This document shows, piece after piece, positions 1 to 64,000 of a stretch of DNA of 64,000 nucleotides. The stretch is from Cirrosporium novae-zelandiae (taxonomy: Eukaryota): the NCBI GenBank assembly GCA_026023565.1, contig JAPETS010000036.1, positions 1 to 64,000 of the forward strand. The letters run 5' to 3'. The notes under the pieces are model-generated. The model saw only the letters and a program-made list of their open reading frames with translations. It did not search any database and was not told the DNA's origin. Numbering within the stretch: position 1 is the first letter of the stretch; every line of letters begins with the position of its first letter. The translations under genes and the position numbers were made by a program.

Positions 1-1855
<1,855 letters not shown>

Positions 1856-3374
1856 GGTGAGAACAATTCGTAAACGGAAGGATGGTGTGCAGTCAAAAGC
1901 AAGGGCAAGAGATTTTTATAACTAAAAAACGAGCGACAAGCTGACCGACAACGACGAAATATTCAAATAGAAAGAAAGATGGTTGAGATAGAGGCGCAAT
2001 GGTCAAGCGTGCAGTAAGAAAGGAAAAGAATAAAGTCAAATTTGTTTCTGCTCGTGGCGTCATAAAGAATACCAATTGTAGGAGGATTCCCTCTCCACAA
2101 AACATGGGGATGAAATACGAGATGCCATGACTAGTCTAGGACCTGCCAGGCTGCCCTACGGCCTATCTCACTACGCCCCATCTTGGCTCAGGACTTGTTG
2201 ACGGAGATTGGCTATGATCTTGGCTGTACACAATACATAGTAAATGTTAACTTAATTACCTATTGCATAACCTATTCTTGGAATCCTTTGTGCCATATAT
2301 ATGGATATGAAAGTTGAAACCCTGCCCTGAATCCGTTTGGAATACTACCCTGTGGTGCCTGTAACGGTCAAGAATGAATTCATGGCGCCCATGAAAAATT
2401 TCCTTGCGGTAAAGACTTTGGTTCAAATAAACAACTTTGTTATTTAAACTTTAGGCTGGTTTCCATAATTGGGAGAGAATTTATCTCATCTAGACTATTC
2501 CATCCTTGAAGGCATGGTGTTGATTCAAAGGTTTATAGATATTGATTGGCGGTGGTTAAGTTTTAAGCTTCAATTCTGGCGTATTTAAACTTGTCTTAAG
2601 CGAATACCTGATCTTTTGCCTTTCTTGGTAACTATGTCTTGTATTTACCGGGGACATACATGTACTACTGTACTACAATTCACCACTTGAAATAAATACA
2701 AGGATTTATTATATCCTGATAAATATAAAATATTCTTCAAAATATATTAAGTTGTCTAGATCTCAACATCTAATCACCGAAATTTGCAATCTGCTTGGCT
2801 ATATCTGCTAAAACAGATATACCATAGTAATATCCGACTAACAAGGTGCTGACAGGGACCCCATGATAGTAAAAAATCCTTCAACAACAGCTGAAAAGGC
2901 TAAAACACCTTGGGCTTCAAGACCTCAAGATTAAGCACCACGGCTGAATAGATTAAGAGCCAGTTATTCAGCTAATCCTTCAACCTTGTCCTAACCTCTG
3001 TTTTGCAGGGTCTCCAAGAAAATTCAAGACATGATGTGTAGTCCAGATGGCACTCCGTGGACCTATACCACCTCGTATTCGTCCAAATCTCCAGGCGCAT
3101 CAACGCCTCAGGAGCTTGAGTCACCAGTATCACTTGGCTTCCACTTCCTTCTCCAATCCTAGTCCAAGATCACCATCTCTAGCTTTACTTCTATCTAAAG
3201 TTATCCAATATCATTGCTCTCTGCTTTTGCTCTTCACCATGAGACCCTTATGTCCATGTTCTTCTACCCTCTCCCGCTGTTGCACGCGGAATAACTCAAT
3301 CTCATGGTCCTCCTAATGTCGTCTTTCCATCTTGAATAATAATAGGACGACATAGACAGCTCTTACCTAGGGCT

Positions 3375-5890
3375 ATGCGAATTATGGGCCTTTTATGTCA
3401 CTCATCGCTTCAGTTTATATCATGTCTATGGTTGCTGTGCATCTCAATATGTCGGGCCGCCAAGCCCTCTGCCATAGCTGTTCCTGTGGGCTCTGACTGG
3501 TAAATCTCATACCCCACCCACATTCCATGGTATCATTGTTGACACTTTTAGGTATGGAGACGATGGCAATTGGAGTCCGTAAGGGACCAACACCCCCAAC
3601 TATCTTTACATCTCTCACAATTTCTCAACCAGAGTCAATATACGAGTTGGCTATCCACCCCAGTGGGTCAGCGTCTTTCCTTCGACGTCTAGCGATGAAA
3701 CTTGGGTCATTGGTCCTGGTGGTTGCGACGGAAGTACGCCACTACCAGAAAACAATTTATATCATAGATCATTAGCTAACAGGATGCGCCATAGCTACCA
3801 CTTGCCGAGATAAGCGCGGTGGTCTTTTCTACTCCAACAAATCTAGCACATGGGACAATCTCGGATACTATGAACTGGGGTTGGATCCTCAGCTAGGCTT
3901 TGGGGGATATGGAGACTACGGACTTGACAATGTCGATTTGAGTGATGAAATAATCATCCCCAGTCAAATCGTAAGCGTCATAAATACAACCGAATATTGG
4001 TTGGGGATGCTTGGCCTTGGTGTTGTGGCTAGCAATTTTACCAATGCGAATCAATTGACATTTTTGAGCAGTTTGGTGGAAAATCAAAGTTTAATACCAA
4101 GCCATAGCTATTCCTACACTGCCGGAGCCTATTATCGTATGTGAACAGATGATAATTAATTGCCAAAAGGCTAACTCTATCAAGGTCTCAAAGGTGTTCC
4201 ATCATCTTTGACTCTGGGTGGATATGATGCAAATCGATTCGAGTTTCATGATGCCACTTTCACCCTTGATTCAAGCTTGAATCCCTCAATTGCGGTCAAT
4301 GAGATTGCTGTATCTGCAATTCCATACTCGACTTCCAACCAGACGGTTCCGTGGTCTTCTCCATTGACTCTACTTGGATCCGCAGATTCCAACCTGTTTA
4401 CTATCGATTCCTCGACTCCATATCTCTGGCTTCCAGAAACCGTGTGTGATGAATTCGCAGCCGCGTTGGGCTTGACATATAATTCATCTGTCGACTTGTA
4501 TACATTTGTAAATTCAACTCAACATGATGCATTGGTTGATTGGAACATGACCTTCACCTTTAGTCTCGCGAATCTTCCTGGCTCATCAAGCTCAGTTGAA
4601 ATTACGTTACCTTACGATGCCTTCGACCTTCAACTTTCATATCCCTATCCTGGTTATAATATCACCTACGGCTCAGGGACCTTTGACTACTTTCCCCTAA
4701 AGCGTGCCGCCAACGATTCCCAATATACAATTGGGCGTGTATTTCTGCAGGAGTCTTATCTGATTGTCGACTATGAACGTAATAACTTTTCCGTGTACCC
4801 AGCGAAATTTTCTACCGATGCTCTCCAAAATATTGCTCTTGTGGATATTTCCCGACCAAAAAATAGCACGTACCGAGGCCCAGTTGAACCCGAAGACAGT
4901 TCACTTGGAACTGGAATCATTGTTGGCATCGTTGTTGCTGCTATTATCATTATCGCCCTCATCATTATTGTAGTAGTCTATCTCCGTCGCCGTCGCCGAA
5001 GAGCCCTGAAGAGCTTCGACGACCCATCAACAATAACCGGAAAACATTCCCATCTCCTCAAACCCGAAGAAAAACCTCTTGCAAGTGAGGTCCCCGGCGA
5101 TACACAGCACCCGCACGAAGCTCCCACGGAACAAGCCGAGATCCACGAAATGCCCGGAAGTCTGCCCTTTGAGCTCCCGGGAAGCGACGTCTTGGCCAGC
5201 CGAAGCAGGTACTCCATGTCGGCATATGATGCGCAGAACTACAAGAATACGGGTGCTCTCCCCACAGCGCCAAAAGGCCACGACCCTCATGGAGGCCCCG
5301 TAGAAATGGACCACGACGATGCAGTGCGCGAAGATTTATATTACGGCTCCGATACCAACAGCAGCATGCCGGCATACTCGCCTAGCCGCGTCGGCCAACC
5401 GTCATCCCCGCGTCTTGCCTCGGAACCCTCGATTTTGCAATTCTCCCGAAACCCCTCCAGCACTGCAGGCGGAAGCGGAGGTCGTGGCCACACCCGTAGC
5501 ATCGGAAGCAATTCCAATTACTCGAACCCTTTATTCACACCTTTAACTCCGGACCAGCTTTCCTACCCAACACTCTCGCCCCAGGAACGGGAACAAGAAC
5601 GAGGAATCCCGAGTCCCATTCAGGTGCAACAAGACCAAACCCAAAAAGAGGATCCAACAACATCAACAACAACGATGGATCCATCAAAACATAACGCGAT
5701 GCCGGCTCCATTGAATATAATGAGGTCCATGGAGAGGAAGAAAAGTCATGATAGTCGTTTTAGTGAAGATTTACCTGAGACCCAGAGCCCTAGTCCGAGG
5801 GGTGTAGGGGTTGCAAGAGAGAGGGAGAGGGAGAAGGGGAAGGGGAGGGAAAGAGAGCAGAGGAGAAAGTATAGTTGGGAGGAAGAGTGA
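3375..5890 (+). CDS. Pepsin-like (A1) aspartic protease-domain type I membrane protein, probably non-catalytic
   Basis: Signal peptide from ATG 3375 or 3384. Introns at about 3500-3551, 3579-3632, 3734-3794 and 4137-4184. Motifs WYGDDGNWS, LTLGGYD, IDSSTPYLWLP, YTIGRVFLQESYLIVDYER. TM helix IIVGIVVAAIIIIALIIIVVVYL followed by RRRRRR and a disordered tail. Confidence 0.85.
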
Positions 5891-7156
5891 GTGTGAATAT
5901 ATGAAGGGTATGTATAGCATAAACGGTACTAATAAGAATTCCTTTGTTTTATCTCGTTGGTGAGAGGATATTTGTTTATGTATATACCATTGCTTTTTTT
6001 TTGGTGGGAGGAAACGAGAGGGGGCTTGAAGGGCATAGGAGCGATTTCCGTCAACCAACTTACAACCGACAAATATGTAACAAAACCAACAGCATCAGAA
6101 GAAATTATTAATTAATCTTGCTTTTTTTCTGGGGGATTGACATTGATGGATAAGAAGTGAATATGCCATGCACTAATGGGGGACAGGCTTAATATATAGC
6201 ACACCAATAATCCAATCCAATCCGTCACTTAACACTTCATGCCGCCTTGGCACGGCTGCCAGCGGGCTGAAAGGGGTCATGACGGTACATCAAGATATTG
6301 GAATATCGGGACTGGAATGCCATTTGTGATATTTCCAGTACCGGAAAGGGAAATGAGGTTGGTATATTGCTTTTTTGTATTACCTTTTTTTTTGTTTTGC
6401 ATGTGTGGTGGGTTGTCGGTGGATTATCGTATGCGTGTACGTATATGTGAGGCAATAAAAATATATTTGTTGAGAAGGGAAAAAAAGAGGTGAAAGAAAG
6501 AAAGGGAAAGAAGAGGAAGAAATGGCGAGGGGTCTAGGTCGATGGCATTTGATAATGGTGGAGAAAAAAGGTAAAACAGGAAACTAAAAAAGGAATGAGG
6601 GCTTCAATAAAAAAAGAAAAAAAAAAGAAAAGAAAATATGTATACATATCTAATACTAGAAAGGGAGAAAAAACGAAAGAGGGATATAGAAAAAAAAAGG
6701 AAAGAAAAAAGAGAGAGCAGGAGAGAAAGAGAAAGAAGGGGTGGCGTGGCGAGAAAAGGGATGTATGATGTATATGCACATACACACACACATACATATA
6801 TATACAGATACAGAGATGGATAAATGGATAGATATAGATAATAGATATCACAATAACAAACCTCCCCCTCCTCTTCCATATTTAAAAAAGAAGAAGTCCC
6901 TTAACCCTACATCAATCCTATCCCCTTGCCATCACCCTACCTTCTTTATCATATAAAGTAAAGAAAGTAAAGCAAAGAAGCGGTAAAAAAACAATTTTTA
7001 TTTTTTTTCCCCTCCCTAATTCTCAAATCATTTTTAAAATCCATCTCTAGAAGAAACCACTCCCTCCCTCCCCCCCCCCATAACATACACCTAGGGGGTC
7101 TGTTTACCCACCCACACCCACCCACACATATATACACACATACACTTATACACACA

Positions 7157-8074
7157 ATGCACCGCATCAATCACATGATAATATTCCTCGGTTTTGCAGT
7201 TGTAATCGTGGTATTTTTTTGGTATGTTTGTTTCTCTCTTTGTTTCTCTCCACTCTTCACTCATTTTTCATTCTTCACTTTTCACTCTTCACTTTCGCCC
7301 CACTCCACCCCCTCCCAGCAAGCTAGCTAGTCAATTAGTCAGCCATTCAGTCAGCACCCCCCAAACAGTCTCATTCATTCATCACCTCACAGTAGCGCCT
7401 CTGCCTCCGCCGCCGTGGCCAACGCTCCTACCCTCGCAGCAGACCAAAAAGATGTAGACTTTCGAAAGCACCCACAGCCAACAACAACAGTAACAGCACG
7501 CATAGTAGTACCCCACGTCCTCCAAAAACATTCCAAAGTCCCCTCCAACTCCGACGACTCAGATGACTCTGATGACGACAACACCACACCCTGCTACACA
7601 GCAACCTCGACCTCGACCCCCCCGGCCTGCATCCCAAAAGGCACGACTTGCACCCCCCTCACGCCTACCTGCACGCACCTCCACACCTCCACAGCCCCCT
7701 GCCACACAGCCAGCTGTCCGCACACCCCCACAACAACCACAACCCTAATGTGCGACACCACCTGCCCCCCCCAACCTTGCATCACCCAGACAACCACAAC
7801 AACCCCCCCAGCCAAAGCCTGCGAAACAATGAATCCCATGAAATTTCGAAGCTGCTATACGAAAACTGCGAACCAGGAGCCCGAGGATTGTCCGCATTGG
7901 GTTTGTCCCGTTCGGGCTTGTTTGAGTGGGGAGGCGGAGACGAAGACGGTGTCGATGCAGTGTGCGGGGAAGGGGTGCCAGAGTGGGGTTACAACGTTGA
8001 TGGGGTATTCGACTTGTGTGGGGTGTGTGGTTTGTAGTACGGTTACTGAGTCGGTTTGGGGGGGATGTGTTTAG
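7157..8074 (+). CDS. Secreted Cys/Thr-rich protein (~248 aa) with two 10-Cys repeats; no recognised family
   Basis: Exon 7157-7221 (MHRINHMIIFLGFAVVIVVFF, hydrophobic signal) splices through a GTATGT..CAG intron (7222-7392) in frame to the 7415-8074 ORF. Confidence 0.7.
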
Positions 8075-8395
8075 GTGGGGTTGTTGGGAAGGGACGGACG
8101 GAGGGGGGGAAGGGAGGGAGATGAACTTAATCGAAGGGGGGCGTGGGGTGTATGGGTAATGAATAATTATGGATTGTTTCTCTCTCTTTTTTCTTCTCTG
8201 GATTGGAATTATGCATGCATCTGGGGCTTTGTTTTTTTAGGGTTAGACACATATAGAGATAGATAGGTCACTCACTAGCTAGAGCCCCCTTCCGGAATAA
8301 AAAACAAAATAAAGTGATGCTTATTATCCATTCATTCATTTTTCAAAACCCCCCTTCCTTGCTTACTCTAGAGAGAGTAAAAAAGAATAGTACCA

Positions 8396-8820
8396 TTATA
8401 TGCCCTTCTTCCAAACCGTCCCCGCCAAAACCCCCGCCCCAATAACCCCACCATCACTAGCCTCATGCAACCTCACCGAAACATTATTCCTTTGTTCTCC
8501 TTCTTGTCCTTCTCCTTCCCCTTGTTGTTGTGGTTGTGGGGTTAGGGTTCTCGATATTAACATGTCGATTGCTCGCTGGCATGAATCTTTGAAACCGGGA
8601 TATTGTTGGATTAGACCGCCTGTGCAGGCTATTACTAGTTGTTGGGGTTGTTGTAGAAAGGAGGAGGGGGTGTGAGAATTCGTTGGGTTGGTGATGGTGG
8701 TGTTGTTATGGGGATGGTGGTGGTGGGGCGTGTGATTGGAGATGTTGTTGTTGTTGTTGTTGTGTATGTTGTTGTGTATGTCTTTTTTTCGGTTGAGGTC
8801 ACAGTCACGGTCACCGCCAC

Positions 8821-8857
<37 letters not shown>

Positions 8858-10276
8858 GAGGTTGATTTCCCGTGTGCATCCCAACAGCCCGACCGAAGCC
8901 GCTGCGATGAGTCTGGAACTCCTATTCCTTATGGCTTTTGATATTCGTCGGAGACAGGAGCAGGTGAATTCGTCCCAGCCGAACTGCGTCATGGTGGTAA
9001 ATGGTTCGCCTGATCTGTTTAGCACGTCGGCCAAAAAGGAATCCGAGTCGTATTTGGCGATTTGAGCCAGAAAAGTTGTTGTGAGGGCGTAAGGTGTTGT
9101 GAGAACGGTGGGGAGTGAGCTAACGGCAACTTGTTGCTTGTAGGTTAGAAAGTCGAGGAGGATGAGGCGGACTAGCTCCCCGAGATAGCGACCGCTGGTC
9201 ATATACTCAAAGGGTTGAAACCCGGGCATGTTGATTCCAGCATCGAGTTCTCTGTCCCATGGGGTAATTAAATTTAGTTGTCGAAGGGGGCCAGCAGCAC
9301 CAGAGATGGTCCATTCTGTATTGACAACCACGGTGGTGGCATCTGGTGCATGCTTGAGGATAGGATCTGTCTTGGAGGGATGGAGGGCTGATATTGCCAT
9401 GGGGATTGTTGCATTACAGCCAGTGCCGACAATGAGGCCCATTGCTACGCGGCTATTTGGCAGTGACTGGACCTCATATGCTAAAGCGGCGAGAGTTGCG
9501 ACGGTGTCGTTGGTTATGGCGGCAATCTTGAGCTTAGGGAGAGCAGGATGATCTGGCGACGGGATTGTATGCTTGACATAACCACCAATCAACATGCTTC
9601 CAAGGTTTAAATTCGAACTTATAGAAAAACCCTTCCCCATGGGCATTAGAGTTGCCGATGATATCTCAGTCTGCTCCATAGGAAAGCTAAAGGTGATGCC
9701 CATGGGAATCTCATCTGGAGGCTTTTCGGAAACATCCTCGTTCGCGGCAATACTATCCTGGATGACTTCGGCGATACAATCACCTACCCATTCGAAGAGA
9801 TCCTCTGGCTTGTCCAGTTTCAGATGCTCGCCGATTGGCCATGCCTTTTCGAATTTCCTTCGTATTCGAGAGGTGGGTAGGTCGTCAACAAAGGTCGGTG
9901 GGGTAAGACGTGGAATACCTCCTCGAGTATCAAGAACGAATGAATCAGGATCAGGATCAGGATCAGGATCAACATCTAAGAAGGGTCGCTCATTTTCTTG
10001 CTGCAGTTTCATTTCCAGAGATGTTGCCATGTTAGCTGTGTGACCAAGCAGCTCGATGAAGCTAACCCTGAGATTGGATCCCCCAACATCAATTGCCAAG
10101 AAATCACCGACCTCATCCCCAGCGGGGAGGACAGTAATAGGTGTGGCCAGAAACTGATTATCAGCAGTCCTGGCTAACTCCGTATATGTTTCTGAAAAAG
10201 AATTGGCCAGTTTCCAGAGGTCATTGTCGCTGATGAAGAAGTGACGGAGAAACAGATGTTCCAATTGGTCAGCCAT
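8396..10276 (-). CDS. Atypical hexokinase-family protein (HxkC/HxkD-XprF-like, likely regulatory)
   Basis: Intronless. Motifs FLAIDVGGSNLRV, GITFSFP..MGKGF (not WTKGF), NDTVATL, GLIVGTGCNA, VNTEW, PGFQPFEYMTSGRYLGE, DGGVIGAG. ATG at 10276. Confidence 0.85.
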
Positions 10277-11169
10277 GATGATGTAAAACAACAAGATAGG
10301 GTTTTGTTGAATCAGACCAGTCAGGTAGAAAGTGGGCGATATTTATGAGAGATTAGTATATGCATGTGTGGCTGCCTTTCTTGATCGTCCGCGTTTGTAG
10401 ATATGTAAGTCGCGTTTCAAGTCTAGGGGAGCATCAAGCCATGTTCAAGGCTTGAAATTATGTTGAGGCCCTCGGATACTACCTTGACCAGCAGCCAAAT
10501 GCAACAGTAAAGCGGAGAGGGTTGGAAAGACGAGCAATCAGTGGGAAGGAATGATAGTTGGACAATTGCGTCACGGCAAGGAGCATCTTTTTCCTTTTGT
10601 TTTGGTTTTTGTTTTCTTTCTTTTTTGCAGGATGGGTTAGGGAGGGGGGAATTGGGGAATGGAGAGGTAGGTAGGTAGGTTGGATCAGTTAGGTGGACTT
10701 GGGGTGGATAAGTAACAGAGATAGGAGAAAATAGGAAGAAAATGATAATATTACTTTTCTATACCATAACTACTTGTGTATAGTTGTGCAGATTAAGTAA
10801 GTCATGATAGATAAATAGATTGATTGATTTCCCATTTTCCCATTTTCCCATTTCTTTCCCACCGCCTTCAAGCCTTATCAACAAACAAACAAACAAGAGG
10901 GATCATTGACCATTGACCATTGACCATTGACCATCGACTATCGACGGGTGACGGGTGACGGGAGTGCAGGGTGCAGGGCTGACTTTGATTATTGGGAAAT
11001 GGGAAGCATGAACAACATTTGGGAGCATTGGGAGCATTGGGAGAGAGAGAGAGGGCCATGAGAGAAATTTAGGATTTAGGATTCTAAAGTCACAAGGGTG
11101 TCCTTCTACCCCCTCCCTCCCCCTAAGATAACCAAAAATCAAAGCCTAGTCTAAAATGTGCTCGGTTAG

Positions 11170-11224
11170 ACCCCCGATAGCCCCCCGATAGCCCCCCGAT
11201 AGACCCCCGATAGACCCCCGATTC
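11170..11224. repeat. 11-bp tandem repeat (a/c)cccccgatag, about 5 copies
   Basis: Units start at 11170, 11181, 11192, 11203 and 11214 (last one degenerate). Confidence 0.9.
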
Positions 11225-11647
11225 ACCCCCCGGACCAAAGGCTGAAAAAAACAAAAACAGAAAAGAAGCACTCAACATGGAAAAGGTTGAAAAGGTTGAA
11301 AAGGTTGTTTTGAAGGTTGAAGCTTTTCCACACTGACATTTGTTTGAGGCCTGAGGCTTCAAATTCCAAACAAAACTCTGGTGAAATATTAATCCTTTCT
11401 TCTTCCTTAAACTAAACTGTAAACAACAACAAACATCATCATCATCATCATCATCATCATCATTACCCTAGTTAATTATTAAAGTACCTAGGTACTAATC
11501 AAAAAACATCACCGAAAAAAAAAAATTACACTTAGACTATCCAGAGTCTACAACTAACCCCTCCGAAGACTCTATCTCCATTCTTCAATTCAAAACAAAT
11601 CTCCAACCTCATTATCAATAATCAAATCAAATCAAATCAAAATAATT

Positions 11648-12403
11648 ATGGACATCAAATCTTCCTCTCCACCTTTCTTCTCCCCTTCTCCTACCAACAC
11701 CCGTCTCCGTCGCTTCGTCATCTCCGCCTTATTTACATTCGGCCTTCTAACCCTCCTCGGTCGCTTCTCAACCGTCTTCCAAAGCGCTCTTTGGTCCCAC
11801 AATGACGCCCCCACCGCACCACCAGCCACCGAATCTGAATACCTCGTTCCCCTAGAAGCTCATATCATGTCCAAGTGCCCCGATGCAAAGGACTGCATGC
11901 GAGATCTGCTGGTCCCTACCATGCAGCAGGTGTCGGATAAAACACAATTTACCCTTTCCTTTATTGGTACCACCGATCCCGATTCGGATGCCGTCGAGTG
12001 CAAGCATGGCGAAACGGAATGTCTGGGTAACATGTTGATCGTCTGCGCGAGCCACCTGTATCCATCACCCGTCATTCACCTGGGATTCGCCATGTGCATG
12101 GTTGGTCAGTTCAACAAGATTCCTGAACGAGCCATGGTCGAGAACTGTGCTTTGGAGCATGGAGTTGATTTTGGCAAATTGAATGACTGCGTGAGCGAGG
12201 AGGGAGAAGGCATTGGACTGCTACGGGAAAGCATGGAGAGAAGCCAGAATGCTGGCGTGACAAAGAGCTGCACCATTAGACTGGACAACAAGATCAGGTG
12301 TATAAGGGATGGCGCTGAATGGAAGGATTGTGAAGGCGGATATACCGTCAAGAGTTTGGTAAACGATGTCGAGGCAGCATACAAAAAGGGTAATGGCTTG
12401 TAA
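11648..12403 (+). CDS. GILT-family (gamma-interferon-inducible lysosomal thiol reductase-like) protein
   Basis: N-terminal TM anchor; VPLEAHIMSKCPDAKDC, CKHGETECLGN, SCTIRL..RCIRDG..WKDC. Confidence 0.9.
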   Translation: MDIKSSSPPFFSPSPTNTRLRRFVISALFTFGLLTLLGRFSTVFQSALWSHNDAPTAPPATESEYLVPLEAHIMSKCPDAKDCMRDLLVPTMQQVSDKTQFTLSFIGTTDPDSDAVECKHGETECLGNMLIVCASHLYPSPVIHLGFAMCMVGQFNKIPERAMVENCALEHGVDFGKLNDCVSEEGEGIGLLRESMERSQNAGVTKSCTIRLDNKIRCIRDGAEWKDCEGGYTVKSLVNDVEAAYKKGNGL

Positions 12404-12774
12404 TCATTACCGTGCCGCTGACGAGCATGGAGCACAACACACTGTAAATATTGGACTAATGAAAATATGATATGTCAACTTTGACAGAAGTGTATATACT
12501 AGAATCCGCTTGGCCTGCTATGCTATTTAATTGCCAAGGTCTCGCATTTCATCCCGAGACACTACTCTGTTCATTCTGTGCATAGCCCACAATACTTCAG
12601 GGCATGTGGACCCATGTTCCATACAAATCATCAATCATCCTAATAAAACACCAATGTCATGCCTGAACATAGCCCCCCAAACACCACGAGAAGATGAAAT
12701 TTCATACAAATGATGAATCCCACTATGCATAGTTACCTCAGGAAACGCCTGTTATCCAACAATGCAGTAACCCT

Positions 12775-15602
12775 TCATGGGACATACAATCTTGAGAACC
12801 CGGTGACGTCTTGTCTGCAACAAACGCACGTCCCAAAATTGTTCATTGCGAGACTGACTCTGCAGTCTTCGCAGAGGCTGAGGCATCGACATGGCCAAGC
12901 CATGATTGTTCTGGGAGCACCTTGACAAACAACGCATTGTGGCCCTGACGAGCCAAGCCCTTCGGCTCCCTCCTGCCATGACGATTCCTCTGTCGTCGGC
13001 GCCCTCTGAGATCGTGAAAAGATGATTAGCCGTTCAAGCAGCTCTGCCTCTTCATTCGGTGTCAAGCTTTCTGGATCAGAGGGTCTGAATCCAGCCGGTC
13101 GATAGCGGGTCGATGTAAGAACGTGGGCCCTCTCAAGAGCTTCGGATTTGCGGTACTGGGATCTTGTAACTATCCTATTGCTTCGGAGATGCTGGGCCAA
13201 TATACGCGCTTCTTGTCTGGCCTCTGGGTCTGTGGGATCAAGTAATCGAGCCAACTCCTTCCGGTCAAATCCATAATCTATATGATTGGGTTCGTCCTCT
13301 GGGAATGGCTTAAATTGAGTCGGTGTCCGTCGACCGTCCTCGTTATCGGACTCCCATCCATCTTCACTTTGGTCCGTGGCCATGGAAATCATACTAGTCG
13401 TATCGTCTACATCAGATTCTTCATAAGGGCCACTTTGATCTTTTATACCCCACCACCCCCCATGTTTCCACCACTGATAAAGATTATTATCCAACTTATC
13501 ATCATCTTCCGCACCCCAACTATCCGTACCCATTTCAAGGCGTTTTTTGGTCTCCTCCTCGACATCAACATCGTCATCGTCTGGGAGCGACAGAACCCCG
13601 TCTTCCGATAAAATCCAGAACTCAAGCGTTGGCGTCCCGTCGGCATACAGCTCCGCCCTTTTGCGTACAAGCTTCGATTGTCCGATAAGTTTTTCCAGCC
13701 ATCTCGGCCTCCAGGTGATGCTGGCCTTGTCAAGAATTCTATTGAACCCAAGACCAAACCAAGCAGCGAGAACTTTCAGGATTCCTCGATAAAAACGCAA
13801 TGTCAAATACTGTCTTCTGCGATTACCGGAACCAAGGGGATCATCATGGCCGGCTTTTGCTCCTTCTCTTAATTCCTTTGTTGTTCTCTCTTTTGCATAG
13901 CCGCCCGTTAGAAGCGGGCGAACGCCTTCGTTATCACGAGAGGGAGGCGGTGGCGGACTGCCGAGAGAATCTTGCAAAGAGGGAAAATCTTGTTCGAATG
14001 CTTTGATCCTGTCTTCTTCAATCCAGGTCATTCTTGGTGCAGCAACACTTCTAGCTTCGTTCAAAAAGACTGCCTCGCTAGCAGCGGTGAGTGCATTAAC
14101 CCCAATCCTCAGGAGAGCAGAATAAAAATCTTCCCGCATGTTGACTCGGATGTTCGAAAGTTGAACGGTCGCTTGAAGATTCTCATGGGCCATCACCAGC
14201 CGCTCTCTCAAAGTTGTAGGTTGAGGCAAATTAGGGGGAGGAGAGAGCGCTGAAAAGACGAGCGCCAGCAAATAGATTGTAGCACAGATTAGGATACCAA
14301 GCAGAATGAGTAGATGGGGAATAAATCCAATGATGCACACTGTTGGCATGCGAAGAATCCCATTCTCTTGAACCGATTCCTCCGTGAAGTTTAAAAGTCC
14401 CCAAGCAAAAGCGGCCATGTAACAAAGCCCCCAGATAGTCGAGTTTATTAGACGATATCTTCTTTCCCATCCCAGGACTGCCAAGATATTAGAAGCCAGG
14501 CCATTTAGACAAGATATTAATCCAACCAGGAGCACTTCAGGAGGTGCATTCAGCATGCCGAGGATTACGGATTTGGGGAGCACCACAGGTATCTCAGAGG
14601 AATTTGTCGCCGTCGTATCCATAACTATCTTGGCAGCATCAATTTTTGGAGCACTGAATGCAGTGAGACCAAACAAATTGCTCACTGTAGCCTCCGATTC
14701 TGCAAAAGCAAGAGAATGTTCAAATAGTGACATTCCAGATTCTGGAACAACTGTTTGGCCCTGAATAGCACAAGAAAATACCTGAATGAAATTACCAACA
14801 GAAAGAATAATAAAAAGAGGCCAAAGCCGTGATAATGAGCCTTTTAGCGTGGGATGTGTGCCGCTTTGAACCATTCCAGTAGCTGAGCAGCATTGTGCAT
14901 CGTTCTTCCAATAGAGAAGAGTGGAGCTCAGCCAGTATAGAAAACCCCCTTCCCCTCCAAAATCAACCCAGTCTTGGGTTGTCGAGACCCGTCCTAATGA
15001 GCGAATTTCGTGATAGTCCGGTGATGTCTGACATCGCAATACTTGCAACAGGATCACGGTATGACGTAGAAAGAGGAGTATAGGGACGAGACGCAAGGCC
15101 AAACGCATAAACCAATTCAGTCGGATCTGCCTCCGGGAACAAGCATAAATAGAAACCCTGTTGAGAATCAAGACCTAAAGGTGGTGAGTTTGCGAAATAA
15201 GAAGTAGATGATGAAACTCACTACCGTAAAACAGGCTAATGCCCATTTACTAGTCATGTAACTTAAGGCACCTCCGATGGTTTTCAGATTCTCATAATTG
15301 AAGAAGCCTCTGGAGCTACCGGCGGCATTGGCAACCGTAGCTTCAGAACCAGCATCAATGATTGAAGCAGCCTGGGTGAAGGTTTCTTGGATTCCTGATC
15401 TGGTAGCCTGTTCCATCAAACCACCGCCATTTTGCCCATTGAGCCAGTCTTTCCCAACCGCGAATGGGGGAGCATTTTGTAAGAGCCTAGGTGGGGCTTT
15501 GAAAGGGTTTATAGACGATGTTACGTTCCTTGCGGAGAATTTGAGGCTTTGGAGACCTTTCACTGCAATGTCCAGGTACGACAAAGTTTTGTTCGAAGCC
15601 AT
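12775..15602 (-). CDS. asi3: Asi1/Asi3-like multi-TM RING E3 ubiquitin ligase
   Basis: Exons 15602-15222 and 15174-12775 (GTGAGT..TAG intron). Several TM helices; C-terminal RING CVVCQGAPRTIMAWPCRCLSLCEDC...CVCC. Confidence 0.85.
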
Positions 15603-16698
15603 TGTTGATTGATTTGAAAGCTATCGAAGGTGGATGGAATTATCATTCAAATGACCTGCGGTTGATCTTGACCTCTCTCCATCCTTCTGCAGTGTTGGAG
15701 AGCTTCTGTCGTGTTGGAGAAGTAGAATGAAAGACTTACGTCTAGCTACTACTCCCAGGAAATATTTTTCGAGATTCCTTTCAGAGCTTTGGGGGCAACA
15801 ACTATGCCTTGTGATGGCCAGAGTTGACGGGACTTGCATCATTCCTTGATGACTGACAGACACACGGGCCACTGGCTCCGGCGGGATCGGAGATACATGG
15901 ATGGGTAAACACCGGATTCAGAAAGCCATCATCTTCAGCTGTTATCTTCACTTGATTTCTTTATTGCCATTTATCAATTAATATAACGTGCAATCGACCT
16001 TTAATAATTAATTCATGTAATACAATGGCTATGAATAGAGCAATTTCAGCTGCTACATCCTAGCTTGTCCATCAATCCCATCAAAACATTTACAACAGGG
16101 GTATTCACGATCATAAACAGCAATAACCACGAAGTCCTATCCTTTATTCACGACATTCGGCCCTCGAATATCAAACATAAATTATGCATGGGAAAGTAAA
16201 GGGTACTTTTGTTCTGCGTTCAATTCATACATCGTCCATCCATCTGTTTCCTTTTAAGTTCGTTAAGTATCTATGTCCATTGTTCGCCCTTTACCTATAT
16301 ACGTCCTTCCTTGGTGGTATCTGATAGGCCGGCCGCGCCATGTGCAAAACATTTTCCTTTTGATTCATGTCATGGGTCAAACGGTGCAACACAATTTTGG
16401 AACAGAGGGATATAACAAAACCCTGTTCCCTTGTTACATTCACTGTGACTTCAGCATAGTGGTAATAATCGTCAAAGATGGCCAGGCTTGTCGAGGATTG
16501 TTCGTGAGATTCCGAGAGCAGGCGTGATCTTAGCGAAAGCTACAGTAGAATGTTTCCGTTGACCGAACAATATAGCCTAGGGAACACTTCAATTCTTTGA
16601 GATTTTAACTTGGGTTCAGTCTCGAAATGAGACTCGTTTCTGAAGCCTACCATGGCTAATTCTGGCGTTGAATATTAGTTTTGAACTTTCTGGCTTCA

Positions 16699-19600
16699 TT
16701 ATAGCGCCAAACCAGTTCCGTCGCCCGTCCATCGGTATAGGGAGAGGACTTCTCTTCTCCGTTGTTCTTGTTCGCCAAAATCTTCTGGGATGCGACCTTT
16801 TACCTGTGCAAGAGCTGAACGCATGACTTTGCGGAAATTCCGCTGAGAAGAAAGTAGGCATCAGCGAAGCGCGCTTAAGAACAAAGGGTTGGAATAGACA
16901 AACCTGATATTCCGTATTGAGTGTTACCACACATGCCTCGTGCGCTCTTACGATTGTTTCGCATGCCTTGACCACTTCTGGGCTTGCCCCTCCTTGCAAT
17001 TTATCCGCAATCAAGAGGAGCAAGAAGCTGCCCTGTAGTAAGTACATCCCGAAGAAGAAAGGCATGAACGTTAGATCCGGGTCATATTCTAAAATATCAT
17101 TGATAGCTTCGGCAGCACTGACAGCATGACCTGTGGCAGTGATGAAAGACTGTGACGAGATCCACAGATCATTGTCATCAAGAAGTGAAATAGGATCCCA
17201 TTTCCCGGTGAGGAGGATAAAAAGGACATGCATGAGATGTGTACCATAAGCGGCCACAATCTTTGTCTGGATCATCGATTCCGTCATACGGGAGCCAGCG
17301 GCATTAGTCGGAGGAGAGGTGGTGTCATTGCTAGAGCTGTCCAACATCGCGGTGTCGCTATTCCGCTTTTTGGAATTGTTACATCGCGCTTCAAACTCTA
17401 GAAGGCTCTGGCCATATTGTTCAAGCTGCATCGATATTTCTCGTTCCTGTCCATCCCATTCGCTAGCATTTCGGTAAGGAATACCATATCTGGGATGTGA
17501 TTTTGAATGGTAAAGATCCACGATTTCACCGAGAATAGTCATTAATGGTAGGAAGTAACCAAAAATACTATGGCCAGTGCATTCAATTGGAGGTCCCCTT
17601 CGACGATATCTTGAAGATGGGCTTGATGTATATCTCGCGTTACCGGTATACACCTCACCTGCCTGCCAAATAATGTCATCCATTGGCTGAAAAAGGTCTC
17701 CGCATTCCCGATCGAGCAGAAAAAGAGGGCGATTATAGCAAAGGGCCAAGTGCCTGTCCATCATGTATAATGTCCACCATATTCGTCGCCTTTCCTCTCG
17801 CTCTTCTTCCGAAATAAACCCTCGGGGATTAGACAATGGGTTCGTTGGACCAGGACGAGGGTTATGCGATAAATTTCCTGGGGGAACATCAAGATCCACC
17901 TCTCCATCGGCATCAACATCATCTCCGTGGCTCTGGTCATCGGGGGTAGGATTTTCTGGTAGTTCCCGTCCCAGCTTGAGCTCTCGAGCAAGAGACCAAG
18001 CCGCATTCCACCATCGAAGACTTGCAGCTTTATATTCACTGGCCGATATCACCGTGGCGAGATGGAGATATGTTGCCACATCATCAACCGTTCCCGTAGC
18101 GCCACTCTCCGCGGTCATTGAATCCCCTCCAGCCATTGCTACACCAAATCCACCTAGCGCTAGCCCGTTGACCACGGTGCTTGTGGCATAATTTGAAGGT
18201 GCTTCTCCGACCGCGGGACTATGAACTAGGGGTCTCAGAAGAGCAATCGTAAGCTCCAAAAGTTTTTGGCAAACCCTACCACGAGCTGATGGCGGAGAGG
18301 TTAAAAAAGGTGCATCGCTAGACTGAGCGGCTACCCACAGCATACTTGCCAAGAGGGCAGGGCTACTCGGCCTAGGTCGGGTTGGATGAAGGAATGACCG
18401 CTTGCGGAAAGCGTATCCTAGAAGGTAAGGCGATAAAGGACGCATATATGCGGAAGATGAGCTAGAGAAATAGAGATCGAGGAGATCGCATGCGAGGGGT
18501 TGTGGTATTATGCTGACCAGATGGGGTAGGAGAGGTTGTAATACAGGATAAGTAATATTGTTTGGCTTGTTCGGCACCGGAGGTTGGTAAGGTCCAGCTG
18601 AGGGGGACGGTAGAGAAAGCCAACCGGGGGATGGGGCACCTGGCGATGCTCTGAAAAAACCGGGAAGGGGACTTTCCCCTTGCCCGTTGTATTGAAAGCC
18701 GGTAACCGTGGTTTGCGGGTCGTGAGGATTTATTAGCGGAAAGGGGCCCTCCCCATATGCATCTTGCCCTGCCAGCTTAGACTGTAAGGCATTCGCCGCC
18801 GTAACTCGACCCATTTGAACACTCGAGTATCCCATCTCCTGTACCGGGGTTCTATTAAAATCAGGGATTGATCCAAATCCACCCATGCTCACTGTTGCTG
18901 GGGCTTGCCGTGAGTTGTTCGGGTTATGTTGCCCTACAAAGCTCGCACTAGAGCTGCCTTGATTCTCCAGCGGCGGATGGCCACTCATAGTAGCATGGGG
19001 TTGGTAATCATAGATGCTTGGGTAGGTGTTAGATCCAGGTAATCGAATATCTGGTCTTGTTGGCTGAAATGGCTGCGGCAGACCACCTAAAATATTTAGC
19101 GATCTGATTGCAGGCATTGTGGAAGGTGACATCTCATCCTTATTACCATTGAAATTGGTGTGGCTCGTAGCCGTCGCATTCGACGACTTACCATCCGAAG
19201 AAGCTTCATCTGGTGAGGTTGGCCCTTCATTTCCAGCAGTGGAGGCGGCGGCAGCAGCAGCCTGCTGTTGTGCGATTTCTTTTCTCGATGCCTTTCCACG
19301 TTTCTTGCGTTCTCGAGCGTATTCACACCGAAGTGTAAACTCTATATCACGGTCAACCTAGGTGCTCTTGCAGGGTCACGACTCGATATTTACTTACCAA
19401 TGCAATGTGCGCAAGGGGATTTTCCATCGCACTTGGTACGCAGCTGATTGCACTGGTCGCAGGCTCTACTGATTCTTCGTCGTACTGGAGCGGAGCCATC
19501 TGATGTTCTGGCTTTACCTTGGCCTTCCCACGGGGCGTTGTGTCGGCCGCCAACAGGAGAAAGCTTACGGGTGGGATATGGAGCTTGTCGATTTTTCGGC

Positions 19601-19776
19601 GGAGATTTGATGGTTTTTCGATGGTGCTGTTGAGGGGATAAAGGAGAGCTATTGAGTTCTTGCAGCGCATACTCAGAGCCCTCTGCCAGGGTATCCAGTC
19701 CTGACGTATCGAGAGCTTTTGGCGGAATAGGCTGTTGGTGAGGAAGCATTGTGGAATTAGGCGGAATTGAGGACAT
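16699..19776 (-). CDS. xlnR: Xylanolytic transcriptional activator XlnR/Xyr1 (Zn2Cys6)
   Basis: [47 protein letters not shown]. Introns at 19397-19342 and 16903-16843. C-terminus [14 protein letters not shown]...[17 protein letters not shown]. Confidence 0.96.
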
Positions 19777-21711
19777 TGTGGAGTATTGGAGAGACTTGGA
19801 GGTGCTCCAGGGCGCCTATCCGGTTGAAATCGCAGGCAGACATAGGCGATCTGGGGTAAATAGATGCAAATGAACTGGGGGGAACTTTTTTTTGAATGTT
19901 GTGTTCAAAGACCGACCAAGATGACACACTGCCGACGGCGATGGCCTGCGCCGACACCATATGAGCGGACTACATCCACGACCTGACAGGAGATATCAAG
20001 TAGATGGATGATGGTGAATGGAGGAAATTAGAGAGCGCATGATTTAAACTTTTTGACGGTGCTTTGCGGAGAGCTTGAGATATTGAAGTGGAGGGGGGGA
20101 TGGGATTATGGGACGAATGAAGGGTAACTCGAAGCATCTAGATGATAATTAGACTAAGCGGTGGGAGGGTTTTTTTTTTTTTTTTTCTTTTTTTTTTTTT
20201 TCTTCTTAGTTGCTTGGTAGAACCAGGAAATGGAAAGTGGAACGAGGGGACGAAGGATGGAGGAGGGGGATTAGAAAATGGAGATTTGTGGAGAGAATTT
20301 GGAGAGAAATGGCTACCATACCATACCCATCTAGAGAAGACCTGACAAAGAATTCATTATTATTTTAGTACAAGTAGACTAATAATTTTTAGGGGGATGT
20401 CTACTCGAGTAGGGACCCTCCTAGGGGACCTCGTTAGGGACCAAAGTACCAAGGATAAAAGGTAACCAGCACCGAATACCAAGGACCGTAGCCCCCAAAG
20501 AACTAAAAGCCGAGGTAGAGGCACAGCAAAGTAAAAAGTCCCATTTCCCCCAAACAAGGTGAAAGAAGAAGAAAAATATACCTGAGCGCATGATCGTCAT
20601 CTTCTTCTGTCTGTGTTCTAGAGTATCTAATTATTTATCTACTCGGAGCACTGGAAAAAAACTGGAAAAAGCTGGGAAGAAAAGAAGCCTGGTGGATGGT
20701 GGACTGTTTCTTCTACCAAGCAAGGCAGGGGTAAAAGGGAAAAACCCCATGACAACTCCAGAGGGGCCCCGACTTGACCCAAATGCCCCCAAGTGCCCCC
20801 AAGTCCCCCAAGTCCCCCAAGTGCCCTCCCCCATGTCATGTCCGCCTCGCTTGTGTTATCCAATGGTTCCCCGACGCCAACCCCGGTGGGTTAAAGTGGG
20901 GTCTCTTGGAACAAAACAACCCACAGACCCACAATGGTACCCTCATCCCGGTCCCTTTGGACCCCTCCGGACCAACTTCCGTTACCACCATTACGAACTT
21001 CTTCCAAAGATTTGACAGATTCACAACCCCAAGGTACCATCTTACCCATCTTACCCATCTTTCCCATCTTCTCTTACTCTATATATACAACACACCGTCA
21101 TAGAGATCCCCAAAGGTCACAGGCCTACTAATCTCATTCCATCAAACCCAACCGGAAAAAAAGTCTGTTTTTGACTTTGCGGAGAAATTGGGGGATCAAA
21201 GATGATGTGGGGGGGGGAAAGCAGGAGGAACCCGCCGGCTCGAGAAGGTCAGATTCACTGTGGAGATTTTTCCAATAAACCTCAGGAGATGAACTCGCAT
21301 GGCGACAATTTTACCGACTGGCGCCTAGTCAAATCATTTAAGTCATTGAATCATTATCCACTACCATTCCTTCGACTCTGCCTGGACCTAATTAAATATC
21401 CAAAACAATCATCCTCATCTAAAAGTACACGACAACTTGTCGTATAGTCATCTTATATCCCTCTATATACTGATTCTTTCCTTCTCACAACTACCTCCAG
21501 CTGTACATTCCACCACTTTTGAACTTGCTAACGGGTATAGTTAACCTGCGCATGGAATCCTCAAACCATCGCCTAGGTTGGCCCTGATCCTTGAAAACAC
21601 CCCCTTAAGACCAGCTTTTTTTATTATCAAACGCCGTTCGTGCACAGACCCTATCATGATACATGAGACTATCTAAACAAAATAATGCTACCAATATACA
21701 ACCAGGAAGGC

Positions 21712-24700
21712 TCAAGAGAAGAAGTATTGGCTGTCCTTGAGCCTAGAAACGTCAAAATTACCCTAAAATTGTTAGCATAACTCCAAATTGTCTCTGTAAA
21801 AGTAAGTACTCACCTTATTTGGTAGAGGTGGGAATTCCATGGGTAGCCAAACAAAGATTCTCCTGACGGACAGTACTCGTTTCTTCTTGACCTTCTTTTC
21901 AACCTCAAGGTCGTCCAAGGTTTCATTTGTGGCTAATAGTTCCGAATCCATAGCAGCCTCAACAACATCTTCTTCATCATTGAATACGTCCACCTGAGGT
22001 GAAGTTGCTGTGTCTAATAGCATATCATCGTCCGCCTCAAGGTCTGCAACCTCTCCAAGTGTAGCATGAACACGGGAGCCAGAATAATCGAGGTCACTCT
22101 CACTTGCGAATTCTTCAAACAAGCTTCCAGGAGTGATGATGGCTTTGCCCTTCTTGACCTCTTCAGGATCATTTGACCGCAACAGTTTCAACCTCTCGTA
22201 TTCCAATAAAAGCTCGGCCTTCTTTCTCTTACTTGATTGAAGTGAGCCCAAATCATCTTGCATACGTAGTTTGCAAATCCGCTTCCCGATATTAGAGGTG
22301 CGATGAACTTGCGCAAGATACAAGCTGGGCTTGTAGCGTACATTGAATTCTGCAGCCAAGCGGCCAATAATATCTTCGGAATGCATTTTAATGAACGCGT
22401 CGCGCAATACTCGATTCATAATATCAACATCTCCAGCATGTGTCCAGAAGGAATCATGAACGGAAGCAAATGTCAGTCCTAATTCGTCGCTCTTCAAGGC
22501 TGAAAGTGCCATGTGTGTCGCATCAAGCGAGTGAACGAAATTTGGGGGGAAGGCTTGAACTTGCTTGCGTTTAAGCACAGGGTCACAATCAGAGGGCTCA
22601 AAGATAGAAATTTTCTGTAGCTGGGATCCTATTCTGCGTGCAGGAGGAGCCCGGTAAGGCTGCACAACCGGTAACTTAAGTGGAGTAGTCCAGACCACTG
22701 CCGACCTGAACCTACTTTCAATCTTAGAAAGCTTACTCTCAGGTATAATGCTGTACCCTTTCAAGTTTTCCTTTCTATGTCTCCTATAACGGTACCCGAT
22801 CGGATCTGCTTCTTCAGCCGCTTTCGCATCATGGGTCTCTTTTACGACTCCCTCGACTTGTTCCCAACTTAAAGATTGTGAAATGCGGCTAGCACATTCA
22901 GCTAGCCAGTATTGAATCTCATGAGCTCCGGTAAACATAGTAGCTAAGGCTTTGAAAATTTTCTTTGCGATGTAGGCAGCTGCGAGCTTGGCGGTGACCA
23001 CGCCTGGGATATCTGGGAAATCCGGGTACAGGTCCTTCAACTGGTGATAAACTTGTGCCCGAGCTCCAATAGCTGTGACACCATAGACGTTAGTCATAAC
23101 AGTCTGCTTGACAACTTTGCGAGTAACTTTTCCAACTAGAGCTTCCGCGATTGGGTTACCCGCAGCTGCATCTTCAGCTACATCTGCCTTCACCAATTCT
23201 GCAGTTCCGGTATAAACATCAGAGGGCCGATCTCCAGGCTCAAGATTCACTTGCTGAGCTCCTATAGGATCACCCCCTAGAGCGGCATAATGTTGTAATC
23301 CATTGCAGGAACCATCCTGAGCGACGGGAAGATGCGAAACGAAAGCATGGGGATCAGGAGAATCGAGGGCTGCCTTTAGTTCCATACACGCCGCAAGACA
23401 TTGCCAGGGATCTTCAGCTTCCAACCACCATTTTCTTCCATGCAAGCCTTTAGTTGCCGAATCATAGATATCATCGAGATGTTCCATTGTAAAATCTTCT
23501 CTCTCTTGAAGGCTTGCTTTGTCATAACCCCAAACGTTGGCAAGGTGGATTTTAAGCCACCGGAGACCATTTTGACCCAGCTTCTTACCTTTGCCAAAAA
23601 CTAGCAAACCACGGGCATTATCTGCACCCATGTGGTTTAGGTAAGGCGGGATGGGGTATGCACGCCCTCTAAAATCGATGTTATGAGGCATGTAGAACTT
23701 CTCATCCACGAATGCTCGGGCAATCTCCAATTGCAAATTCTGAAAACATCTCGTCGAGTGGAGTCCACCCTTCTCATTTTCCAACTTCTGGACTTCCTTT
23801 GACCATCTTCTTAGCTCTATGGGATCTTCACTCTCAGGCTTTTCCGGGTAATTGAATTCGGGATTGGCTGCGGGTAAGTTGGCACATTCTTCTCCAGAGT
23901 TCCAAGCCTCTACCATGACATCGAATACACCGCGGTGAATCTTCCATGATGTCTTGCTCAAGACATCCAGAGCTTTGAATACTTGATCAAGGTCACCCCT
24001 TTCAGCAGCACTGCTAGCATATATTCTTTGCCTAGAGTCAAGTGCCTTACTCCGAACAAAGGGTACATGATGCTCAAGAAATCCTCCCTCGCGAACGCCT
24101 GTCCAGTGTCTAGGTTCAGACACCATTGGCAAATGTTTCGCCAGCATACCGGGGGATGGTTCCGTCGCGAGTACTTTGGACAAGTATTGGTTAATACAAA
24201 CAACCCCTTGTCTCTTTCCTTTATCCACAATATAGGTATGAACAAAAGCAGCCTCCTCACGGGCTGTCGTAACATGTGTCTCCGGATCTTCATATTCAGT
24301 GCTCGTTTTAGCTTCTTCCGTAAGCATTAGCAACAATGCAGCCCCAACTCTCGCCCGGGTAGCAGCACCCCATGGCTTCACTCGATGGCTGTGGGAGAAT
24401 TGATCCAGAGCTTCCGGCTCCGATGGGGTGCTTTCCTGTTTTTGATTTGCCATCGAGCTTCTGAGCATCCTGACAGCTCTACGAGCGTGGCCGCGGGAAA
24501 ACGAGGCTAGCTCCTTCTTCTTGAAATGAGTATCGGCTATGGATTCCTCTTCAATAGCAGTACCAATTTTGATAGCCAGACTTCCAACTTTAAAACGATT
24601 GGTACTACCACCGGAATCGTTCGGCATTGATGCGAATACATTTAGAACGGAGAGAATAGAAACGGCGGCCAGCTTCTCTGGGGGAATTAGGTGTAAGAAA

Positions 24701-26103
24701 GGTCCATAGGTACAACGGGCATTGTCATCATCATTTTTGTCTGTCTTCTTCTCCGATTCATCTGCCAACTTTATTTCATTTTTGATTCTGAGGCGTAAAG
24801 CAGCGGTCCATTGCCACATGTACACATTGAGAGATTTCCGGCTGAGTCCAGCCTCTTGTAACAACTTTTTCATTTCATCGTGCTCCGCTCTCCATCGTTC
24901 TATCGCTGCCGTAACTACGTCTTTCTCCAGCTGTAGTTGTCGTGTCAAGGCAAGAGCTCTCGATTTCTCCTCCGCAGTTCCGGAAAAGTCGTCTGCTTCT
25001 AGTGCAGAAGTTGTGTTAGAAAACAAAGACAAGGAGTTCTTGAGCGCTTGCAGACCTAGTCCTTTCTGTCCCGTAGACAAGATTTCTGTTGGAGTTCTAG
25101 TCTGGTCGGATTTAAGGTTTAGGGAGGACTCGGTAATAGTATCAGAGGAATCAGCTTGCTCCACATCGAGAAGCTGGGTGTCAGGAATGAACCCCTTTTC
25201 AGGAACAATTGAATCGGTATCGATAGCATATTCACAGATTTTGGTCACCCGACCAAGTTCCGAATCAGACAGTACGAATGAGTTGAGGCATTCTTGTTGT
25301 AGTTCCGCATCACGAGCCATCTCAAAATATCGACGAACTGTCCGTTCTTGCTTCGATCCGTGCAATAAATGTAAAGAAGCTTTAATCATCAAAGCATAGG
25401 TAGTTTCGTTCGGTTCAACATTCCCGCCCTTCATCTTGACTTCGAACCATCTTTGAAGTTTGCTAAAGTCCTTAGTACTTCGAGATGAGATTGCGGCAAA
25501 AGAAAAGCTTTTAAGGTAAGCATTATGCAGTGTGAGAATTTCAAGATTGTTTCGTTGGTAGACCTTTTCTAACCGTTCGATGAACGAGACTGCGCGGTCA
25601 TGTTTCCCAACGGCAAGACAAGTCTTAAAGGTCTCCAACATTTCATCAATAGTGCCACCAATTCCATTGTGAGACCGATAGTGTAAAGGACGAGAGGCCA
25701 TAACATCATTAATTATAATATTGGCCGAAGGATTAAATTCTCGTAAGTCGGACATCTTTCGGTCATCGTTTAATCCATATAATGAGTCCAGGGGAAGATT
25801 TAGAGGTGGTGGATCTCTCGGAAAGGCATTGGAGATATTGTAAGAGTCCATTGTTGCTGCTGCTGCCGTTGACGCTGCTGTTGCCAAATGTCGATTGGTC
25901 TGTGAGCCTCCATTTTGTGCAAGGAGACTGGCGGCGGCGCTGGATTGCGAGGGAGGCCTTCTTAATGTTCGGTATCTTCGAGCTGACAATTGAGGTCTAT
26001 ATAATGCGGGACATAGCCAAGGGAGAGACAATTGTTGCTGGAAAGGTCGAAGAGAGGAGAGAGTATCACGCTGAACTTTTCTTCGAGCAGCTCGTGGTAA
26101 CAT
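21712..26103 (-). CDS. rpo41: Mitochondrial DNA-directed RNA polymerase (single-subunit, T7-like)
   Basis: Motifs DFRGRAYP, QDGSCNGLQHY, RKVVKQTVMTNVYG, PPNFVHSLDATHM, SVHDSFW. Arg-rich presequence. Intron 21813-21763 and last exon GNFDVSRLKDSQYFFS-stop. Confidence 0.96.
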
Positions 26104-26492
26104 GGTGCTCGATTAGGGAGAATGTCGTAGTTTATGTTAGAGAGGAGATAAAAAAATATTAAAGAAGAGAAATGAGATGACGACCTAACAGGCAGCACTG
26201 TATACCTGAAAGCTAGAAAAAAATTCCCTCCCCCCAAAGCGAGATGTGCTGAAGATTCTTGGGAGTTGGAGCCAAAAGATAATTATCGATTGGATTTTTC
26301 ACTCCAGGAATATATCCAGTCCCGATCTGCCGATGTTCCGATGGATAAGCAAACCAAGCAAATGTGGTATGGAAATCCCATCTCATGTTATTGTAATTCT
26401 ATCTCCAAAAATTGAGCTTCAGTATCAAGCTCCACCACCTTTCCTCCCTCATCATTTCCCTCTGCCAGCCACTTTTGTAGTATAGAATCATC

Positions 26493-28420
26493 ATGGCAGG
26501 CATTTTCGAACAGTCTCGCAATTCAGGCACACTTTGTCAGTCACCCTCTCCCACAATTTATTCCAAGTTTCCTGACGCTAACTTCTTTGCAGTTCTTGGT
26601 GGGCAGAAAATCAGTGGACAAGATATTCGAGATCAGAATGGTATTTTGATCGCAACCACACTTGTTTTTTAGCTGGGACTTACAAGGGCATATAGTACTG
26701 GCGACACAGGCAATTGCAAATGTTGTGAAGAGTTCCTTTGGCCCATCTGGGCTTGATAAGATGATGGTGGACGATATTGGGGTATGCTACAAATTTATAC
26801 CCACTGCTACTGAAGCAAAGGAGCTGAAGCCTATGTAGGATGTCACGGTTACGAATGATGGAGCCACCATTCTATCCCTACTTGATGTCGAACACCCTGC
26901 TGGTAAGATCCTGGTGGACCTAGCCCAACAACAGGACAAGGAAGTGCGTTTACCCTCACATTTCCTTCCCATATCAGCCAGCTCATATATAATAACAGGT
27001 TGGCGACGGCACGACCTCTGTCGTTCTCATAGCCGCTGAGCTCCTCCGCCGTGGTAACGAGTTAATGAAAAACCGGATCCACCCCACAACAATAATAACA
27101 GGCTACCGACTGGCGCTCCGCGAAGCCGTGAAATACATGTACGACAACATTAGCGTCAAAACCGAGAACCTCTCGCGAGACTCCCTCATTAATATTGCCA
27201 AAACCTCCATGTCCTCTAAGATCATCGGCGGTGACTCCGATTTCTTCGCCAATATGGTCGTAGACGCAATGCAATCCGTCAAGAGCACTAACCAGAGAGG
27301 CGAGGTGAAGTATCCCGTCAAGGCCGTAAATGTACTCAAAGCCCATGGCAAAAGTGCCACAGAATCCATCCTCGTCAAAGGCTATGCTCTCAACTGCACC
27401 GTCGCCTCCCAGGCGATGCGCACCCGCATTCCCGACGCCAAAATCGCCTGCCTAGACATGAACCTCCAAAAAGAGCGCATGAAACTGGGTGTCCAAATCA
27501 CCGTAGACGATCCCCAGCAGCTTGAACAGATCCGCGCCCGCGAAGCCGGCCTGGTGATGGACCGCGTGAACATGATCCTCAAAGCTGGCGCCAATGTGAT
27601 TCTCACTACAAAAGGCATCGATGACCTAGTTCTGAAGCAATTCATTGAAAAAGGCGCCATGGCGGTCCGCCGCTGCAAAAAAGAAGACATCCGCCGCATC
27701 GCTAGGGCAACAGGCGCAACCTTGGTATCCTCCCTGAGCGATCTAAACGGAGACGAGAAATTCGAGTCCAGCTACCTCGGCCAAGCCGAAGAAGTAGTCC
27801 AGGAACGCATTTCAGACGATGAATGCATCTTGGTCAAAGGCACCAAGATCCACTCCGCTGCCAGCATCATCCTCCGCGGCGCCAACGACTTCTCCCTCGA
27901 CGAGATGGAACGCTCTGTTCACGACTCGCTCTCAGCCGTAAAACGCACTCTCGAGAGCGGAAGCATCGTCCCCGGCGGCGGCGCCGTTGAAACAGCCTTG
28001 CACATCTACCTGGAAGCCTTCGCTAGCACCGTGGGCTCCCGGGAACAACTTGCCATTGCCACATTCGCCCAATCCCTCCTCGTGATCCCCAAAACCCTCG
28101 CTATCAATGCCGCCAAGGATTCCTCCGAACTCATGTCCCAGCTCCGGTCCCGCCACGCACTTTCTCAGCGCGTACAGGAGGGCGATGCCAACGAGTCCGA
28201 GAAATCCCTCCTGAAAAAGAAGTCATATAGGAACTATGGGCTGGACTTAACAAAAGGGAAACTAGTGGATGAAATTAAGGCCGGGGTTCTGGAACCTAGC
28301 ATGAGTAAGATCAGACAGTTGAAGAGTGCGGTGGAGGCGTGTGTGGCTATCATGAGAATCGATACACTTATAAAGCTAGACCCTGAGCAAAGGGAGGAGC
28401 AGGATCCGCATGGGCATTAG
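26493..28420 (+). CDS. cct1: T-complex protein 1 subunit alpha (CCT1/TCP1)
   Basis: [53 protein letters not shown] across four short 5' introns; VPGGGAVE in the last exon (ORF 27065-28420). Confidence 0.96.
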
Positions 28421-28986
28421 ACATTATTATTTTGACGATAATGATGTGTTCTGAAATGGAAGAGAAACAAAAGAAATTATAGAAAAGGCATGCCCGTACG
28501 ATATTTATGCTTACACTTACTTATGAACGCAATATGAAAGATGAAGGCCGAGTGACATCGATGGTGTAGGTATTGAGGATTACCAAGGCGGATACTCCTT
28601 TAGGGATATATCCGGCCATTCACTTATATACCTACCTACATGCCATATCTATTTAATGGACGTGGTAAGAAAAGTATAAACACACGATTTTCTGGAAAGT
28701 TGGTAGAATTGTAGCGAACGGCAATTAATAAGTTTCAAGCCCCTAGCCCACACAAAAAATCTCCAGAGATATCCAAAACAAGAAAAGAATCAAAATGGAA
28801 TGTAGCTCCCGTTCCGCAACCACTAATTATATCGACTAGTAATGAGTATAAGGGGGACATAAGCCAAAATAGTTACGTCATCCCATCATCCATGTATCAA
28901 TATCACTGAGTTCGGGTATATTTCTCGTTTTAAAGCCAGAAACTCCAGGGATCCGTAACCATTTTTACTCCGATTATGCATAGACG

Positions 28987-31277
28987 CTATATGAAAGGGT
29001 ACCATGGGCCAACCTGAGGTGCATTGTTCCCCTGCTGTTGATTTGTTGGCGGCCCTGCTTCGGGAACATTCTGGTTTGGCAGGATATTTCTGAGGGGCAG
29101 CCAGGGACGAAATTCAGGCCCGGCGCCGTCTAATACGCCCAGTCCTGGGGGACCATCAGCTACACCTGGTATCATTATAGCAACACCACCTTCAGGCATA
29201 GCATGGTTTGGAAACGGAAAGGGAGCCCTCGGCCCTAAGTTTTGTGGAGCCCATGGATCAAGAAACGGATTATCCCCAGGATCGATTAATCCGTATATCT
29301 TTCCAGGGAGGAGTCTAAAACGCGGCTCTTGAGCACGTACATGAGCTATTTGTGCCGCATTTTGCATTTGTTCATCCACCCTAACATGGGGTACCTGAAG
29401 ATATTCAATATTTCGGATATTCCCACCGTCTCTAGCCTCTGGTATATGTCGTGTGTTAGAATTCCAATTAGCTGATCCTTTCACAGCATCTGAAAGTTTG
29501 ACTTTGATATCCTCCACTGCCAGCTCAGGGTTTTCTGCTTGGGCTTTTGCGATTGCTTCTTTTTCGGCCTCCGCAACTTGCTGTTCATGCATACGGCTGA
29601 GACCGTCCGCATCGTGGAGTACACAGACAGACGCGCCTGGTTGGCCATGAAGGTGGTTCGAAAAATGTGCATATCCACGTTGGGTAATATCCTGCTTGCA
29701 GAGGTAGCAAAACTCCACGTTACACGTTGGACAACGCATCCTATTACAGCCAGATTCTTTCACAGCCGGTGTCTTGCATTTCGGGCATTCCCTAATAAGA
29801 GCAGAAGTCATTGCTTCTTCTACCGCATGTCGTGCTGGAAGCCTGCGTTCTTGTGCAGCCTCTTCGCAGGTTAGGGGGATATGCGAATCCAGATTGCATA
29901 GCCTGCAACTGACTCTTTTACAAAGCTGACAATGAAATTCCCGGTCCACTTCCACAGGCGGTAATATTTCTTTGTAGGAGCAAAATGGGCATTCAGTTAG
30001 CCCGTCTAGGCCAGCCAATTTGATCATTTCTCTTTGCTCATTGCGATCAAGAGCCTCTATCAATTTAGTATCGAGGAATCGGCGGATTTGGTCACGACCA
30101 AACCGGGCCACGCACCCACTCCCATCCATACACTTGAGCTCATATTGAGAGTTGCCGATTATTACCTCAGCTAGGTGTTTGGCACAGCCCAAACAGAAAA
30201 AATGTGGAGTATCTCCACTGCAATAGGTAGACATGTTGAATGGAACCTCATCAAAACAAGTTTGGCACTCGATCATCCCTCCAGAGCCTTTATGTTCTTG
30301 CTCATTAAGTTCCGAGGCTACCTGTGCATCATGCTTGATTTGTCGTTTTGCTGGGTGTCAGGAAATTAGTAGCTGATAATAAAGAAATAAGGCATTCTGG
30401 CATACCTTCTTCTTTTCGAAGCTGTCTCTTTGCTGCCTGGAGCTCTTTCAGCATCCCGTCTTGATCGAATCCTAGGTTATGGTTGTTCATAGTTGGAGAT
30501 GGTCGGGAGAAATTCGTTTTCGGTTTTCTCGGCCGACGAAGATGGTGATAAGCGTGCTTTTGCGGGGCTGGAAATTTTCGTTCCGAGTTTCCAAGATCTA
30601 TGTAGGAAGTATAAAGAGAAATATTTTGTTTCAGGGTAATGTTGATGTGGTCTACAGGTATGAGTGGGAATTCATTCTGGAGAGTTATTTGTCTGCAAGG
30701 AATAAGCGAAAGAGCCTAAACGAACAGCCAAAATTTCTGAAAACCTGTTTACGGTGCACGTTAGCAGAAAGAAAAGAGTAACTCACGCCTTCTTGATATA
30801 ATCAGCATCCTTGTCGGTTTGCTGCCATCTTTCTATGTCGTCTTCACTACTTGTTGAACTATGGGCTCTCTTGCGGCTGTTTGAGCCTAGCTCATTTGCT
30901 TCCTTTGGGTACTTCCCAGCCTCAATAATATCAAGAATGATTTCTTGGCAAATATATTCAAAGGAGTGACTTGCTTCGGAAGAACTAAGTTTGTTCTTGC
31001 AGATTTGGTGGATATGACGGTGGCTCGCATCGGGGAATACTTCTAAGACCTTATCGAAACAAACATTCTCTTCCATTCCTCTAGATTCTTCGGGCGTTGG
31101 TGCCTCGTTCAGGTAAACCTTTTGATTGTCTGTGGCACTGTTATCACTTTGTTGGGCATGAGTGCCAGTAGGCGTAAAATTCCGAGCAGGCCGGTAACCG
31201 AACTCAGGAGGTTGAAGTTCATTCTCACTACTGTCAGAGGAGATCTCGATCGGAGAGTCGGGGCCTAGGGAATCCAT
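28987..31277 (-). CDS. RBR (RING-IBR-RING) E3 ubiquitin ligase, RNF216/TRIAD3-like
   Basis: Exons 31277-30787, 30692-30406 and 30350-28987. RING1 CQTCFD..HFFCLGC, IBR CPFC..CQLC..CRLC..HIPLTC, RING2 CPKC..GCNRMRC..FCYLC. Confidence 0.85.
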
Positions 31278-32206
31278 GGTATGTGTTTGACCTTGTCGTC
31301 CGCGTCTATGGATGAATGTTGAAAGTCGACGCAAATGAATTTGTATGGACATCAGTGTGGCAGAGAAACCCCTCAGCAAATCTAGAATAGGCAGGACAAT
31401 AGTACAACTAGTCGAATGATTGCTATCGTAGGTAGGAAGAATGAGCCTGGAGGTGTTAGATTGGATCACTGATTTAATGCAGAGTCATCAAGTAAGACAA
31501 TTATGGGCACGGCAAAAGCAGCCAAATAGATATTCGTTTGACACAATCATTCCTGGACACCTCAACACCTGTGTTGGGCGAGTTCCATGGAAGTGGAAGG
31601 AAGGCAATGCAAAAAGGTTCTCGAGCCTCAAAGGTTCCAAGGGATAAGAGGCCGTGGTTAACAATGAATGAATGAATTATTTCAGAGATTTGAGAATTCT
31701 TTAAGCCTAGATCCGATAGCTAGATATGATATTTATTGTTGCTGCTCATTTAGAGGGCTTGAAAGACTTTAAAGAAAGAGGGAGGTGAAAGTTTGTAACC
31801 GTGAGGCTAGGCAGGGTGGTCGGTAAGAGAAAGACTGCCCCGTACAGTACATGTACAATTAATTGCACGAGGACAACTTGATGTTCTGCAGTGAAACGAA
31901 AGGCATACAGAAGGAGAGCTTTACCTAGATTTAAGAGCTGTGAGAGGCCTAATTAGGGCGAGACGTTGTGGGGAAAAGAAAAAAGCATTGGAGCCTTTTT
32001 AAGTTCTGTGATGGTACATGTATGTAAGATGGACTAGACTAGCATGAATAACACACTAGACTAATCGGCGGAATTGATACACATGCGGGGCAGAACAGAA
32101 CACAGCTGCCGATGACCACCAGTTTTTGATCTCTGCCTTAGCCCTTATGTGTCAAGATCTAACCAAATATCATGATTCATGACCGTACTTGGTACTTGAT
32201 ACAGCC

Positions 32207-33459
32207 ATGCTCTCATCTTCTTCCTCTCTGCCTGAGGCCTCATCTCCTTCGTTGGCTTTAGTACCTGCTACCCCACAGGAGATTATCGAATGCGCGAAGC
32301 TCAACTTCTCTGCCTGGGCAGGGCCACTCTCTCTCGAATCTTACCTACAAAGAGAGTCTTTCCTAGCTACCCAAGGCCTGACCAAGGATGGTGGAATTAC
32401 AACATGGATTCTAGTCGATACTTCTACCAAAAATCGGATAATTCTTAGTGCCTGTGAAAGCATCCGAAAGAGGGCTTTACTTTATCATAATGGAAAACTT
32501 GAGGAAGTTACCGCCCATGGTGTTGCAAGTGTTTATTGTCGACCCGAGTTTCGGGGGCGAGGTTATGCCTCAAGGTTGATAAAGGAGTTAGGCGACAAGT
32601 TAAGAACATGGCATCATCAAGAAGCTGTTTTTGCCGTTCTCTATTCAGATATTGGAAAGGTGAGATGACTGCCTTCGATTCCACTACAGATTTTAATGTG
32701 CTAATAATATTTTTTTAGAAATTCTACACTGCTCATGGTTGGAATCCATTTCCCTCGACTCATATCAGTTTACCTGCTGTTCTCAATGGCGATAGAGCCT
32801 CCTCAACCCCTATATTCACTTCAAATTTAGCTGAATACTGCAGGGACGATGAAAATGCTCTACGCAAAAGCCTCAGTAGTAATTCTAATCTATCATCAAA
32901 TACTAAAGTGGCACTCATTCCAGATGCAGAGACAATGCACTGGCATCATGCTAGGGAGGAATTTCTTGCCAAGGAACTCTTTGGTCGGCTTCCAGATAAA
33001 AAAGGTGCGGCTGTAGGGTCGGCCCCTGGAGAGAGGGTTTGGTGTATCTGGACCCGGACCTTTGGCGACAATGAGAATCCTCATGTTCTACGTATCCTTC
33101 GAATGGTCGTAGAAGGAGAGGACTGGCAATCCAGACTTGGTCAGGGCAATGAAGGTAACGAGGATAGGTGTAGTCAGCCACTAGCGAAGTTACAGGGGGA
33201 AAATAGGGATGAGAAAGTCTTGAAAATAATGACTGCACTCAGTGAAGCTCAAGCAGAGGCTCAAAGATGGAACATATCCGAAGTGCAGTTGTGGAATCCA
33301 AGCCCCTTGACCATCTTAGCAGCAAAAAATATCGATCCTTCCATTACCGTGGTTAATCGCGAAGAGACTAGTATTGCCAGCTTGAAATGGTATGGTGTTG
33401 CTAACAAGTTATACAACTCTGTTGAATGGATTGCAAATGAGAAGTATGGATGGTGTTAG
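32207..33459 (+). CDS. GNAT-family N-acetyltransferase (LYC1-like lysine acetyltransferase)
   Basis: HGVASVYCRPEFRGRGYAS acetyl-CoA motif; LYSDIGK|KFY across intron 32660-32718; WHHAREEF; ends EKYGWC. Confidence 0.85.
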
Positions 33460-33706
33460 ACGCAACTTAGATGCACAATAGACCTATACATTTCGAGAGT
33501 TGAAACCTATGATGAACCTTTGATAATCTAAATTTAATATAGATACTATGTTTTGGGTTTACGGCCTTGATCTCCATCTCCAGCCCATCTCCAGTGGACA
33601 GCGAGCCTATCAAACTCGGGGAATTGCAGCACCAGATTTTTTCGAAACTCGGTTAAAAGCTGGACTTGATATTAAATATTCAAATATTATGCCATGGCTA
33701 CAAGAC

Positions 33707-34931
33707 CTACTTTCTATCCCTTTTGAATTTTTCGTGCCATTTTCTCACCGGAGCCTTTTGTATCCCAGCTTTAGCAAGTGAAGGGTTGACGTGACTCTCA
33801 GTATGCGGAATATGTCTTGATCGTCTTAGAAATCTCACGGTTGAACTGTTCGGTTGTGTGTATAGACCCTGCTAATGGTTAGTGGTTATCCAATGATAAA
33901 GGGTAAAGAATTTTAACCTGAAGTTTGCTTAAACTGGCGTCTTGTCGCCAGCATTCCGGGAGAAGAGCTCTCCATTGTTCGAGAAAATGTACAGTAATGA
34001 CAGAACCATCTTTCGCAATTGATTCCAATAAGATCTCCCCCAGCCATAAACAACATTTATCTCGTCTCAAATTAATAACTATCTACATTAGCACAGCTCT
34101 TGAAGCTTGGTACCATGTGCTTACAATCTCCATGTTCAATTGCAGTTGGGCTTTCTGTGGATAAATTAGCAATCACGGCGTAGAAAATCGGTAATATACC
34201 GCCATCTTCTTCCATTTCCTTTTCCAATGGCATCATCACAAAGGGTTGATCCAAGGATATATCATGTGTAGCTGCAGATGATTGTAATATCTCCCATGTC
34301 CGTTTCAACGTAGTTGCATCGGGTCTCCAGGGAATACCATCTAACTCGAAGGCACAAATCTCCTGCCATGCAGCCTCACATTCTGCCTTTGATGCTGGAA
34401 TATCTTTAAAGATTGCAAGCTTAGAATTTATATTTGTATTCGCATCGGAAAGCGAAGACTTTTCTGTATCGGCATCGAAAACCGGTATGAGCCGTTCCAA
34501 AATCAAGCTGGGCGCCGAGTCATGTACATGCAACTCTAAGGTATTTCGACATTGTGCAATTGCTAATAGCGATGTTGCAAGCTTTGAGGAAGGTAAATTG
34601 GCTTGTTTCTCGAGATAGGGTTTAATTATGAAGACGGAGTTCGAGGATTGTCGCTGGCGGATTTGAAATGTCTTATCATCAGTGCATAGTACTGCATGAC
34701 CAGATGTCGCATCGTCGCTTGAGGAAGGATCTTGGACATATGATTTCAATGATAAACTAATTATTTTTGTCATTAGAGAGGGGTAGCTTGATGTCAAATA
34801 TGGTGGGGGGAAACTTACTGGGGTGGCTGTTCCGACTCAAGCAATTGAACAAGTTCTGGAGGAAGTTCAAGGAGACGGAAGTTCTCTTGACCATGTAAAG
34901 CGAAGTTGAACTCCATTCGTAGACTTCTCAT
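33707..34931 (-). CDS. dcc1: Sister chromatid cohesion protein Dcc1 (Ctf18-RFC accessory subunit)
   Basis: FRLLELPPEL in exon 1; HAVLCTDDKTFQIRQRQSSNSVF; FLEQWRALLPE; terminal RKWHEKFKRDRK-stop at 33707; about 3 introns. Confidence 0.85.
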
Positions 34932-35425
34932 TCAAAGGACTCCTTAGTTAAATATATCTGATCCGTGCTACAGAGGAGCTGTCAAGAGTTTCCTAGCGAC
35001 ATCAGATAATTGGTTGGAGATATGATAAGATGATCTCTAATTTTGGAGCTGAAGATCATCTGCAGGAACTTGATTAGTGTAACTTTAATTCATATCGTGG
35101 TTGGAGGTGAGTTGGTGAGTTGTGTGTGGCCAACCAAAATCAAGATGATTTCGTGAGAATTACTTCAACTTTTATCAACCTTGAGCACTGCTTACCTGGT
35201 GCATGTTCTGCGACCCTGTTGGTAGGGTTTGATCGGGCAATGGCCTCTGGACTAATGCAGCATATTTTCAAGACGCGACTTCCCGGTGTTTACATGCAGT
35301 TGCGTCTTACCTTAAATATAAACCCAGCATAGGCCGTGTTTATTTTTTGATTTGCGGCCTATCCTGCGACCACGCTTTCAGGTATTTTCCAGCCTTTGAA
35401 GCGCAATTCTGACCAGGTCGCCAAC

Positions 35426-38400
35426 ATGGCCGTTGTATCAGGACCATTGCCGCCAGTTCTGGCCACGAATGAGGCGCTGACTCTCTTTTCCACCACCGAT
35501 CCTTATCTACCAAGCACTCGTTGGTTGCTCTTTTACGGTCCTGCCTCAAATACCAATGTGAACAGTTCGCGGATCCAAGCGCACATTTTCTCTCCGGCAG
35601 GCTTCAAAAGCTTCCCGAAGCTCATCGTCGCCCCAACTTCACCTCTCTATGCTGCCGTCAACCACCTCCCACGGGAGGAGCAAGGGGATGATATCAGCCG
35701 GGGACTTGCTGTTAGTATGCTAAAGTACTTTGCAGAACTTCCAGTGGGTGTGAAGGAAATCCTGGCACAAAATCTGAATCAGACCAGTCGAAGTCGTCTA
35801 GCTCCAAAGATGTTTGACGAGATGCATGCCGCTACAATATCTACAAGGATGGTGGAGGTTAAAAATACAAGTCAGATAGTTGAAACGCTCATGGAGAGCT
35901 TTCCAGAAAGAACAGTATCTTGGATTGATGTGGACCTTGCCCTCCCAAATGGAATACCGGCAAATGAGAGTAAGCTAGAAGACCAGAAGGGAGAAGTGTC
36001 AACTAGAGATGATGGTCTTGAGAAATATGGAAAATATGCGCCATTGGTTGAGATCCTTGGTGAACCAGCGTTTCTACCTACATCAAAACTACGGCGAGCA
36101 CCATCTCAAGTATCAAAATCGAGCCGCGATGTGAAATTTCTCAGGCAGCAAAAGGAATCACTTCGCCGGACAATGTGTGAGGTAGTTGATACGGAAGAAC
36201 GTTATGTCAGTAAACTCTATGACCTTTTAAACAATATAGCCAAGGAATTCCGCCAAAAAGCAAGCTCCCGACCAGCAACCAGCACAAGCCCGACCGAATC
36301 AGCATTGGCCAGATTGTTTCCGGCTAGTCTAGATCAAATTCTCAAGGTCAACACTGAGTTTCTAGAAGTGATACGGAAGGTCCTCGAAGACACTGACGAA
36401 ATAGCTATGCAAGACATTCAAGCTGATGATGAACAAACAAGCCAAATACCTAGGAGAGGCTCACATAGCGATCCAACTGGCCTTTCGATTTTTGCTAAAG
36501 CATTAAATGAATGGTTTCCAAAGTTTCGTACACCGTATGAAGAATATATGCGTGCTAGCACAGGCTTTTCAAAGGCTCTACAGGATTTTACAAGAGATAC
36601 AGCTTCGAGCTTTTCCAAACGTGTCCAAGAAACAGGTGAACAAAAATTAAAATCCATGCTCATAGAACCAGTTCAAAGGCTGCCGAGATATAGCCTATTC
36701 ATTGATACAATGATCAATGTCCTCCCAGCATCGTTTCCTGCTGTGAAATCTTTACTCAAAGCCCGGGACATTATCACTGATATCTGTTCATTGGATTCAG
36801 ATTCTCCGTCAGATGCTTCACGTGTATTAAAGGTTCTTCAACGATTCATCAATGACTGGCCCCCAGCTTTGGTATTGAAAGGCAGACTTATCAACGTAAT
36901 GGATATTCATGAATTTGAACCAGCATATCAAACTTACACTTATGGCACCCCTGACCCAGATTCTGTCCTGTTAATGTTTACAGACATTCTGATAATTGCA
37001 AGAAAGCCATCTGGTTGCAAAACATCTGCACGAGACATTATGGCTGAGATAGATCATGCTGCCGTGTCTGTCTCAAATAACTCTAATAAACACATGGATT
37101 CCACTAAACTCCATTTCCAGAGTTGGGAATTTCTACATAACCTCCAAGCCAGCGAATCACAAGGAGGCCGCATATTGTGGCTTACAGGCTCTCCTGAAGG
37201 ATCTAAACCGAACAAAATCGGCCATTTTGGACAGAAGCTACGATCATTCTACCTGCTTAATTCACGACAGGGTAGATTCTCTCATTTCGTTGAAGATTTT
37301 GTCAAGGCCCGCGTGGAAGGTCGATTTAGTGAATCTGAACGAGAAAGTGGAAAGTGGTCCCTTAGGCGTATGGAAAGTCAACAAGCATTGAACCTTCTCA
37401 CATCGATATTTGAAAGCGGTGCCGATGGGTCCAGCCGAGATGCTACAATTGGTGCCACCGTCAAGATTTTTATCTGTGATGACTCAAATCCAGCCCGGTC
37501 AGACGCCAAGGACTCTACAGAAATCGTTGCTACTATTTCAGTATTGGGAGATAGACGTTATCGCATCGATTGTTCTGGACTACCCAACAGCCGGACTCAA
37601 GATACCGTTGAGTTGAAAGAGGTCTCGCCGACTCTACTGAAAAGATGTAAGACGCCTAGAATATACTCCTAGCACCGAACTAATGTCCATAGTGCACAAC
37701 CTCCTCACGCTCCAATTCAATATGCAAAACCCTCAGTTGGCAGAATCTATTATTATTTACAACCGCGACATCCTTGATTCCCTCCATGTACATGCCGATG
37801 GGGAGAGACACACCAGGTCTTTTCGCCCACCTTCTCCTGTTAAATTATTTTCATCCTTGCTCGGGAACTCCTCTTTCCGCGAGCCTAGTAGTCCAACAAA
37901 GCGAGGTGCTCTTTCTATCACTGACAATATTCCCCGGCTTTCACCACCAGCCAAGCCAACTTTTAGTCAAGATAATCATAACCATGATAATGCCGTCAAA
38001 CGTGTTAATGTTGTAGAGTCAGACACGGAGAATAAATCATTTGACTCCATACAAGCACTTGAAGGCACATTCCACACTTATGCTCTGGCCCTGGAGTCAC
38101 GCAGCGGAAACATTGTTGGCCGAGTACTTAGATCCCGCGGAGGAGCCGATGAATTGATGGTTAACGAGCTCTACAATGCATTACTAGAAGACTCCTCCCA
38201 AATTCAGGCTGCCGCTGAAGCAACCATCGACGTTCTTTTCTCTGCGTTTGAGAAATTCATGGGCAATGCATGGCAGGAAAAAGTGGGACCAATTTTAAGT
38301 GCAGAGACTCTTGATTCGATCCAGGAACAGTTCTCCAGCATGCGACCAGACGAATTTATGTCCTCATTTTCAATAACTCTGGAGAACTTTATTCCACAGA

Positions 38401-40142
38401 ATCGAAGAGTATTTGTGACCCTAGTGGGACTACTGGCAAGATTACTAGACGCTTCTGGCAATGATGGAGATCGTGGCGCTCTCACAGAGGCCTTTGCAGA
38501 GCTTCTTGTTGGCAAAGGAAAACGCCATGAAGCAATCCCTCTCCTAGACCGGCTAGTTGATAATGCGGATAGGTTATTCGAAGGTACGTGACATTTTCGG
38601 TTTGTTGACAAAACGGTTACTTAACTTCTTAGGTGGTTCCCTATCCTCAACTTCCGGGTCGACAAATACAATCGGAAAGATATACTCTTTAAATGCGGGT
38701 TCAGTGAATTCCAATACTTCCTCTTTTCGCAGAAGGTTTGGTCTAGGTCGCGCAGGTAGCAAAAATGATCCGGACTCTAGAGTTAACTCAATCTGGCGAA
38801 CACTTAGGACCAAAGGCATATACGAACCCTCTTCCTTATCTGGGAATTCTTCTTCCGCCAACTTGATTAGATCAAAATCTATCGACACTGACACCAGGCT
38901 CTTCGCTACTAGACGCCCTGGATCTAGAGACAAACTGCTGTTGACTGCTTCAACGGAAAACATTCCTAGCCAACATGCCCATGCTACTAGCACTCATATC
39001 GCTGAGCTTCATGGCACCGGCCCAACCCATGCACGTGCGGAGTCCCATTCCTCCATAAAGAAGAAACGCCGAAGCTCTCTTTCCGACCTCCCAGACCTAC
39101 AACAGCTCCCGTCCACTCCCAATCGAGATCAAAGTATAGTACAACACAGCCAAAGTCCACTGCAGCAACAGCGGCCCAGTGGAATTAATGCAAGGCAAAC
39201 CACCCCCCCCTCCATGATCCCCAGATCCGTATCGCGAGATATTAGATCTTCCCCTAAGCTCAGGTCACCTGTCTCCTTGAAAAAGGAGAATTCGCCTTTA
39301 GCTAGTCGCAACAGGGCTCTAACGGATAGAGTATTAGCCGAGCGATCCCTCAATAAAGGGGCCGATGAGCTTATTATGACCTCGATCAATTCTCCCAAAG
39401 TTGGGGGGCCAACCACTGGCACTGGGTCCAGATCCGGTCCAAGAGACATGCCTGGAAGAATGAAGTCGAATTCGGTATCAATTGTGTCGTCAAAGAAATA
39501 TCCTCAACCACAACAAAGATTACGAATGCAAAGTCCTCAAAAGGTACAGTATTCACTTTCACGTGGTTTCTATTTCCATGAATTCAATCTAATAACTTGG
39601 TCCAGTTACGTGAACGCCTTAAAGGCGAACGCCAGGCTCTCGAGGGCGCCGAAGTCAGTTTACAGGCTGAACTTCGCAAGATCGGGCAAGAACTATCCGG
39701 GCAACAGAAACAGGGACAAGGTCCAAGTAGCTCCCCCCAAGCCCGAAAGTCATCGGTATCCGGGCCAAGCTCCCCTACTCGAAATGCACTTATACGTGTA
39801 GCATCTATAGAGTCCAAGAACCAGACAACCATTAAGGAATTGACAAACCGCATTTCAGGGTTGGAGAAGGATCTCGAATACTCGCTTCAGGTCAGTGAAA
39901 AACGGGCGAAAGGTCTAGACCAGCTCTACAGGGAAGCAAATGCCGAAAACGAGATGCTCTATGAGAGATTCAACGATGAGTTAGACAAGATTTCGAAGAC
40001 CATAAAGGCCGATCCCGAGAAAGGATTAGAGGAACTGCAGAGCAAGATGAAGGCATTAGGCGAAGAAGCTGGAAAGTTGAGAAGGGAGAACCAGAGACTC
40101 AAGAGGGAAAATGTAGGGTTGAGAGGACGGCTGTTAGAGTAG
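35426..40142 (+). CDS. bud3: Rho guanine nucleotide exchange factor, Bud3-like (septation)
   Basis: DH domain (LRRTMCEVVDTEERYVSKLYDL...LKSMLIEPVQRLPRYSL). N-terminal IQAHIFSPAGF..LYAAVNHLPRE. C-terminal coiled coil (NAENEMLYERFNDEL). Introns at about 37647-37692, 38584-38632 and 39544-39605. Confidence 0.8.
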
Positions 40143-43110
40143 GGAGAGCAAGCGATGCGACCAAAGATTAGCATTACAATTTCATGCAAAGGGCAAGAGG
40201 CTAGGTAGATAGCAGTTCTACCTGTCTAAGGGTAAGGAAATTTGGGCTTGGAGGGTGTTTGTCGGAGTAAAGACGGAGAGGAAGGCAGGTTTCAAAGGGA
40301 GGCAGGCTTCAGGAAGGCGATCATGATGGATTTTTATGAAATAGGCTCACGAATGAATTCCAAACATGCATATATATTATGTTGTACGATTGAAAAGTGG
40401 TTTTGCCCTTGTGGATGGATAGATGGTGACAGCTGTAATGCACCCCTTATTGCTTTAATTGATGCATATGACAGATAAGTTGTGTAAGCTCCTTCTTTGA
40501 TCAATTCATCCATATCTCCTCTTAAAGCTTCCTTCACAATGTGATGGTGGTGATGATGATGATGATAAAGAAAACTTGGGCTAATTAAACAAAAAACAAA
40601 AAAATAATTTCCTATACTCTATATCCTATATCCCGTAACCCATCATCACCATAATAATTATTCCAAAAAAACAATCTTTTTTATAATTATCATTAAAAAT
40701 AGATTTGATTGATGATACAGTAGGTTGAATAAGTAATAAAAATTTATCTTGACTTTTTTTGTTGCGGTTAAGGTTGTTGGGTTGTTGGTTGGTTGTTTAA
40801 AGAACTCTCCCCCTTTTTGAAGGAAAAAACAATTAGAATAATTGTAATGTTGGAAGTTGTGGTTAAGGGGGGGGGATGTGGAAACTCTTAGAAGTAAGTA
40901 CCTAGGGGGAGTACATGTATATGTACTTATATACATGCATGTTATACACCTTATGTATTAGTATTTCCAATTTGACTTTTTTTAAAAATTCCTTATTTCT
41001 CTCAAACAAACAATACGCTAGCTTAATTTTATCTTTGATACTTTTTTTTTAACGCTTGGGTACTTAGGTGGATGGGTTTTATAGAAGTTCTCTCGAGAGA
41101 GAAAGAGTGGATGTGTGTGCATATATATATATGTATACTTAGGATATATACACACGAATGGTTCTATCTACCTATCCGGAATACCGTACGACGTAACATG
41201 TAGATGTATATATACATATATCCTAACTGTTCTTGTTTCTAACTAGTAAAACGTTTTTCTATCAATAATTCGGTAGGTACCTAGGCTAGGTATCTATCTA
41301 TAACAGTTCCCATGAATGGATCAACCAATGTATATGTACATGGGCTTATTTATCTATCTATCTTCCTCACCACCACTAACTACGCATCGAGTTGAGTTGA
41401 GTTGAATTGAATTGCTCGACTTTGTAAGGCTCTCCATCCATCTATCTACTTTCACCTTCACCTTTAACTTCATCTTCACCTTCACCGGTATCAACATCAA
41501 CCCATCAACCCATCAACCCGCTTACCTCCTCCCTCCCCCCTTTTACTCGAACTCCTGTTCGTTACCCATTACTATACAATATACACACCTACATATAACA
41601 TATACCTCTCGCCTCTCTCTCTCTCGATTAATTGTTACAATAGGATAAAAATAAAACCATCTTGGTTTGGTAGTTTTGGAAATTAGAATTCTTGATGTTG
41701 GATTGATGGAGAGGGGGGGGGGGGGTATAGGGAGAAACGATAAAGGGTAATGGATAAAGGATAAAAGTTTACTGATTAGCTGTTGCTGCTGCACCACTAG
41801 CGGGTAAAGTATATATCTTTTGATAGGGGATGGGGATATCTAAACGATAACCTTTATGGAAGAGTTTGTTTCGGAATTGTTGTATAAATAAATACTACTT
41901 AGGTTCCTTATTCTACTTAGGTTCCTTATTCTACTTACTTGGTAAATAAGGAAGAGAGAGAGGGGGCTAATAATGGCTTAATGGTTAATTCATTTATTTA
42001 GTAGTGATGTTGATTTTGGTTGTTACATTGTTGGGGGCTATCTATCAATCTGGGTCTATTTCTTTTCTTCTTCTTGTCTGAAATATACGTTGGTTTAGCT
42101 TTATCTTAGGTCGGACAGAGGGGATAAATAAATATCTAAATATCTAAATATCTAAATTTTGCACAAATTACATTACATTACTACCTTATCTTGACCCGTG
42201 CTCTGGTCTGGTGTGTCTAGGTAAGGTAAGATAGGTAGGTTTTGGGTTTTAAGTTTCAGGGAGTTTGGTTTTTTTTTTGTATTTTTTTAAAAAATGCTTG
42301 GATGTTAGGCGCTAGCCTAACTAGCTATGTGGAAAACTAATTGTTGAAGGGTGATATTTGGATTTTGGATTTTGATTTTGTGGGTGTGGGTTTGGTTTTG
42401 TTGTGTAGGGGAAGGGGGTGAGTGAGGGACTTTTTGTGGTCTATGAGTGTGTGTGTATGGTTCATGTGAATTTGAGGGGAAGGTTGGGGGAAAGGTTAGG
42501 AGATAAGATGGGGAGTAGTGGCGGCCTGGGGCAAGGGGGCTCATCCAACTCAGGGGGGGAAGCAAGGGAGGGAGGGGTCCGAGCCTCGAGGTGTGTTATT
42601 CTTTTGAGGGGATCATGGTTTAATCGCCCCCTTGTTTCTGTTTTCGACTCTTCCGTTTTGAAGTTCATGTAGATAATAATGTGTATCTGTATCTGTATGT
42701 ATCTTTTTTTTATATTTTTTCCTCTTCTAATTTATGTTTGTTATGGCGTAGCTAGGTTATATCTATCTATCCTAACACTGGGGAACCTGCTCAAGTAGTG
42801 GATATCCTACGTCCTTTTGGATCAGTTAGGTAAAAGTGTAGGCTTGCCTTCTAACAATGTTTATTTCGTATCTCGTTTTTATCATCATATTTGTTCATAT
42901 ATTTTCTTTGGTACAGTACAGGTAAAAGTACAGTTGTTATAGTCTATGGTAATTTCGCATCCCTTCTCTCCATATGTGCATATCAAACTCAGCTCCAACT
43001 CCAATGCTCAATGTAAGGTGCCCTGACCAGCACCAAAATGTCATGAACACGTTAGAGTAGTCTTCTTATAAATAGGTAAGTTGTAACTTGACTGATGCGG
43101 TGTCTCTGAA

Positions 43111-44729
43111 TTAGGGAACCGAACGGCTGAATAAGGGGATTGAATTTCCACGTCTCTCCATCGTCCCACACATGCGACCTCTTCCATAGCACGGTCGCCG
43201 CTCATGGTCAAGACTATAATCTCGGCCCTCGCTAATAACAGTAACTTGATGCTCACACCTATCCGGTCTCAGATGCCCTGGCTGTATGCTCCCGTCTTCG
43301 CACACCTCCCTCGTAACCTGCAGTTGCTGCCAAATTTGCAACGGCATTCCATTCTCAATGTCCTTGGTGATGTCCTCCTGGCTTTCCGTCGTATTGGCCC
43401 TCCTAACCGTCATCGATCTCCTCGTGCTCTGTAACCTTGATAGCCCATTCTCACCATCATGGCTACGGAAACTAGGTACGAAACGTGAGGGGTGTGAGAA
43501 AAACCCGGTGTCGAATTTAGAAGGGTGGTCCGAGGAGTTGCCGGCAGAGAAGGAGGAGAGATTAAAGAGATATCGGAGAAGCGTCCAGCAGTGAGGGAGA
43601 TTGGTGACCAGCATGGCGGTGCTGGATTCGCGGCAGTACCAATATATCCAGTTTGGGTCGTAGGGATGAGCAAAGGAGGAGTATTTATTTAGAGCGGCCG
43701 CGATTATGGCGAAGGCGCCGAGGCCGAAGAGACAGAAGAGAAGCGCTTTCCTGTGGTAGCGGGGGTTATTATGTCTCTCGATGATTGCGGTGGTGGAAGA
43801 GATGATGGGGTTAGGCACGAACCTTTTGAAAGGAAAATGTACTTTAAATATTAGTGGTAGGATGATACATAGTAATAAGGAATCCGACGAAATGTTAAAG
43901 GTAGCTTGTAGTATGTAATGGTGAGTCCATGTTGCACATTGTGCTAGAGGAGATCAGTCATGTGTACAGCAAATGAATCTCTGCTTTTGGTAAACACCTA
44001 CGATTCTTTGGAGGAACTGCCCAGTATTGTGAAAACGGTACGCACCAAACCCCAAAAAACATGATTTCAATGATCAACAAGGCAAGTCCAGTGTATACGG
44101 CGGCAATCGTAACTGCAAGATGCTGTTTCAAACCCATCCTTCAAAATAAAAACGTCAGTAAATCCATATATCATGTAATAATCCATTGTTTAACCAGTTC
44201 GTCAAAACCTGAGACAACCTACGTTATTTTCGAATACATTAAGAGAAGGCATGCCTTACAACCCCACACAGTGAGAAGGATACTCTGTTCATTGAGAATC
44301 TGGACTCGACTGCCATAGATACGTGCTCGAATATCCGCGGGTTTCAGCGAGGGTACTGCCTCTGCGGGTATAAGATTTGTATTCGCCGTGGAGATGATGT
44401 TGCAGGTAACAATGACGCTTGTATAAAATATCTAAACCAAGTAGGTAATAAGATACTATTTTTGGGTGACTGGGCATATTTCGAAGCCGTCAGATAATTA
44501 TAAAAACTCACGAATATAACTAGCATTAACCAGTCCTCCACATAAAAGTGTTTAGGAGAACCAAGGAGAATCCAACGGGAAGCGCTGGAGATTGTTAGCT
44601 CGGTTCTTTTCAACGCTCTTAACGGCACTCGGAGTATGAAAGCATATGACAGGAAACTAACAATCTAATAAAGACAATAAGGATCACAAAGCTATACCAG
44701 GTCCATGCCTCCACCTTGAACGGAGTCAT
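43111..44729 (-). CDS. Pth11-like fungal rhodopsin-domain 7-TM membrane protein (no CFEM domain seen)
   Basis: Spliced reading MTPFKVEAWTWYSF..., EDWLML, TVWGCKACLLLMYSKIT, WCVPFSQYW, FNISSDSLLL, WYCRESSTAMLVTNLP. Confidence 0.8.
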
Positions 44730-45694
44730 TGTGGATTGAACTCCTGAGGGTCACGAAGATGGCCTGAGGCCAAATGCGTTGGTATATTCAAAGTCGAGAA
44801 CTGAAAGGGCATGAGATAATAACATGAATGATTAGACAACCCAAGGTCTCATCGCACGTCAGATATATGAATGGAAATTGAATAAAGTTGGAATTAGTGA
44901 TGGGCAATTTCAAATAACACGGTCCAGATAAGTACGGGAAATCCATGGCTTTTGGGTTCCGTTATTAGACAGTAGATAATGCCTACCAGAGAAGCCGCAC
45001 ACAAACTGAATGATGGTAGAGCGGGGGTGTAGAGCTAGGAGAGCTCTGAACCAGAACTCTGCCATGCGTATACAAGCTAAGTGCAAGCTTCAGGCGCTCT
45101 TGGAGAAAAAGTCAAACACCAAACGTCAAGCGACAGGCACGAACCACCGGAATGGTGAGGTGTAGTATGGGAGTAGAGTACAACTTTGATGAGGTGAATT
45201 CTGGCTAACAATTCATAGGAAAGTTGTTTGTTTTCTCCTACTTTAAAGTACCGGCCACGGAACAGTAGTTGAAAAGTATAAAACATATAGACATGACTAG
45301 GAATTACAAGGTAGAACTCTGTTGAGATTTTGGTTTAAATGTTTTTCTGCATGTTGGGAATTGGCGTGTAAAGAATGATCTGGATTGCAAGGCAATGATA
45401 TGATTCGAGGACTTTTGATGGTAAACAGTATATAGTAGGTCTGGAACTTTTGAAGCCTGGATGATGCGGGTTCTGCCTTAGGTGTCACCCGTATTTTGTA
45501 ATTAATTAATTACTTTCTTCAGGTAACGGTACCCCGGTAACTACGGTACCGTACCAACTGATTCCACTGTTATTGCTGTGTGGCTGTGTATTGTATGCCT
45601 AGTTACTATATCTATAGCTAATCAATCCATTCCCCACCAGTCGATGTGAAAAAAAGACTTTTCTGCTAAGATATCAATCGAGTCTGTTAAGACA

Positions 45695-46999
45695 ATGGGT
45701 ACTCGCAGGCCTCATCATAAATCTAGGCTTGGCTGCTCTCAATGCAAGCAACGAAAGATCAAGGTACCTAGGTCCTTTGTACTGTATTTTTTGCATTCCT
45801 TGTCCATTTACCATACCGGAGTTACTTACTGACCAATATTCCCTCCTTTCCAGTGTGATGAAGAGAAACCAACATGCTCACACTGCAGGCGAAAGTCATT
45901 GCCTTGTAGCTTCCCAGCCAACATACCTTCATTGCCCTCCCGAAATGCAAATACTGTGACTCCAAGCAGATCACCGACCCAAACTCCTGTGTTTGGAAAC
46001 AAATCTACTACACCAGACCCTACTCCGTCGTTATGCTCCAGTCAAGCCTCTTCATCATACAACTTTACCGCCATAGACTTTGAGATTTATCACCACTACA
46101 TAGGCCATACGAGTTCGACGCTTGGTCCTGGATATCCACAGATATGGCGCGATATAATCCCACCTATTGCTTTCGACCATCCTTTCCTACTGCACGGTAT
46201 TCTTGCCATAACCGCCCTACACCTAATCTATCTTCATCCAGAGAAGGAGCATGATTATCTCATTCCTGCAATCAGCCATCAGGATATAGCTCTTCAAGGC
46301 TATCGCATTGCTCTCGCGGATGTCTCTCCCTACAATTGCCATGCGATATTCGCATTCTCTACACTTCTCATTCAACATGCGTTTTCTGCTCCAAGAGCAC
46401 CTGGAAACCTTATCTTCACAGGCAGCCATGAAAATGAAGTAGTCCCCTGCATGAAGTGGTTGCCATTGCTGAACGGCTCAAGGTCTGTTGTCGAGTGCAG
46501 CACCGAATGCCTCAGATCTGGGCCTCTAGCACCATTCCTACTCGCAGATAAATGGAAGATGTTTTATCAACCTATAACACATCTAGATCCCCGGGCACAA
46601 GAAGAAGACAGGCAGTTATCCAAGCTAGCACAAATGTGGCAGGCAGGAACGCCTTTGTATGGAACTGCAGAAGCTGACGTTTATGTCCAATGCTTAGATC
46701 AACTACGGTTAAGCTTTGCGCATGGGACCCGGGACGGCGGAAATACTGCTGAGTTTCTAATGGTTGGGTTTTCCTCATGGTGCATAAGAATTCCAGACGA
46801 ATATTTTAAGCTATTGGATCAGCAAAAGGAAGGGGCCCTAGTTATATTGGCACACTACTTTGTCTTGGCTGATAAGTTGAAGGGATATTGGTGGGTTGAT
46901 GGGATGGCCAAAGACCTAATTGGCAAGATACATGCTATGTTGAATGAAGAATGGTGGCACTGGATTGAATGGCCGATGAAGATGGTGAAGATTAATTAA
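45695..46999 (+). CDS. Zn2Cys6 transcription factor, Upc2/Ecm22-like family
   Basis: MGTRRPHHKSRLGCSQCKQRKIK|CDEEKPTCSHCRRKSLPCSF (intron 45764-45853); HPFLLHGILAITALH; ALVILAHY..WW..WIEWP. Confidence 0.9.
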
Positions 47000-47167
47000 G
47001 ATATGTCTAACGGTTTTCTCTCTGCTTTAAATAAGGGATGGCACCGCTGTTACCCGTGGGTCGAATCCATCCACCTATACGCACCGTTTTGACAACGCAT
47101 GAGTTGTGCCGCCGCAAAACAACAATAACCCATGCAACTAATTCTGGTTTACCTGCAATGCCAGCCA

Positions 47168-48025
47168 TTAGCTAAGCAATGGTCGTCTCTCTGCGCCTCT
47201 ATTCTCATCTTCAACGTCGCTCTTAACTTTGAAATACAGGACCCCTACAAATCCCCACACATAAGGAACCCCTACAAGGGCGAGGATCCACTCCAGGATG
47301 CCACTGATGATCATGTGGTCTGTCCAAACCATGATTACGAATACCATAACTAAAAAGATCTCCAGGAGTACAATAGAGAACCCAAATAACCATGTCTGCT
47401 TTAACTTCTTCTGGTATTTTGGCAACGTATCACCCATCAAATCCCGGTGCAATACTACGGTGCTCAAGACGGCAGAGGTGGAAATACCAAAAAAGCACGA
47501 CAGCAAAAGCGGTCCATGGGCATGATGCCAGTGATAGGTATCAAATATGCTGAGAAGGATAAGCGAGGTGCTGGCTATGATGGCCGCAAAGGTGGCGAAA
47601 AGAGAAACGTCCCTTCTCCATGGCGAAACGTGAGCGAAACTGTGGGGAAGTCGGGGATCCACAGTGCCTATATGGACAGAGACAAGAGTACAAGTATATG
47701 TTATGGCAGTTACGAAGGATCCGACAATGAACAGTGGCTTCAGCCTGAAGGCACCAATATCTGATATAAAGCTGCAGATAAATCAGTCATCAACACACGG
47801 GAACTAGTCAAGAATGAGAGAGAGAGAGAGGGGGGGGGGGGGGAGGGAGCATGGCTTGCTTGCTTGCTGTGGCACGCACGCGATATATGGGTTACTTTGC
47901 ATGGGAAAAGTCGGTCGTCCTTTGACCAGCCAGTATATCAGTAGTGGCAACAGAGTGAAGAGCCAGGCGAAACCGGAGATGACGGGGAAGAGATAATGAC
48001 GATGGCGGGGGAGTGTGTATCGCAT
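47168..48025 (-). CDS. Frag1/DRAM/Sfk1-family membrane protein
   Basis: FPVISGFAWL..GRP..PYIA|FISDIGAFRLKPLF (intron 47879-47772); LLSIFDT..H; ILEWILA. Confidence 0.85.
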
Positions 48026-49087
48026 GGAGATCGGTTTTCAAACAATATGAGAATAATGAATACAAAGTTGCACACAGTATATAGACCTATATAGAATATA
48101 TATAAATATGTTTTTTGTACCTGTGGAAAATTAAATATTGAGACTCGATAGATAGGCAACGGCGGGGGGGAAGGAGATTCCGAGAGAGAGAGAGAGAGAG
48201 CAAGTTAAAAGCGGTCTAATTAAATAATTCCAGATGACGTCTTTGCTTTTGTGGCCAAGCTTGAGCCTTGAGGGAGATACTGTGTACAACAACACACAAA
48301 CAATAATTACCTAGGCTAGGCTAGGTACAGTAGTTGGTCATTTATTTTATTCCTTGCCAACGATTTGGTTCTAATAACAATATAATAATAATAAAAAAGC
48401 CGACGAGGAGGTTTTTATATCTATCTACCTATTTATCTATTCTATTCTATTCTATCAATACTTTTCGAAAGTAATAGCCTCAAAACCAAAACCAAAACCA
48501 AATCAAACCAAACAGCTCATCACTAATAAATAATAGCCTTGCTTAGCTGGCTAAGTAAGTTATATCTTCTTCTTTCTCCCCCGACTCCTCTCTATTTGTT
48601 TTTGTTTTTGTTTTTGTTTTTGTTCTTGTACTTCTTTATATATATATATAGTATAAATGTGGATGGATATAGATGGATAGTGGCAAGGTGGATATGAGTG
48701 TACAAGAGGGGGGTAGGAAGGGAATCTAGATGACTGAGAGGTATATAAGTAAAGAATCAAAAAAAAGAGAGAATAGAAAGTAAATAAACCATATATATAT
48801 ATCATTTGAGATTTGTTATAATATAAACATATCTTAGGTTAGTGAGGTAGTTGGCGTTTAAATCGTTCATTGAAGACGTATGACATTTGTAAAACATGTT
48901 CCCCTCACCCCCCCTCATCCTCTTTCATGTTTCTTCGAACGGGAAAAAGGACTAATCCTCCTCATACAAGAACACCTCTCCCTCCCTTTTACTTCCCCTT
49001 AATTCGTTTAATTCATCATACAACCGACCCCACCTCCCAATCCAATCCAATCCAATCCAAAAAAACAAACATAATAGCATCAACCCC

Positions 49088-50464
49088 TTACAACTCGGCC
49101 TTATCCTCAATCATCTTGCTCAAAGGTCCCTTCTTGACCATCAAAGTCATAACCTCATAAAGCGCATCCGCCGCCGCCATGGTCGTATGCTCGGCATTAG
49201 TATCGTAAGCAGGTGCAACCTCCACGATATCCGCCGCGATCAGATTGATACCTTCCAACCCTCTGAGAATAGTCCTCAGCTCACGGGTGCTCCAGCCACC
49301 CGTCTCGGGCGTACCGGTGGCGGGTGCAAACGCCGGGTCTAGAGTATCGATATCGATGGAGAGGTAAACGGGCTTGGTGGTACCCACACGGTCCCTGATC
49401 TTCTGAATGATGCCATCCATACCGATGGTGTCAATTTCACGGGCCTCGACGATCTGGAAGCCGCAGTAGCCGTCGTTTTCGTAGTCTGAGGGGCCACTGA
49501 GGGTCGTACGGATGCCGGCGTGAATGTTGGTGTCGTTTGCTAGGAGACCTTCCTGCGCAGCGTGATAAAAGTATGTGCCGTGGTTGATGCTGGCTTGGGT
49601 TGAGGGGGCACCACCAAAGACCTTGGGGCGCCAGGTGTCGAGATGCGAGTCAAAGTGAATGACGGAGACGGGGCCGTAGGCGCGGTTGATACTGCGGAGG
49701 AGGGGCAGGGTGATGGTGTGGTCGCCACCGAGGGTGATGACGCGCGGGTAGGTCTTTCCATGGAGGCCGGGGCCGAGCTCCGCGGCGTCAGTGTAGGGTG
49801 ACCGCATCAGGATGCTGTTGTGGCCTTCTTCAATCTGCCGGATTGCATATGCGTTGTCGTAGCTGGTGACGGGGATGTCGCCGCAGTCGAGAACTTTGGC
49901 CCACGAGTTGAAGGGGTTCGCTTGAAGGGGCACGTTGTAGCCGCCACTGAATCCCAATTTCCGTGAGCCTTTGTCGTGTATAGTATAAGATGTGAGTAAT
50001 GCTGGTTACGTACTAAAGATTGAGACGGCGAGAACCTTGTCTAATTCCACTAGGGCCGAAGCGGGCACCGGGGCGGTAGGAGGTTCCGGTGTCAAAGGGT
50101 GCACCTTGGAGAAGATTGTTAATGAGAGGATACTACGCAGATGTGAAGAGGATAAGAATATGCGAACCTATGAAAGCAATGTCATATTTCTCGGCGTCAC
50201 CAGCGAGGCATGGGTAGTATGGGAGGCGTCCGAAGGTAGAGATTCCTGAGAAAACGGAATCGGCCTGGTAAATGGATCAATTGGAGTCTTCTTTTAAATA
50301 GGACTGATGAAAATAGATAAATATACCTGAGTACCTCCATCGCCAGGGAGGGTGTTGTACCAAAGGCCCTGGTGAGGACCAGCTATGGGTGATTGAGCAC
50401 CATGATCACCATGAGCAATTGCGCCGGCTGCAAAGGCAGCAACAGTGAGAAAGTTGGTCAACAT
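49088..50464 (-). CDS. Ureohydrolase (agmatinase/guanidinobutyrase family) with signal peptide
   Basis: MLTNFLTVAAFAAGAIAH signal; FSGISTFGRLP, GAPFDTGTSYRPGARFGP, GGDHT, HFDSHLD, SIDIDTLDPAFAPATGTPETGG; three introns. Confidence 0.92.
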
Positions 50465-50757
50465 CTGTGCAACCTGGAACGAGGAGGGAAATTGATTGGA
50501 AAGAAAAGCAAAGAAACGGCGAGCTGGCCATCTTTTCTACTCCAAGGAGGCGGGAGACGGTCAGGGAATTTTGATAGGGATTGACAGTAGGACCAGCTTA
50601 GATGATTGCAATTGGAATACTTTCGTAATGATATTGCAAGAATATCAAGTAATATCAAATTGAAGGCGGCCGAAGCTATAGAGTGCAGCTTCGGATGCAA
50701 GCTAAGGAGGATCCATAGCTCCAGACCTGTGGGAATGTCCCTTCCTGGCGGTTCTTG
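50458..50757 (-). promoter_or_regulatory. Candidate AUG-less upstream ORF with PPPW motif, overlapping the agmatinase start
   Basis: Open frame from 50757 to TGA at 50460-50458 with no ATG; CCG CCT CCT TGG at 50553-50542. Confidence 0.4.
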
Positions 50758-51564
50758 TTAGGTAAAGCCAAGGATAGTAGGTTGTAGTTCTTTGCTGGAG
50801 ATACATGAATGGATGAAAGCACATGCATGATGCTAGTGGTCGGCACAGCAGTTAGGATAACGGAGAAGTGAGCGGCAACGGGGTTGAGAGCAATTTGAGG
50901 AGGTTGACAATGCAATGTGCGATAAGCCTGACTAAGAGGTTGGAATTTGGGTGAAGGCAGTTGTACTTTGTCCTGTGATAGAGTAACACCGTCTTATCAT
51001 TCCCTGTGACATGACTAAATATATTTTTACGTACTGTGTATTCTCGTTGGTATTACCCAAAGTGTGACAACAATAAAGTTGAGGAGAAGCAATGGTGAAT
51101 TGTCCAAAGAGGGAAGCCGAGAAGCTATTGGAGCCTATGGAGAAAGAAAGATTAGAAGCTTACAAAGTCGAAGTGAATTAATTATTTGTGTTTGTGTAGA
51201 ACAGAAGTTGTCAGACATCTCTCCACCACCCATCATCATCACCACCACTGACTGTCCCTTGTAGCCCATCGCTCATCGGCCATCGGCCATCGGCCCCTCG
51301 TCTCCACTGTGCCGCTCCCACAAACAATCCAAACTCTATTTCGACACCAAAAAACCCAAATCCGACTTCGGCAAATCCGGCATATCCCCCATAGACTATC
51401 CATCCATCCCATCCCTAGGGCTCATTAATATTAGATAATTCTTTCTCTTCTACTCTACTTTTGTCATAATTCAAATTAATATCCATTATTGACTTGAATA
51501 TAAATCGATTGCTCATTTTATAAATTCTATCTTGTCAAATCCCTTCCCTATCCTAATCCACTCA

Positions 51565-53202
51565 CTACCTTTCGGCCCCGTCGTCTGCCCCTCCCTCTAT
51601 CACGCCATACCCATTTTCAACTCTCTCGTCATGGTCCATCCGTTCAAATGCTTTTTGAACCTGATAATTCCAATTACTCAACCCAACAATCAACCACTCC
51701 CCGAAACCCACCAGATACAGCGCAATGCACTGTCCAACCCATAATCCTTTCAACCCCCACCCGTGAAAAGCAAGATAGATACCAAGAGGTAATGCGAGAA
51801 AGTAATAACTGATGATGTTGACCGCCGCTCCAATATGTTGCCTACCCATCCCACGAAGGGCTCCTCCGCAGCTTCCATTCAGTCCGTCTGCGATTTGAAA
51901 GAGCGCAACGTAAGGGAGAACTTCGGCCGTCAGTTTCACCACATCAGGATCATTGTTGAAAATTTTCGCAAAATTCTCCTTAGTTCCCCACAAGATAGCC
52001 AGAACCACAGTTCCCATTACCATACTCAACCATGCTGCTGCGTTGGCCGATCGTGCTGCTCCGTGAGCATTCTTCGCCCCAAGAAGATTGCCAACTCGAG
52101 AACTGGTAGCAACCCCGAGACCAAAGGGAATGGTATTCATCACTTGGTCTGAAGTCATAATTACACTTTGCGCTGCGAGGGGAATTGTTCCAAGTCGGCC
52201 TGCAGCGAGAGCCACAATCTCAAAAGCCCACCATTCTGTTCCCACATGAACAACTCCAAGAATGGCTAATTTCGCAAACATTCCCATATTCTGTATACTC
52301 TTCTTTGTCCACCCTCCCCAGCATTCAAACCCTGCGACAAAGCGGGTATAGAGAACCAGTCCAAAGAAGGACAGCCAGTATGAGATTCCAGTGGCAATTG
52401 GTGCGCCCAAGAGCCCCATTTTGAACGTATAACAGAATAGATAATTCAGTACTGCATTGATGGGGGAAGTGATTAGAAGAACGTAAGTTCCCGGCCTCAT
52501 AATTTCTATATAACAGTCAGCCAAAACCGACATGGAAATATTGCATCAATTCAACATACCTTGAGCTTGCAAGTACTTCTTCATACACTCAAAGTAGATA
52601 TACCCCAAGCCTCCCGGAATCAGGCAGCTCAGGAACCTTGCACTATCTCTCGACAAATCTGGATCTTGTCCCAAGGCCCTGAATACCGGTTCGGAACAAA
52701 GCCAAAGGATGGCAACCGGAATATAGAAGAGTGTAAGGATAATAAAGGCTCTCTGAAGCAATATCCCGAGATCGTGGGGATTTTTGCTTCCTGTAAATGT
52801 CGAAGAGCCAACGGTGTCTAGGGCGGTTGTACCACCCAGGGCAATCAGCCAAGCTGAAGCCATGGCGAACATATACGAAAAAGCAGCAGTAGCCAAGTCC
52901 TCTGGAGCTGATCGGCCAACAATGACAACCGATATCGTCTGGAGCGAATTTTGGAGCATATAGGCAAGAAAGACTGGCACCGAACCCTTGGTTAAAATCC
53001 AAAGCTCCCTGAGGATTAACGCAGTCCTGGATACACCTCCATCTTCCAAATCATAAGTTTCACCTGCTTCATCGGAGGCGTCGTCGGGTTTCGGTAGGAG
53101 ACTGGTGCGCTCATCTGGCGGAGAATCTGCGCCTGAGCTTTTCTTGGACTTGCGAAGGAAATTCGAGAACCATGATCTGGCGGAAGCTGCGCCGTCCTCC
53201 AT
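51565..53202 (-). CDS. MATE-family (multidrug and toxic compound extrusion) transporter
   Basis: LGGTTALDT, MKKYLQAQ|EIMRP (intron 52559-52506), EWWAFEI, SSRVGNLLG, FQIADG..GGALRGMG. Confidence 0.93.
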
Positions 53203-53285
53203 TTTTTACTTGAAAATGATGTAATTAATCACAGATGGAATTCCTTGGATATAATGTTTCCATAAAAAGGAGGCGGCTGCAAGCT

Positions 53286-53494
53286 TTAACTATTATGTGC
53301 TTTGCAGTAATTGTCCAGCAGGGTTAACCTCTGCCATACCTCGGTAGGTAAATAGAAAATACAGGAAAGCGGCAGGTAATTTTCAACACGTAAGAATAAA
53401 AACTAAGGTGGCGGAGATGTTCGGTGAAATCTAGCTTCATCCATGAACGAGGGAAGGCTAGAATATGGCTACAGACAAGACAGTGGAACAACAT
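53286..53494 (-). promoter_or_regulatory. Candidate spliced uORF ending Leu-Pro-Ser-stop in the MATE leader
   Basis: In-frame ATGs at 53494 and 53440. A predicted 50-nt GTATGG..TAG intron (53339-53290) joins CTA CCG AG|T TAA. Confidence 0.45.
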
Positions 53495-53936
53495 ATTGAA
53501 ATCCAATCGGGGAAGGACAAGTTCGCGAGAGCATTGCAGTAGCACAGTGCCGGTAATGAATGAGAAATCAAAGAATAATACCTACCAGTCATTAGGTAGT
53601 GTGGGAAGTGAAGACGCATGGTAATGTCAGAATCCCTTATCTTGAGAAAACAGTTGCTGATAGGATTAGGTCACGGCGCAAAAGCAGCCAAAGAGGACCC
53701 ATGATTAAATATTGGAGTGTGCATAGGGATAGGTAATCAAAGTGTAAAGAGACGGTTGATGATTGGAGAAGGTTCGAAGATGCATATTGTACAATTTACG
53801 TGTGTCATTGAAACTTCAGAAACAGGTAGTAAGTTGTAGTAAGTAAAATAGATGGAGTAATGATGGTTTTTGGGGATGTGACGGAAGTACTAAAGTAGTT
53901 TTTTGTCGGGTGTGGCTAATTACTGTAGGTGTTGGA

Positions 53937-53980
53937 GTCAGGTGTAGTCAGGTGTGGTCAGGTGTGGTCAGGTGTGGTCA
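53937..53980. repeat. 10-bp tandem repeat gtcaggtgt(a/g) x4
   Basis: Read directly from 53937-53980. Confidence 0.9.
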
Positions 53981-54574
53981 AGTATGATCGGGCCTGGGTG
54001 GAAGAAATAAGCATCCGGCTGACGGTTGCTGGTTCCGGGGACTTCCTTGGTTTAGTCTTGGCGTCTTGGCATATTTGCACCCTTATGCACCCTTATCAGG
54101 CCAAGATCAATCTTTTATGTTTTGCCTTTACGTTCTATTCACCCGAACGCGTAAAAAAAGGTTTTGGTGGGGAAGAATCATCCTCCAAGTCCTGTCAGCC
54201 TTTTTACCCATCTATACCATCCATGCCATCAATAATTCATCTAAGATTACCATATAATCCATGTACCTCGAAAAAAAAATAATCGTCTTAAATATTCCTA
54301 GTATTCTCAAAATAGCTTGCTTAAGTGAGACGGGCCATATACCGCTCCTGGGTTTTGAAGGTTCAATTGTCGCTTTTTGCATGTCTCGTCCATCAATCTC
54401 CCCTGCTTGCGATAAGGGGTCACTGACCACCATCGCTGACCACGCTCCCAAGAACTCTACTTTTTTTCCATCATGCCACTGATCTGGAAGGTCCTTTTTT
54501 CTCTTCCACTCGGTCATTACTTCATTTTTGTACGACCTTCCGGGATTTTCAGATCCTCTCCCATTTAGCTTCAG

Positions 54575-54601
54575 ATGATTCCCCTCCTCCCCGGGTCTTA
54601 A
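54575..54601 (+). promoter_or_regulatory. Short uORF MIPLLPGS-stop upstream of the HOL1-related MFS
   Basis: ATG ATT CCC CTC CTC CCC GGG TCT TAA, ending 70 nt before the MFS ATG. Confidence 0.45.
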
Positions 54602-54671
54602 AAGATAGCTTCCTGCAACATTTCCATGCATTCATTCCAGCCACGTTCCAAGAAAATCCCTATCAATTGCC

Positions 54672-56654
54672 ATGGAGTCCAACGGCCAAAGCGAGAAAGA
54701 GGACAGAATCCTAGGAGACCAGGAGCTCCCTTCCAATGAGCCTTCTAAAGATCCTAGTATGACTGAAAAAGGCGCCCTCGCTGAAACTCATCCCGAGTTA
54801 CTCAAAGATGGAATGCATCTTCATCCCCAACCTACTTCCGATCCCTTGGACCCTCTCAATTGGACTAGTATCCGAAAACATTCCGTATTAGGGATTGTAA
54901 TGCTGAAGTTAGTGCTTTTCCATAACTGTTATTCTTGCATGTTGTTTGAGGTCAAAATTCATATTGCGGGGGTGGCTATGCCGAGCTGACTGGAGATAGA
55001 TATTTCCTGTTCACATATCTCACAACAACAACAGTTCCCTCGTTTGCCGAGTTACAAACACAGTATGACATTAATGTTTCCGAGGTCAACTGGACTGTGG
55101 CAATCCCTGCTCTCGGTCTTGCAGTAGGGCCATTAATATGGTCGTCGGTGGCTGATATTTATGGCCGTCGTATTATTTTTATTGTCGGTACATTAATTGC
55201 CCTAGTGTCAACAATTGGCGCTGCCGTCGCAAATAACTTCTCTGGATATATGGCCGCAAGGTTTTTCCAAGGGTTCGGTGTCAGTCCTGGAGCAACCGTG
55301 GGTCTTGCTGTCGTTAATGAGTGAGTATCAAGATTTTTTAATCAACCTACCACCTTCTTTGAGCTAATTATATATAGCATGTTTTTTGAGTACGAGCGAG
55401 GTCAAAAAACTGGACTCTGGGTATTAGCAATTGACACCGGTCTTCTGGTCGGTCCAATTTGTGAGTTCTTGAGACCACTCGTCATAATTTGATCAATGCT
55501 AATGTTCAATAGTCGGTGGGTTTCTGGACCTTGTCAGCCCAGAATGGATCCAGTGGTTCACGGCCATTCTTTTTGGGTTTCTTCTTTGTCTAGAAGTCAT
55601 ATTCATGCCAGAAACTCTATATCCTCGTAATCACATGCTTGCGCGTATGCCAATGATATCTGGAGAGAGGGGTTCCATTGATATCGAAAAAGTTGGCCGT
55701 CGAAGAAGCGATGCTAGTGAAGTTGCCTTAGTGCGGACAAGGAATCTTCCCTTCCTCAACCTCAAACCTGTTCCTGGAATGCGTCATCCGAAGCCTTGGG
55801 ATACCATTACTCGATTTGTTTTGACCTTCAAATTTTCGGTTGTCACTATTGTGGTTTTTGCTTACTGTTTTTGCTGGTATTGGTGGATACTGTCAGTCAC
55901 CACCATGATTCCCTCAGCATATATCCAGTATTCGCCACAGATCCAAGGTCTTCTCTTCATTGGCCTACTTCTTGGCACACTGTTCTCGGAGGCATTCTGC
56001 TCTGGAAGTCTCAGTGATTGGCTGGTAATCAAATTGGCCAAAAAGAACAATAATGTTCGACTTCCAGAAATGCGATTGTGGCTTGCATATCCAGCAGCAG
56101 CATTAAGTGCCAGTAGGTCTTTTCAAATCGTATGATGCTTCGGATCTAACGTCACCGCTAGTTGGATTGATTATTTGGGGTATTAGCATCGATAAAGGCT
56201 ATCATTGGATTGTTGGACAGATTGCGTTTTTCCTATGTAAGTTTAGATTTTTTGAACTTTGAAATTTTCTAGGTGAGATTGCTGACCTTCATTATTAGTT
56301 GCTGCCGGAATTCAGATGGGAAATACTGTTGTCTGCAGTTATATTGTAGACTGTTATCCTCTTCAGTCGATGAGCATAATTGCTTTCTATTCTGTGTTGT
56401 TAAACTTGAGTGCATTCATAGACCCAGTAAGTAGCCATGGCGCCCGCAGACAATCCTTACCTAATGTTGGATGACAGTTCTTCATCGTTCCTTGGCAGGC
56501 TGCAGATGGATGGACCTGGTGTTTTGCTGCACAGGGCATATTAACATTCTTTCTTTCTGTTCCAATAATTTCCGGGGTACACTACTTCGGACCTAGGCTT
56601 AGGGAACTATCTGGGCAACCAACATGGGTTAATCCGGAGTATGATGACTTATGA
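54672..56654 (+). CDS. MFS transporter, DHA1/HOL1-related
   Basis: PQPTSDPLDPLNW, ADIYGRR, MAARFFQGFG, ERGQKTGLW, MPETLY, LPEMRLW, YIVDCYP; six introns; ends NPEYDDL-stop. Confidence 0.88.
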
Positions 56655-57321
56655 ACAGTTTAAAAAAATATCATGAAAAAAGGAAATGGCTAAGAAATGG
56701 ACGATATATGCAATATATAACGCAAGACGGTCTCATACGATGTTGGAGAAGTGAATGACCATTAATCGAAAGCTGTATTGGACATTGACATAACGTTGTT
56801 GGGCCAGCGGAGAAGATGCATACCTCAATCTAGGTACTTGGGAGTAATAATATAGTTATGAGTGAGGTGTGCGAATGAGATGGCTGATGACTTTGGACAA
56901 GTAATGGGACACAAATTTACAATGGGGAAACGGGGCCAAATAGATTAACTTGTAGATTCAAATAGAGATGTTCAAAGGGATCATTCCATTTATTTGATGC
57001 TGTTGAAGCTTCAAGAAAATTAGATACGTCTGAAAGTGTGTGTCAGCCTATCGGGGTTAGACGGTCATGTGCAGCCGAGTGACGTACTCGAGTATCTTTT
57101 AAACACTTACAGTAGCATGATAACAGCTTCATGACCCTTATTTGATATCTTTAACTAGCATTTATCTAGATCTATTCTAATTATTTTTTACAAACTAGCC
57201 CTGGATATGCTGCTTGTCTTTCTATTATCCAAATCCCTTGATTTTTCCAGCAGACTTTCTGCTTCATTGGCATTCTTCCTTACCTAACTTTTATCTGAAG
57301 ATTTACGCAGGACATTCAACC

Positions 57322-59000
57322 ATGACAGACGTTCACCATGAGCTCAGCGACGAGCGCACTCCTCTCCTTTCCACGGCTAGAGATAATCGTACCGATGCAC
57401 TCTCCGCCAGAAATCAAAACTTTAAGCTTTACGTGTCAGTAATGCTCGCAGCATTTGTGGTTGTAATCAACTTTGGAGAGATTATTCAGCTTGCTCCTCA
57501 GACACGGGTTATGGAATCAATATACTGCCGTGAATATTACAAGGAGGTGGATCCGTCGCTGATTGACGAGCATGGAAATGTTCCTGAGCGGTACTGCAAG
57601 ATCGATCCCGTCCAGAGCAATGTTGCCTACCTGATCGGAGGAGTTTGGTTCTTCCAATTCCTGCCGGGGCTGTTTCTTGCTCTTCCCTACGGTGCTTTGG
57701 CCGATAAATATGGTCGAAAGTGGATTCTGGCTCTAAATGCGATTGTTGCCTTCCTTCAGAATATTGCAGTATACATAATCTTGGCATATCCACACATATT
57801 CCCACTTCAGTTGATTTGGCTGGTGAGTGTTGGAGCGGTGTTCGGAGGAGGAAACGTTGTTATAACCGCACTAGTTTTTGCTATTATTGCAGACGTCTTC
57901 ACCGAGGCCGAGAGGACAAATGTTTTCTTCTGGCTTGTCTCGGCATATCTGCTCCCAGACGTCTTCGCCCCATTTCTGAGCTCGTTTCTTATGCGCTGGA
58001 GCCCATGGCTACCAATGTCCATTGGAGTTGCTTCGTACATGATCCCAGTCATCATCGCAATAATGCTGCCAGAGACTCTTTCAATACTAGAAGAAAAACT
58101 CGGGCATACCAAGCACATGCTCAATGAAATACAAGGTGATGACACACCTGCAGAAGATTCCAATGAAGAACATAATACCTGGACCCATTGGGCTCGACGC
58201 GGGCTTAACTGGATCTACGATTCCGTCTATTTTGCCTTCACCGACCTACGGGTAGCATTCCTCCTCGGGGCATTTGTCATTTACACCCAGGGACTCATAT
58301 CCATCCGAATGGTCCTGCAATACATTTCCACACGCTATCACTGGACGTATGCGCAGGCGCAGGTTCTCCGCTCAGTTCAAGCCACCATTAAGATCGTGGT
58401 CAATCTTGCCGTGCTCCCTCCCCTCAGCAAATGGTTGATGGAAAAGAGAAACTTGTCTAGTAAATCAAAGGACCTGTACATGGCTCGCGCATGCTTTATA
58501 TGCTACTGTCTCTCATGGTTCGTCGAAGCCATAGCTCCCAATGTCATCATAGCCACCCTCGGTAAGCACCCCCTCCCCCTCCAATAAAACAATTCTCCTC
58601 TTTCTAACATTCCCTAGGTCTCGCAATCTACGCCCTCGGTAACGCCGGTAGTGCTCTAATCCGCAGCCTAGCCACCTCCCTCGTAGAACCCCACCACATC
58701 GGCCGCCTCTACGGCCTAATCTCGATCATGGAATCCATCGGCCTCATGTTGTGGGGCCCCTGGCTCGCATTCCTGTTCCATGCGGGCATGAAGATGGGTG
58801 GCGGCTGGATCGGATTGCCGTATTTAATATCCTCGCTATTTTATGGGATTGCTGTTTTGGGGCTTTTTTTCTTGAGGTTGAGACCTGGTGAGGTTGGGGA
58901 TAGGGATAGGGGGGATGAGGAGGGTAGAGGCGAGGTTTCTTCTTCTTCTCCTGCTACTTCTACTACTATAGTGGTAGAGCAGCAGCAGCACATTTCCTAA
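57322..59000 (+). CDS. MFS transporter (SLC46/PCFT-like fungal family)
   Basis: MTDVHHELSDERTPLL (dileucine-like motif), ESIYCREYY..CKIDPVQS, YGALADKYGRK, LPETL; intron 58562-58617. Confidence 0.88.
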
Positions 59001-59216
59001 TTGATTGGATGTATGTATGAATATAAATCCATAACGAGCCAACGACCAAACGACCTGAACTTTTTTTTTTACACACATACAATATGTATTCCCAAGTACC
59101 ACCGACCGTACCCTAGACCCTCGAAATAAAGAACCATAGATCTCTAGGTACAGTACATTGATTGTACATGTACAATAGTTTTCAGATTCCCCTCTCGCTA
59201 ATTACTGTATTAATTA

Positions 59217-59263
59217 GATTGGATTGGATTGGATTGGATTGGATTGGATTGGATTGGATTGGA
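59217..59263. repeat. (GATTG)n pentanucleotide microsatellite, about 9 copies
   Basis: Read directly from the sequence. Confidence 0.9.
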
Positions 59264-60955
59264 CGGATAGAGAAAAAAATGTTTTAGGAGACACTTTACA
59301 TACAATACAATACCGTACATGACCTTTTCATAGGTCTCTAGCCCACAATAGCCTACAGTACCCAGGGAGCATAGAACGAACCCAGGAAATACCTTCCCCC
59401 CCCCCCGCCCCCGGTGCCGTACGCCTCTCACCTTCTCTTCTCTCTTTGTCTCCCTCGTCTCAGAAAAAAAGTACTTTCTGGACTAAGGATTTCCAATTGA
59501 AACTTTTTATATTTATTCATTATTTATTATAGTTAACCTATCCATGTATATCTATGTATATCCATTATCCTTGTTATCTATTTATTGACGACGAGGGAGG
59601 AGGGAGTGTGTTAATAGATTAGGTAGGTAGGTAGGTAGTGTGATATGAAAATGATATCGTAGATACATACACACACAAACATACATAAATAAATAGCCCC
59701 TCCCTCCCTCTCTCCCTCTATCTCCCAACCTTCTTTTCTAACGTCTAACTACTTAACTAATTAATCTAGATAGATTTTACCTAGGTATATAATTCTTATA
59801 GATATCGTATATTGGTTATTAGTACATGTACAGTACAAGTAATAATGGCACCACGGTTTTTACTTTCAACTTTCTTCCCCCTTCTCCCTCACCGCATACA
59901 TACCAACTCTACAGCCCATCTAAGTAACATATTCTCCTATCCCCCTCCCCCCTTTCACCTCCTAGTCGAAAATATCCCCTAATACAATTCACGTCACGTC
60001 ATTGGCTATTCCCTTCCCTTCCCTTCCCTTCCCTCCTGGCCTAGCACGCCTAGCCATTGGTCGGTTGGTTGTGTTGGTTGAGTCGTGTTGCTTTAAAATT
60101 AATAATGTTTGTTTTCCTGATTTTGGATGGTGTGGTTTAGGGGTAGTGGGTCGTGGGTAGGGTTATGAGTGATTATGCTGGGATGGTTGGTTTGGGAGGG
60201 AGGGAGAGAGGGAAGGGGGGGGGGGTAATTCATGTGTCAGGAATCATGGTTATTAATCTGGATGGCGGCCCTGCTCATCGCGGTTTACAGGACGAAAAAA
60301 TCACATACGGTATCTAGTATATCATACTGTACATGTTGGAGTAGCGGGAATGGTCTAGAAATATCATTGTAGCGGGATCCTGACGGAGACTAGAGGCCGT
60401 GGGGATTGATTTGAAATTTAAGAGGCTGTGTTGTGTTATGATAAGAGTATTATGCGTGCTTTGAAAGAGGTGGGAGTTGAGGAGTCGGGGATTGGGGCGA
60501 GTCTCATTCCGGTCTTCTTTCCTACGTATTCGGCTATTTGCGTGAGAAGAAGGAGATGGCGTTCTGGGATGTTGCAATCGACGAAAAGAGGAGACTGCTG
60601 GGAGAGGAAATTAGGAATCTAGCTGCAAAAAGAATCTATGAAGACAATTAACAATGCGTCCGAGAGGCGGAGAGGTAGGAAGCGGAGAATCAATGCTACT
60701 AGGACCAGCAATAGCATAGAATCATCAATTTCATAATTGGTTAGAAATTGCGATCGAGAATGCAACCAGTCAAGAGCCCGAAAGCGTTTTATTCTTGAAA
60801 GTATTTAGTATTCTAATGTTTGCATATCTTCATAGCGCCAGCCCCATTCCCATACAAGAAATCTGTGGGGTATCTCATAAGCAGTAGTGGCCTATCCTTT
60901 TTAATAGCTCTATAAATCCTTTTCTGGACCTGTACTTTTCATGTTTGCATAATCA

Positions 60956-62102
60956 TCATAGCGTATCGTCGTCTTCATCGTCATCGTCGGAATATTCCCC
61001 CCGCCTCCTCATATTTGGCTTCTCCCCTCGTCTGGTAGGATCCATTCTCGGAGCGCTAAAGGCATCAAGCCATTCTTCTTTGGTCATGTTTGCTTTAAGT
61101 ACGTTTGCTTCATTCGAGTTTGGGGCAAACATTGTCTCGAAATATTTTCCCCAGGTATCTGGATGCTGTGCGTAGGTGAATTAGAGTCAGTAAAAAAGCT
61201 TATATATAGTAGCACTTGAGATAAAAAAAGAATACCGACTTCAGTATCGACCCATCGAAAGTACTCCCATTTCTCTTCTTGGACAGCTTTCAGTGTTCTA
61301 GTAACCTCGGTTTCCGCCGTTCGTCCTTTCCCTTTGTCTGACGGTCGAGCGAGGGTTACGTTAACGGCGCGAGCTTCTGCTCCCGCCTCGTTAGCGCCTC
61401 CAGTTGGTCTCATTAATCTTTCACCTTCAGCAAGAGCATCAATATGATGAAGTTGGGGGCTTAAAGTGGCGATTCCGGAGAGTGGTGTTAGGTGAAATTC
61501 TCTTTTGCTTGTTTCTGGGTCTAGGAAATAAAATCAGTTAAGTGGTAGGAAAGGGAGACTTTAAAAGTTGTCATACTCAGTCTGAAAGTGCCAATAGCGT
61601 AGATGGGATTTCCAGCCTTAGCGCGTATAATTTGTCCCCCAATGGTCAGTTTGTCAAGCATAGGTTTGGTCTCGTCGTCCCATTGTGCCATTCGCTCATT
61701 ATGTCCCATGTCATTCTCATCTTCATCTTCATTATCTTCGTCATCTTCAGAATTGTCATCTCTTCTCTTCGATCTTGATTCAAGGCCAATCCCGAATCCT
61801 CCAGCAAGACCATGGGAACCCCCTGATGCAATCACCTTAGACTTTGCAAGCGCTTCGGCCCACATCCGGCCTTTTCGTTGGTCGTAATTGGCATTTGTTG
61901 GAATAGGAACATCGACTTCAATCTGTCCAGTTTGAGGCTTTATACGAAGTTCGCGGGGTAATGATCCATTGGCCTCATTGTAACCTTGACCTTTTCCACG
62001 TTCGGGGAACTGCAAGAGGTGAAGTTGGTACTGAGTTTGTGGGTTGAGAAAAACTGGATATTCGGCGATGACTGGATCATCATCGGAGTTATCTGAGGCC
62101 AT
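60956..62102 (-). CDS. rpc37: RNA polymerase III subunit RPC5/Rpc37 (Sin-like)
   Basis: DDDPVIAEYPVFL..LHLLQFP..ELRIKP..IEVDVP, PIYAIGTFR, FHLTPL..LSPQLHHIDA, EEKW; two introns; ends DDDTL-stop. Confidence 0.85.
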
Positions 62103-63340
62103 TTTGGTTTAATCTCGATAGCAGATAATTACTGAATAGTGAAGGCAACAGACGGGGTGAAAATAATAGATTGCAGTTTAAATAAAGACAAGAAGAGAGC
62201 AACTACCCAATGTTCGCTGGAGAGAGAGCTCTTCCGCAGTACCTTACCAAGCAGGTAGCTAATTAGACGAAAGATCTAAGGTTAGATAAGATAACAACTT
62301 CATCGTCATCAATTAAAAGACTCGGATCACTAAAAGGAACCAACTCTTCAGACTTTGATTGCTGTTGTTCCAGAGTTCCAGTAGGGGGGGCTTGGTGGCG
62401 TGTACAAAACACAGACAAAGAAATTAACGAATCAAGACAATTCCAATTATCGAGGGTTTCCTAGACATCCCATGGCTTGGATAGCTTTGGATAACCCTTG
62501 GACATGATAATTCTTTGTTGGTCCTCCGGAATTTGAATTAAATTCTCCCACCGGAAGGAGGAATTGTAAATACCTGGGTACTTTCAAAGTAATAATACTA
62601 TTAATACATAAATACACTGTACTGGAGGGTAACAAAACTACCTCTCCCACCTCTCCCACCTTTTCTCTCCCACATCTCTTTCCATCGGTGAATGTCAAGG
62701 GGGGAGGATGATCAATATCACTGAGATGGCTTTAATTTCCCTCCCCCAATCATTCCAGCCACAAGCCTTCAAAAAAAAAAGAGATACAAAATGACGTGGG
62801 GCAAAACCAAATCAAATCAAGGGTCAGGGTCAGCGATCATGTAACGTCGCGATTACTTACATGCAAACAGGTGCAGGCACGCGGGTTACCCAACAGCAGC
62901 AGCAGCAAGGTGTAGGTGGTTGAACTTTGGCCCTGCAGGGTACCAATGTTAAAAAAAATAAATAACTCTCAATGGTTATTCAATGTTGAATCAATTCTCC
63001 CTCATCCTTCCTCCTGTAACGTTGGTAGAATCTTTCGTAACCCTAAGGGAAAGAGCAACGTACCACCGGACAAAAAGACTCTTATGATACTTGTCGTGTC
63101 GTGTCGTGTACTGTGTAATTAACACGAGGCAAACGGGAGATGCTTCAATTTCAGGCTAATCATAAAGAGGCCTCTTTCTTCCAAACATTCTTAATCCATC
63201 CATCTCCCGCAGTGTCCACTCTTTTAAATTCAAACCGTTAGGACGCCATTACACCCTCATCAACAGAGGCGACGCGCAAACTCAAAACATTTTAAAGAAC
63301 TTATCGAACCTCCCCAACCATCTCCCCCAATCTCCCAAAC

Positions 63341-64000
<660 letters not shown>

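Follow-up and report, generated by a model that had tools for sequence, protein, structure and literature searches.

A ureohydrolase gene of the agmatinase or guanidino-acid hydrolase type, a MATE transporter gene and a DHA1-type MFS transporter gene lie side by side in Cirrosporium novae-zelandiae. We put at about 60% the probability that they represent a conserved Pezizomycotina module, in which a lumenal ureohydrolase is coupled to two organic-cation transporters of the proton-antiporter type. Judged from sequence, the trio is best read as a module for agmatine or another guanidino compound, compartmentalised and under nitrogen regulation. The window, that is the whole stretch of 64,000 nucleotides analyzed here (contig JAPETS010000036.1), had already been described in an earlier note. 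Pfam confirmed the families claimed there for the three neighbouring genes (Arginase, MatE and MFS_1), and the divergent promoter reported between the MATE and MFS genes was also recovered (Table 1).

Table 1. Genes, spacers and upstream reading frames in the window (positions in nt).
Feature	Position	Strand	Remarks
Ureohydrolase gene	49088..50464	-	Spliced model, 4 exons, 394 aa
Ureohydrolase exons	50464-50327, 50264-50168, 50104-50014, 49946-49088	-	
MATE transporter gene	51565..53202	-	Spliced model, 2 exons (53202-52560, 52505-51565), 527 aa
DHA1-type MFS transporter gene	54672..56654	+	Spliced model, 7 exons, 539 aa
MFS exons	54672-54907, 55000-55320, 55378-55460, 55513-56112, 56162-56236, 56299-56426, 56478-56654	+	
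MATE-MFS divergent promoter spacer	53203..54671	.	1469 nt; three GATAAG (53636, 54092, 54411)
Ureohydrolase upstream region (spacer to MATE 3' end)	50465..51564	.	GATAAG at 50921 and 50993
AUG uORF MIPLLPGS-stop	54575-54601	+	Starts 97 nt before MFS start; presumed MFS leader
AUG uORF MDPP-stop	50716-50702	-	Starts 252 nt before ureohydrolase start
AUG uORF MDEARFHRTSPPP-stop	53444-53403	-	Starts 242 nt upstream of MATE start
PPPW codons in a frame without AUG	50553-50542	-	89 nt upstream of ureohydrolase start
Upstream AUG, out-of-frame overlap with ureohydrolase start	50531	-	41 codons, good context, 67 nt before start
Upstream AUG, out-of-frame overlap with MFS start	54626	+	37 codons

Using the MFS profile, we retrieved 76 fungal loci from metagenome contigs, among which the MATE gene was present in 43 and the ureohydrolase gene in 31. 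Grouping at ≥93% nucleotide identity reduced these loci to 49 lineages. MATE adjacency was testable in the 31 lineages with at least 2 kb upstream of the MFS gene, and ureohydrolase presence in the 17 whose sequence continued for ≥2.5 kb past MATE. The MATE gene adjoined the MFS gene in 26/31 testable lineages and the ureohydrolase gene was kept in the same order in 17/17, which strongly supports the physical clustering proposed previously. The orientation of MATE was flipped in eight of the 26 lineages, with adjacency to MFS retained. No other ORF of the window was common to the orthologous loci, nor was any fourth gene family common to their neighbourhoods; the trio stays together where the synteny around it is lost. 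Among named genomes, the contig data are matched by locus tags, which are adjacent in C. novae-zelandiae (M1834_005860 and 005861), Endocarpon pusillum (EPUS_02746 and 02747), Blastenia crenularia (005500 and 005501), Gyalolechia fulgens (006287 and 006288), Gyalolechia sp. 2 (006000 and 006001) and cf. Caloplaca sp. 2 (004003 and 004004). The MFS (006039) and agmatinase-type (AGM, 006041) genes of Pleopsidium flavum share a 16,453-nt contig, and those of Sarea resinae (AGM 004455, MFS 004457) have near-adjacent numbers. In the MFS tree, cluster-linked genes fell on either side of the deepest split. Our literature search found no description of an agmatinase-type/MATE/MFS cluster. Of note, the MFS gene occurred without MATE in 5/31 lineages (L002, L047, L065, L072 and L071), an observation that counts against our preferred explanation.

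The last ureohydrolase exon alone matched the Arginase profile (PF00491, E = 2.8e-74) at positions 48-278 of 280, spanning the whole catalytic domain. Metal-binding motifs were intact in the translation (LGGDHTIT, HFDSHLD and SIDIDTLDP); we take GGDH, DxHxD and DxDxxDP to be the binuclear-metal ligand motifs of the arginase/agmatinase family. The protein begins with a signal-peptide-like segment (MLTNFLTVAAFAAGAIAHGDH...) and ends in KAEL. Orthologues keep this N-terminus, a hydrophobic stretch followed by AHGDHDQxPIxGPH, and in 100 of the 105 full-length homologues the N-terminus is hydrophobic. The C-terminus is -EL in 50/105 and -DL in 14/105 of these homologues, and -EL in seven and -DL in three lineages among the fetched loci. 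Because the signal peptide is conserved and the end usually acidic (-EL or -DL), the enzyme is predicted to be lumenal in the secretory pathway. The limitation of the -EL tail to about half of the homologues is a further observation counted against the preferred explanation. Sequence identity across classes was 85-91% (approximately 85% for Fusarium homologues). The nearest solved chain was the Pseudomonas aeruginosa guanidinobutyrase GbuA (3nio, E = 1.4e-45), ahead of agmatinases, with similar E-values among the closest solved enzymes (guanidinobutyrase, agmatinase and guanidinopropionase). The database name "Agmatinase 1" carried by homologues rests on similarity.

Both transporters were assigned from their domains. 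The MATE gene carries two MatE repeats (PF01554), one per exon (5.7e-25 and 2.6e-32); the deposited 527-aa protein matches our model at 100%, and orthologues bear the UniRef label "Transporter C11D3.06". Its N-terminal tail contains an acidic dileucine motif, ERTSLL, and the pattern [DE]xxxL[LIV] was found in 61/65 full-length homologues versus 21/65 shuffled tails; the motif is short, and any functional reading of it is our assumption. The MFS gene matched MFS_1 (PF07690, E = 1.2e-17), its orthologues share 64-72% identity over exon 4, and the best solved match of the profile was yeast Qdr2, another DHA1 member (1.3e-14). The name HOL1 appeared on none of the 120 MFS matches listed or the members of eight clusters, and the atlas clusters for this protein carry generic MFS names only.

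The promoter regions share a signal. GATAAG occurred 50 times in 18 MATE-MFS spacers, compared with 16.0 ± 4.0 in shuffles (1.63/kb versus 0.55/kb in control non-ORF DNA), and 25 times in 14 ureohydrolase upstream spacers, compared with 8.1 ± 2.8. At least one copy was present in 18/18 and 13/14 spacers, respectively, and enrichment was about 3-fold in both regions. This short motif is presumably a GATA-factor site. As the conserved common signal, it points to transcriptional nitrogen control, and the best reading of these sequences is that the trio would be controlled by transcription according to nitrogen status, with upstream reading frames (uORFs) not being the control logic.

The earlier note had instead placed control at translation: polyamine-sensing uORFs on all three mRNAs would repress the module through inhibition of eIF5A by polyamines, with termination stalls at Pro-Ser-stop or Pro-Pro-stop as in HOL1 and elongation stalls at PPW as in AZIN1. 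Regulation of HOL1 via MLLLPS-stop and of AZIN1 via PPW is reported as established (PMC10855120, PMC11550727). A single AUG uORF with PP, PPP or PGS just before its stop is indeed present in each of the three 300-nt leaders. uORFs of this narrow class (AUG, ≤40 codons, ending in PS-, PGS- or PP-stop) arose in just 3.8-4.9% of 2000 dinucleotide shuffles per leader, but the class was set after the data were seen. Because a broad class (Pro within the last three residues) occurs in 36-49% of shuffles, the triple co-occurrence is unusual under the post-hoc definition only. The stall-type uORFs themselves were recovered in part. MIPLLPGS-stop and MDPP-stop exist, the former ending in PGS rather than PS, whereas the claimed LPS-stop was found in no frame of the MATE-side spacer, which holds MDEARFHRTSPPP-stop in its place. 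PPPW lies in a frame without AUG, about 30 codons ahead of a TGA that overlaps the main ATG of the ureohydrolase gene. Furthermore, MDPP-stop and MDEARFHRTSPPP-stop may fall outside the mRNAs at their distances from the main starts, and the good-context AUG that overlaps the ureohydrolase start out of frame argues for either a short leader or another kind of repression. Conservation was not borne out: Pro-stop uORFs or the PPPW frame were seen in 0/21 MFS, 0/13 MATE and 0/10 ureohydrolase orthologous lineages. Any-frame Pro-stop motifs occurred in 2/21 MFS leaders versus 3.3 expected, and PxPW in one of 17 other ureohydrolase leader loci (as PSPW, at a different position), being absent from the other 16. 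Neither a conserved uORF ending in Pro-Ser-stop, as for HOL1, nor a conserved non-AUG uORF with PPW near its end, as for AZIN1/ODC, was present. Chance or lineage specificity most likely accounts for the Pro-stop uORFs, which are confined to the source genome, and we regard translational polyamine control of the module as highly improbable.

The adjacency itself could be a passive remnant, kept for example by a shared bidirectional promoter, with three functionally unlinked products. Divergent gene pairs tend to be retained, the functional link between the products is drawn from their sequences, and the cluster is missing in five of the 31 lineages. It is also apparently absent beside the Fusarium graminearum agmatinase FGSG_05446, since FGSG_05447, its neighbour by number, encodes a CDC42 homologue (PMC12801696); the cluster is therefore not universal. 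However, adjacency has outlasted the inversion of MATE, so a bidirectional promoter does not hold the cluster together, and the third gene is retained in every testable lineage while every other neighbour has turned over. The same enriched GATAAG motif in both promoter regions, together with the transporters that a lumenal enzyme would require, also argues against a remnant, which we consider improbable. A possible, although unlikely, alternative is a real module whose substrate is a guanidino compound other than agmatine and whose role is nitrogen scavenging or detoxification. Candidate substrates would be 4-guanidinobutyrate, 3-guanidinopropionate, arcaine-like diguanidines and bacterial guanidine-bearing natural products. 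Export of drugs and cations is typical of MATE and DHA1 pumps, and the functional assignments reported for Aspergillus niger are arginase and 4-guanidinobutyrase only (PMC10833137). Two other points in its favor, the guanidinobutyrase as best solved match and the reported lack of arginine decarboxylase in most fungi (PMC7439472), also count against our preferred explanation. On the other side, a Fusarium asiaticum agmatinase with an ER signal is reported to be induced 29-fold by agmatine, with a rise in putrescine and GABA (PMC3624000), and Schizosaccharomyces pombe relatives are treated as agmatinases whose mutants alter the response to agmatine (PMC12479844). Moreover, 4-guanidinobutyrate is an acid rather than a cation and would thus be a poorer fit to cation antiporters.

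In the agmatine or guanidino-compound module that we favor, a nitrogen-status GATA factor of the AreA/NIT2 type would switch the three genes on together. To reach the lumenal enzyme, a guanidino cation, with agmatine the likeliest candidate, would pass through MATE and/or MFS, either at the plasma membrane or at an endomembrane of the ER or vacuole. The ureohydrolase would cleave it into urea and an amine, which would be putrescine if the substrate is agmatine, and the second transporter may serve substrate uptake or product exit. A more speculative and rather doubtful extension is an ancient endomembrane "agmatinergic" unit, found from fission yeast (C11D3.05,.06 and.09) to Pezizomycotina and setting TOR-signalling pools of polyamines and arginine-derived cations. 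The lumenal ureohydrolase would receive its substrate and lose its product through a vacuolar MATE and a DHA1 MFS, which would then be the transporters missing from that pathway. In the source lineage, the Pro-stop uORFs on all three leaders may add polyamine feedback. We take S. pombe C11D3.05 to be an MFS protein.

In fission yeast, both TOR and lifespan are reported to be tuned by agmatinase (PMC12479844), and PMC7439472 cites a report that its loss kills Neurospora. It is a puzzle that most fungi are reportedly without arginine decarboxylase (PMC7439472), yet an agmatinase-type enzyme is this well conserved across classes. The two linked cation transporters are concrete candidates for substrate entry to the lumen and product exit, and the trio offers a simple three-gene test system. 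Few primary-metabolism clusters are known in fungi, and the trio would be a further one, compact, widely conserved and regulated by nitrogen. The uORFs call for caution, as short Pro-stop frames that resemble known sensors in one genome were absent in every relative.

As in Saccharomyces cerevisiae HOL1, whose uORF is MLLLPS-stop (Vindu et al., 2021, via PMC10855120, PMC11550727 and PMC11506843), a short AUG uORF with Pro near its stop precedes a DHA1-type MFS that possibly carries polyamine-like cations. Unlike in HOL1, this uORF ends in PGS, is missing in 21/21 orthologous lineages and is accompanied by a second upstream AUG overlapping the main start. Similarly, the PPPW run that precedes the gene of a polyamine-related enzyme, with no AUG in its frame, resembles the upstream conserved coding region of AZIN1/ODC with its PPW motif (Ivanov et al., 2018, via PMC10855120 and PMC11550727), but it lies far from the frame end, is unconserved and belongs to a ureohydrolase rather than an ODC homologue. 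The enzyme shares its fold family and metal-binding motifs with GbuA (3nio), the P. aeruginosa guanidinopropionase GpuA (3nip) and the Escherichia coli agmatinase SpeB (7lol), with E-values from 1.4e-45 to 6.5e-40, although these three are cytosolic and devoid of signal peptide, N-terminal extension and -EL tail. A C-terminal retrieval signal on a secretory-pathway enzyme is also known from FGSG_05446, a presumed orthologue that is induced by agmatine, carries an H/KDEL signal and is enriched in the ER (PMC5347122, PMC3624000, PMC4960244), and that, unlike the trio, is apparently unclustered on its FGSG_05447 side (PMC12801696). The Aspergillus nidulans hxn nicotinate cluster, one of the fungal nitrogen-catabolic clusters under the GATA factor AreA (PMC8478523), likewise combines clustered catabolic enzyme and transporter genes with GATA sites in shared promoters; the trio differs in having one enzyme, predicted to be lumenal, two transporters and no pathway-specific transcription factor. 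Of the S. pombe agmatinases Agm1-3, Agm1 and Agm3 are reported in the ER and vacuole and are TORC1-responsive, in a paper whose text does not use the word "transporter" (PMC12479844). The presumed MATE orthologue SPAC11D3.06 serves, fused to GFP, as a vacuole marker (10.1101/368076), and SPAC11D3.09 is a predicted agmatinase (PMC4664770). These two genes have nearby systematic numbers on one cosmid, their adjacency being judged by this numbering. Hence, with orthology presumed, fission yeast resembles the proposed module in having ER or vacuolar agmatinases, a vacuolar MATE relative and nitrogen/TORC1-responsive expression.

We observed three clustered genes, targeting signals in their products and a common promoter motif, which together are consistent with a nitrogen-regulated module, with two carriers of the cation/proton antiporter type serving a lumenal ureohydrolase. 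Both strands were read at 48.9-57.3 kb and the splice sites then tested, which gave three intact gene models with Pfam scores for Arginase (2.8e-74), MatE (5.7e-25 and 2.6e-32) and MFS_1 (1.2e-17). These models bear out the earlier note, which had described adjacent genes of the ureohydrolase, MATE and MFS families and a divergent promoter between the last two; the divergently transcribed MATE and MFS genes lie 1469 nt apart. In a database search, 100% identical deposited proteins were found under adjacent locus tags of a Cirrosporium novae-zelandiae metagenome-assembled genome (Pezizomycotina, Xylobotryomycetes). The deposited MFS protein has 446 aa versus approximately 539 aa in orthologues and in our seven-exon model; part of the gene is probably missing from the public model. 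Features of the region are listed in the table.

Genes, upstream frames and other features of the cluster region in the window
Feature	Position	Strand	Description
Repeat	49000-49071		classed as repeat in contig mapping
GGATT repeat run	49040-49071		short, directly past the ureohydrolase stop
Ureohydrolase	49088-50464	-	4 exons, 394 aa, intact
Upstream AUG	50531		41 codons, overlaps ureohydrolase main start; good context (A at -3, G at +4)
PPPW	50553-50542		ureohydrolase leader, frame without AUG
MDPP-stop	50716-50702		AUG uORF, starts 252 nt 5' of ureohydrolase start
MATE transporter	51565-53202	-	2 exons, 527 aa, intact
MATE-MFS spacer	53203-54671		between the divergent genes
MDEARFHRTSPPP-stop	53444-53403		AUG uORF, MATE-side spacer
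Tandem repeat	53928-53975		about 4-5 copies of a 10-nt AGGTGTGGTC-like unit, MATE-MFS spacer
MIPLLPGS-stop	54575-54601		AUG uORF, starts 97 nt 5' of MFS start
Upstream AUG	54626		37 codons, opens a frame overlapping MFS main start
MFS transporter	54672-56654	+	7 exons, 539 aa, intact
MFS-like ORF	57199-58587	+	462 codons, second and unrelated, downstream of the cluster

Fungal metagenome contigs were scanned with a query built from 18 aligned full-length MFS orthologues. This gave 159 matching stretches; a relative is encoded in 77 of them, and the final set comprised 76 loci. The loci carry introns, and among the matches listed for 51 of them the closest proteins belonged to Chaetothyriales, Verrucariales, Lecanoromycetes, Eurotiales and Dothideomycetes. 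Using tblastn with the three window proteins, the MATE gene was found in 43 and the ureohydrolase gene in 31 of the 76 loci, many of which are too short to reach these genes. Loci with MFS genes at least 93% identical were merged, leaving 49 lineages. The MATE gene lies upstream of the MFS gene in 26 of the 31 lineages having at least 2 kb there (the exceptions being L002, L047, L065, L072, and L071), and the ureohydrolase gene is present in each of the 17 lineages whose sequence extends 2.5 kb or more past MATE, in the order enzyme-MATE-MFS throughout. No ureohydrolase was seen in the 1.9 kb beyond MATE in lineage L051. In eight of the 26 lineages (L019, L020, L033, L043, L046, L053, L066, and L067), MATE is inverted, and thus divergent from the ureohydrolase and not from the MFS gene, while still lying between the two in the same gene order. 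The linked genes fall on either side of the deepest split of an MFS-segment tree, which is limited to 37 rows, the segment being interrupted by introns in all others. Other window ORFs (at least 80 aa, beyond position 36000) were each found in at most two loci, and no fourth cluster gene emerged from the 14 largest ORF families (23 loci), all of which were the three genes or overlapping frames. Synteny of the downstream MFS-like ORF was not conserved, with one weak match (32% identity) in one locus.

The clustering is also borne out by locus tags in named genomes. Adjacent tags were found in Endocarpon pusillum (EPUS_02746, 02747), Blastenia crenularia (005500, 005501), Gyalolechia fulgens (006287, 006288), Gyalolechia sp. 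2 (006000, 006001) and cf. Caloplaca sp. 2 (004003, 004004), and Sarea resinae has the enzyme at 004455 and the MFS at 004457. Contigs of three runs mapped to the window comprised the likely source run and short, diverged pieces. They gave a weak hint of synteny, with an 8813-nt contig (run X2) on which MATE and MFS pieces are 3233 nt apart versus 3253 nt in the window, and with a ureohydrolase-to-MATE joint at the same depth. In Pleopsidium flavum, parts of the cluster (proteins P0009, P0124, P0126, and P0339) occur on two separate contigs of the assembly, with MFS 006039 and enzyme 006041 on a single 16,453-nt contig and MATE 004482 and enzyme 004483 on another. Either the cluster is duplicated or the assembly combines two fungi. 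The cluster proposed earlier stands, on the 26 of 31 and 17 of 17 lineages counted here, and we found no previous description of it in the main text of open-access articles.

The earlier note had also assigned polyamine-sensing uORFs to all three genes, an idea that recalls the Saccharomyces cerevisiae polyamine importer HOL1 and its uORF MLLLPS-stop. When every upstream AUG of the three genes was listed, MIPLLPGS-stop and MDPP-stop proved to be real AUG uORFs. PPPW is present but in a non-AUG frame, which continues for approximately 30 codons until a TGA that overlaps the ureohydrolase main ATG, and the LPS-stop claimed for MATE is absent from all frames of the MATE-side spacer, where MDEARFHRTSPPP-stop is found instead. 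In a ureohydrolase mRNA starting upstream of 50531, the AUG at that position would compete with the main start; hence, the leader may measure less than 67 nt, and MDPP-stop and PPPW would then fall outside the mRNA. The window as a whole has 1684 short AUG frames, 21 of them with PS-stop, PGS-stop or PP-stop ends. AUG uORFs of at most 40 codons with these ends (narrow class) appeared in 4.8, 3.8, and 4.9% of 2000 dinucleotide shuffles per 300-nt leader of the three genes, frequencies whose product overstates significance since the class was chosen post hoc. For the broad class (proline in the last three residues), the same shuffles gave 45, 49, and 36%.

Main starts in relatives were set from conserved N-termini and all upstream AUG frames were then listed, near-cognate starts being covered solely by motif counts in any frame. 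Of the lineages with a 300-nt leader (21 for MFS, 13 for MATE, and 10 for the ureohydrolase), none had a narrow-class AUG uORF, and the broad class was found in 3, 4, and 5 of them, respectively, at or below the shuffle rate. Without the AUG requirement, PS-stop, PGS-stop, PP-stop or PPW occurred in 2 of 21 MFS leaders versus 3.3 expected. Of the 17 other loci with a ureohydrolase leader, one has PxPW, in a different place. The window uORFs have no counterparts in the orthologous leaders, which excludes a conserved HOL1-like sensor, and uORF-based polyamine control of the cluster is not upheld. A young control specific to the C. novae-zelandiae lineage may exist, since none of the sampled relatives is close to this species (MFS identity of 71-76% at best). 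Ureohydrolase leaders of two lichen-type lineages, L011-L016 (about 205-210 nt 5' of the start) and L021 (218 nt), have in common an AUG uORF of 21-22 codons encoding MMPSIRTWSPLVYRNKLAAPVG-stop and MMPSPWIWSTLPNRNKLAAPV-stop. It was the sole shared uORF peptide detected and is missing from the window and all other loci, which makes it a narrowly distributed candidate for a conserved-peptide uORF.

Nitrogen GATA factors have GATAAG as their core site. The 18 MATE-MFS spacers contain 50 copies versus 16.0 ± 4.0 in shuffles, with at least one in every spacer, and the 14 ureohydrolase upstream spacers contain 25 versus 8.1 ± 2.8, with at least one in 13. AGATAAG was the most widely common 7-mer, present in 16 of the 18 MATE-MFS spacers versus a shuffle maximum of 9-13. 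GATAAG density was 1.6/kb inside the clusters versus 0.55/kb in outside non-ORF DNA (78 segments, 104 kb). A GATA factor would control the nitrogen-regulated module. The top over-represented hexamers in the 18 MATE-MFS spacers, that of the window included, were ATGCAT (56 versus 16.2 expected) and TGCATG, exceeding GATAAG; a second regulator may act at ATGCAT.

Dileucine-type motifs like [DE]xxxL[LIV] can send proteins to the vacuole. Such a motif is found in the MATE tail of 61 of 65 full-length homologues versus 21 of 65 shuffled tails (ERTSLL in the window). The best matches of the MFS profile were DHA1-type pumps and vesicular amine transporters (Qdr2 at 1.3e-14, then EfpA, VAChT, and VMAT2). 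An atlas search and cluster look-up returned generic MFS clusters and names, none specific to HOL1. The ureohydrolase keeps its metal-ligand motifs and shares 85-91% identity across 285 residues with proteins from Leotiomycetes, Dothideomycetes, Sordariomycetes, and Lecanoromycetes. Its closest solved structures are a guanidinobutyrase (1.4e-45), agmatinases (1.8e-44 and 6.5e-40) and a guanidinopropionase (2.2e-41). Agmatine would be the most likely substrate. The N-terminus has a hydrophobic stretch, seen in 100 of 105 full-length-like homologues, followed by AHGDHDQxPIxGPH, and this arrangement is conserved in the loci. The same 105 homologues end in -EL (50) or -DL (14), the remainder mostly in acidic residues then M, I or V. 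Seven lineages represented by the loci have -EL ends and three have -DL, and the window protein ends in KAEL. We infer which membranes the two carriers would use, and in which direction they would transport.

The MATE orthologues are named in UniRef after Schizosaccharomyces pombe C11D3.06, of which a GFP fusion serves as a vacuole marker (10.1101/368076). The Fusarium graminearum agmatinase FGSG_05446, which has an H/KDEL signal, shows enrichment in ER membranes (PMC5347122), and the S. pombe agmatinases Agm1 and Agm3 localise to the ER and vacuole (PMC12479844). The terminal features of the ureohydrolase described here fit the placement of these presumed relatives. Likewise, the GATAAG enrichment agrees with reports on regulation, namely a 29-fold induction of a Fusarium agmatinase gene by agmatine (PMC3624000) and TORC1 control of the S. 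pombe agmatinases (PMC12479844).
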